The notes under the pieces are model-generated. The model was not told the DNA's origin, did no database searches, and saw nothing but the letters and a program-made list of their open reading frames with translations. Source: Trichoplax adhaerens (taxonomy: Eukaryota > Animalia > Placozoa). Taken from it: a stretch of DNA of 64,000 bases. A program made the translations under genes and the position numbers. The first letter of the stretch is position 1. Each line of letters starts with the position of its first letter. The stretch lies in NCBI RefSeq assembly GCF_000150275.1, contig NW_002060946.1, positions 6,540,936 through 6,604,935 on the forward strand, read 5' to 3'. Of this stretch, positions 1-64,000 are shown piece by piece.

Positions 1-859
1 GTTTCACTATATTGATGTCGCTGTTAACGATAATGTTATTAAGAATAGTTTGCGTGATAAACAATTTAAAGAGGAGCTAATTTTACTAGCAATGAGTTAT
101 ATTAACGATTCTACAGAATGGGATCTAATGCCTGATAAATATAGTATTTTACAAGAAAAATATTACGGTGATGAGACCAAGTTATTGACATCGTTGGATC
201 AATCCATGCGTAACAGACAGAGCTCCAATCCGCAAAGCAAAGCAAAACCATCAAGTCAAGATGATGATACACTTCGCAATCAGCTATTTTCGATTTCGCG
301 AGAGAGCGATAACTACGATTCTACAAGTACAGATCCACTCCCAGAATTATCTAATTTGCTTGGTAAAATTAGTACTGGTAGTGAAAATAAACCAACTAGC
401 AAAAATCTTATTGAAGAGATATCTTCGACTGTTATACAAAATCCAAATCAAGTAGATACATACTGTACGCCCCAACATCAGATCCAAGTGTTTGGTCATG
501 ATCCGCCAATGATGATAATAACAATCAATTTACCCCAAACTGAATCGGTTCAAGAATGCGAATTAGACATTTCACAGGTATGTCATATAAAAGGTATCTA
601 ATACACTTTTGGCTATTTAGATTGTTTGTTCAAATGGGTATTTGTGTCAGTTATTTTTGATACTTATTCCATATCATGCTAATAATAACATGTTTATAAT
701 TTGCTATCTTGTGCTTTTTAGGTGGATTTAAACTTAATTGTACCGAGTAAATATAAATTACTGCTGAAATTTCCGCAGAAAGTGCAGGATGATTTAGCAA
801 AGGCAACTTTTAATAAGAAAAAAGGCGATTTAAAGATTAAGATTCCAATTGCAAGCTGA
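1..859 (+). CDS. PIH1 domain-containing protein (PIH1D2-like, R2TP/dynein-assembly co-chaperone), 5'-truncated; exons <1-577 and 722-859
   Basis: Frame from base 2 reads FHYIDVAVNDNVIKNSLRDKQFKEELILLAMSYI (PIH1 N-domain pattern). Donor CAG|GTATGT at 577/578 and acceptor TTTAG|GTG at 721/722 join MIITINLPQTESVQECELDISQ to VDLNLIVPSKYKLLLKFPQKVQDDLAKATFNKKKGDLKIKIPIAS* (CS domain). Confidence 0.8.
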
Positions 860-3176
860 AATGACCAAAATGATATACGATACGAGCATCATCAACCTGA
901 ATTGTATCCCGTTCAAAGAGAAATTTACTGTATAATATTAGCAGATTTCGCTTAATATTGAGGACAATATTTACGCGTAAATATTAATTACCTGTGATTG
1001 ATAACTTGAGAATGCTCTCTACATAGATTGACAAGTATTAGGATAATCAGATTATAAATATTCTGATAGTATTTCTTCACTTGAGCGGAGTGTATATTGA
1101 CATATGACATATACAAAATGTGATCGTATACCGCATCACTCTTACATAAAAATCGCATCACTTTGTTCTTCGTGAAGCAATGTCTTAATGGATTTCACAA
1201 TCTATAGCGGATTCAACTTTAATATGCTGCAAAAAATTATAAAATAAAATCTTGAGAAACTCCAAAATTGATTTAATTATGTTAAACATGCACAGTAATT
1301 CTATTTTAAAATCACATGGTAAGAAATGTTAACCACCATCAATTGAAGTTGTTTCTAACTCTCATGACGCATTTAAAAGCAAATCGACTGTAGTGATACT
1401 CAAATCGAGCCAGATACTCGTGTATTCCTTATCCGATCATTCTTATTGTAAATGTTAAATCCCCTTGATTATGAATGAAAGTGATAATTAGCTACATACA
1501 AGTAGTAATGGAATGACAAATTCTTACCGAGTACACGAACAGTTATACAGTATTAGTATTTTATGGCATTATGCTATTCAGTTTAGCTTGAAAGTAATTT
1601 AGACTGAAATCTAATGGACATTATGCTTTAGGATTTAAGTATTCTTATAATATAACCAATTAAAATTTAAGACTCTCCTTAACAGCAGTTGCTTAATCGC
1701 ATTCCATATCAATATCAAGCCCCAATTTATATACTCTATGTAATAGTGCACCTTACTTACCTTTTTGATACTTATTGAGGAGTTTTTTTTTCAACGTTTC
1801 ATGCATGAGCACATCCTTTCTAATAACACAATTCAACGTCCGTAACATGAAGATTTCCCTCAAAACTGCCGTTGGATAGTGTATAATGTGTATAATGATA
1901 ATGTATAACCACAAAACCCTTTTCAATTTTAGAGAATAAACGATACAATCGTAGTGCACGCCTTTATTTATCTAATATATATATGCATACAACGATATGG
2001 ATATATAAGTTAATATGATAATAAAGTCTGAAAATTAAGGTTTTCATGAAGACGTAATCTAGAGAGTGAGTAGAATTATATTTTGTCATCATCGGTAAAT
2101 ATAATAACTGTAGTGCTAATTTTCTTAGAATAGTTGATATCAATACTTTGATGGATAAATCCATGATCTTGAACAGTGAAATTTAAAAATCCACGATTAC
2201 CTTACAGTAGGCTATGAGAGAATGTGTATTACAACGAATAAGCTGTTAATGTACTAGGATTTCACACACTGTCTATTCACTCATAACATTTGATAAAGAA
2301 TATCTCTATGAGCGACCAGCTGTAATAAAATTATGCTCAATTAATCAGAGTAGTATTAGCAATGATAAATGTATAATGAAAGGTAATAGTGGCAAAGTAT
2401 CTAGTCAATTTACATGTTATCATCTTGCTTCATCACGAATCATTTCTTTCTCGAGCAGCATGCGAAGAAAGCTAATCGCTAATCATTACAAGGTAATATT
2501 ACATTTATTAGTTAATTTTCAACATTACGTTGAATAATTTTTTGATAGTAAGATTATGACATGCAGTGTATCCAAAGATAAACTCTATAGTTTCTTGCAA
2601 TAGATGACGTTTATCCAAAGTTAAAAATTGATCACGTCTATCACTATAACATCAGTGTATTATATCCTACTTTGTACATAATATTGGATGAGATCGTATG
2701 TATCAATTAACGAATGCAATTTTGAGTAATAATTTCAATGTCATACTATGTCATTCTTATATACTGTAGGTTAATCAGCAGTACTTCACTTCAACTAGTC
2801 TAAAGTATGGATTATGATAATTTGATAAAAGCAAATGCTAAATGTGATATAAGTATCCAAGCAGTTATCGTATTTACGTATATTATCGCTTCGAGAAATT
2901 AGACTGAATTTAATAGAATACATGAATTTCACGTATTTTACTATCTAGTCAAGCTTGTAGCATGATAAGATTTTGATTACATGATTGAAATGAATTCATT
3001 CACTGTTAAGAAGAATCATGAAAGTCTATCTACTACCTATGGTGATTAATAAGTCTTGTCAAATGATCCAGTACAAAACGTCATTCAACAGTCCAATTTT
3101 TCAATTAAAATAACTCGTATTTTCATGGTTAGAAGGTAAGGATGCCATCAAGGTATAGATTACGTTGAGAAATGGA

Positions 3177-3749
3177 TTAATCTGGTAGAAAGCATTGTCG
3201 AACTCGATCGTAGACGGCATCAACATTATCGGAGCTGGTGACCGTTCGTACTAAGCCTTGTTTCTCATAGTGTTGAATGATTGGTACGGTATCATTTTTA
3301 TAACCATTTAAACGCTTTCGTAATGTTTCATCATTGTCATCTTTTCGACCACTTGTCTGGCTGCGTTTTTTCACTCTTTCAATACAAATATCAAAGGGAC
3401 AATCCATAAAGAGGACAAACTTGACATTGGCTTTGCCTTCCATGTGACTATTCCAACCATTTAAATTGTCGTGATTACGTGGAAAACCATCGACTAGAAA
3501 TTTCTGAACAGGACTAGCAATCATCGCCTTCTCGATCAATCGTACCGTAATGGCAACAGGTACAATCTCGCCATTTTTAATATAACGATCAATGAGATCA
3601 CCATCTGCTGATCCTGAGTTCCTTTCGGCTCTTAACAAATCGCCAGCAGATAAATGGACGTAACCAAATTCTTGGACAATTTTGCTACATTGAGTCCCTT
3701 TACCAGCACCCGGCCCACCTAAAACAAATACAACACTAGGTTTTGCCAT
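3177..3749 (-). CDS. CMPK1: UMP-CMP kinase (adenylate kinase family), intronless; first ATG at 3749
   Basis: MAKPSVVFVLGGPGAGKGTQC P-loop, HLSAGDLLRAER, GEIVPV, FLVDGFPRN, SGRKDDN motifs. Confidence 0.95.
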   Translation of the reverse strand: MAKPSVVFVLGGPGAGKGTQCSKIVQEFGYVHLSAGDLLRAERNSGSADGDLIDRYIKNGEIVPVAITVRLIEKAMIASPVQKFLVDGFPRNHDNLNGWNSHMEGKANVKFVLFMDCPFDICIERVKKRSQTSGRKDDNDETLRKRLNGYKNDTVPIIQHYEKQGLVRTVTSSDNVDAVYDRVRQCFLPD

Positions 3750-3940
3750 CAACGTTGTTGCTAGTAAGCGAATAGAATGACGAATTAAAGCCACGACCGA
3801 TATTGATTGATTGAATGGCTCCTTCTCAAAATAATGTCAGCTACAATCATCCAGCAGTTGCCGTTCGATTTCAAATTTAAAGGGCACCTTTTCAATTGAG
3901 CGATGACGACAACGTTCTAAGTAACGGATACGCCATCCAA

Positions 3941-4782
3941 TGTGATGCCAATGGAATGGATTCGGACGGAGTGGATTTTCCAGCTGTGCACTGTACACTG
4001 TACACTGTACACAGCTGGACGGTTCCTGCAATACTGTACTGTACTGTACACTGTACTGTACAGTACAGTGTGATGCCAATGGAATGGATTCGGACGGAGT
4101 ACTGTAGATTTTCCAGCTGTGCACTGTACACTGTACACTGTACCGTACACAACTGGACCGTTACTGCAGTACTGTGTACTGTACAGTGTACAGTACACTA
4201 CAAATCCAACCGTACTACAGTACAGTACAGTACAGTACAGTACAGTACAGTAACAGTACGCATTGTACGTACAGTACTTTGAGTTGCAAATTTTGACCCA
4301 CTACCAGTTGTATTGTACTGTACAGTACAGTACTGTAAATGAGTGCACAGTACATACTGTACACTGTACCGCATATCGGATGTCGTCGTAACAGCTGTTC
4401 AAGTATGGAAACAACGTGGCATCAGTACAGCACAATGGACTGAGTCATAGTACGCATACTCACTCACTCGCTATCATGGAAACCTTTCTTCAGTAAGTGT
4501 ACAGTACACTGAGTCACTGAGTACAGTACGTACAGTATCTGAGTTATCAGGGTTATTATACTGTACTGTACTGTACTGTACCGTACTGTACTGTACAGTA
4601 CAGTAGCTTAAATAGCAAAGCCTACTGTACTGTACTGTACTGTACACTACAGTATACTGTATACAGTACAGTACAGTGCACAGACGCGTCACGACACAGT
4701 GTACAGTACTGTACTGTACAGTACTGTAGTCTTCAATCCTGTTATCCTTTTCCTGATACTGTACAATGTACAGTACTGTACA
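3941..4782. repeat. (ACAGT/ACTGT)n pentamer-rich block containing a ~128-bp direct duplication (3941 and 4069)
   Basis: Long TACAG and CTGTA runs. TGTGATGCCAATGGAATGGATTCGGACGGAGT occurs at 3941 and 4069. The overlapping 'YSTVQ/CTV' ORFs are translations of this repeat. Confidence 0.9.
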
Positions 4783-5133
4783 TTTGAAAACTGGTATTGC
4801 TATCAATGAGTAAAGTCCGACTCACAGCGATTTAATTGTTATAGGGTAAGTATGATAGCTGCTCATTAAAATGGAGCTGCAAATTGAGCGCTAGTAGATA
4901 TACAGTAGATTGCAATTTTCAACTGTGGTAGTTTGTAGTGAGTCAGGATGTTTGCATGAAATCCCATATGCATGCAACACCAACTGATTCGTGTCTTTAG
5001 AAGACCGAAAAATTGATTGAACACTGTTAAATGCTATAAATGAGTAAGTCCGACTAACAACGATTTATTTATAAAAGTATGCAGATGATTTATCTTTCAA
5101 TAAAAGCACCTAATCTGCCCGAGGTAACACAAT

Positions 5134-6515
<1,382 letters not shown>

Positions 6516-6664
6516 TTACGACGCTGCAAGATCTTCTTGTGAAAGCGATTGATACTAATTTACCGAGTTCTATTATACGTGAACAGTGTAGCTGCCATTT
6601 AACATGCCCAAAGGAAGATAGTAAAGTAGGGTATGATGTAACTATAACAAAAGTTGATTCATTT

Positions 6665-6675
6665 ATGACTCAGCG
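6665..6675. promoter_or_regulatory. Antioxidant-response-element-like site ATGACTCAGCG upstream of the GST pseudogene
   Basis: Matches the RTGAYnnnGC (CNC/sMaf, AP-1 core) consensus, ~190 bp upstream of the ATG. Confidence 0.5.
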
Positions 6676-7280
6676 TAACCACTAGAAATGTAATTCAGGA
6701 ATGATACTCACCGTAAATAGAGTACATAGCGTACAGGTTAAAACCCCTCTTTTTCACTTTTAATCAATCATAATTAATTCAAAATATTCGATCTACACTC
6801 AGTAGAGTATAGCTAGAGCTGAGTTAAGCCCCCTAGAACAAACTTGTACAATCGAACTCTAAGAAAACTAGACCGGACAGTGCATGCAATTTTAATGGGT
6901 AAAAATGGATGTGCAACAGCATTTATATGCAAAGTCCAGTTTCCACTATAAAATATGTGTACCTCGATGCTTTCCAACTAATTAGGGTAACTATAATACC
7001 AATATTGTACCAATCTTTAAACTTTAGACTTTAACTTGCATACTCAATCGTACAAAGCATAGTAACCCCAGATAGCAATACCACTATATATAGAGCTTTT
7101 TCAACAACTTTATTGAAAGCAAGTATGAGAGCTTATCCAATCATAAGGGTTATACTAAATGAACGCTAGGAGTAGCACAGAGTTCGACCAAAAATGACTT
7201 TACTAAGTGGCAACAATAGAGCATATCCGTACTTTAGATTTAATCTACAGGGAAAACTCTATTCCTATACGGGAAAAAAT

Positions 7281-9664
7281 TTAGAACATTGTTACAGGTC
7301 TTTTCGATCTCCAAGCAGCAATCTTAGGCATTTCCACAATACGATCGAAAAGTCCATTAAGACCTGGCAATTTATCCAGTGCCTGTTGGTTGATACCTTT
7401 GAGGTACTCACAAGCATGGAAGAAGTAGAAATCACCAACCGTTAACTGCAAAACGAATCATAAAGTTAATCGATTCATAATATTTGCATGTTGCGAAATT
7501 GTCAGTATATAGTATAACACATTCAGTAATGCGATATAAATTGTCAAAATAGTAACTACAACTTACGCGGTCACCAGCAAAATAATCGCCGTTTACTTGC
7601 TGAAATACTTCCTCCATTGAACTTAACCATTTTGGTATATAATTTTCAAAGACATCTTTCTGAATTTCAGCCTATATTAACACGAATAGGAATTAGTGAT
7701 GTTAAGAGTAAGTTGTTAATTTTAGTCCTGTTTTTATTCTAATAAAATGTCCCACTCGTGATACTTCGCGTAAGGTACTGTTACTATAATAAATTTTTGA
7801 ATGCGTATCTGCAAAAGTATCCCCTAAACCTCATAAAATATACGCTAGCGATTTCTAGCAAACATTATGTCAACAGACTGTAATATTCTATTAAGACTCC
7901 TTCATTAATTAGTAAATAAATTCATCGGAGAAATCGCTCTTCCTACACGGTTGAACTATTAAGATGTACTTCGGAACTTATCGCTACATCACAGAATATC
8001 ATTAGTGAAGTGAACCTTTTTTTCCGGATCTTTTTCAGCCTCTGCACTACCAAGTTTCTGTATCAAATCGGTAAAGGCTCCTTGAACAACATAAATTCGA
8101 TATTCCTCTTCATTAGTTTTACCATGTAATCCTAGAATAAAAAATGCGGCATTTCAAGATGTGTAACTTCAACATGATATTTACATATACAAGCACGAAA
8201 TAGATCTGCATTCCTCTATTCTGTATTGTAAACATTAGTCTATGATAAAAGGAATGACTATTGTTCATCGAATACCTCAACATTGAAGGTAATCCAATTT
8301 TACAAGGCTACTACTGTAATAAATAACTTTACAGCACAATTTAAAGCTATATTACGCCTAATTCACTTTTCACTAATCCTATTTTGCTAAAGATGGACTT
8401 CAATATCGTCTATAAGAAATACGTATAGTACTAGTCTATATCGCGTACTCATGATACTTGGCAGTTAGTGCCCTATATAGAGGATGACGAATAACTCACT
8501 CGCTTATTAACGAACATAATTTGGGCCATTTTGCATCGATAATTTTCTTCATTTGTAATTTGTTATCGCAGTAAATTAGCACGATATTGTAATACTACTT
8601 TAACATTCGAGTCCATTTCAGTCATGCTAACTATTATATACACTGCATTCTGTAGCATTGTTTATAATCCATTATGAAAGTATACCTAATTCACGAGCAA
8701 CATAGCCAGCAATGGCCTGACTTTGGTAAAAAGTATTACCATCAACTTCCAATACTGGCAACTGTCCGAAAGGTGATTTACAATCTGTAATTCAAGAAAA
8801 TTAAGCTTAGTACCATTGAAGCATCAATTCTTAAGGTAATGTGGCTAAGACAGTATCTGTACTGCGTTGTTGCCATATACTGTAACGATAATGTTCGATA
8901 ATTAATTAATCAACTCGAATCACAGTCGATAGGATAGTTGAATAATCTAGAAATAGGTGGTCATGATACGTAAAATGCCCAAAATGCTCAGCTTAACTTA
9001 CAAACTACTCTTGTATCTAAAGATACGATGTGCCAAGGTGCTGTATATTTTATGCTAACACTCAATCAGGCAGCCTTACGAGCTATCCAACCAAGCTACA
9101 GCAATTTCAACTCTCCTAGACTGCCCCATGTAATTCCATAGTAAAGTGATAGAACTACGGCTTAGTAACTATCGTATCTGAATCAGTACATTCACTATTA
9201 TACGGTAGAGTACGATGGATCGATCAGTAGACGAGAGACTTGATTTACGATACTATTTTACTGCATATACTGTAAGACATGGGCAGTGTTTACAATAAAT
9301 CCTAGACGTTGAAAACATGAAAGAATCTACACTGGTAATCAAGGTTGCTGCAAAACATACAGTGGCACGACTGGCAAAGAAAATCAATTCAGACCAGATA
9401 GAAACTCTAGTCTCTACCTTTGTACCTACTGTAAGGATTACATGTAATTCATCATTCTTCGATCATAGTACTATGATAATAGATATCTAAGAGTAGGTCA
9501 ACATTTTTGTTTAAACTGTAACTTAACGAACCAGCTTTTATCTTTGCCCATTCTTCGCCAGTCACACGAACATCTTCGTATTCTACACCGGCTGCAGCGA
9601 ATAAATAACGCGTTACTTCTGCGCGTCCACGGCTATTAAAATATATCAACTTGTAGTTGGGCAT
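7281..9664 (-). CDS. Sigma-class glutathione S-transferase (HPGDS-like), 205 aa; exons 9664-9532, 8784-8686, 8131-8016, 7671-7567, 7445-7281
   Basis: [22 protein letters not shown] (catalytic Tyr), [54 protein letters not shown]. All introns are GT-AG and in phase (618 nt). Confidence 0.93.
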
Positions 9665-9753
9665 TTTCAATTTAGTTAGCAAATATGAAGAGGGAGTCAA
9701 CCAAAGCACCAAGCTGAAAATTGCGATGTGTCAAAATCGTTGGTAGAAGGGCA

Positions 9754-9761
9754 TTTATATA
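9754..9761 (-). promoter_or_regulatory. TATA box (TATATAAA) of the intact GST
   Basis: tttatata on the + strand, ~90 bp upstream of ATG 9664. Confidence 0.55.
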
Positions 9762-9820
9762 CTGTACTCAATGTCTGCGGCCATACGCTTACGCTATAAA
9801 CAGAGTAGCTCATACAAGCC

Positions 9821-10504
9821 ATTAAAGCTGACTCAGCTTTGAAGGCATTCTGCAAGCTTGTCAAAACCATAGTTCGACGGTACAGTGTACAGTACACAGT
9901 CTACAGTACTCCTCACTGTAATGTTACACTGTACACTGTAGAGGAGTGTACTGTACACTAGTGTACACTGTACAGTACAGTACAGTAGTGTACCATCAAG
10001 CCTCGCCCACCGTCAGCCCTAGCAGTCCAGTAAGTGAATCGCTGGGACAAGAGCTTGTATCAAATATAACACCTCATGGTAAAGTGGCGATCAAGCATCA
10101 CAAGACGTCAACCACTACGATCAAAGTCGCTGATTAAGCATATCCTCCAGTTCGAGCTTTGGGAAATCCTGAGGTTGCAAAATTAAAGCTGACTCAGCTT
10201 TGAAGGCATTCTGCAAGCTTGTCAAAACCATAGTTCGACGGTACTGTACAGTGTACAGTACAAGTCTACGGTACTCGCTACTGTACTATTACACTGTACA
10301 CTGTAACCATCAAGCCTCGCCCACCGTCAGCCCTAGCAGTCCAGTAAGTGAATCGATGGGACAGGAGCTTGTATCAAATATAACAACACCACGTGGTAAA
10401 GTGGCGATCAAGCATCACAAGACGTCAACCACTACGATCAAAATCGCTGATTGAGCATATTCTCCAGCTCGAGCTTTGGGAAATCCTGAGGTTGCAAAAT
10501 TAAA
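9821..10504. repeat. Tandem duplication (~361 bp + ~320 bp) in the divergent GST/exonuclease promoter; each unit starts with a MARE-like palindrome and contains ACAGT/ACTGT runs
   Basis: ATTAAAGCTGACTCAGCTTTGAAGGCATTCTGC...GGGAAATCCTGAGGTTGCAAAATTAAA at 9821 and 10182. The units differ mainly in pentamer content. Confidence 0.92.
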
Positions 10505-11138
10505 ATCTTCCTACCATCGCTACTATTTAACCACAAGTTGATACTGTATCAGTATAAACTTATGCTTCATGATAACTGGCTACAACCATAAGAGTTCAAT
10601 TTAATTCAGTAATCGAGTGATCGTCGTCGTCTTGGAATCGAAAACTGAAATCTACTGTTCAACCAATTAGGACATTCTCTCGATAGAATTGCTGATTGAT
10701 CGCATCTCAAATCATTCAAGTAATATTCCATTGGCAAGGTAAATATCCATTCTAGTCAATGTGACCATTAGCATAGAGGAATGCAATGATAGTGAATCGT
10801 TCGTTGGTCTTATTCTGGTGACATGAACGTAGGCATAACTGGATCGTTCTAGAGTAAGCTAAGATGAGTAGAAAGATATAGAGAGGCAATGAATGACTGA
10901 CTTGCTGACTGGAGGAGTTCTATCAGTCAGCAGAATAATAGTCATGGCGTTGAACGAATGATTATGCTAATAAATTCACCATGATCATATAACAGCCCTT
11001 CGATAGTATTCTTTTGCGCTAATGGGTGAACACTGGATAGACAACGCAGTATACATGCTTAGTTATGTCCTAGCATAAATAACGGTAGACTGACGGTGAT
11101 TCTCTTATTCATTCATCTTATAGATCATAATAGTTATA

Positions 11139-11975
11139 ATGGCCAACGACAAGACATGTTATGATGAAATGGAAGATCAATCGTGTTCGCCACGTAAAAG
11201 GAATAAGACTACTACATCTAAACGAAAGAAACACAAATTGAAGTTAAGTCGCCATCATCGCCTGGAAACGTCCTCTTCAATTAGTTCAGAGTACACAGAC
11301 GAAGAAGTACCTTGTTGTAACGATAGGAGAAATAGCGATGATACTCGCAAAGATAAGACCGATAGCATTGATATCCTACCTAGTGCTGATCAACTTGTAG
11401 GCTTAGATTGTGAAATGGTTGGCGTTGGCAAAAGCAAGCGCAGTGCCTTAGCTCGTGTAAGTATCGTTAGCTATGATGGCGTCATTGTATACGATAAATA
11501 TGTCAGGCCTGATGAAGAAATAACAGACTATCGAACTCGTTGGAGTGGCATTCGTAAATCACATATGAAACAAGCTATATCAATGACGCAAGCTCGTCAG
11601 GAAGTTTTAACGATCCTTCGCGATAAAATTGTTATCGGCCATGGTCTTAAATTCGACTTTGAAGTCCTACAGTTTCAATTACCTTCTACTTCGAAAAGAG
11701 ACACAGCCAATTACCTTTGGCTCAGGCGGTTAGCTGACGTGCGGCCGTGTGTAACACCTTCGTTAAAAACTTTAGCAAGAATTATATTAAACAAAACTAT
11801 ACAAACTGGAGAACATTGTAGTGTAGAAGATGCTCGTACTGCAATGCAGTTGTACCGTTTGGTCAGCAATAAATGGGAATTAGATTTGAAACAGCACTCG
11901 AAATCCTTTATGGAGGATGAATATTGGCCAATGAAATTACTAAATCAAACTGGTTCTATTAACAATATTAATTAA
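11139..11975 (+). CDS. DEDDh 3'-5' exonuclease, ISG20L2/AEN/REXO4 family; intronless ORF, probable 5'UTR intron ~10739-11123
   Basis: LVGLDCEMVGVG..SALARVSIV..YDKYVRP..ITDYRTRWSGIR, IGHGLKFDF, RDTA, PSLKTLA..IQTGEHCSVEDARTAMQLY. Basic NLS-like N-terminus (PRKRNK, KRKKHK). Confidence 0.92.
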   Translation: MANDKTCYDEMEDQSCSPRKRNKTTTSKRKKHKLKLSRHHRLETSSSISSEYTDEEVPCCNDRRNSDDTRKDKTDSIDILPSADQLVGLDCEMVGVGKSKRSALARVSIVSYDGVIVYDKYVRPDEEITDYRTRWSGIRKSHMKQAISMTQARQEVLTILRDKIVIGHGLKFDFEVLQFQLPSTSKRDTANYLWLRRLADVRPCVTPSLKTLARIILNKTIQTGEHCSVEDARTAMQLYRLVSNKWELDLKQHSKSFMEDEYWPMKLLNQTGSINNIN

Positions 11976-14900
11976 TCAATTTGAGCCGATATAAAACGGC
12001 AATCGATCAGGAAATACTTGGTTATAGCCACTATGATTGCCAATTACTGTACAGTACAGTGATTTAATAATTATAAATCGTACAGTCGTAATGACCATCG
12101 ATTCCATACGATATAGTGCGTTTATATACTAGTTTTATATGATGATTTATAATTAGGATAACCTAATTACGAAAATTTGTATCAAAGCTGGAATAATTAT
12201 GTACAGGATAGACCAGTACTATACAAGTTCTGAAATAATTTGTATGCTGTTGGCCAAATGTAAAATTTTTTATCAATTATTAATCAAACTATTATGGACA
12301 CTTAATGCAGTGTATGTACATATCGCAACTGGCTAAAAAGAAGTAATTTACTACATACCTGCATAACCAAGGAAATAAGGAATATTATCTTACAACATGT
12401 TTTAATATATTGATAGTGTTTTTAAATTATGATGTATTACAAAGACACTTTATATATATCTACGATGTAGGTATAATCGACGAAAGTGTATATAAATGAA
12501 TGGCTGGAATGCTACAGCTATTTCGGTTCATCCTGTTTTCGTTAATACGAAGGATAAGCATTCTTTTTTACATGTGCATATATCATTACCAATTAAAAAC
12601 ATACTTGTTGTACGGTATAAATGGTGTCGTTGTGTTGTATCAGGATCGGAACTTAGCCCTATTTCTGTTAGAGAAATGATCGTAGAACTAGTTGCACAGA
12701 TATTTTGGATGAACCTTCTAACCTGTTCAATACGCTATTCTAATTCTTCTAAAAACCAATCAACGTCCTGATAGGTAATTACTATGCCGCGGAACTGCGC
12801 ACCATTTAGTAAAGTGATACCATAATTAATCAAAGGTAACAGACATTCATTTTCTATATGGCTTTCATCGCTACTTATAAAGCAGGCCTGAACTTACTAT
12901 TATCAAAACAAATTTAAACAGAGTGAAGCAGTATGCCCGATGTTTTAGGTTGTCTATACGTTACTATAATTGTAAAAATTGCTTGTGCACAGTAATCGAG
13001 TAATATCATATATTATTTCCTAATTACAGCAATTATTCGCACGTACATTATTATACTAAATATCACTAATTAATTATTCTGCATAGATCGAGTATGTAAG
13101 CAGAATAGACACAACTTCTTTTTATGCAAATTATTCAATGTCAATGTTGCACCATGTGCAGATAGTTACATTATTCAACTCTCTAATCACAATTCGTAAA
13201 ACTACTACGTGCAACCTGAACATCAACTAAATCGCATACGTGTACACTGATTTCATCTATAAATGAAAAGTGTGATGGTGGATCTGTAAATAATTAGTTT
13301 TAGTTAGTGTCAGACAGCCAACATCAAGAAGGGTAAAGAAAGCGTTTCAATTTTATTGATAAATATATTTGACAAGCTACAGATTTGGCGCCTTGATTAT
13401 TTTAATTCCAGACTAAAAAATCGTCTTCTTCAGTAGCAAAGGCAATAAATAAGAACTCAATCACCAATCAATTGTGCTAATTCTAATAAATAACATTTGT
13501 TATATAATACCTTATAAATATAAAAGCTTAACCCTAATAATACTATTACTAATATTTTAAGTTTCATTCAGTAAACATATTATCAACAAACATAGCTATC
13601 AATATAAAATAGATGGTGGGTAATTTAAGATGCAAATTTTTTTAGCACCTTTGATTCTTAAAATGTGGTGTGCCTCTGTAACCCATCGTAGATCATATAT
13701 GATCAATATAATTCCGCTGTAATTAATCCTTCTATCGTAGGTTGCATCATAATATTAGATATTGCTGCAAAGTCCACATTTCTAAGAAATGCCGTTTATA
13801 CCAGAGCCTGCGTCTATTAGTTATTATCCATAACGGAAATAAAGTATGGAATCCCCGCATCTAACCGTAACGCCAATGTTATTTTTTAGGAGCGCATAGT
13901 GTTAAAATTTTTTCTACAATAGACGAATCACGACGTATTTAGTTAATTACCATGTTAACATATGTCAATGAATATTTTTACATAAATAATATTTACCTAA
14001 ATCTTCATGGAAAAGCCTTCTATGCTTTAATAATCTATTGAAATTAAGACTAAATAGAATGAAAAGTACTTTTTTACAGCAATCCCTATCATTTATTAGT
14101 GAAGTATTACTCTCTCCTGATTTGGAAATACAAGGTTATTAAAATTTTGATCTTTATTTAACTTGACTTCATTTTTTTAATTCATCATTTCATCGGCAAT
14201 CAGACCAATTTAATCGGTATTTCTACCATCCGTAAGTATTGCATAATCATAAGGTAAATTGCAAGTCTTTCATTTTAGATACTCTTGGCGATAATACTGT
14301 ACTTAATAGCTCATCCTAGTTTGAATTAAACTATTTATTCAATTTTCTAAGTTAATTACTGAATTAATTGCCAGGTATGTTTTTTAACGTGCATGCACGA
14401 TCTTTCGTTTTCCTCCAAGCAAAGCAACTTTTTGCTAGAGCTGACAAAATCTGATAGTGTAAGATATTTGCACTTACATAATCACGTTAGCATCACAAGT
14501 TGGGTAATGAAATGTAAATTTCACGGTATCCAATTGCTCTGCATTAGAATTAAAATTTGCCTCTGAATTTCAACATTAATTTGATATCCCACACTTTGAT
14601 TAATTTCCAGTCGATTCTACCCCAATGAAGTTCCTTGAGGCCTAATTTCCTATTAATTTAAATATTCAGAACTGTTATAAATTGCCACCGCAGTTGAGTT
14701 TGAGTGATATGGTGGAGGAGAAAAAAATAAAATACTTTTAAGGGACATTTCAATGCTGCAGCATCGATTCCATTTCTTAAAGACCTATAGTAAGAATATT
14801 ATACCTTTTAATGTAGTTTCCCTGTTGCAAAAGATCCATACTGATGTAGAAACTATGGTATATCGTAATAGAAATAGTACAGTAAACTTCTTTTTCAAAA

Positions 14901-16061
14901 GCAATTAGTTTTACATGTCATAATACTAGGAAAATTTCAGCTAGATGGAGATTGTAGTCGACTGTCAGAATAAAAACCGCGATTCATCGGTTGGGAGTTC
15001 AAAATTTATTTTTGAAGAGGTTGGTGTAGGGTAGCTACAGCATCAATTTGTAAAGAAAGCCTGTTGGTAAATTTCTCATTAAAAATATTTCATTAAATTC
15101 ATACAAATACTATGGAAAATCTAATCCAGAAAATTACTTAACGAATAAAGTAGTGCATGAACTTGTTTTACAGGTAAAGTAGCAACTGTAAAATAATTCC
15201 AGATACCATTTTGGTAAAAGTAGCCAATTAAAACAATAAACCCTAATCTATTTTTTTAACAGACTTTCTGAGAAAAATCATAATGGTTAAATTCAAGCCA
15301 GTAATTATTAAATTATCTACATTATACAAGATAATCACAATCATCGTACCGCTGAATTCAAACATTTTCATTACCTTAGAATTTTTCGACCTGTTACATT
15401 AAAACGATAGGATTCCTTATAGGAACGCTCATGGATTAATAACTTATTCATACGAGTAATAGCTGAAGATATTAACTTTCACTTCAAATCTATTTATTAT
15501 ATTAGAAACATTAAAAATAGCTAAATTTTCATTTGTTTATTTCAGTTATGACAACAAATAAAACCTGAAGAATACCCGTAATAACTTTAATCTTTCTAAC
15601 CAGCAGTAGATTTAGCTGCTCGTTTTAGCTCCACAAGTTTCCTTATCCAAACTTATAAGTTTAGTTTGCTGAAATTACTTTTTAAAAATTCATTTCAATC
15701 CATTACTAGATACTAGCCCACCTGATTAGATATGCTAGTGTTAAATTTTACAAATTCAGGATTGTACGTATAAAATTTTAATGAAGGAAATCGTAATTTT
15801 CTAAAATTATTATATTTCGCTATATTAGAACTCAATCAGCTAATATGCCTGCATGATATTTAAAGTGAAAAGAAACTTGCATTACTCTTATACTGTAGAT
15901 GGTAAAATAAACTATCAAGCCAATAAAATCACAGAAAAAAGTCTAATACCAGAGCGAATGATTCCAGTATTAGAATTTCCATTTAATTGTTTGATCACTA
16001 GGAGCTATTGAAATATCTTGGACAACGGGTGATTTACTGAGCTTGCAAACAGCTTGCAACG

Positions 16062-16508
16062 ATGGTAAGACTGAATCCTTGTCTTGTAATCATTGCCTTA
16101 CTGTTGGTATCTCATAGCGCTAGTATCATTTGCCAAAATGATGATGACGATGATAGCAAGGAAAGAAAATTATACTGCTTACCTGAAGTCTTTGAATTTT
16201 TCATTAATAATTGCCCGACATCAAGGCGGAAACGATTTATTATAGGTAAGAGGAGCATTTAACATAAACAGTTACAGTGCTTTCATCTATTTTGCAACTC
16301 CTTGCTGCCATTCTAAAGCCCGGACCAATAGTTATTAGTTCTTTCAGAATTGATCATTTACTATTATTTGTTTATTATTCTAGATTCCAAATCCTCAACC
16401 AGTACTCACAAACAACATGATGTTTTGATGCGAACACTTCGAGACGCGAACCATGATTGTTGTAATCCTCCTGGTTGTACCCGAGATGAAATTTTAGCTT
16501 ATTGCTAA
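16062..16508 (+). CDS. Insulin-like prepropeptide, 102 aa; exons 16062-16245 and 16384-16508
   Basis: Signal peptide; B chain C-x11-C (YCLPEVFEFFINNCP); RRKR furin site; phase-1 intron in the C-peptide; A chain after RTLR: DANHDCCNPPGCTRDEILAYC* (CC-x4-C-x8-C). Confidence 0.9.
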
Positions 16509-19500
16509 GTTTTTATAAATGTCATCGATCTCGGACCTGTGAAATCTCCCAACAAGTTTACCCAACGCAAATGTTTTGCTACTAATCACTTCCAAATAAC
16601 AGTTTCTAACTAACTATGTTAGGTAATTATTTTTAGCTCTTAGGAAGTAACTATTCTACGATTAATATGCGGTTTTATTAACGATATAACATATTCGGTA
16701 TTTCATAACAAGACACTAGAAGTGTAGTATATAAACTTCTACTATTTGTACTTGCATGACCCTTTTAAATTCTGAAATTGAAGTTGATAACAAAAATATG
16801 AGTGATTAGTAAACCGGATAATAATTCTACTGCATTTCTGATTATAATATAATCTACTTATTCCTAATCCCAATAACGGCATTGGGCTCTTATATGATTC
16901 TCCAACGTACTAGTTTACTAATTCTTTCCTTTTCACTCTTTACTAACAATAACCGTTAGAATTCTTGTAACTCACCTAAATTTATTTCAAATTGATATCT
17001 TAAAATAAAAAATGATAGCACTTTAATATTTCTAATCTCAATCGTACTTAATGTGGAAAAGATGACATACCAAGGTTCTAACAAACTTGAATAAAATTGG
17101 TTTCAAATGACATCAAAAGGCTCTACTATTACGTTGACAAGATCGCTTTGCAATAATTTCAACGCTCTAAAGATCAACAATTTTCGTAATCAAATCCAAG
17201 CCGCAGCTAAACTGTAACTTGCTAGTGCATGTTATATACGTATATGTGGAGTATATATTCTATTATTTGCATTTGCATCACCAAATTTCAAAGAAAATTC
17301 GGGAATTGCAGGAACAGAAAATGTCAGGCAAATTATCAGGTTCATTTTATTATTCAGCTATTTAGTATCTGCAACTATCCAAAATTATAGTTACGCCTTC
17401 ATAGTTATTTCACACTTCTTATCATATTTATGATTACGCTTCTGCCTATAATTAAAAACTGTAGGGAAAATATGGATAAAATAATTGTTATTTCTGTTTA
17501 ATTAGAAGATACTGATGATATTGCATTGGAATGCGGAATAAACAGGAAGTCATTCGTTAGTAAATTGATTTTATAGATTATGACACATGATCTTTCATCC
17601 TTCAACGCTTGTGACTAACAGAGCAGATGCAAACTCCAAATACACATTAAGAAATGATATTTAATACCAAGTTTACAAATGCTAGCAATATTGTCGTAGC
17701 TCAAAATCTAACATGCGTTGTCAGTCAGTATCATAAAGGTTATAGGTGAGTATTAGGAACTTGATCTCTACTATTAAAAACTGTTAATGTTTGCAAAAAG
17801 GTCATGTAAGGATTACTTATTCATCAAATGTAGAATTTGATTAAGATATTATTACAGAAGATCTGTACTACTGCGATATTATTCATTACATACAGTAGTA
17901 AAAACAATATTGTGTTGAAGATAATTAGAACGGTATATGATGAAGAAACGAATTAATTTTAACAATTAATTAACAAAATTACTATCTGTGATTATTTTAC
18001 CGTAAGAGACACGAAAGAAGGCATTTTAATGCTGATAGTATAAATTAATAGTAAAAATTCTAGAATACGTAGGTAATGTCCAACTGATACTATAGACTAT
18101 ATGAAATTACTTAGTAAAAGATTTTGACTCAATATAATACACGTCATGGGATGACAATCTTATACCATCCAACAGCCACGATTTCCTGCTGATTTCTTAA
18201 AGTACCCCGATGCTATAGTTACGTAAAATTATTAACAAGTTATAATTATTTTATTTTATTTACGTTAAATAGTACAAACATGACTCAAATCATATCCACT
18301 GTAATAATATCTTCTTTAAGTAGCGTAAGTATTTTAAGGTAGACGATGATAGAAGGTATAAAGGATTTTATTGAGATACAAGTTACAGGCTAACAATGAT
18401 ATGGTTGTTATAGATAAGGTATTTGAGATAGCAGGAACGTAGGAACTGACTAACGAGTTAGCGTACAAGGGTATTTATAGGTTTTAGATGGGGTTGAGAT
18501 AATGTCTTTATATGTATAGCATGTTGTCTATATGTGGTCATGATGTCGTACATTATGAATATAATACAATACAGTACTTAAACGGTATATTATAAGTATT
18601 CGTATATTAGGATATTACTATACTAGGCATCTTCTATATAAGATCATAATGTTATATCCACTACAGCCCAACACTACGAGTATTTCTATAGAATGTAACC
18701 ATGATCATAACAAACACTATTTTAAAAACAGAATCTACGCTAGGACTAAGGTTTGTTTAATTTTCATGCTTTCATTTATTGCTATGTTAATAAACATATC
18801 TGGAAATAATGGAATTCAGTTATAGAAGTAGTTATCGCGTAAGTGCAAAGTTTGCTAAACTTACCCCTTCTCTAGCAGGGCTAAACATGTTTAAGTAAGC
18901 AATACCAATTAATTAATCTTGAAAATCTTCATGAACATTAAAAAGTGGACAGTATAACAATATTTCTAGCCAATTAGCAACCAATTACATGTCGTAAACC
19001 AAACTTAAAACTCTGCAGTTTTATCAAAAATTACGAATTCAGCAAGAGTAGTTACTATACACTATATCATACGCGGTATAATTTACTAGTGATGAGGGTG
19101 TATGAAAATTTGTCTTAGGTTTACTTTAAAACTAAAGCTCCAGTTCCTAGATTCGATATTTTAGGTTACTCATCAGCCGATTTAGTAACATCAAGTATAA
19201 TATAAAATGAACAATCAATATATTCAAATTGAATATGGTAATCAGCATATCCTAGATTCGAAATTTTAAGTTGTACAGAAACCGTTTCAATAACATAAAA
19301 TAGAATGAAAGGTCTTATTCTACCACAGGATATAACATTGTTCAGTAATTATTAAGACATGGCATTAACTGGCAAAGTATTAAAACAACTATAACGTAGT
19401 TACGATGCATTGCAATTTTAATCTAATGTTATACAAGCTGTAACATATTAAAGAAATACATAGAATTAATAGAAAGCCACTGTGCCATTAATTAAAACTA

Positions 19501-21171
19501 AAAGTATGGCACATAACCAAGCTTAGAAACCTTATTTAGATCAGTAGTAAATCAATCAAAGAGCTTTCTTAGCACTAGTCGATTCGATTTCATGTTCCAT
19601 TTCCTTGCAGCGTGAGATGAGATTAAAATTATAGCTATGCTATTATCTGTAAGGACTTTGGAGTTGACAAATAAATGATATCACGGTTTGTATATCAGGA
19701 TAGAACACTATAAGGCCATGGCCTACAGTAGTCTACTACATCAGTAAGGACTTAGCTAGGCATAGTTATATAGTATGGAAAGATACTAATGTTGACAGAG
19801 AACTATCATATGGAACCTTTATATTATGACAGAATTTGACAATGCCATTACCCACGCTTATATATTTTAAGTACTAGATTACGGAGTTGCAGGACAGTTG
19901 GAAAGATGGTAGTTTTGGAAAGGTTGGCAAGTAGCTTAATAGAGGTTAGCAGATTAAAGTCAACAGGCATAGAGGTAGAAAAGCCCCTGTGTCAGTAATT
20001 CAGTAGTATTTAGGAGCTTACCTACAATGGATTATCGTCATTTGTGAGAACTTTAACATGAGTCCTTCAAAGCTGAGCAGTCAAGAGTGAAGTATATCAA
20101 GCAGAATTAGAACAGAAGTCATATTGGGACATAGAAACTATTTACTATATACCAGACTTAATTTCCGTTAATGTTAAAACGACGGTAATCTCAATATGGA
20201 AATAACGCCTTATCAAAGCATTTTGATCTTTCTTGTATACATTGGGAATGAATTGACTTGTTACTTCAGCACAAATCTCTACAATTTAAACTTTTGAAAT
20301 CAATCGTTCGATCTACCTTAGATCAAATCGACTGAAATCTTTAATAATAATTTAATAGTAAACTTTCAAGTATACTCGATTGGATCGATCGATCTTCTAT
20401 TTTCTTATTAACCCAAGATAGATAGCAATCTCCATTTTTTCTTTTCCATCACGCCCAGTATATAATGATCATGGAAACGATGACGCCATTATATTGCTAT
20501 GAAATTCCTTCTCTAAATCACACCCAAGGGTAGTGGCTACGACGTAGGTGATCGTTGTTTTTGCTCTAAGTTGCTTACACTAAACTTTGTCTCATTCTAA
20601 TTATAGCTATTCAATGTGACAGTCGGATATCATTTAACACAATTTTTTCTAATTGTAACAGTTACAATAACATGAATGATACATGAATAAATCAATGGTG
20701 CCATCATTAAACAGTAGAATTATTTTGATTATTAATTAGTTAACGATTGTTAGCAAAACTATTGTTGGATCTTCATCACGATATGTCTTCTAAATAAAAC
20801 AGTAGTATGCGATTGCTTTTATCATTGCAGTGCCTATTCTACACTATAGATATGCTTTTCAACCATAAATAGAACATGAGTTACTCATTTGATGAAATAG
20901 AATCTCCATACACCAAGCGTTACGAGTTAGTTTTCTTTATTTATTTTGCACAGACTAGTATGATTTGTTAGATTCTCTTCTTGTGCGTAATCATGTTATG
21001 ATTTAGGAGAATTTGATTAACTTATTCCTAGAACGCAATTCATCCTAAATGGTTGTTTAAAAGAATTTTGGATAACAACGCATTATCACCTTTCTATTAG
21101 GGCTTAGTTGGATTGCTTTTATTGACTCCTACTACTTAACCGTAGTAATTCGAAAAAAATTATTAATCGTT

Positions 21172-24100
21172 ATGGCTATCAAAAATCTAAATTATTTTTA
21201 TTCCTTCCTCTTGTTGATGTTATTCTTGGTAAGTTAAAAATTCATCTCATTCTAATCATATAAGACTAGATCAACTTTAATTTATCAAATATTTAGTAAT
21301 CATAAGAAACTATCAACAATATCTGTGATTTTAGTAAAATCATCATAATAATTTTTTTAAATGATCCTATGATATGGACTAAGGTTTTATCCATTTTATT
21401 TTCTTCTCGGATTGAACTTACTCCTCTAGTCTTCTCATCATCGAGTTAATGGTATGAATATTTAATCCTTAATCTATCTTTAATAACTCTTTCATACGAT
21501 AATTATCCTTACTTAATTCTTGCTGTAATCGCAAAATCATTCCGCTATAGGGTCATAATGATTTTAATTAAAAACGATTTATAAGGCATTACCATGAAAT
21601 TAGTTATTCTAAATTGAACTCGATTCTGTTTGTTTTTATACTTGTTATTCAATTCTTAACAAGGATTACTTTCATCAAATATTTATAGCTTGTCAGTAAT
21701 GCTGGCATTAAATATTCCAGCATAACTGGCTTCGAAGATAGTTAAAATAATGCATGATTTTTGGCTATGTATTAACTTAAAATCTCGATTGTTTTGTTGC
21801 GATTCAATTTTATAGGAGCAGATTTTTTTATGATATCTCCCATTGTAGCTGGTTTTATTCAGTCTCCACAATATCCAAATCCTTATCCTGCAGGGCTGGA
21901 ATGTATTTGGAGTTTAACAGCTTCACCGAACTTCACAGTTATAGCCAAAATTTATGATTTCGATGTCAAACCTCGTGTAGAAGGAATTTGTTCAGATTAT
22001 CTTCGATTCTCAGCCGGTGTAGAACCTTTATCACAAAATGTCTCCATTTATTGTGGACAAACTTATCCCAATTCAATCCATTTCAACACACGAAACTTGT
22101 ACGTTGAATTCTCTACTCCAATTGCAGTAAATGTTAGTGGTTATCATGGATTTCGACTGGGATATTCGTTATGTAAGATTTCATGCTTTTGCTAAGGTTT
22201 ACTTTTAGACTCACACTATAGAGAATAGGTATAGCACTAGCAGTGGCTATTAGGATAACATAATCTGAATTTATATCTTATAGATATCCAGAGTAGATTG
22301 GTCAACTTTTCGTATATAGAAAGCTCGAGCCCATTTCGAACTCTATCTCTAAATAATGCCAATGTACCAGCTTCTAGACGCTATCCAATTCAAATCACAT
22401 GCGGCTATACCGGAATGCCCGTCTTAACAGGCACTAATTTTACTTGGTTTAATAATAACCAACAGTTAGGCACGATATCTGCAAATTCATCCACTATTAC
22501 CTCAGTCGGAGGATTTACACTAAATTTAAATTCAGATAATGTATCGACGACACTAACGATATTCAAGGAAACTTCATTAAATGTCTACAGCAATTATAGA
22601 TGCAATATTACTACCGTAGCCCAAACAATTTCCATACAAGGTAATTTAATCAAGATATCAGACTATCAACTACAGGTTCTAGGAGAAAATAGTATTTTGG
22701 AAGGCCAGACGATGCAATTAGAATGTACGGTAATATATACCCTGGGTAATGCAAGTGGATGGGAAACATTTACGTGGCTTCTCGATAATTCTCCGTTAAC
22801 AAGTTAGCGCCATGTTATATAGTTATTATTAGATTGTATTAAATAAAAGTATTAAGCAATTTGAAGATAACTAATTATATCATGTCATAATTTTATCATA
22901 ATATAAATTTATAACTTACAGATCAAGAAGCCAACATTCAGATCATCAGTAATGCTACCATATCAACGCTGATCCTAGTCAATATAACTCAATCAACATT
23001 TAATACCAGCAAGCCCGTTTTCACTTGTTCTTACGATGGAGACAACGGCATAAAATCTCAAAATCATACGGTAGAAATTTTGCAAGCCCCTGCGGCCCCT
23101 AAAACTTTGGATCTATTGGAAACTCTACTTCCATTTCAGACCGTTATTCCTTCGGGTGTAGTGGAAACATCTAATGGTCCATGGCAAACTCTAATTTTAA
23201 TTCAGTCTAGTGCTTCATCGAAAATGGCAGATACACTAGTATCTGAAGCTCCACTTGCATCGCCAACTATAGTTCCAGTCCAATCTATCGATCAATCACA
23301 AATTTCTAAATCATTGGTCGTTCCAATTCGACCGATCATTCCATCGGAAGTCGAACCGGAATTTCCAATTCGACCGATCATTCCATCGGAAATCGAACCG
23401 GAATTTCCATTTCCAACTATCATTCGATCGGAAACTGCGCCGCCATCACAAGCTTCAGTACCAGTAATACCTGCAAGTCGGAATCCTTCTCAGACTCCTG
23501 TTCTATCAGAGTCTACAAAGCCATCTGAAGTTCTATCGGAAACTTTAACTCCATTTCCAACAATTAGTCCATCCCAGGTTATTTTACCATCTGAAACCAA
23601 ACTTTCAATAGAAAGTATATCTATAACTACGGCTCCATCCGAGCCTTTGGTCCCACCTGGAACCTTTGTACCATCTCAGGCCCTTCTTTCATCGCAAACT
23701 CCATTTCTTTCTGAGATTCTGCTACCTTCTATAACGCTGTCACGGTCGGAAAATTCGGTCTTTTCTGAGACTCTAATTCCATCTCAAACGGTATCCTCTC
23801 CGGAAGGATTAGTTTCTTCTAAAAATTTATTTCCTTCCGAAACAATTATTCTATCCAGTGCCTTTGCTTTATCTCAAAGTTCAGTTTTATCCGCATCGTC
23901 AGCAAAATCTCGAACTACAGCTTTATCCCAATCTTCCACTTCGACTCAAAGCCTAGTTTCTTCTCTGTCCTCAACTTCCTCTCGATCTTCAATATCATCA
24001 ACTATTACAACTTCATCGCGATATTCCAATACGTTGCAGTCTATATTACCTTCCGAAGGTTCAGTTGCATCTCAATTATTAGTCTCATCAAATGCAGTAG

Positions 24101-27100
24101 ATCAACTTCAAACTTTATCTCAAACTCCGGTTGTATTTCCGTCTCCAATTCCATCCCAAGTTCCAGTAACATCTCAAGCTGCACCTCCATCTCCAACTTC
24201 AGTTCTATCTTTGCTTACGATTCCATCTCAAGTTCCAGCTACATCTCCAGCTGCTCCTTCATCTCAAACTCCAACTGTATCTATATCTTTGACTCCATCT
24301 CAAATTCCGATTACACCTCCTGTTCCATCTCCATCTCTGGCACCAGCACCATCTAGTAATAGGACATGCCCAAGTGAATTAGCAAATGGATACCTTTGGC
24401 CAGAAACATCTATTGGTATGGTGGCATTGGTTTCATGCCAACAATCTACCATCGGTTTGTATCTAAATTTCATCAACATCACCACAAAAATTATTTCCGT
24501 ACAAGTATATAAGGATTTAACACTTACTTCTCTATGCAGTAATATCTTTACGGATTTAAAAATTACTTAAGTCTTATGAAATAGTATATATTCCCTTCAT
24601 ATTAGAAAGCAAAATCATTACTATCTTAGTAACTTTGAGTCCCGAATTGATACTCCAGCTGTAGTCCGCATAAGCATATTATTCTTTTCATCACATAAAT
24701 CCAAATTTAAATGATCCTGTACGATTTCAGTAGTTTGTAATAGATCTATTCGAGTTGTTTGTGTAGTTTGAAATTAATTTAGCTTAAGCGTGTCATTTAC
24801 AGTACTTCCAGATGCAATATTCTTCTCTAATCTTATAGCAGTGGTGACTTTAATATCTTATTGAACTAATATTGTATGGACTATTTCGGAAAATACCAGC
24901 TGAGCATCTTTTTTACGTTGAGGCTGAAAACAGTTCTAGACTCGGTATTCATTAATTAGTTCCCCAATTAAGAATTTGCACAAACAGATTATTCTTCTCA
25001 TCGTATAATTCCAAGATAAATAATCCTGTACGATATCAATAATTTATGATAGATCTATTTGAATTGTTTGATTAGTTTGAAAATCAATTTAGCTTTCTGG
25101 CATTAACATCACATACAGATCCTACATCCTTCTCTAATCTGATAGCAGATAAAAATTTAACATCTTGTTGAACTAATATTGTATGGACTATTTCAGGAAA
25201 CGCTAGCCGTGCATGCATTTTCGTTGAGGCTGAAAATAGGTCTAGATGGGATCAAGTATCTACTAATCAGTGCCCTAGTCAGAGCTTCATTTCTTTGCAA
25301 CAAGAGGTAGTGTACATCATTTCGATCTATGTGATTGATGTAATGGCATTAAAACGCTATCTTAAGTAGATAACAGTGTCTATTTTTTCTTTAAATCCCA
25401 AATTACACTTCAATAGGCATCATTATTAAACGATAGCAGTAATAACATAACCGACATATTAAGTAAATTACAAAATATCACTGAAACGCCAGCTAATAAA
25501 AGCCTAAGTGTTGGTGATATCTTGGTAGCGAATTCGATCTTGGATACAGTGGCTAACGTTAGCAAAAATCAAACAGTTTCTGTCAGGGATCTTTATGTAA
25601 GAATACGGAAAAAATGATATATCCTTATTTTGATATATTATTAGTCTTTTTAATGAATCTAGACCTTTGAATTGTGCGTTTTCCAGCGATTGAGGTCTTG
25701 TAAATAATCTTGTAAAATATTTTATTTGTAACTGGTAACAGGAATTTGTTCGGACAGGAAGCAATTTAATCGATTTAAAAAATCGAAATCAGTGGAATAT
25801 TATACAACAGGTAAAAGAATAATTGCTAAAGAATAAAATTTTGAAATTTTTCGTTGTAACAATTAAGTTTCTTTCCACTTGTAATTTAAAAACGACAATC
25901 ATTAAATCTCGTTAATATTACGCTGTTAACACTGTATTGCTTATTTATCATTTGCTCTTTATTCAAAGACGAGACCAGGAACAACAGAATTGAGTCGAAA
26001 CTTGGACCAATTTAGTAGCCAAGTCAGCGTTAATCCTAACCAAACCATAATTGTAGCAGCCAATAATATTGGTATATTTATAAGTGATTGATTTCCCCGA
26101 TTTATAGCATTTATTAATTCATCAGATCGTATATTTTACTAATTTTACTTGCAAATTTATCTACAAAGTATGCCAGTACTTGAGATACCATGAAATAGAA
26201 GTTATATATCAATAAGATATTTGTTTAAATTGTACTTCTTAAAAGAGTTAATTTATTATTTTTCATAGTTGCTATAAGCATTTCTATCTAAATAAGTTAT
26301 CTATCTCTTCTGGTATTAAGTACACTTATGGCATAGTATGTTTTATCTCTCCTAGTAATATAAAAAATTTAAACAAGACTAGTATATTGAATGACTGGCA
26401 ATCTCCAAGACCTGCTTGATAATATGAAATGCCTAAATGAATCATTATTATTTGTTATAGTCATGGAGGTTTATGGTTTTAGCCCACAACTGAACCGAAA
26501 TTATCAATTTCCCGATAGAGTTTTTAGTCTGGCTAATTCACCATCGAACGACATTATTTTCCAGACCAATAATTCACAGAATTGGTTAAGAGGCAATAAA
26601 ATCAAACTACCAGCCTCTACATTTCAAAGTATGATTTAGCTACATTGTACATTTTTAGGATAAAGTAATATTAATTATTTTACTACATGAATTGAACGGG
26701 ATTTCTTTATCATATAGGCTATAATACAAATATTAAGGTGGTCAGTTTCATGTACAGAACGTTAAGTGAGCTCTTGCCTGATGAGATTGATCAAAGTATA
26801 AGGTAAAATCTCCCTCTATTTCATTCGTCGTTTCTGTGTTTATTAACTAATTATTTACAGTCATATTCGATCAAATTCTATTCTATCATTATTTATTTAT
26901 CTTTAAACATTATTTCGTAGTGCATCTTCAAGAAATTGGATTCCGCAAACATTGGTAATTTCTACCTCTCTTTATCCGCCCCTTACCGCAGCATTATTAG
27001 AACCACTTGAATATATATTGGAAAAACTATCGAATGAAACGGTAGCTTTATTTGCGCCATTATTAAAATTATTTTAATTAAGTCGATTTGACACTGCTTA

Positions 27101-30100
27101 TGCAATTATACGAAGAGATGCACGTGAAGGTATTAACACATTAAATTCATATATAGTCCTATTTATTTTCTCATTTACAGCTAATATACAATCAACAATT
27201 ATACGCAGTTTCTAACAATTTTAACTGTTCATTCTGGAATTATTCTATAAGGTTCGTGTGTTCTATTCACGGAATAATTCTTTTTCACGATAGAAATATC
27301 ATCTACGCTCCTATTCGCCATGAAGTGTCTGTTAATTTTTTTTCTTGGCATTAATATAATGTAGAACTATCCATAGTGGGGCTTGGTCAAATCAAGGATG
27401 TCGTAGTAAATCCTTCAATTCTACTCATATTGTCTGCCAGTGTGATCATTTAACTAATTTCGCTGTATTAATACGTCTATCGGAAAGAAACGTAAGTATT
27501 ATGAATGTCTTAGAATACTGTTGACTAGATTATCGATTTAAAAACACGATCTGCACCAATACGAAATGGGGATTAGCGAACTATACAAAACGGACGTAAT
27601 TAACGACTTTGAATGAAAAAATATGATCGGTAAACTAATTCTATTTTATGTTGATTTAACAGCTTAGTGCGCCTATCCAACTTTCTCTTGAAATAATAAC
27701 TTATGTTGGCTGCGGCCTTTCAGTGGCTGGATTATCTGTTACTATTGCTGTTTACGTCTTTTTATGGAAGTGAGATATATATATGTATAAGCAAATCATC
27801 TCAATATCAATTCTGTACTGATCCAAAATTTTCTGATGAAATTTGCAATAAATTATATGACGAATCCAAAATTATCGCAATTAATCACCTCAACATTATC
27901 AATAATGATAATTATTTAAAAGATTAATTTTTTTATGTATTAATTAATAACAGATTTTTGAAAAATGCAACGCATAAAATACATTTAAACCTATTTATTT
28001 GGCTCTTACTCTCCAATCTGATATTAATGTTCGTCGACTTAGCAAAAAATGTCAAGGTATTCCATACATCATTAATTGTAATTGATAGTTAACAGCCGAT
28101 TTAGGTGTTAAATAATTAATAATATTTCGATCTAACTTTATTACCGTACGTTTATTCGAATATAAATTGTCGATATGCCTTAAACTATTAAGTATTTAGT
28201 ATTTTATCAGCTTCTAATTTATAACTAATCAGTAATATTATATATTATTCTATTCATTCCCGTTAACCTATACCACGGCATAAAATCCTACTTTAGTAGT
28301 CTTGGATAATTTTAAGTTTCTATTTATAGTCCTTAATAGACATCACAGCTCCTCACCTACTTGGTGATAGACTATTCTATCTATCTCTATCTATCTAATT
28401 ATTTTATCTAATAGATAAATAATATAAATCTTGCTAGTGATATTTTTTGGATAATCCTATCCTAATATATTCCCTTTTTAATTGATTAATAATTATAATG
28501 TAACAGTTTATCTTCTTTGCAATACCATACTCGTATATTATCCATTTTGACTTTATTGCTAGTAGCTACTGGTATTTATTCTCATTTATCTGCCCTCTAT
28601 TTTATTCATTCAAGTTTTATGACACTGTTGCAGGTACTGAAACGTTTTCAATCAAAAAGTAACCAATACATCAACTTCTTTTTTTGATTTTATAGCCATT
28701 GTGCGCTGCTTTTGCTTGCTTATTACATTTTACGCTCTTAACCACTTTCTCTTGGATGCTAATTGAGGGCATTCACATCTACTTTATCTTGGTAAAAGTT
28801 TTCGACGTCCGTGAAAAATTTCGTTATTATCACGCAGCATCCATAGGTATATAATTAAGTGCTTACTTAGGATATAAAGCAATTTATCAATCTAAATTCC
28901 CCTTTCTAAAAACTACAACCTTAATGAGATATTCTAGGATTAATTATGCTTAATATTTCCGATAATCACTATTTATAATTCTTATTTTTCTAAAGGCTTT
29001 TCAGCTATAGTTGCAATTCTTACTGCGGCTATTACTAGTGGCGTTAGAGGAGTAGAATTTTATTTAAGCTCGCAAGGGTTAGAATAGCATTAATTTATAA
29101 AATAATATAGCAGCATGTGATTGCTATAATAATCTTTTCAGAACTATCACTAATAGTTGTATTTATTTTTACAGTTGCTGGTTATCAGCTCAAAATTGGG
29201 TTATTCTTGCATTCATCATTCCATTTATAATTATTTTTGTGGTATGAATACCTTCATTTATCTTCGTAATTTTATTTCAATTATGAATAGTTAAATTGTC
29301 AAGATATAAGGATTTTCTACTTCACATTTGTTACTTTGATTGGCTAAAACGATTATTTTGGGTTTAAATTATTAAATGCCAACAGCAAGTAACGTAATAT
29401 ACTGGCGATATTGTTCAACTGCTTTTTACTTATTTTGGTAATGATGAGTATAAATAAATGAGCATGTACCCAAAAGTAATCGCAGTATATTATTTTTTAT
29501 AGGCCAATGTAATATTTTGTGGTTTGGCCATCCATACCATGCTCCATACGAAAAAAGTCGCAGAGGAAGCTAAAGATTTACAAAAAGCCAGGTAAATTAA
29601 GCGATAGAATTTATCATAAATCACATAATTGCTTTAAATGCTAATTTATTCAAAAAAATTTTTCATATTAGAATTGCTTTACGAGGTCTAATTATTCTAA
29701 CGCCAATTCTTGGCTTAACTTGGTCTTTCGGTTGCGCTCTCATGGTTTCTGACAGCGTTGTACTTCAATATTTATTTGCTATTACTAACTCAATTCAGGT
29801 AGACGAAATCGAATGTAACACATAGCTGACGTTTAATAACCTACCGCAAGTTAATCAGATTTATAAGTTATTATTCTGTAAAAGCTAAAAAATGATGTAT
29901 AACATTTTAATCTTAGGGTGTCTATATCTTTTTCACTCACTGCCTTTTAAGCAAAAAGGTAAGATCTCAAATTCATATTGACTAAAAGTTATCTAGTTCA
30001 ATTAGAATCTAAATAAGTCATTATAAAATATAGCCCGAAATATAAACCTAGTAAATCCAGGCTTAAAATTTTTACCGTCACTTCAGACGTAATACTTTCT

Positions 30101-31998
30101 TTTTAACTTTAGTCGACGATCTCACGTGTATTGAGGCATTAATCCTTACTGGTTTCGAAAATACGTATTCTATACTACTATTAACTTTTAAAGCTTTAGC
30201 TAAATAGCGTTATTACGTCTAGTTCTGCATGTGTTAGTAATATATCACATCAGCCGAGTATTATAAATCGAATCGCTAATATTGATCTTTAGATGATCCA
30301 GGAATATTTATTTTATCAATACGTTATCAACTATTTGCAGATTCTAAAAATGCTGTCCTCATTTCTTTATTAGTAATTACGAATATTGTCAGCAGCACCT
30401 AAAATGCTGACCATATAAAATCTCGCGTATAGAATAATTACTCCCAAAACGAACCTAAAAATATTATTTAAAATTAAAATACTGAAATTACTGCTATATA
30501 ATTTTTTGTCACAGATCAAAGAAGCCTACAATAAATCGAAAAGAAAAGGAAGGAGGTTCATGCTCAGTAAGAAAAAAATCAGGTATATTGGATGTCTTCG
30601 ACGTGAAATGATTTTATGCTTATTAAGATTGGCCTATCGGCCTATTTATTCCTTTGAAAGATTGAAATTAATAACTTCAATTTATCTCCTTATTATAGCC
30701 ATAAAAAATATAACGCCCAAGAATCTTCACATTCACAATCAAGGCCTAGGTATGAAATAATGAGATCTCTGACGTGGAGTAACTCACTAAAAGCAAGATC
30801 TACTTGATTTATTTATTTATATACGTTATTTCATCTTCATGGCGGTAACATTTATTTAGCTTTAGTTCTTGCTTATTATCTGGTGAACAATTACGAGACG
30901 TAAATACTTTAATTTAGTATGGAGAATACTCAAAAAATAATATGCAGCTTAATTTTCATATTAAATAAATATGAATCTGTTATTATTAGACTATTTGTAC
31001 CCTTAACGACTCTTCTGAATAGATATTGTCTCAACAAACTAACATAGACTGCATCATCTGCGTAATTTAGACTCGAACATGATCGAGATTGTAACGAATT
31101 TTAATATCACGTACATGTTGTTGCTAAAAGTAACCGTATTATTTGTAATTAGTATATATGGTTCGCTTTGGAGTGATTCTATTAATGTCGAATTTTTGTA
31201 GCTATATAGCAGATTATCAATTCTAGATTTTAAGATCCTTTACGCTATTTCCTTCTTAACATTGACGGCAAAACTAGATTTTTATTGTAATTAATTTAGC
31301 TCATTAAATGCATGATAAAACAAGCGGATTCAATTCAAATTTTTTATTATTCTAGTGTCAGCAGCCCTAAATTCAGTAAAATGACTACCTTGGAAAGCTA
31401 CAATTTGGATTCTACGCAACCCGTTGTATTAACTGCAATGAAAGTTTATTCCGACTATGAAAGTGAAGACATTTCATCTTTGCAACCGACCGCAATTGCT
31501 GTTTCTGTCGCTGATGCAAAGATTCCACAACGTGATGATCATTTACAAGAAAATTACCGCTACGGCATCATCAATCATACCTATGATGACTCCGACATTC
31601 AACCACAACAAGACACAATTACTGAAAAATGCGCCGCGAATAATCACGATAAAGTGGATGATGTTAAAGATTCGCTAGAAGGAACTGACCATCACGGCAT
31701 CATCAATCAAACTTTCGAGGATTCTGAAATTCAGCCGCAAGTGGATGCAATTACAGAAAAATCGTTATCAAATAATCAAGATCATTTTCACAACGTATCA
31801 TCTTCACCGCCATATACAAATTCTACTTCCGCTCCTGATGTTGATATCCGGCCCAATCGTGAGGACCAGTTGAAAAATAGCGACCATCAACGTTTACTTA
31901 ATCACGATTTGAAATATCAACCAGAAGCGAATCCTGACAATACAACAGCGAATTATGTCAGTAAAACGGATATTTTCGATGAAGAGATGTTACTGTAG
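21172..31998 (+). CDS. Adhesion GPCR 1: signal - CUB - 2 Ig-like - ~420-aa Ser/Pro/Thr stalk - HRM - GAIN/GPS - 7TM - long acidic tail; multi-exon
   Basis: [23 protein letters not shown] (~21849-22171); Ig exon ~22284-22802; large exon 22922-24454 ending [24 protein letters not shown]; GPS CSFWNY...AWSNQGC...[13 protein letters not shown] (27447-27455); TM1 [12 protein letters not shown]; [10 protein letters not shown]; CWLS; [12 protein letters not shown]; [13 protein letters not shown]; last exon to stop 31998. The 5'-most small exons are uncertain. Confidence 0.9.
24678..25290 (+). repeat. ~310-bp intronic tandem duplication carrying a dead copy of the HRM exon
   Basis: 24678-24987 aligns with 24988-25290. 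The first copy has acceptor tttcGG (24888) against the live tttcAG (25196), plus indels. Confidence 0.85.
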
Positions 31999-34900
31999 CC
32001 GGTTATTAATCAGTTTTAAGTATTTCGCTCACATGGAATTTATATTGACTACGATATTTACAGTTATATTATTTCTATTTAAGAATAAAACTTGAACTTT
32101 TAACGGTAAACTTGCCTCCTCCAGAAGCGATTTCCTCTCCTACAGCTTTATTTTCAAGTGAAATTACTTGTTTTATAAATTTTAACTATTTCAACAAGAC
32201 ATATTAATAACATTTATAAATAGGGAGGGCAATACCCTAATCTAAACATCGATTATAATTATTAGCCTAACTTAAATCTAATACGTTAAATTTAATTATT
32301 TATGCATTCTTTTAATATTTATATGTGAAAATGCTACACACGATCAACTAACTTCATAGTGAAACGAATTATCAGAACTTTACTTTTAATTGCCAACATA
32401 TTTTAGAATTAATATCACCAGCTTCATTATCAAACTGATTTTGTATTGATTCTTTATCAAAAAAATAAAATGGCGTTCTTAACCAAATTTTACCTGCCAT
32501 TTGATAAATATCAGCACGAATTCATAAGTCAAAACAATATATGTATTCCAATTTAGAAATGTTTCATGTATGCGTAAGGAACACCGTCAGGGAAGTCATT
32601 GAATTATCTGTGATTCCTGACACCGATACTGTAATTAAAGTATTAATAACTCGCTTAGTCAAATAGTAATATCAATTTGTGATATATATTAGCTTCTATA
32701 AAACTATTAGCTCATAATAACAATTATCATCATCTTAGAATCTACTGGTACTTCATAGTCAATCTGATTAACCTCTGTTCTGTGGTAGGAAATCAAAAGC
32801 AGCTATAGAAGTTGACCATACAACTCTCCTATAGGATTAAGTTATAGTTAAGAAGTCGCTACAAACTGCAGTAAATATCAGGAATACGATGATGGTTATA
32901 GTTCGATTAGTCTAAGATATAAGATATACAAATTACACCTACAATTGCTATGATATTGTCACAAACTAGGAATAGTCGTAGCTTGCAATATAGGTTGAAA
33001 GTATGTTTTCGAATCTATGCTAATGTAAATTAGAATACGAATCAGTTGATATTCCTATGTAGATAGAATCAAGACTTGGCCCTGTTAGGCCTTCAATCTA
33101 GCTAGATGATCATAATCTACTTTATTCTCAGCAAGGACGCAGCTTATATAACTTTTAGGTACTTAAAATTGATCAAACTGCACTAGTCACCTCGTCATTT
33201 AGAAGTTAATCAAGTTAATGACCTAAAAGTCTCTATTTGCATAGAATAAATGCAGTCTATTCCTGCTAAATTACCTGTGCCGACATTAAATTGATCAATT
33301 TCTATTCGTAGTTTAGAAAATATACATTTGGTTATCTTACTAAGATATCTCATCTAAACTTAAAGCTGTACTTTTAATCTTAATATTATTCGAGGTGATA
33401 AATATAATCTGGTTAAACTAGTTGGTAATTACTATTTCAATCTACCCAATCCTAATCCTAAATAGAGGATTGCATAGTGTCGACTGCTTAGCGCTACTAA
33501 AGTTCAATTAAGTAGATCATCAACCCTACAGGCATAAAAGTATGTATACGCCACGAAAATTGATTTTCGCGATACTTATCCAACCATCCATATTAGCATA
33601 AGGAACTACAACTTTTCCCTGATCCCTTGAATGCCCAACAGAATTAATTGACAGTTAGTTATTATGCGAAAGTTTGCGAACGGCCAATAAGGTAGATGGA
33701 TTAAGTAGCTTAACATGGTAAATTTTCATACTGACCTTCACATTATAACTGCAATATTATCATTTAAATTTAAGAAAAAAATATACGAGATTAAATAACG
33801 TCTACGCTGTTCTATTGATCTGACAGTTAACTTTTACGGTGCCAGGAATCGGTCATTTCATAATTTTGGCATTTTTAGAGAATAAAGTCAATTAAACAAT
33901 GTAAAGATATTTATTACTTTAAGATAGCGATATGTGTCAAATAGCTACCACAAATTTTACTATATCGATGGTTCTTTTAAGTACTTCGGATAACTATCTA
34001 CTCTTTAATTGACTACTTATATACTCTATTAGCAGTATATCCTTGTAATAATGTAATGATCTCAGCCAATTATAGTAGTACATTATGTGGCTAATAGGAT
34101 AAAATGGTGCACTTGCCTTGTATCTATTTTGTTTACTCAAAATTTTGGTTACGTAAACGAAGCAACAGTAAAAGTAGGATTCTATTGCGCGATTATTACA
34201 GTCCTGCAGTCTTTATCTTATCATATTATGGATATAGATCTGCATTTTCTGTTATGTTAAGCCTTAATACATTATAACGATTGTTTTGTTTACTATTGGC
34301 AGTTTTGCTATAATAAGAGGACGGGTAGTAGCTCAATACTTTGTTATTTAAAATAGTCTTAAATTAAAAGTAGTCGTAAAATTTACCGACGATACCAGAA
34401 AATAGTTCAGCACCTAATCAGGTACTAGAGTATTTAATTACTAGAAAATATTAAAGCTTTCAATCCTTTACTTTATTCTATCGCTTAGTATGTCCTTTAA
34501 TAAGCTTAGATTTTACTATATGAATTTATTATGCTCAGATTCTTACAAACATTCGTGATTCGATCACTTATAAAATTATACCTTACTGAAGTCAGTCAAT
34601 CTCAGTTATAATCTGTACTAATTAGACTTACAGCGCGTGCACTGTTTATCTCAAGTATGGATGGATATTTTTTTCAATAGGTAAAGCCGTAATGAGAACA
34701 ATTCCAAATCCCAATGAATCTAACGCAACTATATCACAAGTCGAATATATTATCATATGTTAAGTACGATATCGTAAATTAAATCGTTTCAGCGTTGAGA
34801 AAAAAGTATTAAAAAAGAGGTTTAACAAAGTTATTCCATTTAACTATCCTACATGTAGCTCGGGCTATCAACATAAAATCACACCCGAAGTTCACGGTAC

Positions 34901-36431
34901 CCTGTAGCTTGTTTTATTTATAATCAAATTTTGAGAATAAAAATAGAGAGGCATTATTCCCCGTGTAATTATCTATGCTTTGGCTCTTACATTAAAATAA
35001 AACTCGTACCCCAGCGATCGCGTAGAGTGATGAAATATAGAAGATTTAATGAAATTATACCCATCATGAGTTGTTACATATGGTACATTAATTCAATTTT
35101 ATTAAATGAGATTACGAAGATCCACATATTATCCTAAAATTTTAATCTTATATTCGATTATGGAAAAAAAACATAAATAAGCCTTTAATAAGCATCCCAG
35201 CAGACATATCCATCACGCCAGATATTAAAAACCATTTTATTTTAATTAATTAAATTTAATTTCAGGAACATGTTGCGAGATCGTTTCTTTAATATTCCCA
35301 GCATTTATAAACAATTTATTACTATAATAATATCGAAACTTCAGCCTTCCTATAAGCATATTTTTAATGTATAATTTATTGAAAGAAGAAAGTCCTTGAT
35401 CTTAAAGTTCTACAATATTTGTATTACCTATACATACATATGAGTTAAATATAATGATCGTACTCCATGCTATGATTAGTAATGCCTAACAATACCAGAA
35501 AAATTACCTATCACTTTGCATTAACTACTATAAATTAATTTTATTTAGATGGATAAAATTTTTAGAACATAACGCAAGTCTATTTGAGTCTTTTACTTAT
35601 TTTTTCCGATTATTCACACAATGACATTATAGCCGGACATTACACCGTAGTCTTATTTCACGCTAAAGCGTTTAAAGGTATAAAAAAACAAGTGTTCAAG
35701 AGTTCAACTTTTAAGTGCGCTTAACTTTTATTTTCATTATCCAAAAATTAAAATATATTGCGCCTATTGGCAATGTTAATTTAAAAGCTAAGTATGCTGG
35801 TGAAAGACATGTACCAGTCATTATTTGCACTGTGTAAGATAGTAACAGAACATACCGTAGCATTACAAAGCTTCTATAGAATTATGACGTGCTTAGTCAT
35901 ATTTACATTGTCAGTGATGGGCATAATTCGATATGTGTCACAGTAGATTTATAATACTTAAATAAAATATTTAGCGAGTGAAAGAGCAATTTGATAGATA
36001 CCAGCTTAGTAAGCTATAACCTTTGGCCTTTTCTTCTATTTGGGTCCGTATGCTATTTTATCATAATAATTAAAACTACTGTCTTCTTATTGGTATTGAC
36101 CATATGGTTAAACAATCAAATTTTTTAGCCATAGGTATCTCCAGTTTTTAACAGGGCTAATAGTAGCTAGTACGACACAGACATGCATTGCATCATAGGT
36201 CAATAGTATAAAATTAATCGTAAGATTAATCAATTTGTTATGAACTTTTTCATCATCACATCGGTGCAATATGATAATAGTGAAGAGGAAGAACCGAAGT
36301 CAAAAATTGCATTTAGTTTCATAAAAATTTTAATTTGTCTTCAAATTCTGTAATATCAAGCGACATTCAACCTCTTTAATAATTATATTTGAGAGAATTA
36401 GCCGGCAATTACCTGCTCTACAAGCCTAACC

Positions 36432-39400
36432 ATGCATTTCAATGTATTTACCAAAGTTTGTCCTCTTTTCTTTTTCATCATCTACAACTTCAACCTTGTA
36501 AGTTACTAATGCTAGTAAAATATTTATATCATTCAATATTAAAAGATTCTTTAAATACGGAAAGGCATTAAAATATTACCAATATCAGTAGAATTTTCTC
36601 GAGAAAAAACGTTACTTTTAAATATTATGCCGTTTAATTAGATAATAGTAACTTTATAACCTATAATATCAATTTCTACCTCCAATTGTTAACATCGGAA
36701 ATCATATTTTAATCTGATATTTTTTGATTGTATGATTATTTCCAAGTGGTTAATTTTCGATATACCTGGAAAAATTGCAATGCAAGGTAGGAAAAATACT
36801 GTATTCTGTTATTGTAATAATTGAACGATATTTGAAGTCATGCTATTCTTCTAGAGAAAATATTTTGCATCGATCTAAGCTATAAAATCAAACCAGTTTC
36901 TTTGTTATATCCTTTTAGATTGTGGTGATTATATGCCAGCTTTTCTGTATACTGGCTATATTATATCACCAAATTATCCTTATAACTATTCCTCACCACT
37001 GTTTTGCTCTTGGTCAGTGGGAAGTGGACAGAATGGAACTGCTATCGTTAAAGTAATCGATTTTAACCTTCGTCCACGAGTAGAAGGAGTTTGTAGCGAT
37101 TCTGTAAGCTTTTCGTTCGGTGTAGAACCTGATTTTAGAGGTTTACCATACTGTGGTCGTACTTATCCTCAGAATGTCTACTTTCAAAGTCGGAACATAC
37201 ATATTATATTTACGACACAAAGAGGTTCACCTGGAAATTATACTGGCTTCAAAATGAGTTATTCTTTATGTAAGTAAAATAATTTAATCTCTGATACGAC
37301 GATTACAAGTCCAAATCTATGCTAAGAAGCTTTGCTAAAATTGAAGTATTCACATTTTTTATAGATGTAAATCAAAATAACACTGTATTTACCTATCAAG
37401 ACCCAATTTCAAATCCCATTCGTGAAATATCGTTAAACAACCAAAGCTTACGAATTACCGGACGTAATAAAATCCAATTAACTTGCGGCTATAAAAATTT
37501 ACCCGTACTCAATGGCACGAAATTTCAGTGGTATCTTAATAATCAAACCCTAGGCCCTGTTATTTCTCCAAGCCAGCCCACTTTCAACCACTCCAATTTC
37601 TATCGTCTTCAACTGAGTCAGTATCAAAACATGGTAATCTTGCAAGTGTTTCCCAGCACAGAATTCAAATTTGACGGCCATTATGGGTGTAGTATCTTTA
37701 CTCCTGCTCAAGATATATCCCTTGGAGGAAATTTGTTGATGATATCAAACTATAGAGTCAACATAAAAGGAGATTATACGGTCATTGCAGGTAATACATT
37801 GCAATTGCAATGCACAGTCACTTATACGTCGGGCATAGCTAGTGGTTCTGAAAATTTCATATGGTATCGATCACAAATTCCGATCGTATCAGGTTAGTAG
37901 TCCAATTTAATTTTAAAATATAGCTGGCAAGTTTAATTATTGGAAGCTTATCTAATTTGTGCACTTGTATTGAATCTATGATGAGATTTATTTTAATGTC
38001 GGTATCCGGCATTGGAGCAACCCTTCATAGATGGGTTTAAATTCGCAATTGAAGATAGTATAAATACTGTAATATAATTTGATATCGACATTCCAGTATT
38101 CTAGATTAATTTAATCCGAGTACTTGTATTGAATACAAGATAAAATTTATTTTAATGGCGATATCAGATTAACCCTTCAATGATGGGTTTAATTGGCAAT
38201 TGAAGATAGTACAATAGTTATGCATAATGCAGTTCGATACTGACATTCTAGTATTCAGTTCAACTTATTAGTAAATTATAACAGGCAACAATACTCCACA
38301 GTGCTTTAAATTCGTAATTGAAGGCAGTATAAATAGTCATTGCAAATAATATAGCTTGATATTGATATTCTAATGTTTTAGTTCCATTTAATGGTAAACT
38401 GTAGCCCGCGATAATACTTGATGTAAGCTAATTTAATCTATGTGCTTGTATTGAATATATGATGAGATTTATTTCAATGTCAGCATCGGATTAATCCTTT
38501 AATGATGGATTTAATTGGCAATTGAAGATAGTATAAATAGTTACACATAATAGGGTCTTTATATTGATATTCGAATATCAATCCTTTATACAGGTGCCAA
38601 TTCAAATGTTCAAATTGAAAGACAAGGCTCAGAATCCATACTAACTCTAAGGAATATACAGCGACAATCTTCTAATACAAGTCTAACACATTTTACTTGT
38701 AGTTATGATGGCGTTATGGGTATAAAGGAGGCCCATCATACTATAGAAATTTTTCCAGCTCAGCCGCAACCATCTACATGTCCGAAACAGCAACAAAATG
38801 ACTTTTCATGGCCAGAAACACCCGTTGATGCTGTTGCCGTAATTCCTTGCGGACAGTTATCGTCAGGTTTGTAACAGAAAATTTAACTTATTTTATTGCT
38901 TTAGTCAGTTTCAAGAGTACATTATTTATGATGCCCGCCTTCTAAGTTACTGGAGTAAAGCTAGCTACTAATTCAATATTTCATTTTTTGAATTTCTTTA
39001 TTTCTATATCACCTTGATTTAGGCAATGTTACTCGTGCTTGCTTGCTGGATACTGTGGAACAGCTGCCTAGATGGGGAAGCGTTTCCAGTATTAATTGCG
39101 TTAGTCAACCTTTTATTTCCATTCAACAGCAGGTTAGTCAAGATAAACAGCCTAATGTTCATTCAGTGTAATCATCAACTTAATCAAAAGTTAACAAAAA
39201 CTAATTTACTACGTCAATCTCCTAAATTTTATGTGATAACTAGGCTTCTAATTTAACTGATAAGAATAATAATGCTACAGAAGTCCTGACTAGGCTACAA
39301 AATATCACAAATACTCCATCTAATCAGAGCCTGACAGGAGGAGATATTTTAGTTGCCAATTCTATATTAGAAAAAGTAGCTAATATAAGCGATGAACTAT

Positions 39401-42400
39401 CTATCCAAATTAAAGACCTTTACGTGAGTCTATCATTAGATTGAAAATAGAATAACTGTACTACAGAAGCCATTCATTAATTATTATAAGATAGCTATTT
39501 CTGAACGACTAGTTTCAAATGTAGAACTGATTAATGCGGTTAGAGTTCACTAAACCTTCATATATCCCCATTAAATAGATTTGATATATTTAAATTTATA
39601 ACTATCATTTAGGAATTTGTGAGAACTGGAAGTAACTTGATAGAGAAAAAAAACAGAGATCAGTGGATCGAGATACAAAAGGTAGAGATCTCAAAAATAG
39701 ATTTGATTTTAAGTTGCTGATGGCAAAAATATAGTATCATTGCATAGCGCATTATTTGACGATCATTAAAAGTTCTAACCCTTAATTTATGAATTTTACG
39801 CTTTTATATTAATAAGATCAATTATATACTAATAGACCAAACCAGGAACAACGGAACTAGCTCAAAACTTAGATCGATATGGTAGTTTAGTTGGATTAAG
39901 CAATGAGACAATCATTGTGGCAGCAGATAATATAGGTATATCAATTTCAAAAACATATCCTGATATTTCATTGACTTGATACTTTATTCATAAAGTCATC
40001 AGTAGGATAGCCTGCATAGGAAGCAATTTGTCTAGCTCCTAGCATAACAAAATGCTTTTCTAAAACATTTCAATTTCTGATTCTATTAAAACATGGATTT
40101 AGCTAGCATTCTACGATTAATTTCATATTTATAAGCAATAAATTGCACCATTTCCAACTAGGAAGTGTGGATAGAAGCTGAAAATAATTCTTATTTACCA
40201 ATAGTTATGGAAATAAGCGCCCTTAGTACCGAAACAGAACAGCCATATCAATTTCCTAGCGAATTCACTAATAGAGTAGATCAGCCGGCAACCAATATTG
40301 TCCTTCAAACTAATAGTTCTAGGCGATGGCTCAAGGGGAACCAGATTAATTTGCCTCCAACTGTATTTCAAAGTAATTTTATCCAAGCAAAGAATAGGCT
40401 GGATACTATATTCCATAAAATACTTGAGTAAACGTTGAGTTAATTCATTAATATCAATAATTTTATTTCATTCCTAAATGTAGGCTATGATGTTTCAACT
40501 ACAATTAAAATAGTAAGCTTCATTTATAAAACTTTAAACGAACTTTTACCCGAACAAGTCGACCAGACTCTTAAGTAAGCTAACTTAGCGATCTATTTGA
40601 TATCGATAATATTATAATCATTATTTGCAAATGGAATTTCTTTCAATACTATGAAGACAGATGCGATTCCCCTGATTTCTAATATAAATTATAGATTATG
40701 TTTCAATTCTAAATAGAACATAGAAAGATTAATAATTTTATTGAAATATTTTTATAGAACTAACTCGAGCCGATGGATTCCACAAACAGTAGTAATCTCG
40801 ACATCACTTTATCCGCCACTCAATAAAAAGCTACTTGAGCCAATTGACTATACTTTGCAAAAAGTGTCAAACAGCGAGGTCATTCCATTGCATAAAAATT
40901 TAATTCTGTTACCTGTTTTGAGTTAAAAAATGATTGCTATAATGTTATTTCTGTCTAGTGCTTCAACTTGCATACATTTGCTAAATTAAATTAATATTCA
41001 TCTTGATTATAGCTTTTATTCAATCGCGAATTATATAAAGTTACTGACGAATTCAATTGCTCATTCTGGAATTATACCATCAAGTACATGATTTGCTACT
41101 CAAAACGCTTTAAACTAGCAGCTGTTTCTTTGCACTAAAGTTGTTTATTTTAATCAAAATATCTTAAGGACTATCCACACGGGAGCTTGGTCTAGACTAG
41201 GATGTCGAACGAAATCCTCAAACGCCAGCCACATAGTTTGTGAATGCGATCATTTAACGAATTTTGCAGTACTCCTAAGATTATCAGAAAGAAATGTAAG
41301 CTCTTCTAAGCTAATTTTTAACGAAATGTACTTTGTAATTACTTTTAATGTATTCCTTGTTGAAATAAAGATGCATATGGTCATAAGACTAATACCAATT
41401 AATTTCAATTTTTCTTCATTTCTTGAAACAGCTTACCCAACCTATCCTGCTCTCACTTGAAATAATTACATATGTTGGTTGTGGCTTTTCTGTTGTTGGA
41501 TTGAGCTCCACCTTAGTTATCTACTCTGTATTATGGAAGTAATTATTCTGGATATTCATTAACTTCTGCTAATATCGATGATAGATAAAATTAGTCCTAT
41601 ACCTATTAAATACTGTTTTATTAATAAATGAAACTGTTGCTTTTCCTACTTGTAAAACTATTAGATTCTTAAAAAATCCAACCAACAAAATTCATATGAA
41701 TTTATTCGCTTGGCTATTAGTTGCTAACTTAATCATCATGTTTGTGGATTTAGCAAAGCATATCAAGGTAATTTATATGACGATTATTGAACTCAGTAAA
41801 ATTTCAATTATTTTCGCTATCAAAAGCATGATTGCAACGATCAAGACATATATTTTCAATATGTAATCTATCTAATATAATAGGTTCTATGTACTATCCT
41901 GGCTTCCGTACTCCATTTCTCACTACTGGCTACGTTTATGTGGATGTTGGTAGAAGGCATACATATTTACCTTGTGCTTATAAAAGTTTTTGATGTCAAT
42001 GAAAAATTCCTGTACTACCAATTAGCATCAATAGGTCTGTTTTATTCAAACAGATATAGAATAGGTCAATTTACCTTACAGAAATATAAGTAAATTTAAT
42101 GATGATGTTATCGTTTATTGGTACCAGGTGTTCCCGCTTTGATAGCTGGCTTAACCGCTGCGATTACGTGTGGAGCTGCAGGAATGGAATATTATTTAAG
42201 TTCACAAGGGTCCGACTAATATTAATATGTCTAGTATCATACTCGTGATTCCTACAATTCTAAATACAAGGAAGCCTTGAAAATAAAACCGTTGAACTTA
42301 GGACAGCCTATTTTTACTCTTCCTTTTAATTTATATTATTCTTTCAATTTTCTATAGTTGCTGGTTATCAGCTACAAATTGGGTTATTCTCGCATTTGTC

Positions 42401-45228
42401 ATTCCATTTGTAATCATCTTTGTAGTAAGTTTGTAATCAATAGTTATCAAAATATTACATCTTTAACAAAGTTCCAGGATATATAGCTATAAATACTAAA
42501 GCTACTGTATTGCATATATTAAATTAATTTAGCAAATGTAAGATTCCCAACTAAAGGTCTCTTAAATCTTGTAGACAAACATTGTATTTTGTGGTATGGC
42601 AATTTACACTATGCTCAATACACAAAAAATAGCTCAGGAGACCGGAGATCTGCAGAAAACAAAGTTTGTTTTAATAGCTTTCTATACTAAAATTGTTTCA
42701 TACAAATGCTAGATAAACAAAGTGAGGATCTCTTTTTCATATGATTAATATCATTCTTAAGAATCGCGTTGAGAGGCTTGAGTATTTTAGCCCCCATCCT
42801 AGGTTTAACCTGGTCTTTTGGTTGCATTCTTATGATATCTGATAATGTTGTGATACAATATCTATTTGCAATTACTAATTCGGTACAGGTAGGTATAATT
42901 TATAACAGAAGATCATTCTAAATATTCGCATTTACTAACAGCAAGGATTTATTATTATTAATTCTAACCTTAGGGACTATACATCTTCCTTGCTTACTGC
43001 GCCTTCAGTCAAAAGGTAAGCGATAAAAATTTATGACTCATGTTACTAATCCAAATCGTCTGCAATACTTAACAGCATAATTTGATTCTATCAATCATTC
43101 ATTTAAATAAACGTTTTGTTATGTTAATCATCAGAATAGCGGCCAGTTAATTTGTATCTCACTAAATAATGTAGACCTAAATTTAAATGACCAGAAATTC
43201 TATCAAGAAGCAATAATTATAATTTCTTGTACAATTCATGAAGAAATAACGAGCGCTGTTTGTTATATTTTTTATTACAAATAAAGTAAAATTTCATTGA
43301 ATATTTCAATAATAACTTAACATTGACCAGAAACTTATCAATAATCGTTAATAATAATATTATTGGGATTCTATTCTCCGCTTGGATTCGTAATAGTTTT
43401 AAAATTTAAAAATTTATTATTCCCTTTGCTTTTAGTTCAAGTTTAGCAGTAGCCTAGAATTTCTATCCAGTCATAGCGATATAAGTTATGATTGCAATCC
43501 TAACCTTCAAAATTTAAAAATTGATTGAGAAGGTTACTTTGCTTACTCAGTAACTACCATAGAATAATTGCTTTGCAGCAATTTCCAAAGTGAAATTTTA
43601 AAGGATGTAGGTAATATTGCTGATAGAGTTCTATTAATTGAACTAATAGGTTAAAGAGGCCTATGGTAAATACAAGAAACAGGGAAAAAGACATTTTATA
43701 ATGAAAGAAAAGCCAAGGTAACAAAAGTCGCTACTCTTGATATATATTTTACCTTTATCGAAGGGTACGAAATACAATTTTTGCTATAAAAGCGCCAGAA
43801 TCAAAAAGTTAATGCCTTTCTTTACATAATTTTTTTAAATATTGTTCCGTAGCAACACGAAAGAAAAATCGAATGATTCCTCTTATCCAAGTTCCAAAGT
43901 TGGGTATGTTAGCTATCAAATTGAGTAATGATTGCTCTGTTGGTCTTTGATAAAACAAAGGGGACATGATCAGATTTTAAAATGGCACGTAATAAATATC
44001 TTTAAAGTGAAAACTTTGCAAGGAAGCTATATATATAAATTCCTATCTGTTTTGAAGCAGATTACGAATCATGTTCAGTTAGTGTTTTAGTATTGGCGGT
44101 AGGCTATATTGAAAGATCACTACGTACGAATAATCCTACATGCTTAGTTATTATTTTATTACAAAATTTATTTTGTATGAGTTCTACATCGAATATAACA
44201 CAGAACAGCATTAAGTTAATTAAGACACTGTTATTGATTGTCTTCCTACTATGCTGCATATAATAAATTCAAAGCAATTTCTGACTCTTTAGCGTACATA
44301 CACATAAGAGTATCCCTGTAATCGCGGAGAGCAGCAGTAAAACTTTGCGAGACAATATTCTATAAGTAAATTCTAATTATAAATACCTATAGTAAAGAAG
44401 CTTAGAAAATTAAATTGCGATGTATACCATCTGACATGTTAGGAATGCAAGAGTATTTGCAAATTTTCAAGTTATAAATCATTACATAGCAGTGATAAAT
44501 CTAGTATATTTAAATTCGAAAATAGTGTAGCAACGAGAAATGGAACTAAATATTTAGCTTCGTCGGAAGCATTTATGCTCTAGTCACCACCAACAGATAT
44601 TTATTTTATTTTGAATTAAGATTTTATTCTATTTTCATCTAATACTAGCAACGTAAAAACAGAAAAAACATCTATAATAACCAGTACAGACGTCGAAAAA
44701 TCTGTAAACGTAACATCAGCGGAACAAATGAAACAGGAAAATATAAACCCTGAATCGTGTGAAGAAAATTTCGTCGTGCTATCAGTTCCTGAAGTTTCAG
44801 TATTACCAGAAACGAACGATAGCCTAGCGGATACTGATAGTCGTGCCGATAGCGAACTAGATCAAAAACCTCTAAGTGGTGGAGATCCAATAGAGCGCAA
44901 GAATGAAGAAGAAGTATTAAAAAAGCAAAGTTATTCAGATCAAGAAAATCTCTCTTTAGAAGATCAGCAAGAGTTACTTCGTATTAAGATTAGAGGTTTA
45001 CATCCTCAAGCATCGACTGATGAAATTAGGGAATATTTTAAAAGATATGGCAAAATTGAAAGGATTGGTAGCATCAGTAAACATCAGGCTAATCAGTCCG
45101 ATGATGAAAACGAAGATACTGTGGAAACATACGTAGTATACCACGAAAAATCTGCAATCGATAGTATCTTCAGCGAAACTAAAGATACTCACATCATTCA
45201 TGATCGTCAAGTCTATCTGCAATTGTAA
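36432..45228 (+). CDS. Adhesion GPCR 2: signal - CUB - 2 Ig-like - HRM - GAIN/GPS - 7TM - tail ending in an RRM-like domain; multi-exon paralog of GPCR 1
   Basis: Exons 36432-36497, 36747-36786, then 36919 onward (DCGDY..GYIISPNYPYNY CUB); 38594-38866 (Ig end + HRM); [16 protein letters not shown] at 41251; 7TM exons colinear with GPCR 1; tail exons 43650-43717, 43853-43903, 44649-45228 all in phase. Confidence 0.9.
37950..38580. repeat. About four degenerate ~150-160-bp tandem repeats in a GPCR 2 intron
   Basis: Recurrent CTTGTATTGAAT...GGGTTTAATTGGCAATTGAAGATAGTATAAATA...GATATTGACATTC near 37960, 38120, 38310 (partial) and 38440. Confidence 0.8.
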
Positions 45229-45924
45229 ATTCCGTTGTATAGCAATCCGATCTCAGATAATCAACATAAACGAGTACGGAAAGGCCTATAAATTGATAGA
45301 TAAAAACTCGTAAGATATAGACAGAGCTAACATATACTTGAGAAATCAATCAGTCTCCAATTTTATCACTAAATTTTAAAGGTTCAAAATTCAGGTATAC
45401 TATTGGTGTTAATTAGACATTACCAATATCTTTCTTATCTTTTTTCCTGCTGTTAAAATACTTTATCTAATTGCTATCCATGAATTTAAACGTACATCGT
45501 CCATGATATGATATTATACGGTAACTGCAATTTTATCGTATTATATCGTCATATAATTTAACCTCAGTATTAATTTAAGAGCACTTTGATGAAATAATTG
45601 TTTACGAGTATATTTCAGCTCATATCGCATGTGTAAATGAATGACTGCTAAATTGATAGTATAGCTTTTTTTACTTTCCTTCATAACTTTATTACAATAT
45701 AAGCGTATGGTTAGTTTATTATTTAAAATAAAGAAAAATAGTACCAAATCCTATCAGAAGATTATATGTTAGATGTTAGATCATAAAAAAATTTCTAGGC
45801 TAAAATTAATATATTCGAATGATCTTAAAAGCTATAACTTCAAAGTATAAGACGCATTTACTTTGTTCTCGGTTAAAAATACGAGAGATTTCGGTAACCA
45901 ACTCGAGAAGATATCAACATACAC

Positions 45925-45974
45925 NNNNNNNNNNNNNNNNNNNNNNNNNNNNNNNNNNNNNNNNNNNNNNNNNN
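45925..45974. other. Assembly gap (50 N)
   Basis: Run of n characters. Confidence 1.
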
Positions 45975-48900
45975 AACTAAGATAAATCATTTAGCATACC
46001 AATCGATAAAACAAGGTGACTACAAAGCGGATTGGGTCGACGAATATATGACGGCAATAAATTGAATTAAAAGCTGACGTAAATGACTAATTTGGTTATG
46101 AAAGAGACTGTATTACACTTTCTTATTTGCTAAGTATATGGCTCACAATACTACTTGAGTCCAGTAATAAATCTTGAATCTTGAATAATTTGTAAAATAA
46201 TGTAAAGTTTATTAGGAAATTATAGCTTAACAAAGATAAGGCAAATTTAGTAGTTATTACAAATTTGTAAGCGTAAACTAGAGTATGTAATCGTAAGGTA
46301 AGTCACGTATAATTATAACAGATACATTACATATACTAATAACTCTAAATATATAGTAGTTGTCTAGGGTACCATCATACGTAATGTTATTATAGTAAGT
46401 TACAGACATAGCATCAACAAGCTCTAATAGACCGTATTTAACCACTAGTCGATATTATATTAACACACTATACCCCGCAAGTCCTGTTTATGTATAATCT
46501 TAGTATTAAGCTTATTTGGGGCTGCACTACATAGGTAAATAAGAAATACGCTATTTTTATAGAATCGGAGGATGGATTACATGGCTGTTTAATACAATCA
46601 ATCAGTAAGCTATTCTCATATCATCTCTTGATAATAAAAGCGGCATACAAACGTTATCACTTTTATCAGGAAGGTTTAATGATGCTACAGGTAGTTGAAT
46701 AATTATTGTTGGCTTAGCTATTTCTACTGGACTACTAAATCTTCAAGGTCTAATATAAGTACAGTATGACAGTGACTAGAAAGTAAAAGTTGGCGTTATC
46801 AACTTCTTGTAGCGCCATGATGCGTAGTACAGTACCATTTGTATTCAAATTTGCAGCATCTATCATTTTCCTACATAACTGAATAGGTTGTATCACTAAA
46901 ACCGTATTTTGGAATAGACATCCGGTAAAAATTTCATCGTATCCAATATTATATTCGAGCAATAGAAGAATTAATCCTTCTAATGCTGGAACCTGTAAAG
47001 ATATTGTAGGCACTACCTGCTACTATTTCTATTCAATCATATAAACAAAGTTTTGATCATGATGTACAATTTTACAGTGGACAGTTAGAGCCATCGCTAC
47101 AACTACGAACAGATATTATTTCCTTTAGGGAACTCTCTTAAATACTGAGACATTCCTTAACTAAGTAATAAATAGGTTATCACAAAATGCCTTGATAAAT
47201 TCGAAAATCTTACTTAGCTACATACTGTAGTAATTGAGCTATCATTAACAATTATGAAGGATTTTCTATCATAAGATTTTTAACGTAAATATGCCAGCAT
47301 AGCAAATAAATCATTACATTATTATATCCAACACTTTGCTGCAATGTCAACTATAATTAATCCTGTACATGAAAAATTGCTATAAATCTAGATGTGATCT
47401 AGTAATAGTAAGGGAAAGCTGTTACGCGGTGCAGCTGTTATATTAGTTTTTGCTGATGGTCTGGCATTACTAAGATGGCTTGATTTTAGAGAGTCAGCGT
47501 TATGTAAATATTAAGTTAGTTTACTACATTATACTGAGTACTAAAGCAATTTAACTCGTAGCATTTGAAATTTATTTTATTTTGGAATATTTTCCCAAGC
47601 AATATTACATAGAATGTTAGTAAGAATCTTAAAGTGCCAATGCGATAGGTTCATATCAGATGCAGATATGATAATTAAATTATTATATTGCACTACAGTA
47701 CATGGCTTAGTGCCGTTGTACTGTGTCTGAAAATCGCATCTCTAAATTGATCAATGAAAGTCATTTAAAACTTTCTCATTTCTTGACACTAATCTAGTTC
47801 GAGGTATAGATTTTACGATAAATTAGGGTAGCAATCTGTAGAAGTAACTCTATATACTTTACATTAAACTAGTAAGCTTAGTAATTCAGTAGATCATAAA
47901 CAGCTTACTTATCACATTACCATATATTAATAATAATTTAATTTTCGAATATTAAAAAATAAGAGCTATCAAAATTGCTGTAGAATATTTCAATGGCAAA
48001 ATGAAACTTTACAGTATAGAAAGAGTGCAGTTTACTATTTTTAATTTATTTACACTTCCTAATTTCTCGCTATGATCTTAGATACTCGAATTGTGTATCG
48101 AATAGTTTTATTTTGTTTTAGTTAAGAACTTAAAGCCCAAATACTAGAATCAGTAGCTCGAACCCAAATCTGTTAACGGACATCAGCATCTACACTGTAC
48201 ATTACTAAATATTGGATTAATTGTGGCGATGACTTGAACGTATACTTACCCACATAAAAACGACGTCTATTTTATAGATTGACAAAAAGAACACATTAAC
48301 CGACTAGTTCTGTCTTCACGTCAGTTTAGCTGAATAGTGACATATGATATTCTGTGCATTAAGTTGATTTGGCAATATTAATAAATAATATGCGAGGGGT
48401 CTACTAGTTAAATAATAAGGAACTAGACCTCAATTTACACTCGTATCGATGGAACATAAGTAGAAAGCAAATAAATTAATGTTTGTAAATATCTATTAGC
48501 TCATTTATTTATGTGAAAAGCATAACCCAATACAAAGATTATAATCATTACTATTAATTAATAAAGAAATTACGTCTTAAGTTACGTAAATAGGAAGTAA
48601 ACTAGAAGTAGCTACTGTTTATCAGTAGTTCTAGGCATATTATTTACTAAATCATTTACGGTATGTAAAAGTAAAACCCAATATAAGGATTATGATCAGT
48701 TTCCTGCATTGATCGTAGCTGCATAGTTTGTATGCTACTTCACGGTTCTAACATAACTATTTTAATAAGATCGAGAGCCTTTGCACATGTTTAAACTACG
48801 AAAGATTTTTGTTTACTCATACTATGTATAAGTTAGAAAAACTTTCAACTATGTAAAGCGTTTATATTATGAGAGATAGACGTGTAAAAAGAGATTATTA

Positions 48901-51900
48901 CAACCTCCAAAGGAAACTCTAGTAAATATCTCACCAATTCAACCTGTTAGTTTTACTATTAGAGCAAACTGAATTAAAATGTATCTAACACCTTCTAGAA
49001 TTGCATTAGCTACACTAGTGTTACTAATTCATTCTTAATTAATTAATTAATAAGGCAACTGTACATCAAAACGAATCTACTTCCTATTCTATATCTACCT
49101 GATTGATTCTGTGCTACTGGATATCAATATACTAAAATATTCAATCGTACCATTTAATCACCTCATACGGGTACTGTCACAATCATAATTATCGCTGTAT
49201 AAAACAATTCATAGTCAAAAGTTCAGACATTGCAGAGAATTCTAACAATAATACTATTTTTTAGATTTATAGCGCAGCTGGGTGTTGAAATTCAATTATT
49301 ATATATTCAGATTGCACAACATAAATAACCTATGAATATAATACGTTGATATTTTTGACTTAATCGCCTCATTTTTAATGTGGGAGTAATGCAAAAATAA
49401 TGTTTGCTGTAAAAAGTTTCATCTCGGTGACAAAAGGCGTAAAAGCCTTCTAGCGATCCGTGATACAAGCGTAGGGCAACAAAACAAATAACAACTGAGA
49501 ACAAGCTGTAGTAATTCTGATTAGCGTCAAAGTACTCACTATTACTCCGATAAATGATTATTTTGTTCTGTTGTGATATAATTAATCTTCTATACTCGAT
49601 TAGTTTACAATTATTTCATCACGAAAATACCATCTTAAATTATAATCTTTAACCATATGAGAGCTATTAATCAATTTTGATCAAACTCGTAGTACTTGAC
49701 ATAAAATCCTACTCAACCTTAAAAAGTCGGTCTATTAACTAGACTTTATTTAAATCAGCCTTTGAAATTGTCTATAGGCCATCATGCCTAGGGGAACAAT
49801 AAAATAAAACCTCCACCCCTTTATTCAACAAATGAACGTTGAAAGGTTGACAGAAGAATCTACCAAATAACCAACCTCTTTACCTTGCTTTGTTAATTAA
49901 TTAAATGCTGCTAACGCAGCGAAAGCCGCTTTATCAAAGTAAGAATCGTGTAAGACAGTTCTTTTTATCAATTGCTCTATCTAGACTAGCTTAAAATGAT
50001 TTCATTCGATTCAGTTTTATAGAATAATTTTTTTCAATATAAAATAATAGACGCCCCAATTTTTCCGATGCTGAGCCCCAGCTAATACGAACGCTTGAAC
50101 TTGATCGTCTCACCCTATCAATTAGCCCTTCGTTAAAGCTATTATATCTCACTAAAACCGTAGTAAAAGATTGGACTATACACCAACTTACAATATAATC
50201 ACGATAAGGTCATTAATTATATATTTCTTATTATCAATAGTAATCAACAGATGGTATAATATCGTACAGATTAATGCATTAACTACGTCTCGGACCATAC
50301 GTGATAGTACCGACACGGAAGTTAACAAATCTAGAAATTGAAATGTTATTGATGCCATCCATCTTCCCTATCATTTTCTGCAGGGTTGATAACAAAATGC
50401 ATCGAAATGAATCGTATTCATTTGTCGTATGACTCATTGCTGATGCTTTCTTACACTATTAATTGCCATTAAAGGATATCATGCAGAGTTATCGTAACGA
50501 TAAATTTATTCACTTTTAAGGTCAAGTAGAGCCTTAAAAGCCATCATCATCTTGCGTAACCCTTGATTCTAGAATTTAAAAGAAATTATATTTACCTAAT
50601 GGAACTAATCATTCATTCCATTTATGATTAAAAAATAATTGAAATACAGTTTCATTGATTACAATCTTGCAACGGTAATCAAGGGATTTGCTAGATCAAT
50701 AGGACACTAATACCATTGCTGTAGTAAATTCTCGTAGAATTTCGCAGCAATTCGGTAAGGAATCAAGACGGTAGAGTCGATACTCCGGAAACAACAACAT
50801 TAATCTCTTTGACGTCAATTGGGATGTTCCCACGGCGACATGTCATTAATTTACGAATCTGCACCCTAAGGCTGTCTAATGGGATACAATGTTATTCTCA
50901 AGGCGGATATAAAGAAGATAATGGCGATAATTACGCCTTATGATCCAATGGAGCCATCTCATCATACTAACAAAGACACAGTTGGACAGAATCGCTGTCC
51001 CCTGGGCTACTTTAAAATTAATTCAAACCGACTGAACCATTAAAGATGGAAGGAGTGAGGCCGACAATAAATCACACGAATAAAAATTATATTGTAGAGC
51101 TAATCTATCAACCATTTGCTAACCCGGTAGCGTTACTTATGTTCAATACATTTGAATAGTAACCTCCTACCTCTAATGACTAATACATACAAAAAGAAGA
51201 AAGAACGTCTGCCCTCTTCTCGATTTTATGTACATTTGATCTTAGGATTGGTTTATCGAATTCCTTAATGATGTGGAATTAGGCTTTTTCTAGCGATTCC
51301 TATCGCGTTAGCTATCACTTATAAGTATACAAAGATCTTATCAGAAAAAAGATTTGATTACAGTCAACATCAACCACTAAATTTAAGATTAGCTACTATT
51401 TATTCAACACCGTAGCAACAGTAACATATTTTAATTATAAATCGCCAAGTCATTTACGTAAGAAAATTTAATTGCCAAGATGAGTGGCAGAATTTAAACA
51501 AAAGCTTTCAAACAATAACATCGAATGAATAGTAGCCTAATTAGCAGCCCATTAATGATTCCTATAATTACCCGTTTGTTTTTAGGTCAAGAGCTGTATG
51601 CCGTAATTCGCCATTATTACTGCATTTAATACAACACAATTCTCTCGTTTCGCAACATATATTGTTTCTATAATATAATTATTCCATTTTCCATTGTCTG
51701 ATTACAAAATATGCGAATTAATAAACAGAAAACCATAGACAAAACCAGTCTATAATCACCTTCAACGAATTACTACCTTTGCTATTGAAATTTGGATTGA
51801 TGTTTTTCAAATCCAGTATACAGTACCTTAGTCAGATCTCTAAAGATTTGAAGAATGTAATTTAGACGTTTTGAAAAGTGAAAATCTAAATCCCCCAAAG

Positions 51901-53190
51901 ATTAATCGTCTTTATAGACAGGAATAAAAGTGATAAATATTTTGAAGATATTGATCATTTTATGTTAAATCCATTTCATGCTGAAAAAATTATTAATCTA
52001 AAACTCTTCTTAGAGTAAGATTTAAATAAATAAAAAAATAGCAAACTAGATGCTTTCAATGGATCGATTTTATTCGTTTAATTAATAAATACGCGTTCAT
52101 TAATTTATTGAATAGCTTTAGTCCCATACTTGATTTATGTAGTTCCTATACAGAATTTGAATTGTATCCAAAAATAAATGCTAATAAATAATGCTCATCT
52201 TTTCGATACGATTTCATTCAATCTATTTCAAAAGATCGCCTATGGTGAATACGTACGAGGATTACGTAAAGATCTTTTTAATTACTAGGACATGTCACTC
52301 TAGAATCAATGTAGACATGAATACCAATCAAATAATAACAAAACTGCAGGGCTTGAACTCTCAAATAAATCAATCATAATTTTTCTTAGTCTGTATTAGC
52401 CAATGGTTAATGTAACATTGTAAGGATGGATTTACTACCATTGTCAACCCAATAATTTTTATAATAATTTTCAATAGTCCCACAATCAGAATGTAACGCG
52501 TTATGACTTAAAATGAATGAATTATTATAATTACAGTATACGACTTCATTCGTTCTAATTCATATCGAATTCACTTAACGTAATAAATGATATTAATTTG
52601 ATTTGCTGATTAGCAATATAGTAGTGATAGAATTGTGACACAGCGTTATTCTCAGCCCTCTTAACCATTCCAATTATAATTATAATGAATAACAAGCATT
52701 AGCATAGCAACAAGTTGTTTTTTTTCCTGAACGCCAAATAGACCCGCTACGATAACAAAATCAATTCTAGAAGTATAAAATTTACGCGATTATCAAGCAG
52801 AACGGAAATAACTATATCCTGTTTATCTATTTACCCTGTCATATTTTGTACCGATATTTTGTACCGAATTTCCCGGTGGAATAGATCGCACTTAGTTACT
52901 ACTATCACATTGCAATATTGATGTTGCATTAAATACATTTTATATCACCAATAATTAAAATTACTGTGTCAGTATCGTCTATAAACTCGTAATTTAAAAT
53001 CAATTGTTTTAATTTGCCTCAAGGGATACTTCCACATTATTGTTTAAACTATATCTATTTTTGTTCTTTACTAAATTTATAGCAACAAAAAGATCCATTT
53101 ATGACTATTCTTTTTAGTTTCGTCCAAGCTTGTAAAGTAGATCAAGTTATTCTTACTTATTCAAATCCATTCATCTCAATAGAATTGATC

Positions 53191-53312
53191 AGATCCTCCT
53201 TCTTCAGCTATTGATTGTATTGTCTTCGAGAGTGTATATAAGGAGCAATATTCTTGCATTTCCTTATAACTCAATACACTTGCAGCGTGTGCAGAGAAAC
53301 AAACTTGATACG
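53191..53312 (+). promoter_or_regulatory. Core promoter and non-coding exon 1 of Arg-rich precursor A
   Basis: AGATCCTCCTTCTTCAG box (53191), TATATAA (53235), donor GATACG|GTAAG (53312). All three recur in paralog B. Confidence 0.75.
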
Positions 53313-53437
53313 GTAAGAAAATCATTTTAGCTTTACATCTAATTTCTTCTTGCTGAATTTTGTTAGTTCCTATCTATGAGATTAGAGCAATTTTAATCAA
53401 TTAAATTACTATCATTTAAAAATTAGAAACTGACAAC

Positions 53438-53948
53438 ATGAAGTTTACATTGGTCTTACTTGCCTCACTCCTTTTCTTGGCCGTCGCCGTTCGTGCCGAA
53501 GAAGAACACCAAGAACTGGAAGAAGTTAGAGATAACATTCCCATGGAAGAAGATGATGAAGTAGCTGAAAAAGAAGAAGAATCTCCCGAAAATGAATTAC
53601 AAGCTAGAGAAGAGGAAGAGGAAATACCTGAGGAAGCTAAAGCCTTGGTAAGTCACAAACCATTCCTGTCCTTTTAATCATGTGCAATATGAGATAATTT
53701 AACTAATAACAACTGATGCAAAATATTCTTTAAGTTAAATTATGATAACATAGATTAAAAAATTAGAAATTTTTAACGCTGTATATCAAATTTTGCCATT
53801 TTAACAGTGGAGCCGCCGTCGCCGTCGCTGGTATCGTCGCCGATTTATCACCTTCCGTCGCCGATTTATCACCTTCCGTCGCCGTTTCATCACCCTCCGC
53901 CGTCGCTGGGTCAGCCGTCGCCGCTTCTGGGGAAAGAAACAAAACTAA
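53438..53948 (+). CDS. Secreted prepropeptide A (arminin/trichoplaxin-type architecture), 116 aa; exons 53438-53647 and 53808-53948; predicted mature WSRRRRRWYRRRFITFRRRFITFRRRFITLRRRWVSRRRFW-amide
   Basis: Signal MKFTLVLLASLLFLAVAVRA, Glu-rich propiece, phase-0 GT-AG intron, Arg/aromatic repeat, GKK amidation signal. Confidence 0.88.
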
Positions 53949-56900
53949 ATAACTTCTTGAAATAAGAGGATATGACTACATGTAGACTCAATGGCTTAAA
54001 ATAGTTACGTTAACGTTTAGTAGATGTTAGCAATATCAGATACGTAATGACAACGAAAATTTTAATTTATCAACAAAAACTTGTCATTATCCTCGAACAT
54101 CAATAACTTTTATAATAATAAAACTGCAATTTGAAAAAACTCTTCGGTGATGATTTTGTTCTATTTCAAATTTTGCACACTTAATCAACCAAAATTGCTT
54201 ATCATCAGAAAAACTTCGTACCTTAGCTAATTTTACTGATCAAAGACAAATAGTTTGCACGTAAATCAGTTCGACATGCAGTACTCCTTTCTATCAATAT
54301 TATTTCTAAGGCATTTAGTTTTCTTTCCTCACAAAAAACTACACGATTAAACGTTTATCTGCCTTATAAAAATTTAGTAATACTAGAATGGTGCGAATTA
54401 TGAAGTAGAATAGCACATTATACTATAGATGCTCAATACTAGGTGCTACTAAAGATAACTCTTTTCTGTAGCATTTTCAGATTAAGTTGTATACTTAGTT
54501 ATGCGCCCTTTATCATCAATACCTTGGATATTCATAGTGTAAGCAAGTAACATGGAGGTGATATTCCTACATTTGATCAAATAAGCTGTAGACAGTTTTA
54601 TCTGGTAACAGAACTAAACTTTAGATTCTAATATTTAGATCTGGACTAAAATATAGACTAAAAGATATGCAGTAAACTTGTCGCGACAGTGATATGGTAG
54701 CTCGATTGCAATTGTCTAGATCAGCATGACTTATCTATCGTAACATGTTATGGCAATGATTTCTTAGTAATGTAAGAGCATAATCTACATAAATGAAATG
54801 CTTTAGCCATACGACCCTGAAACTTAGATAAGGTATTGTACGTTGTGTAATACAGTGAGTATATAAAGGAATATTAAATTGCACGCGAGGGCTTTTTGGA
54901 TTTAGAGAGGTAGAAATTTGGAGATTATAGGTGTAGATTTGGAAATTAGGTTTAGAGCTGAGACTGAACATAGATGAGAGTAATAAAATTCCTGTTGTTG
55001 TACATTTAGGTAAAAATTTCGTGCACGATTCCGCAAAGTAGATCCACTTCATAACAAAGTGATTCTAATCCAATTTCCCGTAAACGATATCACTGCAATT
55101 CTAAATGACTATAACTTCGATTAGTCTTTCGTCTAAGCGAGCAATAGTTCATATAATAACATAAGATACTTTTTTATTCAAGTAAAACCGATTTCTAAAT
55201 AATCAGTGTATGATAGCAGCAATCACCTTTCCGATCCTGTGAGACAAACATAAATTATTTACATTCGCATAATTTCAGAAATGTAATATATTCCTCACTA
55301 TAACAATTGTACAAAAATACTATTTTACAATTATGATTTGCAATATGAACGCTATGTAAAAATAGGATTGCAATGTTAGGAATGTAATATTGTCTAACTA
55401 AATTAACTTATCAAGTTGTCAGATTATATAATTATCAATCATTTTATAATTTAGCATATATCACTTTGTAATACCACTTCCAATAAATGTATATATATAC
55501 AGAAAAAATGAACTTAACGCATTCCAATGTCTGCAGAGCATAAAGCTTCATAGTAGACCTATAATTTACCATTTGATCTTACTGTAATTTAGCATTAGAA
55601 TTCTAAGATATTTTTTACACTTTATGACACAGGGAACAAACTAAAGTACTATCTCTTAGCTATCTTACACCTGAAGTGGCTGCACGTAGTTCTAAGACCG
55701 TAAACGAGCTAACGCAAAATGAGTAGAATAGTTCTAAGTGAACTTTTATTTAATAGCGTGCCTTACTGACAGATCAAATACAGCAACTTACTTTTATTAA
55801 TAAATGACGGAACTTAAATGCTTTCTTAAGCCAATAGGTACAATCTTCAATTAATCAACTAACAAAATTAATAGCTTACTATACACCGATTTGTACATGG
55901 TTATTATAATACATTAATTGTTAAGTTAAGCGCCTATAAACCAATTATTACCTACAAGGTTACACTATTCGTACAACATTCGCCATCACAATTATAACAC
56001 TTAAATTCCTATATTAAATAGCTTAAATACAGTCATTAATGGAAATCCATTAACAACCCAATTTAGCACTGTTGTAATACACGATTTGCAACAAATCTTT
56101 TTCAAGTATCATAAGTAATTATTTACGACAAAACTAGGTCGTAACAAATATATAATTATTCTGATCCCTCATATCACTATCCATATCTTCATAGCATGGG
56201 ATTGTTAATCCTATAAATCCTCGAAAAAACGATATATAGTAAATACTGATCTTTAGCAAGAAAAGGTAGATTTCCTAATCATAAATGAAACGACTTGTAT
56301 TTCCTCGTCGACTTTATTTATTCTAAATATCCCATAACGACAATAAAATACTGCAGATTAGCACTATAAGAACTAGCCATAAGATTCTACAGTCTACTCA
56401 ACACAATTACCCTAATAAGAAATAAAATGATTCTTTTTGAGGCCTTCATTGAGCTATCATCAACTAAGAGTACTATATCTGCATAAGCTATAATATTTTG
56501 GATAACTTAATTTAATTCTAAAATTTGAAATATTACTAGCAATATTAATTAATCTAAATATCCACAACAACCTCATCTATCCAATCTGAGCTTAACATAG
56601 CGATAATCTACTATAGAATCTAGAAAGCCATATTTTCCATTAATTAAGCTCATGGAATACCCTTATATCGAAAAATTATAACGTTATTGTCGTTTCAGTG
56701 AATGCAGTCACGCAAAGTCGCATTAGGTACTGATTATTGAAGGAATATTTATGAAAACCTATAATCGATTCGAAATTAACTAGTTCAGCTAACAGCAGTA
56801 ATGATCTAGCGCGCTGCAAGATTTCACGATCACTGAAGAATTTTATCTTATATGTTGCTACACTTGATAAATACGACGACGTACGACGTGCATATTTAGA

Positions 56901-58266
56901 TTGTGCCTATCTAACTTCATTCTAATAGCTACAGCAATGCCTGAAATTAGTGCGATATCGCAATTACTTTACTTAATACTATTTCATACTAACAATTCGT
57001 TTTCTTTACAAAAACAGCTATGACACCAAAAGGTTCTTCGATATCAGATTAACAAAAGCTAAAAAGTAGTTATACAGTAAGCGTACAAAAATTATCTATT
57101 TCACAGGTATTTATGATTAGAAACCGTTAGATATGGTTGCCAAAACTAGACCAATTATAATTATCATTAATCATCTAGTAAGTTTAAGGTCAAGTACATC
57201 ATTTACCTGATTCTTAGTTTCACATGTGTAATAACTTAAGCTGCCTTCTACCACTACAAAGTAAGTCAAATTTTAGGAAATAAATATAATTTTGACCGAT
57301 TGTGTTCAATGTACAATTCTCTAAACTGTATAAGTGCGCTGTTTCATCGTATCGGCTACGATCCATAAACACCTTATTCTACAATGTATAATCCCAATAC
57401 TATATAGTATGAGTGCGATAGCTAGTTTCAGTTAATCAATTTATATTATTCTCAGATTATTATAAGAGTAGTAAACCATTAATGCCTTCACACTATTAAG
57501 GTCTATATATAAATTTACGTGCTAAACATCCGTTCATTATCAGTATCAATCATAAGCAATTCCGAAAGCAAAAATTTGATAGGAATTGAAATACAATATA
57601 AATCAATACCAAATTAAACAACAAACAGTTTTTTATACTACTTCTAATATATGCAGTTGCAGGGGCACATTTAGAACCATTCGCTAATTGATTATCACAA
57701 AAGACTCCCATTAGAGAACTGTTGTGATTATTAGATTGTCGCAAAAAACTTTATATTTTGATTTTATATATAGATCTTTTAGCTGGCTTGCATATATTTC
57801 TGAAAATACGAGTGCGGGACTATGTAGTGATGCTAATAAACAGCAATCGTTGCCGTAAAGCTAACATCATTGGAACATAATTCCACTTACGAGCTATTTA
57901 TTTATAATTAAGATGGTACAACTTGTTTCAATCTAACGAATAAAACTAATAAAATACCGCGTAAGTATAAATTTACTGCAGGAAAAATAATTCTCATTAT
58001 AATGTGGCATGATAACAACATGTAAGAAGCTAGAACGTAAAGTATGTGCATCCAAAAGATAAGTCCTTGAGACAGGATTAGATAGGGGTTTGTTTAACAG
58101 TTTATATACCTATACTTGATAAACGAAATCTTAACTATTGTCCTGTTATCAATTTTATAGAAAAATGGGGCCTATTCAAAGTAGACAACATGATAAATAA
58201 CACGCAGATAATACGCAAGCCAGTAGCACAGTATGAAGCTTATTATGTACTCGTATTACGTGTACG

Positions 58267-58458
58267 TGATACGTGTACGATTCTCATTAGGCTTTTAATC
58301 ATTTCTAACATCTAAATTTCCGTAGCTTTAGGATGTAGTCTTACGGATAGTGAACTACAACTACAAATGCTATATTCATATTCACACCTAAGAGATAGAC
58401 TTCGCAATGATTGCCACGGTATGTGCTTACTATACACTTCATCTTATCGCACCTTAAA
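58267..58458 (+). repeat. ~190-bp dispersed repeat, copy 1 (copy 2 at 63595-63784)
   Basis: Near-identical ...GGCTTTTAATCATTTC(T/G)AACATCTAAATTTCCGTAGCTTTAGGATGTAGTCTTACGGATAGTGAAC...CACACCTAAGAGATAGACTTCGCAATGATT...CACCTTAAA. Confidence 0.9.
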
Positions 58459-61325
58459 TCTAATGGCTAATTGCAAGTTAACAAGTATCAATTAATAAAC
58501 AAGACGACTATAGAGAGATTTCAAACCTCATTACAAGATCAATCTCTCTTGTAATAAGATCCAATACTGTATGCAGAATAAAGTATCGTTACCGTAAGGT
58601 TATTACTGCTGCATAGGATATAATTACCTAAGTACTGCTATAATCATCAATTATTTATTATAAAGGCATGTCACCAAACACTTTAATGCATACTTAAGTG
58701 TTGATAACGTTGTATTTTCTTAACAAGAGTACCTTATGCATTTGAGCTATGCGCACATTTATTATGATCTACTGTATTGCCTCTATTACTTCAATGTAAG
58801 TAGGTATCATAATAAAAGTGCAACCATATTTGATTCAGTATTTTATTTTAATTGCTAATAATTAAAGGTATTGGAAGATGTAGGTGTAAGCTATTTCGAT
58901 TACGATTCAGTTTTAATTAGATTTATCCTAATGTACTGTACAACAATATTTAGCATATAGGCCTAACTAACAGTGTTGAAAGCTGTAACTTACGTCAGAT
59001 AGACTTCAGTTAGTCTAACTCTTTGAATCTTTAATGAGCTAATAATCACAATATCATTTCCATTCCATCAAATATACTGATGCTGGACGATAATGACACT
59101 TGAATTTGGTGTCGTAAGAAATTAAGCATTGGTAACTTATAAAACCGTCTACTTGTAGCCAGTAGAGTTATATTCGCGAATGACATTCCGTATTTATTCA
59201 TAAGCACTTCAGATATATAATATTTGATTCAAATTTACATTTAATCATTTCATTTATGCTATACCTAAATATCTATGATCAGGTGTTTGCTTTTTTGGTT
59301 AAAGCAAAGATTATATTAATGTAATAGCTTAAAATATCATATGACTGTCCATATAAGATTTCAAAACTTAAGTAAGTCATCTTACAAACTTGTATTATAC
59401 CGTAGCTTATCATTTAGAGAGAACAACATTGTCCTTGTCCTTTTATCGTGCTTTCCTTCGCAAATGCGAGAATCAAAATAGAGACCAGTTTACTAACAGC
59501 ATCGTATCAACCATACAGTACTATACAACCTTCACAGTTACTTGGCTAATGAAGATTTGAAATATTTCTCTCACTACTACTTCCTTCCCGTCATTTTACA
59601 TTGTAATAATCGAACTTAGAACTCCTGGTGTTATGGGGAATAAAGTTGGTTACTATTGCCAGATTTAAATAATAGTTATTAAATAATATCAGAATCAGCC
59701 ATCACATTACTTTGTTGCCAAGGTACCAATTATGATAGCCAGTAAATTTTCCGTTTAAATGAACCGGTACATATATCTACACAAAGCAATACATTAAAAT
59801 AAATTTACAACTAGATTATTTCTTACTACTGTATATATATGCAATAAAGTCTTCCGTTAAGGTCTCCATACTGTAATTATTCATTCTCTGATTCTATAAC
59901 AATCCTCTGCACTGTCGGATACTTACAATTCTTGAGATACATAATATGCTATGCATTTAACAATATAGCCCGTAAAATAACTAATTCCCTAGCGAATTTG
60001 ACTATTGCATCCCGCCATCCTTGATGATAACAACTAATGTTTAACATTAACAATAGTAATGTCCCTATTTCATTTCTGCCACGTCTACAAAATATTCTGT
60101 GAAGTAGAAATCATGATTCTCTAAAGATTAATCTTGCAAATAAGATAATCTGATAGCAATATACAGGCAATTGACTACGTAAATATCTATAGATATATCT
60201 GCATGTAAATGTGAAGAATTCTCTAAATGAAACGATTCTTGGACTTGAATTTAACCTTTAAAAATAAATAAATGAACGACATGTATATTTACTCGCTAAA
60301 TTCGATTAATACCAACAACTACTCTTCATAGCGTAGCGACCTTGATTTCTTTCTGTTCCTTCATAAATTACAATTATACAGACATTCTTGACTTTTATGA
60401 ATTTAGATCATTTATTCACAGTCAGTAAAATTCCAGCCACATCCCATCTGATTATCTCCTATTGTGAAAACCTTGATAACAAAAATCTACAAAAAAATTG
60501 ATTAATTAGGAGAGCATGCTAGTCTGGGACAATTATTGTAGATATTAATCAAATTAATCAGACAAGTAGAACTTTGCAAGGAATGATGTCTGAAATAATC
60601 AATCTTTATTTTTTATTCAGCTTGTTAATAGCTAACATAACTTTATCTACTCATATCTTATTATTTAGCGCCACTATTAATAATGCTAATGTAGCATGTT
60701 CATTAGCATCCATAGTTATTAGAAGAACAATTCACGTACAGTACGGTAGCATTACAAACACACTTATTATATCTCTACTAATTAACAGCCTCTAAGCGAA
60801 CATAGCAACAAGTTATTTATTCCTCTAGTCCAAATGGTTCAGATGTTAGAAACACAACATTGTCGATGAAAAACTGTACAATCATCGGACAAATAAAAGA
60901 AAACCATCTCTATTGTGTCTTTTCACGCACGAATACTATTACACTGCATACGATTACGTATCGAAAATAACCTACTTCTATGTAATTTTACTATTTCTGT
61001 ACCTATATGAATAAAATAGATTAAATACAAGTTACAGTGTTGAAAATGGTATATTAACTGTATAGAATATAACAAGATTTTAAACTGACCATTTCAAATC
61101 GCTATACGGGAATATTACTTTCCAAAATTTGTTAGCATCTTCTACAGATAATTTTATATACTACTGTAGATGTTGAAGTCATGGTTAGCCAGTAAGTAAT
61201 AATTAAATAATGTAAATTCAAATTCTTTGTCGCCTCTATTATCCCAAAATAACAAAAGACATCAAGCTCTTGCTGCACAACTACTGGAAATTAATTCGAG
61301 TTTCCCATTTTGCGTATTCAATTTA

Positions 61326-61442
61326 AGATCCTCCTTCTTCAGTATTTATTATCTGCACGAGTGTATATAAAGGTCTAACATTCTCACATTTCCTTAGAAC
61401 TCATTGCACACGCAAGGTGTATAGAGAAACTGTCTTGATACG
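61326..61442 (+). promoter_or_regulatory. Core promoter and non-coding exon 1 of Arg-rich precursor B
   Basis: AGATCCTCCTTCTTCAG (61326), TATATAAA (61364), GATACG|GTAAG (61442). Confidence 0.75.
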
Positions 61443-61547
61443 GTAAGGAAATTATTTCAGTTTTATATCGAATTCTTATTTTCATAGCTCAATCTGCCAG
61501 CATAGAAGAAATTACAACAATTCTAACAAATTAAACTGTTTTCATTC

Positions 61548-61548
<1 letters not shown>

Positions 61549-61574
<26 letters not shown>
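61549..61574. repeat. (AT)13 microsatellite at the 3' end of the 5'UTR intron of precursor B
   Basis: atatat... immediately before GTAG|AAACTGACAACATG. Confidence 0.95.
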
Positions 61575-61578
<4 letters not shown>

Positions 61579-61589
61579 AAACTGACAAC

Positions 61590-62133
61590 ATGAAGTTCAC
61601 GTTGGTCTTACTTGCCTCACTTCTCTTCTTGGCCGTCGCTGTACGTGCCGAGGAAGAACAACCTACAACTATTGAAGAAGTTAAAGATCAAGCCCCAGCA
61701 GAAAATGAAGAGGGCGAGGTAGCTGAAAAAGAAGAAGACGAGATCGAATCTCCTGAGAATGAATTACAAGATAGAGAAGCAGATGAAGAAGAAGAAGAAG
61801 TACCTGAAGAAGCTAAAGCAGCCTTCGTAAGTTATTGATAAACTCTTCATTTTGTCTTCAATGTTGTACCTTATGAAGACTATTCTGTCAATGACTACTA
61901 GATGATAAATAATGTCAATAGTATACTCCAGTAAACTTCAAATAAGGTGCTTCTTAAATTTCTCACTTCGAAATATCATCATTTTAACAGTGGAGACGCG
62001 CCGTCGTCGTCGTCGCTTCTACTACCGTCGTCGCTTCTTCTACCGTCGCCGCTACTGGTACCGCCGTCGCTTCTACTACCGCCGTCGCTTCTTCTACCGC
62101 CGCCGCCGATTCGGAAAGAGTGCCGAAAACTAA
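61590..62133 (+). CDS. Secreted prepropeptide B, paralog of A; exon 61590-61826 plus exon from 61991/61996 to 62133; predicted mature (T)RRRRRRFYYRRRFFYRRRYWYRRRFYYRRRFFYRRRRF-amide; frame problem at the acceptor
   Basis: Identical 20-aa signal peptide, acidic propiece, and RRR+aromatic triplet repeat ending FGK. The homologous acceptor (61990) is out of frame by 1 nt with the Arg frame. Confidence 0.8.
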
Positions 62134-63594
62134 GCAACTTCTTCAATAGAAAGGATAAGACAACTTGTAGACTTTAGTGGCTGAAGATAGACACAATAGT
62201 GATTCGTAGAAATTACAATATAAAATGTAGCAGAACAGAGAATAGCATTATTTTTAAACTTGATGTAAATTGTCATTATCCTTGATTGGCAACTATTTTT
62301 ACAACAGTAATAAAACTCTAATTGAAAACATCTATTTGGTATAAATTACCATTGCAATCTATTGTTGATGTAAGTAACAGGCCAAAATACCAATCACCAG
62401 ACGATAGTACACTGTAGAATGTTTCATCAAATCATTCTAAATAGACTGCATGTAGATCGGCTAAATACGCTTATTTTCCCTTTTCAATCATAATCTATCG
62501 AAATATAAACGCAATCAGTTTACTTTACAAATAAAAATATATAAGATAGCTAGTTCCCTTAGCTACAATCTCATTTCGAGATTTCCAGTGATGCATAACC
62601 AAAAATCGTATACTGTTACTACAAGTACACAATCGAGTAACCTAAGATTTGATTCAATACAAGTAGACCAGTTCCCTTATGTTGAGACGATAGTAATGAT
62701 ATCGGAAGTAACTTTAAAATTTGATTCAATGCAAATAAAGTAGTTTCTGTATGTGATGCTGCAATATTAAAATCGAAAGTAACTTTAATGCAGGCCAGTT
62801 TATTTATACGTCCGCCAAAGAAAAGAAAAACTGTCCAAACAACTTAGAGAAATAGGATAATGGCGCTTAGTCTTGTAATTTTGGGAAAATCGATTCATGT
62901 TCTTGTATTAGCCTACTATATTCCTATACTTTAGGGCAAATACATTACTTTAACACCTCAAAGGCTTGATTTTCCATCTATCAGGGTAAAACACACATTA
63001 CGTTCTATCTCATACCTTTTAAATCCACTTTTGTAAATATCAATACCTTCACCTTAACCCTTAACTCTTAGCTAAGGCTTATGCAACACAGAGTACCATA
63101 TACATATAAACTGTAAACGATTTGAATTACGTACTAGTCTTTCTTTTAAATGCGATTTAGCTGCGTAGATACACACTTAAACTACACATCAGATGTGTAA
63201 AAGAATATTCTGGGTCATATAGTGTTACACTAGGTATTATCAATATACTACTAAAGCACATAACTACTAACAACTTGGTAAAATTATTACATTTCCAGAA
63301 CAGCAAAGATAATAGAAGAGTTCAGTAGAGCTTAAGTACGATGTTCAAATTTATTAATGATATATTACTATCTTTCGAAGAGGAAAATGATGACAGTAAA
63401 GTTGTAAATTCGTATACCATAATTATTATCGCGCTGTGCATCATCCATGTAATATTATTACAGAGTCAACGGTGACAAGATATGGTAAAAGCTGTTGTAA
63501 TTCTTTTACAATCTATACTATATTATCGATATTAGTGGACTTAAACTAAAGCAGGCGATCTCAAATTGAATACTAAGTAATCGTATAAATGATA

Positions 63595-63784
63595 TGATAC
63601 GTGCACGATTCTCATAGGCTTTTAATCATTTCGAACATCTAAATTTCCGTAGCTTTAGGATGTAGTCTTACGGATAGTGAACAATAACTACAAATACTGT
63701 ACTATATTCACACCTAAGAGATAGACTTCGCAATGATTATCACAGTATGTGCTTACTATATACTTCATCTTATCTCACCTTAAA
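63595..63784 (+). repeat. ~190-bp dispersed repeat, copy 2
   Basis: Direct repeat of 58267-58458. Confidence 0.9.
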
Positions 63785-64000
63785 GTCGCGGTATGTTATG
63801 CTACTAATTATAATCTTAACTCCTATATTGACCCGTATAGGTTAAATCTGACTTGATTAAAAATTAGCAATGATTTGGTGACTTTATAAAGTAGTTCATT
63901 ACAGTACTTTGTAAAGTTACTAGCTCAGTAAACTTGACCTGGCATACACACGTATTTTCAAGACAAAGAGTCTGATGCTGCTATTATTATTATTGTCGTG

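What the first reader, a model, noticed from the sequence alone, without database searches (positions are those of the whole stretch)
43650..45228. Adhesion GPCR whose cytoplasmic tail ends in an RRM (RNA-recognition-motif)-like domain
Seen: after TM7 (GLYIFLAYCAFSQK), exons 43650-43717 (ends phase 2), 43853-43903 (51 nt, phase 2-2) and 44649-45228 splice by canonical GT-AG into one frame. The neighbouring paralog has the same layout, including a 51-nt exon, so the ORF at 44728 is the receptor's last exon and not a separate gene. Its last ~83 aa (from ~44977) read LRIKIRGLHPQASTDEIREYFKRYGKIERI...ETYVVYHEKSAIDSIFSETKDTHIIHDRQVYLQL. Knowledge: this follows the hnRNP A/Musashi/SLIRP-type RRM pattern (RNP2 'IxIxGL', helix 'xLREYFxxYGxI', 'FVxF/Y', 'HxIxGRxV'). 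Inference: a 7TM-RRM fusion, which I do not know from any adhesion GPCR. It could tether mRNA at the membrane or release an RNA-binding fragment after signalling. RNP1/RNP2 aromatics are partly lost and the beta2-beta3 loop is acidic (QSDDENED), so it may instead be a protein-binding RRM.
Basis: partly seen in the sequence, partly recalled or inferred. Interest (0 to 1): 0.9.

Follow-up and report, generated by a model that had tools for sequence, protein, structure and literature searches.

The report
Adhesion GPCR ending in RRM fold
In the simple animal Trichoplax, an adhesion-type G-protein-coupled receptor gene ends in a cytoplasmic tail with a domain shaped like an RNA-recognition motif; the gene model is already public, but I found no paper that describes this combination.

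Summary
The window is Trichoplax adhaerens. Exons 43650-43717, 43853-43903 and 44649-45228 follow the TM7 exon (42974-43015) in one frame through GT-AG introns.

Two public gene models use exactly these junctions: TRIADDRAFT_55944 and a complete 1236-aa Trichoplax sp. H2 'ADGRL3' model. Conserved coding sequence lies upstream of the last exon's first ATG, so that exon must be spliced in.

The last 84 aa fold as a beta-alpha-beta-beta-alpha-beta RRM:
- AlphaFold2 pLDDT is 75.
- Foldseek probability is 1.0 against hnRNP A1 and Musashi RRMs.
- VIA Z is 11.7.
- A profile of the relatives hits hnRNP A2/B1 at E 1e-6.

Pfam RRM_1 is borderline (17-23 bits, cut-off 20.7), so databases do not list the domain. 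Two of the three RNA-stacking aromatics are replaced in every relative, and the domain is net acidic. RNA binding is therefore doubtful.

Two about 40%-identical relatives keep the tail. The three closest paralogs have no RRM.

The scan found this architecture before on other DNA of this genome: adhesion GPCRs with two RRMs. I re-found two such loci.

I found no paper on it. This is a new variant of a known kind, of moderate interest.

The parts
36732..45228 (+). Whole adhesion GPCR gene (TRIADDRAFT_55944 / H2 'ADGRL3'): 24 coding exons encoding CUB, Ig, HRM, GAIN/GPS, 7TM and a cytoplasmic tail
   Evidence: Exon mapping of P0016 onto the window. Pfam on P0016: 7tm_2 133.5, GAIN 87.2, GPS 53.1, CUB 38.0 bits.
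41432..43015 (+). Exons encoding TM1-TM7 (7tm_2 profile 2-250)
42974..43015 (+). TM7 exon (42 nt, ends in phase 0, donor GTAAGC)
43650..43717 (+). 68-nt basic juxtamembrane exon. Reading through its donor gives AGG TAA, an immediate stop.
   Evidence: Same 68-nt exon in the paralog at 30515-30582.
43853..43903 (+). 51-nt Ser-rich micro-exon, phase 2 to 2
   Evidence: Same 51-nt exon in the paralog at 30699-30749.
44649..45228 (+). Last coding exon (192 codons plus stop)
   Evidence: 100% identical to residues 772-963 of P0001 and 1045-1236 of P0016.
44650..44973 (+). Acidic linker predicted to be disordered (pLDDT mostly below 55)
   Evidence: Composition of the whole last exon: 22 K/R against 41 D/E.
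44779..44853 (+). Conserved short motif in the linker (LSVP ... P ... SLADTxSR ... S), invariant in all four sequences
   Evidence: Alignment A1, invariant columns 44-68
44974..45225 (+). RRM-fold domain (beta1 alpha1 beta2 beta3 alpha2 beta4). The protein ends at the end of beta4.
   Evidence: AlphaFold2 models; Foldseek; VIA-align Z 11.7; Pfam RRM_1 23.1 bits and RRM_7 over profile 5-80; profile against PDB, E 1.1e-6.

Best explanation
This is the genuine 3' end of a placozoan adhesion GPCR with the domain order CUB, Ig, HRM, GAIN/GPS, 7TM. Three short GT-AG introns follow TM7. The last exon then encodes about 105 acidic, disordered residues that carry one conserved short motif, followed by a single C-terminal RRM-fold domain most like hnRNP A/B, AUF1 and Musashi RRMs. 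So much is shown or strongly supported.

The mechanism is inferred. The RRM keeps only one of the three canonical RNA-stacking aromatics, and this state is fixed in all relatives. It is net acidic and sits on a very acidic tail. I therefore think it most likely works as a receptor-tethered docking module, a non-canonical RRM that binds a protein or peptide partner, or at most binds nucleic acid weakly. It would recruit or hold a cytoplasmic factor at the receptor. I do not think it is a classical sequence-specific single-stranded RNA binder.
For: Gene architecture:
- Frame-compatible GT-AG junctions.
- Identical junctions in P0001 and in the complete model P0016. H2 models come from an evidence-based prediction using transcriptomes (PMC6057997).
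- Residues 10-26 of the exon lie upstream of its first ATG. They are 41-47% identical to P0002/P0014, and 8 of 5000 and 241 of 5000 shuffles reach the observed score.
- The paralog has the same 42/68/51-nt exon series.

Fold:
- AlphaFold2 pLDDT 75.3, pTM 0.62, topology beta-alpha-beta-beta-alpha-beta.
- 119 Foldseek hits at E<=0.001, and the matches shown are RRM proteins.
- Z 11.7, rmsd 2.2 A over 77 residues, to Musashi-2 RRM1.
- Whole-library phmmer hits 3-13; the six scanned with Pfam are all multi-RRM proteins.
- The profile of four relatives hits hnRNP A2/B1 at E 1.1e-6 from beta1 to alpha2.

Conservation: relatives at about 40% identity keep the domain and the linker motif.

Against canonical RNA binding: invariant K at RNP2 position 2, D/E at RNP1 position 3, and 12 K/R against 16 D/E in the domain.
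Against: - Use of the junctions therefore rests on gene models and conservation.
- The two relatives are known only as last-exon ORFs starting at a Met. I could not see whether a 7TM lies upstream in those organisms.
- The structure model rests on four sequences.
- One RNP1 aromatic (Tyr) and a surface Lys are kept and invariant, so RNA binding is not excluded.
- No partner protein is known.
- Pfam RRM_1 covers only the first half of the profile and falls below its cut-off in the full-length protein (17.3-17.8 bits).
Confidence: 0.6

Rival explanations
1. The tail RRM is a working RNA-binding domain. The receptor tethers specific mRNAs or small RNAs at the plasma membrane, or releases an RNA-binding fragment. 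This would couple adhesion or mechanical signals to local RNA handling.
For: - The fold and best sequence matches are to true RNA binders: hnRNP A1, hnRNP A2/B1, Musashi and AUF1.
- RNP1 position 5 Tyr and the beta1 Lys are invariant.
- Other Trichoplax adhesion GPCR loci carry RRM pairs with stronger RRM_1 scores (55.0 and 48.6 bits) and a more canonical RNP2 such as IYVGGL. This suggests a family-wide function linked to RNA.
Against: - Two of the three stacking aromatics are replaced, one of them by an acidic residue, in all four sequences.
- Net charge of the domain is -4 and the tail is strongly acidic.
- The beta2-beta3 loop is acidic.
- No RNA data exist.
Confidence: 0.25
2. The join is a gene-model artefact. 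The RRM exon belongs to a separate small gene downstream of the receptor, and the receptor ends earlier, for example by read-through of the donor after 43717, which gives an immediate stop.
For: - The relatives P0002 and P0014 are recorded as stand-alone ORFs of 196-199 aa starting with Met at the same aligned position.
- The public model of the neighbouring paralog uses a short terminal exon rather than a long one.
- No read evidence was obtained here.
Against: - In Trichoplax the aligned position is Ile, and no in-frame ATG lies upstream of 44728. Yet the 17 residues before that ATG are conserved as well as the RRM.
- Two separately made public models join the exons.
- A perfect AG acceptor in the right phase sits at 44647-44648.
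- The Met starts of the relatives are what an ORF caller gives for a terminal exon on genomic contigs (inference).
Confidence: 0.1
3. The domain is a decaying remnant of a former RNA-binding tail and now has no function.
For: - Degenerate RNP motifs.
- Only one RRM, where related loci have two.
- The three closest paralogs lack it altogether.
Against: - The domain is 43-45% identical to the relatives against 30-39% in the middle of the linker, with no frame breaks.
- 30 columns of alignment A2, all from the linker's end through the RRM, are invariant across four sequences.
- The RRM is confidently predicted to fold.
- The tail is 100% identical between T. adhaerens and H2.
Confidence: 0.05

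Closest known systems
Adhesion GPCRs of the latrophilin-like kind (class B2; the H2 model is auto-named ADGRL3)
   Same: HRM, GAIN with GPS (an HL/T site is present), a full 7tm_2 core and extracellular adhesion domains.
   Different: Known adhesion GPCR tails are mostly disordered, with short motifs such as PDZ ligands. I found no paper reporting an RRM fold on one. The N-terminal CUB plus Ig set is also not the latrophilin set.
RRMs of the hnRNP A/B, hnRNP D/AUF1 and Musashi group
   Same: Best sequence and structure matches. Shared features are beta1 IxIxGL, the helix-1 pattern ExxxxYFxxYGxI, and the beta4 hairpin HxIxxxxV.
   Different: A single domain at the end of a membrane receptor rather than a tandem pair in a soluble nuclear protein. 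The RNP2 aromatic is replaced by Lys and the RNP1 position 3 aromatic by Glu/Asp. Net acidic, with a long acidic beta2-beta3 loop.
Trichoplax adhesion GPCR genes with two RRMs in the tail
   Same: Same genome. 7tm_2 exons are followed on the same strand, after short exons, by a long last exon ending in RRM folds. The TM6 exon ends in a very similar QYxFAIxNSxQ motif.
   Different: Those loci have two RRMs with clear Pfam scores. This gene has one more divergent RRM, which my own-genome searches did not link to them. A profile ranking could not show that they are each other's closest RRMs. The closest 7TM paralogs of this gene have no RRM.
Protein-binding RRM variants (UHM, pseudo-RRM)
   Same: Degenerate RNP motifs and acidic character, as in RRMs that bind peptides rather than RNA (established knowledge, not tested here).
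   Different: The UHM hallmark Arg-x-Phe after helix 2 is absent. That loop reads ETKDTH, and QENxxH in the relatives. It is therefore not a UHM member.

Membership tests
Adhesion GPCR (class B2) | Secretin-type seven-helix core (Pfam 7tm_2) | tested here: met
   P0016: 133.5 bits over profile 2-250 of 250. Its exons map to window 41432-43015.
Adhesion GPCR (class B2) | GAIN domain with GPS motif directly before TM1 | tested here: met
   GAIN 87.2 bits and GPS 53.1 bits. [11 protein letters not shown] is readable in the exon at 41170-41295.
Adhesion GPCR (class B2) | Autoproteolysis at the GPS and tethered-agonist signalling | not testable with these tools
   Only the HL/T sequence is seen. 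Cleavage needs biochemistry.
RRM (Pfam clan RRM) | Beta-alpha-beta-beta-alpha-beta fold with a four-stranded sheet | tested here: met
   AlphaFold2 topology. Foldseek probability 1.0 to hnRNP A1 and Msi2. Z 11.7.
RRM (Pfam clan RRM) | Score over the RRM_1 gathering cut-off (20.7 bits) | tested here: inconclusive
   23.1 bits (87-aa piece) and 20.8 bits (last exon), but only profile positions 2-37 are matched. The full-length proteins score 17.8 and 17.3 bits. The precomputed Pfam lists omit RRM.
RRM (Pfam clan RRM) | RNP2 and RNP1 consensus with three exposed aromatics | tested here: not met
   In the alignment to hnRNP A2/B1, RNP2 position 2 is K, RNP1 position 3 is E or D, and only RNP1 position 5 is Y.
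RRM (Pfam clan RRM) | Binds single-stranded RNA | not testable with these tools
   Needs EMSA, RNAcompete or CLIP.
UHM (U2AF homology motif, protein-binding RRM) | Arg-x-Phe motif in the loop after helix 2 | tested here: not met
   No R-x-F between helix 2 and beta4 in any of the four sequences.
hnRNP A/B-Musashi 2xRBD proteins | Two tandem RRMs in a soluble protein | tested here: not met
   A single RRM, and the protein ends at beta4.

The most novel reading that the evidence does not exclude
Placozoans have a set of adhesion GPCRs whose cytoplasmic tails carry RRM folds, and this gene is its single-RRM member. The RRMs would hold RNA, or an RNA-protein particle, at the receptor. Adhesion or mechanical activation would then directly control local mRNA capture, translation or release. 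Such a receptor-to-RNA route has not been described for any GPCR.
Probability: 0.2. Interest if true: 0.85.

Novelty: new variant of a known kind. Interest (0 to 1): 0.5.

Why it matters
Adhesion GPCRs are a large receptor class whose intracellular tails are poorly understood. A folded RRM on such a tail is conserved between placozoan lineages and recurs in several Trichoplax genes, so it is a natural experiment in wiring a surface receptor to a new cytoplasmic partner, whether protein or RNA. If it binds RNA, it links cell-surface sensing to RNA handling without a signalling cascade. If it binds protein, it adds a clean case of an RRM turned into a docking module. Either outcome can be tested with a small soluble domain. 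The finding also shows that domain databases miss this domain, because it scores just under the Pfam cut-off in the full-length protein.

Tried and rejected
The contigs of the relatives P0002 and P0014 could not be read, and I could not see whether a 7TM lies upstream of them.
- A metagenome-contig scan with the tail alignment found nothing.
- Own-genome searches with the RRM and with the four-sequence profile found only the locus itself. The one weak extra hit, L002, is a low-complexity ORF that reads as non-RRM (Pfam not run), so it is a chance match.
- BLASTP of this tail against the paralog's long ORF 31327-31995 gave nothing significant (E 0.77). That ORF has no Pfam match.
- I ranked Trichoplax RRM exons with the tail profile to test whether the GPCR-tail RRMs are each other's closest kin. 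Scores were 10-18 bits for tail RRMs and ordinary RRMs alike, and intron-split RRMs can only match in part, so the test is inconclusive.
- The poly(A) signal scan was useless in this AT-rich DNA: 434 matches against 385 expected.
- The UHM reading is rejected because there is no R-x-F motif.
Exons were searched by reference, and the joined protein evidence comes only from the database proteins P0001 and P0016.
Full report
WHAT THE DNA IS

The window is part of a 105.6-Mb assembly in 1414 contigs. The protein that contains the finding is TRIADDRAFT_55944 of Trichoplax adhaerens (XP_002111672.1, UniProt B3RTJ2). The DNA has about 30% GC and is full of short GT-AG introns.

THE OBSERVATION

Reading the sequence confirms each stated border.
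- The TM7 exon 42974-43015 ends on a full codon, followed by GTAAGC.
- 43650-43717 (68 nt) follows an AG and ends in phase 2 before GTAACA.
- 43853-43903 (51 nt) follows an AG and ends in phase 2 before GTATGT.
- 44649 follows an AG, and the frame then runs to the TAA at 45226-45228.

The open frame around the last exon is 202 codons. In DNA of this composition I estimate a stop about every 12 codons, so this is not a chance ORF.

The neighbouring paralog (TRIADDRAFT_55942, P0017) has the same series: TM7 exon 29917-29958 (42 nt), 30515-30582 (68 nt) and 30699-30749 (51 nt). One caveat applies. That long ORF has no Pfam match and no significant similarity to the tail studied here.

IS THE LAST EXON PART OF THE RECEPTOR?

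An exhaustive phmmer search with the last exon alone returned P0001, a 963-aa public protein. Residues 772-963 of P0001 are 100% identical to the exon. A word-indexed search returned P0016, a 1236-aa protein of Trichoplax sp. H2 named 'Adhesion G protein-coupled receptor L3', again 100% identical over the tail.

- P0001 skips several exons, including the GPS, TM1 and TM5-6.
- P0016 is complete. Its 24 exons map colinearly to 36732-45225.
- Pfam scores for P0016 are CUB 38.0, Ig_3 24.7, HRM 23.0, GAIN 87.2, GPS 53.1 and 7tm_2 133.5 bits, the last over profile 2-250.
- The H2 models come from an evidence-based prediction that used de novo and genome-guided transcriptome assemblies (PMC6057997). 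This does not prove read support for this particular gene.

An independent argument comes from two relatives at about 40% identity: P0002/P0015 from ENA assemblies and P0014 from a Logan assembly.
- They align with the Trichoplax exon from its residue 10 onward.
- The first in-frame ATG of the Trichoplax exon is at residue 27 (44728), and no ATG lies between the upstream stop and that point.
- Residues 10-26 are nevertheless 41-47% identical to the relatives. That is as high as the RRM (43-45%) and higher than the middle of the linker (30-39%).
- Only 8 of 5000 and 241 of 5000 shuffles reach the observed alignment score.
- Those residues are therefore coding in Trichoplax, which requires splicing into 44649.

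I put the fused architecture at about 0.85-0.9.

IS IT AN RRM?

Sequence evidence:
- Pfam RRM_1 gives 23.1 bits on the last 87 aa and 20.8 bits on the whole exon, against a cut-off of 20.7. Only profile positions 2-37 of 70 are matched.
- RRM_7 aligns over positions 5-80 of 94, but at 18.6 bits.
- In the full-length proteins RRM_1 drops to 17.8 and 17.3 bits. The precomputed Pfam lists for P0001 and P0016 do not include it. This explains why the domain is not annotated.
- phmmer against PDB sequences gives 44 weak hits. Almost all are RRMs of hnRNP A1, hnRNP A2/B1, hnRNP D, Musashi and PUF60.
- A profile of the four placozoan sequences raises hnRNP A2/B1 to E 1.1e-6, with an alignment from beta1 to helix 2.
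- Hits 3-13 of the whole-library search align to the RRM stretch of the query. The six that I scanned with Pfam are all multi-RRM proteins.

Structure evidence:
- AlphaFold2 on the four-sequence alignment gives pLDDT 75.3 and pTM 0.62.
- The predicted strands and helices are E10-17, H23-30, E36-42, E58-64, H67-75, E81-83 and E86-91. This is the RRM topology with a beta4 hairpin.
- Foldseek finds 119 PDB matches at E<=0.001, and the matches shown are RRM proteins (hnRNP A1 UP1, Musashi-2, AUF1, U1-70K, TDP-43, PABPN1), at probability 1.0 and TM about 0.7.
- VIA-align gives Z 11.7, rmsd 2.2 A over 77 residues, to Musashi-2 RRM1.
- A model of the whole last exon shows residues 1-106 disordered and 109-192 folded.
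- ESM Atlas neighbours are mostly RRM clusters, with scores under 0.9, so this is a lead only.

The fold claim is solid.

DOES IT BIND RNA?

In the alignment to hnRNP A2/B1, combined with the ortholog alignment:
- RNP2 (LFVGGI in hnRNP A2/B1) corresponds to IKIRGL, or IKISGL in relatives. The position-2 aromatic is an invariant Lys.
- RNP1 (RGFGFVTF) corresponds to TVETYVVY, or VVDVYVIF in relatives. Position 3 is Glu/Asp, and position 5 is an invariant Tyr.

Two of the three stacking aromatics are therefore gone, and have been since before these lineages split. The domain has 12 K/R against 16 D/E, and the last exon has 22 against 41. The beta2-beta3 loop is acidic and of low confidence. The UHM hallmark R-x-F is absent.

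I therefore favour a non-canonical docking role, with about 0.25 left for real RNA binding. A 25-residue linker motif (LSVP...SLADTxSR, 44779-44853) is invariant in all four sequences. It is a candidate partner site or regulatory site, though it was not predicted to fold (pLDDT about 50).

CONTEXT IN THE GENOME

A 7TM-region search returned three close paralogs, none with an RRM:
- P0017, the neighbour, 71% identical in the 7TM region.
- P0018, 65% identical.
- P0019, 62% identical.

Earlier notes of this scan (s1-772795, s1-780397, s1-805189) report adhesion GPCRs with two RRMs elsewhere in this genome. I checked this in part by crossing own-genome hits to RRM_1 and 7tm_2.
- L004 (contig C1408, minus strand) has TM3-TM7 exons, a basic juxtamembrane exon, and then a 455-aa last ORF with two RRMs (RRM_1 55.0 bits).
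- L005 (contig C1414, plus strand) has 7TM exons followed by a 336-aa ORF with two RRMs (48.6 bits).
- L006 has an RRM pair whose link to a 7TM I did not verify.
- The TM6 exons of L004 and L005 end in the same QYxFAIxNSxQ motif as this gene.

Pairwise BLASTP of this RRM to those RRMs gives E values of 7e-6 to 1e-3, no better than to hnRNPs. A profile ranking could not separate them from ordinary Trichoplax RRMs. One ancient fusion with later losses and exon shuffling between receptor tails both remain open.

LITERATURE

- Searches for the accession numbers returned nothing. Searches for adhesion GPCR plus RRM, and for adhesion GPCR plus RNA-binding domain plus placozoa, listed no paper on this architecture, judging by titles and abstracts.
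- Placozoan adhesion GPCRs with unusual extracellular domains (C-type lectin domains) have been described (PMC6321704). That paper has no occurrence of 'RNA recognition', the only RRM term I searched in it.
- The library is not complete, and I could not query InterPro.

VERDICT

The gene models are public, but I found no paper that describes the RRM and Pfam does not list it. This scan has seen the same kind of architecture on other DNA of this genome. This gene adds a single, more divergent RRM in a different receptor subfamily, and two about 40%-identical relatives keep the tail. I rate it a new variant of a known kind, with interest 0.5. A single clear RNA-binding result would raise that considerably.

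Noticed in passing
window 43716-43721: If the donor after the 68-nt exon is not used, the frame reads AGG TAA. Intron retention would give a receptor that ends 23 residues after TM7, without the acidic tail and the RRM. This could be a short isoform.
   Followed up: no
window 30858-30917 and 31312-31998: The neighbouring paralog has two candidate last exons. One is a short exon used by the public model P0017. The other is a 228-aa ORF with an internal repeat ([15 protein letters not shown] / [15 protein letters not shown]) and no Pfam match. Which one is used, or whether both are, is unknown.
   Followed up: partly
window 23080-24570: A 496-aa Ser/Thr/Pro-rich, mucin-like open frame with no Pfam match. 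It lies inside the span of the neighbouring adhesion GPCR paralog, whose public model is 270 aa longer than the studied receptor's. Whether that model includes this exon was not checked.
   Followed up: partly
L004 (G000:C1408:1729000-1737000, minus) and L005 (G000:C1414:11137000-11144500, plus): Two other adhesion GPCR loci whose long last exon ends in two RRMs (RRM_1 55.0 and 48.6 bits). Their TM6 exon ends in the same QYxFAIxNSxQ motif as this gene.
   Followed up: partly
L006 (G000:C1414:7113500-7116500, minus): A 180-aa ORF with two RRMs, directly downstream of a 512-aa low-complexity ORF. The nearest 7tm_2 hit is about 20 kb upstream on the same strand. The link between them was not checked.
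   Followed up: no
window 3177-3794 (minus): A single-exon adenylate/UMP-CMP kinase-type gene (Pfam ADK 153.7 bits).
   Followed up: partly
window 11139-11975 (plus): A 278-aa ORF with an RNase_T-type exonuclease domain (65.8 bits) after a basic, Ser-rich N-terminus.
   Followed up: partly
window 3837-4806, both strands: Overlapping ORFs on both strands made of repeated TVQYS/YSTVQ-like units. This looks like a tandem DNA repeat, not genes.
   Followed up: no
window 45925-45974: A run of 50 N (assembly gap) about 700 nt downstream of the stop codon. The 3' UTR and what follows it cannot be read fully.
   Followed up: no
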